24,000 nt of DNA from an uncultured Acidobacteriota bacterium (GTDB lineage: Bacteria > Acidobacteriota > Blastocatellia > Pyrinomonadales > Pyrinomonadaceae). Below, in pieces: positions 1 to 24,000 of the stretch. The DNA is taken from positions 97,502 to 121,501 of the forward strand of contig CAVSLK010000009.1 in the NCBI GenBank assembly GCA_963728685.1, read 5' to 3'. The notes beneath the pieces are model-generated. The model was given only the letters and a program-made list of their open reading frames with translations. It did not search any database and was not told the origin of the DNA. A program made the translations under genes and the position numbers. Numbering within the stretch: the first letter of the stretch is position 1; each line of letters starts with the position of its first letter.

Positions 1-7449: not shown

Positions 7450-7713
7450 TTATCTAAGAAGTCTCTTCGGTAAATCCATTTTGTCGTCGACGAGCACTTC
7501 CATATTGATCCCGGCCAGGCGGGCATATTTTAAGAGCGTTATTAGCGTTGGTTCTCGTACGCCTAACTCATAACCGGAGATCGCGCTACGATCTATCCTG
7601 TCGGCTAGATCTAATTCCACAAGAATCTCATTTTGAGACAAGCCTAAACCAGATCTGATCTGTAGGAGCTTTTCTGGCAATCTCTCTGGCCTTTCTCTCG
7701 ATCCTCGTCCCAT
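7450..7713 (-). CDS. XRE-family helix-turn-helix transcriptional regulator (87 aa), paralogue A
   Basis: HTH_3-like core LLQIRSGLGLSQNEIL....ISGYELGVREP, with C-terminal VLVDDKMDLPKR shared with three paralogues. Only 10 nt downstream of paralogue B, so probably co-transcribed. Confidence 0.85.
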   Translation of the reverse strand: MGRGSRERPERLPEKLLQIRSGLGLSQNEILVELDLADRIDRSAISGYELGVREPTLITLLKYARLAGINMEVLVDDKMDLPKRLLR

Positions 7714-7723
7714 TAGAAATCCA

Positions 7724-7987
7724 TTAGTTGAGAAACCTTTTCGGCAAATCTAAATCATCGTCAATCAGCACATCGGTAGAAATTCTGACAATACGCGCAT
7801 ACGACAGCAGCACAGGTAGAGGAGGTTCTCGAATTCCCAGCTCAAAAGCCGAGATATAGTTTCTTGTAAACAACTCAGAAAATCCCAATCTTTGAACCAT
7901 TTCACTCTGAGATAATCCGAGGCTTTCACGAATCCGTAAAAGTTTATTTGCTAGACGCTTTGGCTTCATTCTTTTAGCTTTTCCCAT
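7724..7987 (-). CDS. XRE-family helix-turn-helix transcriptional regulator (87 aa), paralogue B
   Basis: KPKRLANKLLRIRESLGLSQSEMV...ISAFELGIREP...VLIDDDLDLPKR. GGAGG SD 8 nt upstream of the ATG. Confidence 0.85.
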   Translation of the reverse strand: MGKAKRMKPKRLANKLLRIRESLGLSQSEMVQRLGFSELFTRNYISAFELGIREPPLPVLLSYARIVRISTDVLIDDDLDLPKRFLN

Positions 7988-8032
7988 TGAAAGTTACCTC
8001 CAATGGGAAAATGTGATAATCGTTTTTGCGTC

Positions 8033-8050
8033 TAGCGTTAATTAACGCTA
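8033..8050. promoter_or_regulatory. perfect 18-bp palindrome TAGCGTTAATTAACGCTA, candidate operator in the divergent XRE promoter region
   Basis: Read directly; lies 46 nt upstream of the paralogue B start. A possible -35 TTAACG / 17 nt / -10 TATCAC on the minus strand overlaps it. Confidence 0.45.
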
Positions 8051-8301
8051 AGCTTGGATTGTTTGAAGAATTCGCCGTAAGTTTAAGAATATTTCTTACG
8101 GTTTTCATCGTCGCCTAGATTTTGATTTCCTTTGGAATTACAGATAACTTTATCTCTCAAATCCGAAAAGGCAAAGAGCAGAACAGTATTTTGACAAAGG
8201 GACAAGCGTCTGCGAAGGAGGGCTGATTTTCACATGGGGCACAAGTAGACCGAAAGATCCGGCATTGCCCATAAAATAAACGAATGACGATAAATAATGA
8301 A

Positions 8302-8402
8302 GTCAGTACCGGGAACGCAGTGACCGGCTCCTGAGCGCAGCGAAAATGCTTCCAACTCGCTAAATCAAATTAATAGCCGGTCACTGCGTTCCCGGTACTG
8401 AC
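8302..8402. repeat. 28-bp perfect inverted repeat (GTCAGTACCGGGAACGCAGTGACCGGCT ... AGCCGGTCACTGCGTTCCCGGTACTGAC) around a 45-bp spacer; MITE-like
   Basis: Arms 8302-8329 and 8375-8402 are exact reverse complements. The element ends 23 nt upstream of the frameshifted XRE paralogue C. Confidence 0.8.
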
Positions 8403-8425
8403 CCGCTGCCGACTTGAAGGAATTT

Positions 8426-8681
8426 ATGGACAAAGTCGAAAAACCCAAAAGATTGGCCGAGAAATTGCTGCGCATTCGCCTCAAATTAGGATTATCCCAG
8501 GCGAAAATGGCTGAGGCTTTGGGGCAAGTATGGCGTGAAGAAACACCGGAGCTCTATACGCTCTTATGAGAACGACGATCGGCTGCCTTCTCCTTTGGCT
8601 GCGCTCGCTTATGCCAAACTCGCTAAAGTTTCAATCGATCTACTTATCGACGACGAAAGAGACTTGCCTAAAGGTTTTTAG
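8426..8681 (+). pseudogene. XRE-family HTH regulator, paralogue C, interrupted by a frameshift
   Basis: Frame 1 gives MDKVEKPKRLAEKLLRIRLKLGLSQAKMAEALGQ.. and stops at TGA 8567-8569. The +1 frame continues YGVKKHRSSIRSYENDDRLPSPLAALAYAKLAKVSIDLLIDDERDLPKGF*, which is the family C-terminus. The switch maps to the GGGG run at 8521-8524. Confidence 0.75.
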
Positions 8682-8689
8682 AGTTCATC

Positions 8690-8722
8690 AGCGGGCGCAA
8701 GCGGCCCTTCCGGACCTGAGAG
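8690..8722 (+). other. conserved 3'-flank motif of the XRE paralogue family (copy C)
   Basis: AGCGGGCGCAAGCGGCCCTTCCGGACCTGAGAG, starting 9 nt after the stop codon of paralogue C. Confidence 0.7.
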
Positions 8723-8779
8723 GTAATTATATTGCGCTTTTTTTTAAGATAAATATGTTCATTCCCAGGACAATTGTCT

Positions 8780-8813
8780 AAAAAAATAAAGGCCGGATCT
8801 TCACCCGGCCTTT
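8780..8813 (-). terminator. rho-independent terminator of fbaB
   Basis: Minus-strand sense: AAAGGCCGG-gtgaagat-CCGGCCTTT followed by ATTTTTTT. Lies 22 nt after the fbaB stop. Confidence 0.8.
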
Positions 8814-8834
8814 CATTTATTTTAACGATAAGTT

Positions 8835-9911
8835 TTACGCGATGGTGATCTCTTTTGTCAGATAAACATCCTGGATCGAATTGAGCAGTTCCACGCCTTC
8901 GCTCATCGGGCGCTGGAAGGCCTTGCGGCCGGAGATGAGCCCGGTGCCGCCGCCGCGTTTGTTGACCACGGCGGTGCGCACGGCGTCGGCCAGGTCGCTC
9001 GCGCCCTTTGATTCGCCGCCGGAATTGATCAGGCCCGCGCGCCCCATGTAGCAATTCGCCACCTGGTAGCGGACGAGGTCGATCGGATTATCGGTGGTCA
9101 GTACTTCGTAGACTTTTTTGTTCGTCTTGCCGTAGCTGCCTTCTTTGTTGAGCGCAGTGTAGCCGCCGTTTCGCTCGGGAAGTTTTTGCTTGATGATGTC
9201 CGCCTGGATGGTCACGCCGAGGTGATTTGCCTGCGCGGTCAGATCGGCCGCCGCGTGCATGTCCCCTTCCGCCGTTTTGAATTTCGAATTGCGCAGGTAG
9301 CACCAGAGGATCGTCGCCAGGCCCAGCTCGTGCGCGTAGGCAAAAGCTTCGGAAACCTCGGTGATCTGGCGGGTCGATTCGTCCGATCCGAAATAGATGG
9401 TCGCCCCGACGGCCACGGCGCCCATGTCGCGCGCCTGGTCCACCGTGCCGAACATCACCTGGTCAAATTTGTTTGGCAGCGTCAAAAGCTCGTTGTGATT
9501 TATCTTTACGATAAAGGGAATTTTGTGCGCAAATTTTCGCGCCACCACGCCCAGCACGCCGAAGGTCGAAGCCACCGCGTTGCAGCCGCCTTCCATTGCC
9601 AGCCTGACGATGTTTTCCGGGTCGAAATACTGCGGGTTGGGCGCAAAACTCGCGCCCGCGCTGTGCTCTATGCCCTGGTCGACGGGCAAAATGGAAAGAT
9701 AACCCGTCCCCGAAAGCCGGCCGTGTTCAAACAGCGACTGCAAAGAACGCAGCACGCCCGGGTTGCGGTCGGAATATACCCAGACACGGTCGATAAAATC
9801 CGCACCCGGCAGATGCAGATCGTTTTTTGAAATAGTACTGCAGGTATGACCTAGCAAAGTATCGGCTTCCGCGCCCAGATACTCCTGAATTTTACTCAGT
9901 TCGATAGCCAT
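8835..9911 (-). CDS. fbaB: class I fructose-bisphosphate aldolase (FbaB/DhnA type)
   Basis: 358 aa, collinear with E. coli FbaB as I recall it: [94 protein letters not shown], and the ending KEITIA. Confidence 0.93.
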
Positions 9912-9988
9912 TAAATAAGTCTCCTGATTTAATTAAAGATAAATAAATTATTGTAATAAAAACCGCTTTAACCTTGATTGTATCATAG

Positions 9989-10041
9989 GTTCAGAGTTAC
10001 GCCTTTAGGCGTGATTCCCGCGTAAAGGCGTAACTCTGAAC
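9989..10041. repeat. REP-like unit plus truncated inverted partner forming a 15-bp stem hairpin
   Basis: GTTCAGAGTTACGCC-tttaggcgtgattcccgcgtaaa-GGCGTAACTCTGAAC. Lies between the yceI-like stop (10044) and the fbaB start (9911). Confidence 0.8.
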
Positions 10042-10043
10042 TT

Positions 10044-10727
10044 TTATTCCCCCGGCGTGGCCGCGGGTTTCGGCGCCGGCAGATTAGCTTCGATCTGCAG
10101 CCAGATCTTGATGTTGTCGTCCACCTGCAGGGTTCCGTCCGGCAGAGCTTTATTATATTTGACGTTGTATTCCTGGCGGTTGATCATGGTCTCAGCCGAA
10201 ACGCCCATTCTGGCCCCGCCGTTCGGAGATTTTACAAAACCCAGCATGCCAAACGGAAAGCTGATCTGTTTGGTCACGTCCTTTATAGTAAAGTCGCCGG
10301 TCACTATCAAGCCCTTACCCTTCTTTTCGATTTTGGTGCTTTTAAAGGTGATCTCCGGATATTTTTCCACCTCGAAAAAATCGGCGGTTCGCAGGTGGTT
10401 GTCACGCCCCGTAACGCCGGTATCGACGCTCGTGGCCTTGGCCGTAAAAGTAACGGACGATTTGGTCACGTCCACCGAATCGTAAATGATCGCGCCCTGG
10501 AAATCGCGGAAAAATCCCGGTACTTCTATCAGCCCGTAATGTTTGGCCTTGAAACCGATAAAAGTGTGCGCCTTGTCGAAATTATAAGTGCCCGACGGGC
10601 CGTTCGTATCGGGCTTCGCTGCGGCAAAGCGATCCGTCACGGAAGTATTTTCGGCGGTCGTGGAAAATACGGACACAACAAGCGCGGCGGCCAGCGCAAA
10701 TATCACAAAAAGTAAAACTCTTTTCAT
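10044..10727 (-). CDS. YceI-like periplasmic polyisoprenoid-binding protein
   Basis: 227 aa. Signal peptide MKRVLLFVIFALAAALVVSVFS. YceI hallmarks YNFDKAHTFIGFKAKHYGLIEVPGFFRDFQG and GDFTIKDVTKQISF. Confidence 0.88.
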   Translation of the reverse strand: MKRVLLFVIFALAAALVVSVFSTTAENTSVTDRFAAAKPDTNGPSGTYNFDKAHTFIGFKAKHYGLIEVPGFFRDFQGAIIYDSVDVTKSSVTFTAKATSVDTGVTGRDNHLRTADFFEVEKYPEITFKSTKIEKKGKGLIVTGDFTIKDVTKQISFPFGMLGFVKSPNGGARMGVSAETMINRQEYNVKYNKALPDGTLQVDDNIKIWLQIEANLPAPKPAATPGE

Positions 10728-10801
10728 TTCACAAAAACCCTTTCTTGCAGATTATAGATAGATAATAAATTAATCTTATCTTTATTGAAAGACCGTGATC
10801 G

Positions 10802-12196
10802 CTATTGACAGAATTCATTCCGCAAAGCCCTTAGTATCTCTACCATCGCCAGGGTGTCCTGCGCGCAGTATTCCAGCAGGCTCGCGCGGATGCTGTCTCG
10901 TTCTTCCACGCTCTTTTGTTTTGCCACCATACCGAGCCATATCGCCGCCGCGGCCGAGCCTTCTTTTATTTCCAGATGCTCGTAGTTCAGACCGGGCAAT
11001 AAAACCGGCAGCACATTTTTTATCGAATAACTCCCTTTGAATTTTGCGTCGATGTAAAGCCCCTTGCTGAAAATTCCCATCAGATCGAAAGTCCGCCGGT
11101 TGATCGATTCGAGATACCCGGCAAACTCCGGGTATTTTGTGCCCATATTTTTGTTGCTGGTATTTTCATAAGAGCTCCAAACCACTACCGTTCCGCCTTC
11201 TTCATTTATTATCTCGCGCATGGCGCTTAAAAGAGCCGGGACAGGCTCCGTTTCACCGTCCGATAAAAATTCAGCGTGCCTAAGCTCGCTGCCGTCGCTA
11301 CCCAAGATATGAACGGAAAATTGAAACACGACGACCTGGAACGGGCGATAACCGTCATAAACAGGTATCGCCGGATTGGCGGTTTCGTAATCGAGAAAAT
11401 AAACGGGGTATTCCAGCGGGCCGAGAATTTCCCGGATCTCGGTTGCGGACGCGTGACGCTGCCCGGATCTGGCAATATCTATCTGCCTGCGCTGGCGCGG
11501 GGTAAGTTCAAACTCTTCGGGAACGTCCAGCATATTCAGTATTCCCATCCCGAGCAGTTGGCCGAGTTTTTTCGCCGGGAAATTACTGATGTCGAAGATA
11601 GTATGCTCGGGAATGTCCTTATGAAAATGCCCGATGAATGCGCACTCCAGTTTGTCTTTACAATACCCGGCAAGGTCCTTATCCGGCTCCGCTTCCAGGT
11701 AATCGAGCGCTTCGGCCATCTTTTCTTTTGTTTCGGCGATCCGCGCCTCGACAGGTTTCGTCACGTCTTCGATCTTTAAAAGCTTCTCCGGTTCGATGTC
11801 TCCCTGCCTGATATATTCCTTGTTGACGTGAACGAGAAAAGTTTTTTTAACCGGGGCCCCGGCCATTTCCGCGACGGCCTTTTGGAAAGCAATGTCGTCT
11901 ATATGTTCTTCCTTGACGCTGCCTGACGATTTTACTTCGTAGATGGAGTCATTGGCATAAATATCAGCCTTGGCCAGAAACCGGCTGGTTTCAAAACGTT
12001 TTTCAAATTCACAACTGCCGTACCCCCCGCGGCTAAAGAGGGATTGTGCCTGCAGTTGCACCTGGTAACCCATGTCTTTCAGGTACCTGACACCGATACT
12101 GTCTTCCTGCGAAAACAATTCCGGCATATGATGCCGCAGCCAGAATTCGCGGGGACAATAGAGATAGCTTAAATATCCGGATTTGGTGAGTTTCAT
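10802..12196 (-). CDS. DUF2779-family protein: N-terminal Cas4/PD-(D/E)XK-like nuclease region plus C-terminal DnaQ-like (DEDD) exonuclease region
   Basis: 464 aa. Opens with ..SGYLSYLYCPREFWL, typical of DUF2779. Central YFLDYETANPAIPVYDGYRPFQVVVFQFSVH (family pattern DxE ... PFQ.S.H) and terminal LEYCAQDTLAMVEI (exonuclease motif III-like). Confidence 0.75.
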   Translation of the reverse strand: MKLTKSGYLSYLYCPREFWLRHHMPELFSQEDSIGVRYLKDMGYQVQLQAQSLFSRGGYGSCEFEKRFETSRFLAKADIYANDSIYEVKSSGSVKEEHIDDIAFQKAVAEMAGAPVKKTFLVHVNKEYIRQGDIEPEKLLKIEDVTKPVEARIAETKEKMAEALDYLEAEPDKDLAGYCKDKLECAFIGHFHKDIPEHTIFDISNFPAKKLGQLLGMGILNMLDVPEEFELTPRQRRQIDIARSGQRHASATEIREILGPLEYPVYFLDYETANPAIPVYDGYRPFQVVVFQFSVHILGSDGSELRHAEFLSDGETEPVPALLSAMREIINEEGGTVVVWSSYENTSNKNMGTKYPEFAGYLESINRRTFDLMGIFSKGLYIDAKFKGSYSIKNVLPVLLPGLNYEHLEIKEGSAAAAIWLGMVAKQKSVEERDSIRASLLEYCAQDTLAMVEILRALRNEFCQ

Positions 12197-12200
12197 ATAA

Positions 12201-12220
12201 ATATTTGTTGCAACAACTAT
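12201..12220. promoter_or_regulatory. palindromic box ATATTTGTTGCAACAACTAT, candidate MarR operator
   Basis: Near-perfect 20-bp palindrome centred on GTTGCAAC. It fills the 20-nt gap between the marR stop and the DUF2779 start. It shares GTTnnAACAACTAtt with the box at 12686-12703. Confidence 0.5.
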
Positions 12221-12675
12221 TTTTTGGTCAAGATCAGTAAGGCGTTGAGCTTTTCCAGCATTTCCCTGCCTAAAGGCCCCAGGTGTTTTCTGAGCGCCGT
12301 CTGAATATCAGCGTCCAGGGCCTGCAAAACTTGCCTTCCGGCTTCGGTTATTCTTGCGATGGTCACGCGCCGGTCCTTTTCGTATCGCTCACGCCCGATC
12401 AAACCGCGCTTTTCCAGGCGGTCGAGCAGGCGGGTAATATCGGAATCTTTTGTTACCAGGCGCCTGCCGATCTCACTGCATGCCAGCCCGCGCCCGCTGT
12501 TACGCAGGATCCGTAAAACACTGTATTGTATATAGCTTAGTTCAAGCGGCTTTAATATTTCCGAGATCTTTCCGGCCAAACCGTTCGCCGTCCGCTGCAG
12601 ATTAAGAAAAACTTCCTCTTCCAGGCTCGAAAAAGGGCGGTTTGGCTTAGATTCGGAGTGTGTTTCGCTGTTCAC
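12217..12675 (-). CDS. MarR-family transcriptional regulator
   Basis: 152 aa winged-helix pattern: LSYIQYSVLRIL.., LACSEIGRRLVTKDSDITRLLDRLEKRGLIGRERYEKDRRVTIARITEAG. Confidence 0.9.
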   Translation of the reverse strand: MNSETHSESKPNRPFSSLEEEVFLNLQRTANGLAGKISEILKPLELSYIQYSVLRILRNSGRGLACSEIGRRLVTKDSDITRLLDRLEKRGLIGRERYEKDRRVTIARITEAGRQVLQALDADIQTALRKHLGPLGREMLEKLNALLILTKK

Positions 12676-12685
12676 GGCTAGATAT

Positions 12686-12703
12686 TAGTCGTTATAACAA
12701 CTA
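12686..12703. promoter_or_regulatory. palindromic box TAGTCGTTATAACAACTA, candidate MarR autoregulatory operator
   Basis: 18-bp palindrome (2 mismatched positions) centred on GTTATAAC, 11 nt upstream of the marR start codon. Confidence 0.5.
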
Positions 12704-12907
12704 TTGTCAATGATAGAGAGAGGTTAGCCGCGGATTTTACGGATAAACGCGGTAAAATTTGATTACGGTTCCGGGTAAATCTGTGTTTCTCCGCGGCTGA
12801 TTTATTTTCTGCAATTATTGCCGGCAAAAAACATTCAAACAAATGGTCTTATTTCTTGCGGAACTTCGCCTTACGTATTGAGGCGATAGCCGGGGAAACG
12901 GTCATTT

Positions 12908-13828
12908 ATGATATCAAGGGTCTTAATAACATTTATTTTATCGGTGCTGACGATCACGGCGGCGGCGGGGCCGGTGTATGGCGCGGCGGCGGTGAGGACC
13001 ACGCGGAAAATATTCCTGGGCGACACGCAAGTAAAGATCAACGTATATGAAAACGCGGGCAGCGCCCTTACTTTTATCGCGCCGCATCACAACGAGCAGA
13101 CGGGTTTGAGGCTGGCAAAGGAGTACGTGGAAAAATACGGCGGCCGCCTGATCGAGATCGAATCGTTCGATAGCAAAGGCGCTCCCTCCCGCTACCTGAG
13201 TTTTACCGCCAATGGCAAATCTTACACTATCGATCCCAACCGTATCTTCACCGAGAACGGCAGAAGCTGCGCCGGCGGCCTTTCGGAAGTCGGGCCCCAG
13301 GTCGAAGCTTTCGCCGCAGAGGTGTTAAAAGTTTTGCTCACCGAAGGTAAAGAGCTTCCCGCCGGCGAAAGATTCCTGGTCGCCGTTCATAACAATACTG
13401 ACGTCGATTCGAAAACCGAGAACGCGCGGCCTAACGACCTGACGGCTTACGCTTTTGTGCGGGCCTCTTTTACCAAAGAACTTTCGCACGGTATTTTTCA
13501 GGAACAGGCCGAAGGCGTTTATCTTTCAAACACTGAGGACGACCAGGATAATTTCATCTTTCTGTCCACGCCGAAATACGTCGGCTACTTTGCCGAAAGA
13601 GGCTTCAACGTGGTGGTGCAAAAATCGGCGGCAAAACTCCAGTCGCAAAAATGCAGCGTCGATGACGGTTCGCTCTCTGTTTTTTCCGCCCGTCAAAATA
13701 TTTCCTACATCTGTCTCGAGGCCGACTCCGCGACCGGCGATTATCGCCAGCGTCAAATGCTCGCGGCGGTTTATCAACTGGCCAAACAGGAAAACGAAAT
13801 TCCTCCGGCGGCGGTGGCAAAGAAATAA
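12908..13828 (+). CDS. exported protein with M14-carboxypeptidase-like zinc motifs (putative peptidase/amidohydrolase)
   Basis: 306 aa. Signal peptide MISRVLITFILSVLTITAAAG. Motif order APHHNEQTG (HxxE), DPNRIF (NR) and VAVHNN (third His) resembles the M14 / succinylglutamate-desuccinylase fold. Family assignment is tentative. Confidence 0.5.
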   Translation: MISRVLITFILSVLTITAAAGPVYGAAAVRTTRKIFLGDTQVKINVYENAGSALTFIAPHHNEQTGLRLAKEYVEKYGGRLIEIESFDSKGAPSRYLSFTANGKSYTIDPNRIFTENGRSCAGGLSEVGPQVEAFAAEVLKVLLTEGKELPAGERFLVAVHNNTDVDSKTENARPNDLTAYAFVRASFTKELSHGIFQEQAEGVYLSNTEDDQDNFIFLSTPKYVGYFAERGFNVVVQKSAAKLQSQKCSVDDGSLSVFSARQNISYICLEADSATGDYRQRQMLAAVYQLAKQENEIPPAAVAKK

Positions 13829-13863
13829 AGTTTTGAGTCCCGCCTTTAGGCGGCCTTCTTAGG

Positions 13864-13931
13864 CAGAAACGCGACAGTTATGGAGCGTGTCTTTTAACAT
13901 TTATACACGCTCCATAACTGTCGCGTTTCTG
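13864..13931. repeat. 27-bp perfect inverted repeat with 14-nt loop (CAGAAACGCGACAGTTATGGAGCGTGT ... ACACGCTCCATAACTGTCGCGTTTCTG)
   Basis: Arms 13864-13890 and 13905-13931 are exact reverse complements. No T-run follows. Preceded by the small hairpin CCGCCTTTAGGCGG at 13843-13856. Confidence 0.8.
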
Positions 13932-13963
13932 TCTAATTGTGTTAATCTTCTCCCAACCAGAGT

Positions 13964-14662
13964 ATGGAAATTTCCGTCATCATCCCGACCTTCAACGAAG
14001 AATTGATCATCAAGAAAACACTCGACGCATTGTCGCGGCTGGTTAACGTGTCGGAGGTGGTGGTGGTGGACGGCGGCAGCACGGATAAAACGCTGGAGAT
14101 CATTGAAAGCTACGCGGGGCTAAAAAAACTCACGCTGATCAAAACCGCCGAGGCCAACCGCAGCCGCCAGCTAGACGCGGGCACGCGCGCCGCGGCGGGC
14201 GACATCTTCTGGTTCGTGCACGCCGACACGCGCCCCGTTCAGGGCTGCGGCGCAAAGATCAAAGGCGTGATGAAATACAGCGAGGTCGCCGGGGGAAATT
14301 TCGAGATCCTCTTTGACGGCGACAGTCGCTGGGCACATTTCCTCAACCGCCTTTACCCCTACCTGCGCTCGCTGGATATGGTCTACGGCGATTCGGCGAT
14401 GTTTGCCGGCCGCGCGGCCTATGAAAAAGTGGGAGGTTTTAGGCCCGCTTACGGTATTTTCGCCGACGTCGATCTTTTCCGGCGCCTGCGAAAGACGGGC
14501 GATTTTATTCACCTGCCGCAATCGGTCGTGATCTCGCAGCGCAGGTTCACCGACCGGCCTTTTTTCTTTCCCATGATAGGCTGGCTGGCGCTCCAGGGGC
14601 TCTACTGGATCGGCGTTCCCGGAAAAACCCTGGCGAAATATTCCACGCCGTCCAAACGGTAA
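13964..14662 (+). CDS. family 2 glycosyltransferase
   Basis: 232 aa. N-terminal ISVIIPTFNEE...VVVVDGGSTDKT (GT-A fold, nucleotide-binding/DxD region) and later FVHADT. Confidence 0.85.
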   Translation: MEISVIIPTFNEELIIKKTLDALSRLVNVSEVVVVDGGSTDKTLEIIESYAGLKKLTLIKTAEANRSRQLDAGTRAAAGDIFWFVHADTRPVQGCGAKIKGVMKYSEVAGGNFEILFDGDSRWAHFLNRLYPYLRSLDMVYGDSAMFAGRAAYEKVGGFRPAYGIFADVDLFRRLRKTGDFIHLPQSVVISQRRFTDRPFFFPMIGWLALQGLYWIGVPGKTLAKYSTPSKR

Positions 14663-14796
14663 TTTTTCGGGCAGGTGTAAATATTTCGCCTTTACCCTTT
14701 TACCCTCACACTTCCTGGAGGCTCCCCTCACGAAGGAGGGGTGGCGCGCGCTTCGCGCGACGGGTGGTTCTTCACATTCGTCAAATAAAAGCTAAG

Positions 14797-14899
14797 AGCG
14801 GGCGCAAGCGGCCTTCCGGACTGCAAATTTATTAGACTTTAATATTTACCATTCAAGTTGGAATGTCTCTCAGGTCGGGAAGGGTTGCTTGCGCCCGCT
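14797..14899. repeat. inverted pair of the XRE 3'-flank motif (about 27-bp imperfect arms, 43-nt AT-rich loop); probable bidirectional terminator or MITE-like unit
   Basis: AGCGGGCGCAAGCGGCCTTCCGGACTG (14797-14823) pairs with CTCTCAGGTCGGGAAGGGTTGCTTGCGCCCGCT (14867-14899). T-rich sequence follows on both strands. Lies between convergent GT2 and XRE paralogue D. Confidence 0.7.
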
Positions 14900-14905
14900 T
14901 TTAAT

Positions 14906-15172
14906 TTATTTGTATTTCGCCGGCAGATCCAATTCGTCGTCGATCAAAACATCCGTCGAAATTCGCGCTACTTTCGCATACGCTCTTAAGATCAGAAGCG
15001 ACGGTAACGAGTGTCCGGTTTCATAATTTCCAACATAACCTCGATAAATCTTTACGTCTTGACGCGCCAAAGCATCGGCCATTTCTGATTGCGAGAAATT
15101 AAGAGCAATCCGAATTTGCTTAAGTTTCTCCGCTATTCGCTTAGGTTTTTCTTCTTTAGCTTTACCCATCAA
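14906..15172 (-). CDS. XRE-family helix-turn-helix transcriptional regulator (88 aa), paralogue D
   Basis: KPKRIAEKLKQIRIALNFSQSEMA...GNYETG...VLIDDELDLPAKYK. Same architecture as 7450-7713, 7724-7987 and 8426-8681. Confidence 0.85.
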   Translation of the reverse strand: MMGKAKEEKPKRIAEKLKQIRIALNFSQSEMADALARQDVKIYRGYVGNYETGHSLPSLLILRAYAKVARISTDVLIDDELDLPAKYK

Positions 15173-15212
15173 GAAAAAACTCCTTGACAGGTAAATTCAA
15201 ATGGCCTAAGAT

Positions 15213-15230
15213 TGCCTGTAGATACAGGCA
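15213..15230. promoter_or_regulatory. palindrome TGCCTGTA-GA-TACAGGCA, candidate operator upstream of XRE paralogue D
   Basis: 8-bp perfect arms, 41 nt upstream of the paralogue D start codon. TTGACA at 15184-15189 on the + strand suggests a divergent promoter region. Confidence 0.4.
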
Positions 15231-15438
15231 GTAATTCGGTCTTGAAATAGCACGCCGTATTCTTTTGAATATGGCCGCGCGAGTAGATCAAGATTTATTG
15301 CCCGTAGAGGTCAGTGGCATTCGATGCTCGTTTTCAAAGATGTGGGATGACGAAAGAAATTGTAGCATCCCTGTCAATTTTCACCGCCGAAGCGGTGAGT
15401 AGCAATAAATATAGCATTCTTACCGGACTCCCAAAACT

Positions 15439-15763
15439 ATGGAACAACGTGAAATTGCCTCGTTGGAAGTTGAAACCCGGCCGCTGCCCGGACAGGTCTT
15501 TTATATTTTAGATAAAAACGCTTCGGAGGTTACTCCTCCGATCGGAGCCGGCTACGCGAAAATTATCAACCTGTTAAGAAGCGAGGCGGTCAAAATTTTT
15601 ATCACCGACAGGCAAGGAAAAGCCAAAATAGAAGGCTTAAAAGCAGGAACCTATTATGTCTGCGGTGTAGGTGAACAAGAAGCGGAGTTTGGAATGTCCG
15701 GATAGACCTGAAGCCGGGCAAAAATAGTTTGAAATTGGATAACCAGAGTAACCATTCGGAATA
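15439..15763 (+). pseudogene. small beta-sandwich-like protein (carboxypeptidase-regulatory-like motif KAGTYYV), apparently frameshifted near its 3' end
   Basis: Frame A: MEQREIASLEVETRPLPGQVFYILD...ITDRQGKAKIEGLKAGTYYVCGVGEQEAEFGMSG*. The +1 frame continues VWNVRIDLKPGKNSLKLDNQSNHSE*, a plausible natural C-terminus. The switch lies about 15672-15690. The last codons run into the MITE-like element. No signal peptide or SD recognised. Confidence 0.35.
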
Positions 15764-15837
15764 GATGAAAGATAATAGCTGATAGCTGAGAGATTCCTGT
15801 CTAATATCTATAATCCATCAGTTTCATCTATTCCGAA
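15754..15837. mobile_element. MITE-like element, second copy (TIR TTCGGAATAGAT / ATCTATTCCGAA)
   Basis: 84 bp. Same terminal repeats and 42-nt conserved half as 7211-7293, but inverted relative to it. Confidence 0.7.
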
Positions 15838-15845
15838 AATGTTTC

Positions 15846-15920
15846 GGGAGCGAGGCTGTGCCTGCATGTGGGAGACTGAGCGCGAAAGACGCGTCAGGCA
15901 GGCAAGGTGCCCGCGCTCCC
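15846..15920. other. GC-rich 75-nt element predicted to fold into a three-stem rod (candidate structured RNA or REP)
   Basis: Nested complementary segments: GGGAGCG (15846-52)/CGCTCCC (15914-20); GCCTGC (15860-65)/GCAGGC (15898-903); CTGAGCGCG (15876-84)/CGCGTCAG (15890-97) with loop AAAGA. Embedded in AT-rich non-coding DNA. Confidence 0.35.
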
Positions 15921-16092
15921 CCCGGGCCTATACCGTAAAAGTAGAAATACCCAATTTACACCACTACCATTTTTTCCTTGCCATCGATTGCTCTAAGCGC
16001 TATGATTTCCCTATAGCCCGCTCGCATTTGAAATAATTATCTCTCCTGATAAGACTCTCCTTAAATATCTTAATGAAGGAAGGGACATCTTT

Positions 16093-16473
16093 ATGTATAA
16101 GAAATTGATCAGCGTACTCGTTCTGATGTTTTTGATGGCGATCGCGATTCCCGTGTTGGCGCAAAGGTACGATTCCTGCGAACGGCGCGGACGCGGCAAT
16201 GCGTACGGCCATCAAAAACAGCGCTATGACAGGGGCAGGAATGTCCGCTACTATCGCCAGGACTACGGGCGCAGAAACAGGCGCTCTAATTACAGTTACG
16301 GCGGAAATTACGGGGGCTACTATGCTCCGGCTTATTACCCGCAAACCTATTACGCGCCAAGCTACTACACGATCAGAAGGCGTCCGGTTCGCCGTATTTA
16401 CAACAATTACAGCTATCGCCCGCGTTATCGCCGGGCAAACCGTGGCCAGATAAGCTTTAGCATCGGCTTCTAG
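16093..16473 (+). CDS. small exported Arg/Tyr/Gly-rich low-complexity protein
   Basis: 126 aa. SD GGAAGGGA about 8 nt upstream. Signal peptide MYKKLISVLVLMFLMAIAIPVLAQ is similar to those of the next two genes. Mature part is dominated by R, Y, G and N (YGGNYGGYYAPAYYPQTYYAPSYY, RRRPVRR) and ends ISFSIGF. Confidence 0.7.
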   Translation: MYKKLISVLVLMFLMAIAIPVLAQRYDSCERRGRGNAYGHQKQRYDRGRNVRYYRQDYGRRNRRSNYSYGGNYGGYYAPAYYPQTYYAPSYYTIRRRPVRRIYNNYSYRPRYRRANRGQISFSIGF

Positions 16474-16749
16474 CGCGGCACGGTAAATGCCTATCATTCT
16501 AACGGGAGAACCGGGTCAGATCGTTAAAATTCAGCACGGTTCTTCCCGTTAAAAGTACCGGTCCAGGTATTATATGTGCTCTTAACTTACAGAGTTTATT
16601 GTATTTATGGCCGGTTTAAGCGACGATATTTCAATTGATTGGCAACGTGAGATAAAACGAGCTAATCTAAATAGTCTAATGAGTCATTTTGTATCAAATG
16701 ATTACACGGCTTAATAGCTGGAAAAAGAAAAAGGGGGAAATTTGAAACA

Positions 16750-17112
16750 GTGAAAAACAGATTAATAGCAATATTCGTAGTGATCGTGATGCTAATGTTG
16801 ACAGTGCCGGTCTTAACGACTTCTGTCAGCGCCAGTACGCCGGGTATCGGCGCCGGCGCTCAAAAGTATTATTACTATCGGGACAGGCGCGGCCGTCTTC
16901 ATAGAACGACGAAAAAGCCGAGCTGGTACCGCAGGCACCGCAATGCTTCTAACGTAGGGATCGCAACCGGTGCGGGCGCTGTGATCGGCGCTCTGGCGGG
17001 CGGCGGAAAAGGCGCTTTGATCGGAGCGGGCGTTGGGGCCGGCAGCGGCGCGCTTTATACCTACAAGCTCAAAAAGAAAAAGAGACACTACGTCAAGAGA
17101 CGGAGATACTAA
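16750..17112 (+). CDS. small exported basic protein with OsmB/YMGG-like glycine zipper
   Basis: 120 aa. GTG start with SD AAGGGGGAAA upstream. Signal peptide MKNRLIAIFVVIVMLMLTVPVLTTSVSAS. Basic Y/R segment, then glycine zipper GIATGAGAVIGALAGGGKGALIGAGVGAGSGALY, then tail KLKKKKRHYVKRRRY. A strong terminator follows. Confidence 0.8.
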   Translation: MKNRLIAIFVVIVMLMLTVPVLTTSVSASTPGIGAGAQKYYYYRDRRGRLHRTTKKPSWYRRHRNASNVGIATGAGAVIGALAGGGKGALIGAGVGAGSGALYTYKLKKKKRHYVKRRRY

Positions 17113-17136
17113 GCTCTGCAAACAAATGAAAAAAAG

Positions 17137-17170
17137 GCCGTGTGGATGCAGATCCGACGCGGCTTTTTTT
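17137..17170 (+). terminator. rho-independent terminator
   Basis: 11-bp stem (GCCGTGTGGAT / ATCCgACGCGGC, one bulge), GCAG loop, followed by T7 (17164-17170). Confidence 0.8.
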
Positions 17171-17196
17171 CTTTGCCGCCGGTTTTAGCCGGCGAG

Positions 17197-17332
17197 TTTA
17201 AATTGCCACTAGCTTTAGCTAGTGGGACGTGAAATTTAATTCAAGACCCGGGCTTTAGCCCAATTCGGCTGAAGCCGATCAAAAATCATTTTTACTTTGC
17301 TGACCACTAGCTAAAGCTAGTGGCAATTTAAA
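17197..17332. repeat. 136-bp MITE-like element with 29-bp perfect terminal inverted repeats, each arm itself containing a palindrome
   Basis: TTTAAATTGCCACTAGCTTTAGCTAGTGG (17197-17225) is the exact reverse complement of 17304-17332. Each arm holds CCACTAGC-TTTA-GCTAGTGG. The interior carries the further mini-hairpins GGGCTTTAGCCC and TCGGCTGAAGCCGA, and GCCGGTTTTAGCCGGC lies just upstream. Confidence 0.8.
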
Positions 17333-17532
17333 TCTAAGAATGGGGAATTAAATCGATTCTGTACACGAAATAGTGTACCCACTAACTATATGGTATATAA
17401 AGAGTTAGAGGTTTTTATGGCAACGCCTGCTAATACCTGCTCATCTTATTGCATGTAACGAATTATTCGTTACGATTAGTTTTTTCTCCTCACCGGTTTA
17501 TGGCCGGTTACTATGAAAGGAAGACTAAAGCA

Positions 17533-17865
17533 ATGAAAAAGAGACTAATAGCAACATTTATAATGATCGCAATGATGGCCGTGATGGTTCCTTTAATGTC
17601 CGTTTCGGCGAGCGCGCAAACCAAACGAAGTTATCGCAGCAATCGCGCTTATACGCAGCCGGTTTATAAAAAGCCGAATATCTATCAGAGACACCGTAAT
17701 GTTTTTAACGTGGGTATCGGCGCCGGAGCAGGCGCGCTGATCGGCGCATTAGCCGGCGGCAAAAAAGGCGCGTTGCTGGGCGCTCTGATAGGCGGCGGCA
17801 GCGGTGCCGTTTACACCTACGGCATCAAGCCGAAGAAAAAGGTTTACTACAATCGCAGGTACTAA
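17533..17865 (+). CDS. small exported basic protein with OsmB/YMGG-like glycine zipper (paralogue of 16750-17112)
   Basis: The ORF track starts at 17449, but ATG 17533 has SD GAAAGGAAG upstream and opens the signal peptide MKKRLIATFIMIAMMAVMVPLMSVSASAQ. Mature part: basic Y/R segment, GIGAGAGALIGALAGGKKGALLGALIGGGSGAVY, tail KPKKKVYYNRRY. Confidence 0.8.
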   Translation: MKKRLIATFIMIAMMAVMVPLMSVSASAQTKRSYRSNRAYTQPVYKKPNIYQRHRNVFNVGIGAGAGALIGALAGGKKGALLGALIGGGSGAVYTYGIKPKKKVYYNRRY

Positions 17866-17901
17866 TTCTTCGTAATTAGTATGTATGCTAAAAAAGTCAG
17901 T

Positions 17902-17938
17902 GCCGCGGCGGGTTGAAAAACACTCGTCGCGGCTTTTT
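17902..17938 (+). terminator. rho-independent terminator
   Basis: GCCGCGGCG ... CGTCGCGGC stem (9 bp including one G-U) followed by TTTTT. Confidence 0.7.
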
Positions 17939-18040
17939 AATTCCATGGTGTTGCATCTACTTTTTTCCCAAACAACGCGTTGAATTGTAAGTGGCTTTGC
18001 CTCATAAAATAGCCGAAGCCGGAGCGGAGTGTTCGGATGC

Positions 18041-18146
18041 TTTGTTCGTGTCGTTTCGTGAGGTTTCGTGGTTTCTGGCTTGCGGCCTTTAAAAATAAGA
18101 CCTTTAAGAAGGAACCACGAAATCACACCAAAACACACGAACAAAC
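18041..18146. repeat. inverted pair of about 35-nt CACGAA/TTCGTG-rich units (family also at 21751-21827)
   Basis: TTTGTTCGTGTCGTTTCGTGAGGTTTCGTGGTTTC ... GAACCACGAAATCACACCAAAACACACGAACAAA, arms imperfectly complementary, 36-nt spacer. Confidence 0.7.
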
Positions 18147-18180
18147 CTAAGATCAGCATGCCGATACCGATGACCTTTCT

Positions 18181-19587
18181 TCAATTTCCGCAGTTCAATT
18201 TTATCTTTAATTTTTGAAAGTCCTTATCGTTTTGCAGGATTTTCAGGGTATCGTCTTTGGCCAAAACACCGCAGTCCTTAAAACCGTTTTCCGCCGTCCG
18301 GCCGAGCGCTTCTATAGCTTCTGCCCTTCGCCCGTCCAGAGTGAGTACTCGCGCCAGCTCGAGCAAAACGTCGACTCTTTTCGGATAGAGCATCGCAGCC
18401 ATTTCCAGATTTGCCGCGGCCGTCCTGTAATTTTTTTGCGGCAGATAAACGTACATCGCCGATTCGTAGGTCTGGACGAAAATTCCGAACGAGGTGCGGC
18501 GGGCAAACCTTCTTTCACCGGAATCTTCCCCGGCGTCGGCCTTCTCTCTTAGCCGCTGGATCTCGCCCTGTAATGTTTCAGTAGCGTCCCTGTTTTTAGT
18601 TTTGTCCAGAAGCGCTTCCCCCATGAGGACGATCCTCGTTGTGGTTTCATTTTGTTTGGCAAATAAATCCTTCTCTTCCTTCAAAGCGTTTTTATATTCT
18701 TTTTGCGCGGCAAGACGGGAAAGTTTTTCGGCCGTTCCCCTGACATCGATCAAGCCCGAAAGATCATTGACCAGCGATCCGTAAACGCGCGCCGCTTCGA
18801 ATACCTTACCGCTGCGAAAAAACATTTCCGCTCTTTTTTCGCCGCGGGAAAAAACGTCCTGCACTAAGGGCTTATCTATCGGGGCCTTCCCCTGTTTCAT
18901 TGCCTGCAGGTTCAGCCACTCGAAAGCCTCAAACGTCAGCTCTTTCGTCAGCCACCGGTGCCCGCCCTCAAAAATTTCTATGTGATGCGGCGTGGAAACT
19001 GCGGCCAACGTTTTTTCCAGCTGCATCATTTCCGGGTAATTAAAATCATCGGTGCCGACAGTGCCGAAAAAAACGTAAGGCAAAGGCCCTTTGGGTTCCA
19101 GCCCGGCCTGAAAACCGGCGCCGCTCGAGATCACGCCGGCAATACACCGGCAGGTGAAGGCAAAATTATTCGCCACCCTCGCACCGCCGGAATGCCCCGC
19201 CGCATAAGTTTTTTTCTCGTCGATGCTCAGCCGCGCGTGGGTGTCTTTCCAAAAAGCGGCGATGATCTCGGATTGCTTTTGGGTGCCCAAACCGTTCTGT
19301 GCGTTATTTGAACTGACGATTATAACGCCAAATTTTTCCGCGGCTTCGTGAAAGAGCGTGACCGCCCTTTTGCCCGCTCCGGATGGATCGAAGGCATATA
19401 ATGCGGGCCATTTTTTGTCAGGCGTGTAACCCGACGGCAGGTAGAGCGCGTAACTCTGCTGCTCGTTTTCCAGGCACGCGACTTTATCGATAACCACTCC
19501 GCGCGGGAGATCGGCCGGTTTTGATAGGACGGTCGCGCACAACAGGATCGCCGTCAAAAGAAAAAGCTTTTTTAGATCGTTACTCAA
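18181..19587 (-). CDS. exported alpha/beta-hydrolase (esterase/depolymerase-like) with C-terminal TPR-like helical repeat region
   Basis: 468 aa. TTG start, signal-like N-terminus LKKLFLLTAILLCATVLS. Nucleophile elbow GHSGG (GxSxG). C-terminal about 200 aa is helical repeat-like (..AARVYGSLV.., ..AAANLEMAAMLYP.., ..LELARVLTLDGRRAEAIEAL..). Confidence 0.75.
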   Translation of the reverse strand: MSNDLKKLFLLTAILLCATVLSKPADLPRGVVIDKVACLENEQQSYALYLPSGYTPDKKWPALYAFDPSGAGKRAVTLFHEAAEKFGVIIVSSNNAQNGLGTQKQSEIIAAFWKDTHARLSIDEKKTYAAGHSGGARVANNFAFTCRCIAGVISSGAGFQAGLEPKGPLPYVFFGTVGTDDFNYPEMMQLEKTLAAVSTPHHIEIFEGGHRWLTKELTFEAFEWLNLQAMKQGKAPIDKPLVQDVFSRGEKRAEMFFRSGKVFEAARVYGSLVNDLSGLIDVRGTAEKLSRLAAQKEYKNALKEEKDLFAKQNETTTRIVLMGEALLDKTKNRDATETLQGEIQRLREKADAGEDSGERRFARRTSFGIFVQTYESAMYVYLPQKNYRTAAANLEMAAMLYPKRVDVLLELARVLTLDGRRAEAIEALGRTAENGFKDCGVLAKDDTLKILQNDKDFQKLKIKLNCGN

Positions 19588-19589
19588 TT

Positions 19590-19907
19590 TTATTTTTTAG
19601 CTCCGATCAGATAAAACACCGGCTCGTCACCGACCACGCGCGCCGAATGCCTGGTCCCCGCCAGCATAAGATCGCGGTCGCCGGCCTCGAGAATAAAAGT
19701 TCCCTCGTTTTCAACGTCGAGCTCCAGCCGCCCGCTGATCACGGAGTGAGACTGATCCTCACCGTGAGCATGAACCGCGTAACTCGTGCCGGGACGGTCG
19801 CTCCACTCGAAAACGTCATAGCCCTCGCTTTCCATTTTGATGCGCAACCGGGCCGCATCGGGTGCCCCGGCGCCACTCCATTTTTGGGTCGTGTATCGTC
19901 CGCTCAT
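19590..19907 (-). CDS. cupin domain protein
   Basis: 105 aa. Cupin motif-like YAVHAHGEDQSHSVISG ... and GTRHSARVVG. The start overlaps the upstream DinB gene by 4 nt (ATGA). Confidence 0.75.
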   Translation of the reverse strand: MSGRYTTQKWSGAGAPDAARLRIKMESEGYDVFEWSDRPGTSYAVHAHGEDQSHSVISGRLELDVENEGTFILEAGDRDLMLAGTRHSARVVGDEPVFYLIGAKK

Positions 19908-20443
19908 GGTGTCGCCGTTTCCCCTCCGCGCAGCAGCCGTTTTATCATCGCTATCTGACCCCGGTGGTGCGCCTCATGATCCACCAGCCGCTGCAGAATA
20001 GAACGCAGGTTCAACTCCGTTCTAATGCCTGCATACTCGCGAATATAAAGTTTGTCCAGATCGCTATCGCTGCGGTCTCTTAAAAGCTCACGGGTCATTT
20101 GCGAGATCTTGTCGATCGTTTCAATACAATACTGCGCCGTGTAACCGCGATCAAAATCGGCCTCCATGGTATCCAGCAGGTGCGCAAATTTCTTTTCTTC
20201 ATCTGTCGGCTCTTTGCCCGCCACCACCTGCTGCATCCAGTAAAATTCCGCTTCGCCGAGATGCAGCGTCAAAGCGCCGATGGAATGCATATTCGGCAAA
20301 AATCTTCGCGCGATCTCTTCTTTCGACAAATCTTCCACCAGCTTGCGCGTCTCGGCGCGCGCCCTCTCCCACGCGCTCAGATAAAAACCTATCTCCCGCG
20401 AAAAACCCGGCAGCGGCTCTAAAACTTCTTTTAAGGTTTCCAT
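19904..20443 (-). CDS. DinB-family (DinB_2/DUF664-like) metal-dependent protein
   Basis: 179 aa four-helix pattern with a His triad context: LTLHLGEAEFYW ... LVDHEAHHRGQI. Confidence 0.8.
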   Translation of the reverse strand: METLKEVLEPLPGFSREIGFYLSAWERARAETRKLVEDLSKEEIARRFLPNMHSIGALTLHLGEAEFYWMQQVVAGKEPTDEEKKFAHLLDTMEADFDRGYTAQYCIETIDKISQMTRELLRDRSDSDLDKLYIREYAGIRTELNLRSILQRLVDHEAHHRGQIAMIKRLLRGGETATP

Positions 20444-20454
20444 AATTTTTTATA

Positions 20455-21684
20455 CTAAACCGCCTGGCCCGCGGCAAAGCCCGAGGCCCATGCCCATTGA
20501 AAATTATAACCGCCGAGCCAGCCCGTCACATCGACAACTTCGCCGATAAAATAAAGCCCGGGCACGCGTTTCGCCTCCATCGTCTGCGAGGAAAGCTCAG
20601 CCGTCGAGACACCGCCGAGCGTGACCTCGGCTTTGTCATAGCCTTCGGTTTCCTCGAATCTGACCCGCCAGTTCTTCAAAGTCTCGGCTATCGTTTCTAT
20701 TTCTTTTTTGGTTAATTTATTGAGCGGTCTGTTGGAAAAATTTTGCCCGGTAAAAACCTGGGCAAAGCGGGCGGGGAGAAACTTGCTCAAAAAATTTCCG
20801 GTCGTTTGAATGCTCTCACCGGCTTTCTTCACGAATTCCGCCTCATCCAGTCCGGGCAGCAGATCTATCGAAACCTCCCTGTCTTTCTGCACGTAATTCG
20901 AAATTTGCAGGATCGCTGGTCCGGAAAGCCCGCGGTGCGTGAATAAAATATTTTCGCGAAACTCCTGCCTGGCGGTCGAAACGCGCGCGTCTATCGACAC
21001 CCCGGCCAGGCTCTTATAGCAATTGCCGCCGGCAAACACCAGTGGCACGAGCGCGGGGCGCGTTTCCGTTCTTTTTACGCCGAACTGTTTTGCCGCATCG
21101 TACCCAAAGCTGCTGGCGCCGATCTTCGGGAAAGAAAGCCCGCCGCTGGCGATCACCAGGCTGTCGCAGGAAAATTCTCCCAGGTTCGTTTCGAGCCCGA
21201 ATGCAGCGCCGCTTTTAGTAACGCCGGTATTCGTAACGCCACCGTCGCTTCTAACGGATGCGGCTGTCGTGGGGCGTCCCGCCTTCACTTTTTTAACTGA
21301 ACACGCGGTCAGAATTTTGACCTTCGCTTCCCCACATTCCCTCAGCAGCATCTCAACTATCAAACGCGAATTTCCGCGGCAGAAAAGCTGCCCGAGCTTT
21401 TTCTCGTAAAAGTCGATCTTGTGTTTTCTGACTAGCTTTATGAAATCATCCGGCGCAAAGCGCGCCAGCGCCGATTTGCAGAAATGCGGGTTTTGCGAAA
21501 CAAAATTTTCCGGCCCTGTATGAACGTTAGTGAAATTGCAGCGCCCGCCGCCGGAGATCACAATTTTGCGTCCGACCTGCGCGTTGTGTTCGATGACGAG
21601 CGTTTTGCGCCCGCGCTTTCCCGCCTCTATCGCGCAAAAAAGACCGGCCGCGCCGCCGCCGATTATGATCACATCGTATCTCAC
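20455..21684 (-). CDS. NAD(P)/FAD-dependent oxidoreductase, BaiN/RdsA (HI0933/YhiN) family
   Basis: 409 aa. N-terminal YDVIIIGGGAAGLFCA, then ISGGGRCNFTN. C-terminal GLYFIGEVVDVTGWLGGYNFQWAWASG is typical of the family. Confidence 0.9.
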   Translation of the reverse strand: MRYDVIIIGGGAAGLFCAIEAGKRGRKTLVIEHNAQVGRKIVISGGGRCNFTNVHTGPENFVSQNPHFCKSALARFAPDDFIKLVRKHKIDFYEKKLGQLFCRGNSRLIVEMLLRECGEAKVKILTACSVKKVKAGRPTTAASVRSDGGVTNTGVTKSGAAFGLETNLGEFSCDSLVIASGGLSFPKIGASSFGYDAAKQFGVKRTETRPALVPLVFAGGNCYKSLAGVSIDARVSTARQEFRENILFTHRGLSGPAILQISNYVQKDREVSIDLLPGLDEAEFVKKAGESIQTTGNFLSKFLPARFAQVFTGQNFSNRPLNKLTKKEIETIAETLKNWRVRFEETEGYDKAEVTLGGVSTAELSSQTMEAKRVPGLYFIGEVVDVTGWLGGYNFQWAWASGFAAGQAV

Positions 21685-21750
21685 GGTCTAATGATAGATG
21701 CGGCGAGTTTATATAACAATTTGGCGTATTGAAAATTTAAGATCAAAAGC

Positions 21751-21827
21751 GAACCACGAAAATACACGAAACAGCACTAAAAAAACATAAATTGTTTTCG
21801 TGTTGTTTGGTGTAATTTCGTGGTTTC
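21751..21827. repeat. second inverted pair of CACGAA/TTCGTG-rich units, arms in the opposite arrangement to 18041-18146
   Basis: GAACCACGAAAATACACGAAACAGCAC ... GTTTTCGTGTTGTTTGGTGTAATTTCGTGGTTTC. The GAACCACG ends point outward here and inward in the other copy. Confidence 0.7.
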
Positions 21828-21855
21828 TCCTCTTTTCGGTTTCGATAAAGGCGTG

Positions 21856-22299
21856 TTAATTAACCAGATCGGTAAAAAAGAAAAAGAAGAACGCCGCGGC
21901 GTGTTCGGCGGTAATATTTTTGGCGGACCCGATGCTGTTTCCGCTCGAATTTCTCACCGTCCCGCCGCTGTCAACTTTCCCGATCGAATTGCCGCTGGAA
22001 TTTCTGACGGTCCCGTCGCGGTCGACTTTTCCGATGGAATTGCCGCTGCCGTTGCGAATGGTGCCGTCGCTGTCGATCTTGCCGATACTGTTTCCGCTCG
22101 AGTTGCGCACAGACCCGTCCGGTTTAAAATAGCCGATGGTATTGCCGGACGAATTCCGCACCGAACCGTCCTCTTTCATATAACCGATGATATTACCGCT
22201 GCCGTTGCGAAACTCTCCCTCGTCGGCAAAAACGTTGGTCGCCAAAACACAATAGACCGCTACCGCAAAAACAGCAAAAATAAACGAATTTTTTCTCAT
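21856..22299 (-). CDS. exported protein built from six 17-aa tandem repeats (G[ST][VI]RN[SG]SGN[ST]IG....D) with C-terminal AAAFFFFFF tail
   Basis: 147 aa. Strong SD AGGAGA 5 nt upstream. Signal peptide MRKNSFIFAVFAVAVYCVLATNVFA. Repeats read directly from the translation; 51-nt DNA periodicity across about 21916-22221. Confidence 0.8.
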   Translation of the reverse strand: MRKNSFIFAVFAVAVYCVLATNVFADEGEFRNGSGNIIGYMKEDGSVRNSSGNTIGYFKPDGSVRNSSGNSIGKIDSDGTIRNGSGNSIGKVDRDGTVRNSSGNSIGKVDSGGTVRNSSGNSIGSAKNITAEHAAAFFFFFFTDLVN

Positions 22300-22389
22300 T
22301 TCATCTCCTGTGAGCGCGGGAGAGCGCGCTCTGAAATAGGTAAAGCAAGCCGCGGTTCTATGATGCCATATTTTTAAGATCGGTTGATA

Positions 22390-22421
22390 GAAAAATAGGC
22401 CGGCAAAATTACCCGGCCTAT
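22390..22421 (-). terminator. rho-independent terminator downstream of the acyl-CoA dehydrogenase locus
   Basis: Minus-strand sense: ATAGGCCGG-gtaattttg-CCGGCCTAT followed by TTTTT. Confidence 0.7.
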
Positions 22422-22512
22422 CTTAAATTGTTAATTATTAATTTTTCATTCTTAAGTATTTACCAAACGTTTCTGATAAATAATTAATAATTCACAATTA
22501 AGAATTAACAAT

Positions 22513-24000: not shown

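What the first reader, a model, noticed from the sequence alone, without database searches (positions are those of the whole stretch)
16093..17865. Three tandem, separately terminated genes for tiny exported Arg/Tyr/Gly-rich proteins
All three start with related signal peptides (M(Y/K)K(K/N/R)LI..(F/V)...M.....VP.L). The mature proteins are extremely basic and tyrosine-rich. The first (16093-16473) is a low-complexity R/Y/G/N polymer (YGGNYGGYYAPAYYPQTYYAPSYY) ending ISFSIGF. The other two (16750-17112, 17533-17865) place an OsmB/YMGG-type glycine zipper (GAGAGALIGALAGG.KGAL.GA..G.GSGA.Y) between basic arms ending RRRY/NRRY. They have no lipobox Cys, so they are not OsmB-type lipoproteins. Glycine zippers form membrane-inserting helices, and R/Y/G-rich sequences are typical of adhesive or condensate-forming proteins. 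The combination, and its triplication among repeat elements, matches no family I can name.
Basis: partly seen in the sequence, partly recalled or inferred. Interest (0 to 1): 0.6.

Follow-up and report, generated by a model that had tools for sequence, protein, structure and literature searches.

The report
Three small cationic exported envelope proteins
Three neighbouring genes of an uncultured soil Acidobacterium encode tiny, very basic exported proteins: two are non-lipidated members of the known glycine-zipper (OsmB/YMGG-type) family, and the first is a disordered arginine/tyrosine-rich offshoot that lost the zipper. All three are real and conserved, but their function is untested.

Summary
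The three ORFs are real, conserved genes of an uncultured Pyrinomonadaceae (Acidobacteriota, Blastocatellia) MAG.

Genes 2 and 3 (16750-17112, 17533-17865) belong to a lineage-specific subfamily of the Pfam YMGG/OsmB-type glycine-zipper family. The subfamily has over 500 homologues and occurs in 200 of 201 sampled genomes of the family, at 1-9 copies, often in tandem. It was not found in about 140 other Acidobacteriota. Nearly all have an AxA|Q signal-peptidase-I site and none of 121 has a lipobox. They are therefore non-lipidated, polycationic (+16 to +21) zipper proteins.

Gene 1 (16093-16473) is full-length only in this genus. It is predicted disordered, is 22% Arg and 20% Tyr, and is under purifying selection (dN/dS 0.04-0.22). 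Its signal peptide is the closest genome-wide match to those of genes 2 and 3. Another genus carries the same Cys-R/Y arm fused to a zipper. Gene 1 is therefore a zipper-less paralogue with an invariant beta-strand-like tail (ISFSIGF).

No transporter, immunity or partner gene is linked. The likeliest role is stand-alone envelope proteins acting as non-lipidated analogues of OsmB/SlyB/YfgH. This is inferred, not shown. The scan's index held no look-alike sequence.

The parts
15978..16006 (+). Sigma-70-type promoter-like site of gene 1 (TTGCCA-17-TATGAT)
   Evidence: Found by the consensus scan. Both hexamers lie in blocks conserved across 7 orthologous loci at 52-85% protein identity.
16007..16092 (+). 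Conserved 5' leader of gene 1, with two CTCTCCT boxes and the Shine-Dalgarno sequence GGAAGGGA
   Evidence: Long invariant blocks in the 7-locus alignment. The leader alone does not fold stably (z +1.55).
16093..16473 (+). RY gene. Signal peptide 16093-16161 (predicted cut VLA|Q). The mature protein is 103 aa, disordered and Arg/Tyr/Gly/Asn-rich, with one invariant Cys near its N-terminus and an invariant tail ISFSIGF (16450-16470).
   Evidence: ORF; 11 homologues; invariant columns; dN/dS 0.04-0.22; composition; AlphaFold pLDDT below 50 over nearly all of residues 25-115.
16500..16551 (+). Stable hairpin after gene 1, without a U-tract
   Evidence: The 101-nt stretch containing it folds at -31.1 kcal/mol, z -2.74. 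The terminator scan did not flag it.
16639..16668 (+). Promoter-like site of gene 2 (TTGGCA-18-TAATCT)
   Evidence: Read from the sequence. Partly conserved in a 3-locus alignment. Weak evidence.
16750..17112 (+). GZ-A gene: signal peptide, basic Tyr-rich arm, KKPSWYRRHRN motif, glycine-zipper region, basic tail ending RRRY
   Evidence: ORF; PF13441 at 29.3 bits, above the 28.9 cut-off; orthologues.
17128..17176 (+). Intrinsic terminator of gene 2 (A-tract, GC hairpin, U-tract)
   Evidence: The 76-nt stretch containing it folds at -28.1 kcal/mol, z -3.45, with 0 of 200 shuffles as good.
17197..17332 (.). MITE-like 136-bp element with perfect 29-bp inverted termini, inserted between genes 2 and 3
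   Evidence: Inverted repeat I2. Found at 58 places in the genome, 39 near full length. The spacer is about 120 nt shorter in the orthologous locus L009.
17382..17474 (+). Conserved upstream region of gene 3: palindromic box CTAACT-N15-AGTTAG (17382-17408), TGGCAAC...CTCATCTTAT block (17418-17449), and conserved-stem hairpin GTAACGAA/TTCGTTAC (17454-17474)
   Evidence: 7-locus alignment; fold of 17440-17550 with z -3.37.
17533..17865 (+). GZ-B gene: signal peptide (cut ASA|Q), basic arm, KKPNIYQRHRN motif, zipper with a GG-KK-G stretch mid-zipper, tail ending NRRY
   Evidence: ORF and start; PF13441 at 28.6 bits; more than 536 homologues; AlphaFold helix over residues 50-98, pLDDT 74-82.
17902..17943 (+). 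Intrinsic terminator of gene 3
   Evidence: 12-bp stem with 9 GC pairs, followed by TTTTT. The 85-nt stretch containing it folds at -25.5 kcal/mol, z -3.22.

Best explanation
**Shown**
- The three genes are paralogous, independently transcribed genes for Sec-exported, signal-peptidase-I-processed, non-lipidated, strongly polycationic proteins of 8.9-12.8 kDa.
- Genes 2 and 3 belong to a Blastocatellia-restricted subfamily of the YMGG/OsmB-type glycine-zipper family. This subfamily is a near-universal, multi-copy, tandem-prone component of Pyrinomonadaceae genomes.
- Gene 1 is a derivative that is full-length only in this genus. It keeps the family's signal peptide and a long Cys-Arg/Tyr arm, lacks the zipper, and ends in an invariant amphipathic beta-strand-like tail with a C-terminal Phe.

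**Inferred**
- After export, the Gly/Ala-rich helical zipper of GZ-A and GZ-B inserts into an envelope membrane from the periplasmic side, most likely the outer membrane, and self-associates through GxxxG packing.
- The Lys/Arg/Tyr arms, and possibly the conserved mid-zipper GG-KK-G stretch, bind anionic lipid head groups, LPS or cell-wall polymers. This electrostatic anchoring would replace the lipid anchor of OsmB, SlyB and YfgH.
- The proteins would then act as stand-alone envelope stabilisers, plausibly under osmotic or desiccation stress.
- The RY protein would be a disordered polycationic accessory of the same envelope compartment. It would be held in place by its C-terminal strand (beta-augmentation or outer-membrane-protein-like recognition) and possibly by a disulfide through its single Cys.
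For: **Real genes**
- ORFs, Shine-Dalgarno sequences and terminators are present.
- Promoter and leader blocks are conserved across orthologous loci.
- dN/dS is 0.04-0.22 for gene 1.
- There are more than 536 homologues of gene 3 and 11 of gene 1.

**Export without lipidation**
- The n/h/c signal architecture is present, with AxA|Q in nearly all members and 0 of 121 with a lipobox.

**Family and range**
- PF13441 matches.
- The GZ profile hits 200 of 201 family genomes at 1-9 copies (mostly 2-7), often in tandem.
- At E<=1e-12 it is found only within the class: own family 7/7, a second family of the class 2/2, and 0 in about 140 other genomes of the phylum.

**Paralogy of gene 1**
- Its signal peptide is the nearest genome-wide match to those of GZ-B and GZ-A, and hhalign agrees.
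- Another genus of the family (g15, 6 of 6 genomes) encodes the same Cys plus R/Y arm fused to a zipper.
- The mature-arm alignment scores z = 4.7 against composition-preserving shuffles, 0 of 500 as good.

**Structure**
- The zipper region is helical at pLDDT 74-82 and the arms are disordered.
- Mature RY is disordered.

**Analogy**
- Glycine-zipper lipoproteins SlyB and YfgH are described as outer-membrane stress stabilisers (bioRxiv 10.64898/2025.12.22.696046).
- The best local fold and sequence matches, none significant, are outer-membrane zipper proteins: Dot/Icm OMC, TraT, SlyB-BamA and an OmpA-family chain.

**Stand-alone housekeeping or stress character rather than a weapon**
- The family is universal and well conserved, genomic contexts vary, and no linked transporter or immunity gene is present.
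Against: - No expression, localisation or phenotype data exist.
- Fold and PDB similarity to SlyB-type proteins is not significant (E >= 0.86; E 1e-3 over the zipper only).
- The SlyB periplasmic domain and the lipid anchor are absent.
- A secreted polycationic zipper peptide is physically also what a membrane-active antimicrobial looks like.
- The RY tail matches only the generic outer-membrane-protein pattern (21 of 7,073 crude ORFs). It does not match a profile trained on this genome's TonB-dependent receptors (rank 251 of 7,063).
- Which membrane is targeted cannot be told from sequence.
Confidence: 0.5

Rival explanations
1. The proteins are polyanion-binding matrix or protectant proteins. 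They would act outside the membrane, in the periplasm or on the cell surface. There they would coat or cross-link anionic polymers (exopolysaccharide, extracellular DNA, polyphosphate, mineral surfaces), or act as hydrophilin/LEA-like desiccation protectants. The zipper would serve only for self-association.
For: - The proteins carry extreme positive charge and Tyr content and have disordered arms.
- Mature RY meets the hydrophilin criteria of more than 6% Gly and hydrophilicity index above 1.0 (10.7% Gly, GRAVY -1.72; criteria as quoted in PMC7448490).
- Pyrinomonadaceae are discussed in papers on drought and desert soils.
- Arm length varies through short repeats such as YNQR and YGGN, as in other matrix proteins.
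Against: - The most conserved parts of the GZ proteins are the hydrophobic Gly/Ala zipper and the RHRN motif, not the arms.
- No route across the outer membrane is encoded nearby.
- GZ-A and GZ-B do not meet the hydrophilicity criterion (GRAVY -0.77 and -0.52).
Confidence: 0.2
2. The proteins are Sec-dependent, bacteriocin-like, membrane-permeabilising peptides. In this reading the cationic glycine-zipper peptides are weapons against competitors, like glycine-zipper class II bacteriocins or Caulobacter CdzC/CdzD, and the tandem copies are a toxin repertoire.
For: - Glycine-zipper small proteins include contact-dependent bacteriocins (PMC5380434).
- The proteins are cationic and amphipathic and are encoded by tandem paralogues.
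- There is a weak NCBIfam hit to the geobacillin-26 family (14.4 bits against a cut-off of 40).
Against: - The family is present in 200 of 201 genomes, with 55-80% identity across genera. Bacteriocins are usually patchy and fast-evolving.
- There is no double-glycine leader, ABC/T1SS exporter, HlyD or immunity-like membrane gene in any of 9 contexts examined.
- Sec export into the producer's own periplasm without an exit route would be self-toxic.
Confidence: 0.1
3. Gene 1 only: the RY protein is a signalling or regulatory ligand of the outer-membrane-protein assembly or quality-control machinery. Its C-terminal strand would mimic an unassembled outer-membrane protein and dock on BamA/BamD or on a PDZ protease.
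For: - The tail ISFSIGF is the most conserved mature segment and ends in an invariant Phe.
- Tails of the same pattern recur in remote relatives: ISVSLGF, ISVSFGF, VRVVFGF.
- The pattern hydrophobic-x-hydrophobic-x-hydrophobic-x-Phe at the C-terminus occurs in only 21 of 7,073 crude ORFs, of which 6 are TonB-dependent receptor-type proteins (4 in the PF00593 hit list, 1 a fragment of a fifth, 1 assigned by length and tail only).
Against: - A profile of this genome's receptor C-termini ranks the tail only 251st of 7,063.
- No barrel is predicted.
- No Bam or protease gene is linked.
Confidence: 0.12
4. The ORFs are not functional genes: chance ORFs, or decaying duplicates among repeat elements.
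For: - The sequence is low-complexity, and an equally long antisense ORF overlaps gene 1.
- Repeat elements flank the genes.
Against: - The sense frame is under purifying selection and the antisense frame is neutral.
- Indels fall in multiples of three, and the signal peptide, Cys and tail are invariant.
- Promoter and Shine-Dalgarno sequences are conserved.
- There are hundreds of homologues.
Confidence: 0.02

Closest known systems
Pfam PF13441 Gly-zipper_YMGG proteins (E. coli YmgG type; glycine-zipper clan)
   Same: The zipper of GZ-A and GZ-B matches the model at or near its cut-off (29.3 and 28.6 bits against 28.9). Some homologues are already auto-annotated 'YMGG-like glycine zipper-containing protein'. 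They are small exported proteins.
   Different: The match covers only about 36 zipper residues. The conserved PS-x-Y-x-RHRN-x-x-N motif before the zipper, the polybasic Tyr-rich arms and the P-K-K-K...RRY tail are specific to the Blastocatellia subfamily. No member of either group has a tested function that I could find.
OsmB (osmotically inducible lipoprotein)
   Same: A small envelope protein consisting mainly of a glycine zipper. There is a weak hit to the NCBIfam OsmB model (16.1 bits).
   Different: The score is far below the cut-off of 98. There is no lipobox Cys in 0 of 121 members, and the site is for signal peptidase I (AxA|Q). These proteins have long basic arms.
SlyB/Pcp and YfgH, glycine-zipper outer-membrane lipoproteins
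   Same: All share a Gly-zipper helical element, and JGI auto-annotation calls many homologues 'SlyB'. SlyB and YfgH are described as stress-specific outer-membrane stabilisers (bioRxiv 10.64898/2025.12.22.696046), which is the working model proposed here.
   Different: PF05433 scores 17.8 bits, below the 24.2 cut-off. There is no lipid anchor. At 82-92 mature residues there is no room for the extra periplasmic domain. The Foldseek match to SlyB13-BamA (7ojf) is not significant (E 8.5).
CdzC/CdzD glycine-zipper contact-dependent bacteriocins of Caulobacter (PMC5380434)
   Same: Small glycine-zipper proteins that act at the cell surface and are encoded as neighbouring paralogues.
   Different: I recall the Cdz proteins being exported by a dedicated type I system with a linked immunity gene; I did not read the paper to confirm this. 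Here there is a Sec signal peptide and no linked exporter or immunity gene. Distribution is near-universal rather than patchy.
Hydrophilins / LEA-like proteins
   Same: Mature RY meets the physicochemical definition of more than 6% Gly and hydrophilicity above 1.0 (definition quoted in PMC7448490). It is predicted disordered.
   Different: This is a physicochemical class, not a homologous family. RY is exported, Tyr/Arg-dominated, and has a hydrophobic C-terminal strand.

Membership tests
Pfam PF13441 Gly-zipper_YMGG | HMM score at or above the gathering cut-off (28.9 bits) | tested here: met
   GZ-A scores 29.3 bits and meets it. GZ-B scores 28.6 bits, just under in this copy, but PF13441.13 is precomputed for the identical protein P0013. 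RY has no hit, so RY is not a member.
OsmB-type lipoprotein | Lipobox [LVI][ASTVI][GAS]C at the end of the signal peptide | tested here: not met
   0 of 121 aligned homologues have a lipobox-like motif. 114 have no Cys at all. ASA/ADA/ANA|Q sites dominate.
OsmB-type lipoprotein | NCBIfam NF007830 score at or above 98 bits | tested here: not met
   GZ-B scores 16.1 bits and GZ-A is not listed.
SlyB/Pcp (PF05433 glycine zipper 2TM) lipoproteins | PF05433 at or above 24.2 bits, plus a lipid anchor | tested here: not met
   GZ-B scores 17.8 bits. There is no lipobox. The Foldseek match to 7ojf has E 8.5.
Glycine-zipper bacteriocins (class II / Cdz type) | Dedicated leader (double-glycine or T1SS signal) with a linked exporter and immunity gene | tested here: not met
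   All members have Sec-type signal peptides. None of the 9 gene neighbourhoods holds an ABC/HlyD exporter or a small membrane immunity gene.
Glycine-zipper bacteriocins (class II / Cdz type) | Antibacterial activity of the mature peptide | not testable with these tools
   Needs a bench assay.
Outer-membrane beta-barrel proteins (C-terminal beta-signal) | C-terminal Phe with alternating hydrophobic residues | tested here: inconclusive
   The generic pattern is met by RY, one of 21 among 7,073 crude ORFs, of which 6 are TonB-dependent receptor-type proteins (4 in the PF00593 hit list, 1 a fragment of a fifth, 1 assigned by length and tail only). A PSSM from the genome's own receptors ranks it 251st of 7,063.
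Outer-membrane beta-barrel proteins (C-terminal beta-signal) | A beta-barrel domain | tested here: not met
   AlphaFold predicts no strands. pLDDT is below 50 over nearly all of mature RY, and 103 residues is too short for a monomeric barrel.
Hydrophilins | Gly above 6% and mean hydrophilicity above 1.0 | tested here: met
   Mature RY has 10.7% Gly and GRAVY -1.72. GZ-A (-0.77) and GZ-B (-0.52) do not meet it. The criteria are quoted in PMC7448490.
Hydrophilins | Accumulation under water deficit | not testable with these tools

The most novel reading that the evidence does not exclude
The zipper proteins and the RY protein together form a non-lipidated, electrostatically anchored envelope scaffold specific to Blastocatellia. 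Zipper oligomers would sit in the outer membrane. The RY protein would be an intrinsically disordered polycation tethered to outer-membrane proteins or to the Bam machinery by a beta-signal-like C-terminal strand. Together they would form an Arg/Tyr-rich gel or condensate in the periplasm that holds the envelope together during drying. That would be a new way of building and protecting a diderm envelope.
Probability: 0.12. Interest if true: 0.65.

Novelty: new variant of a known kind. Interest (0 to 1): 0.35.

Why it matters
Pyrinomonadaceae and other Blastocatellia are abundant in dry and nutrient-poor soils, but their envelope biology is almost unstudied. This subfamily is present in essentially every genome of the family, in several copies. 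It is a non-lipidated, polycationic version of a protein type (OsmB, SlyB, YfgH) that is only now being recognised as an outer-membrane stress stabiliser.

If these proteins anchor by charge instead of by a lipid, the known ways of using a glycine zipper in the envelope would widen. It would also give a candidate marker for envelope stress or desiccation physiology in a major soil lineage.

The RY gene shows a zipper protein turning into a purely disordered Arg/Tyr protein with a new C-terminal strand, which is a small but clean case of gene birth by domain loss. None of this overturns current understanding, and the function remains inferred.

Tried and rejected
- **Rfam.** No RNA family was found in the window.
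- **Gene 1 leader as a riboswitch or thermometer.** The leader is conserved but its fold is no better than shuffles (z +1.55). Rejected as a stable structure.
- **Frameshift origin of the RY tail.** There is no zipper remnant in other frames or downstream of gene 1. There are only weak resemblances of YYTIRRRPVRRIY and YSYRPRYRR to the zipper proteins' C-terminal tail (E 0.06-0.18 in a tiny search space), and I do not rely on them.
- **RY tail as a lineage-specific outer-membrane-protein beta-signal.** Only the generic pattern fits. The receptor-trained PSSM ranks it 251st of 7,063.
- **Structural homology.** Foldseek against PDB gave nothing with E below 0.86. The profile search of PDB sequences gave one zipper-only hit.
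- **Shared locus for the fused long-arm zipper genes of genus g15.** No GT2, unk300 or TPR neighbour lies within the 1.5-kb flanks.
- **Functional link to the conserved neighbours.** The neighbours are a secreted 306-aa protein with no family, and a TIGR04283-like GT2 scoring 168.6 bits, below the 182 cut-off. Synteny persists to about 40-50% identity, but I see no mechanistic link and treat it as inherited gene order.
- **Antisense 165-aa ORF over gene 1.** Rejected as coding.
- **Literature.** I found no paper on the PF13441 family's function.
Full report
**Observation**

The three ORFs are present as described: 16093-16473 (126 aa), 16750-17112 (120 aa, GTG start) and 17533-17865 (110 aa). 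For the third gene the list of ORFs also offers a TTG at 17449. All homologues begin at the MKKRLIATF methionine, so 17533 is the start.

With the predicted signal peptides removed, the first protein is 22% Arg, 20% Tyr and 11% Gly, with net charge +20. Genome background is 6% Arg and 3% Tyr. The other two carry +21 and +16. Their central 38 residues hold 8 GxxxG and 15 small-xxx-small motifs.

Genes 2 and 3 are followed by strong hairpin-plus-U-tract terminators. Gene 1 is followed by a stable hairpin without a U-tract. 'Separately terminated' is therefore fully true for two genes and uncertain for the first.

**Are they genes?**

Gene 1 overlaps a 165-aa antisense ORF. I collected seven orthologous genes.
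- The sense frame has dN/dS 0.04-0.22, with substitutions concentrated at third positions.
- The antisense frame gives about 0.9-3 and is interrupted in some orthologues.
- The protein alignment has only in-frame indels. The signal peptide, a single Cys, several Tyr/Arg positions and the last residues S-x-x-IGF are invariant.
- A sigma-70-like promoter (TTGCCA-17-TATGAT, 15978-16006) and an 85-nt leader are conserved across loci whose proteins are only 52-85% identical.
- Gene 3 also has conserved upstream blocks and a conserved-stem hairpin.
- Gene 2 has a weaker promoter-like site.

All three are real, independently promoted genes.

**Families**

Genes 2 and 3 hit Pfam PF13441 (Gly-zipper_YMGG) at 29.3 and 28.6 bits against a cut-off of 28.9. 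They also give sub-threshold hits to other glycine-zipper models, including OsmB, YiaD and PdsO.

Gene 3 has more than 536 homologues in the 5.8-billion-protein collection. Nearly all are about 100-120 aa. [quoted passage not shown]

In an alignment of 121 members:
- None has a lipobox, and 114 have no Cys.
- The signal peptide ends ASA, ADA or ANA, followed by an invariant Gln.
- The GG-KK-G stretch in the middle of the zipper has KK in 103 of 121.
- The C-terminal tail carries +5 to +10.

They are therefore not lipoproteins with misread starts.

A motif just before the zipper (P-S-x-Y-x-R/K-H-R-N-x-x-N) is invariant and is not part of the Pfam model.

**Phyletic range**

The GZ profile finds the family in 200 of 201 sampled genomes of the window's family (59 of 60 genera). 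Copy number is 1-9 (mostly 2-7), frequently as tandem pairs or triples. At E<=1e-12 it is confined to the class: own family 7/7, a second family 2/2, and none in about 140 other genomes of the phylum. The tandem arrangement is therefore a family habit, not a peculiarity of this locus.

**Gene 1**

Gene 1 has no Pfam or NCBIfam family. It has only 11 homologues in the word-indexed search. An exhaustive profile search of 1.84 billion representatives finds 9 clusters.

Full-length matches occur in all five genomes of the window's genus, all of them uncultured MAGs.

More distant members keep the plan of signal peptide, R/Y/D/H/G/N-rich low-complexity region with YYAP-type motifs, and a tail such as ISVSLGF, ISVSFGF or VRVVFGF.

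AlphaFold predicts the mature protein as disordered (pLDDT below 50).

**Relation between gene 1 and the zipper genes**

Three results point to paralogy.
1. Of 84,415 candidate N-termini in the genome, the best matches to gene 1's signal peptide are those of genes 3 and 2. hhalign aligns the two family profiles over exactly this segment.
2. In another genus of the family (6 of 6 genomes), the gene 1 profile matches the N-terminal arm of longer proteins. These continue into the RHRN motif, a full zipper and the RRY tail. The arm has a Cys at mature position 4-6, QRY repeats and GYYAPSY..GYYP..YY.
3. The mature arm of one such protein aligns colinearly with mature RY at z = 4.7 against composition-preserving shuffles. 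A second gives z = 3.3. A third protein, from a different genus (g3), is not significant.

Gene 1 is best read as a long-armed zipper gene that lost its zipper and acquired a new C-terminus. I found no zipper remnant in other frames or downstream, so how the loss happened is open.

**Context**

In eight further loci the order is unk300 (secreted, no family), then GT2 (TIGR04283-like, below cut-off), then RY. In all but one locus, whose contig ends just past RY, one or two zipper genes follow, even at about 40-50% identity. Where the loci reach far enough, the divergent MarR(-DUF2779)-YceI block lies upstream.

Zipper genes in other genera sit in unrelated neighbourhoods. None of the nine contexts has an exporter, an immunity-like gene or a regulator that travels with the zipper genes.

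In the window two insertions have occurred:
- about 1.1 kb between GT2 and RY, carrying an HTH_3 gene and a SpaA-like fragment (one search compared);
- a 136-bp MITE-like element between genes 2 and 3, which occurs at 58 places in the genome.

**Structure and analogues**

With 121 sequences, AlphaFold gives a helical zipper region (residues 50-98, pLDDT 74-82) and disordered arms. Whether this is a hairpin or a long helix is not resolved by the output.

Foldseek finds nothing significant. The nearest local matches are zipper segments of outer-membrane proteins: Dot/Icm outer-membrane cap, TraT and SlyB13-BamA. The only PDB sequence hit is the zipper of an OmpA-family protein.

The literature held here describes SlyB and YfgH as glycine-zipper lipoproteins that stabilise the outer membrane under envelope stress. 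It describes CdzC/CdzD as glycine-zipper contact-dependent bacteriocins. I found no functional paper on PF13441.

**Mechanism**

Shown: export signals, non-lipidation, polycationic arms, a conserved helical zipper, paralogy, lineage restriction, and near-universal multi-copy presence without linked partners.

Inferred: the zipper inserts into and oligomerises in an envelope membrane, probably the outer membrane. The basic Tyr-rich arms, and perhaps the mid-zipper KK, bind anionic head groups, LPS or wall polymers and so replace the lipid anchor of OsmB, SlyB and YfgH. I put this at about 0.5.

The rivals are as follows.
- **Polyanion-binding matrix or hydrophilin-like protectant, about 0.2.** RY meets the hydrophilin criteria.
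- **Bacteriocin-like peptides, about 0.1.** This is weakened by the universal distribution and the lack of export and immunity genes.
- **For RY alone, a C-terminal strand that mimics an outer-membrane protein, about 0.12.** The generic pattern is rare in the genome and enriched in receptor-type proteins. A receptor-trained profile does not single it out.

**Novelty and verdict**

Two of the three genes are members of a known and already auto-annotated domain family, in a distinctive non-lipidated, cationic, lineage-specific form. The third is an orphan that can be traced to the same family. This is a new variant of a known kind. It is of moderate interest, mainly for envelope biology of a major soil lineage.

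The scan's own index held no look-alike sequence. Its word search only returned other unstudied exported Tyr/Arg-rich proteins in unrelated taxa.

Noticed in passing
window 17197-17332: A 136-bp element with perfect 29-bp inverted termini is a MITE-like repeat. It is found at 58 places in the genome, 39 of them near full length at about 70-77% identity. It accounts for most of the extra spacer between genes 2 and 3 compared with the orthologous locus L009.
   Followed up: partly
window 14663-16092: The spacer between the GT2 gene and gene 1 is 1,430 nt here, against about 130-665 nt in relatives. The extra DNA carries an HTH_3 (XRE-type) gene (14906-15172, minus strand), an 88-aa SpaA/prealbumin-like ORF (15439-15705), and a 16-bp perfect inverted repeat (15755-15837). 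It looks like a small insertion.
   Followed up: partly
window 16035-16065 and 17483-17492: A CTCTCCT box occurs twice in the conserved leader of gene 1 and once in that of gene 3, upstream of purine-rich Shine-Dalgarno sequences (GGAAGG). It could be an anti-SD or a protein-binding element. The gene 1 leader does not fold stably, whereas the gene 3 leader does (z -3.4).
   Followed up: partly
window 17382-17408: A conserved palindromic box CTAACT-N15-AGTTAG lies about 125 nt upstream of gene 3 in all 7 orthologous loci. It is a candidate operator, and its regulator is unknown.
   Followed up: no
L016-L020, L022 (genus g15 of the same family): Longer zipper proteins (143-164-aa open frames) carry a Cys plus Arg/Tyr/Gln/Ser-rich arm homologous to gene 1, fused to a complete zipper. 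They are followed by a second zipper gene about 400 nt downstream.
   Followed up: partly
P0104, P0108, P0112 (homologues of gene 3): Some zipper proteins carry a two-Cys motif, C-Y-Y-(N/D)-x-(D/Y)-G-(Q/E)-x-(I/V)-C-R-D, in the N-terminal arm. This suggests a disulfide-closed loop module in place of the plain basic arm.
   Followed up: no
P0136-P0138 (remote hits of the gene 1 profile): These are small exported proteins rich in His/Asp/Arg/Tyr, with YYAPxYY repeats and C-terminal tails such as VYFSLGL and VRVVFGF. They may belong to a wider unnamed class of disordered envelope proteins with a terminal beta-strand. Their organisms are unknown.
   Followed up: no
window 12908-14662 and loci L009-L011, L026-L028: A secreted 306-aa protein with no family and a 232-aa TIGR04283-like GT2 (168.6 bits, below the 182 cut-off) precede gene 1 in every locus examined. 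No mechanistic link to the small proteins is evident.
   Followed up: partly
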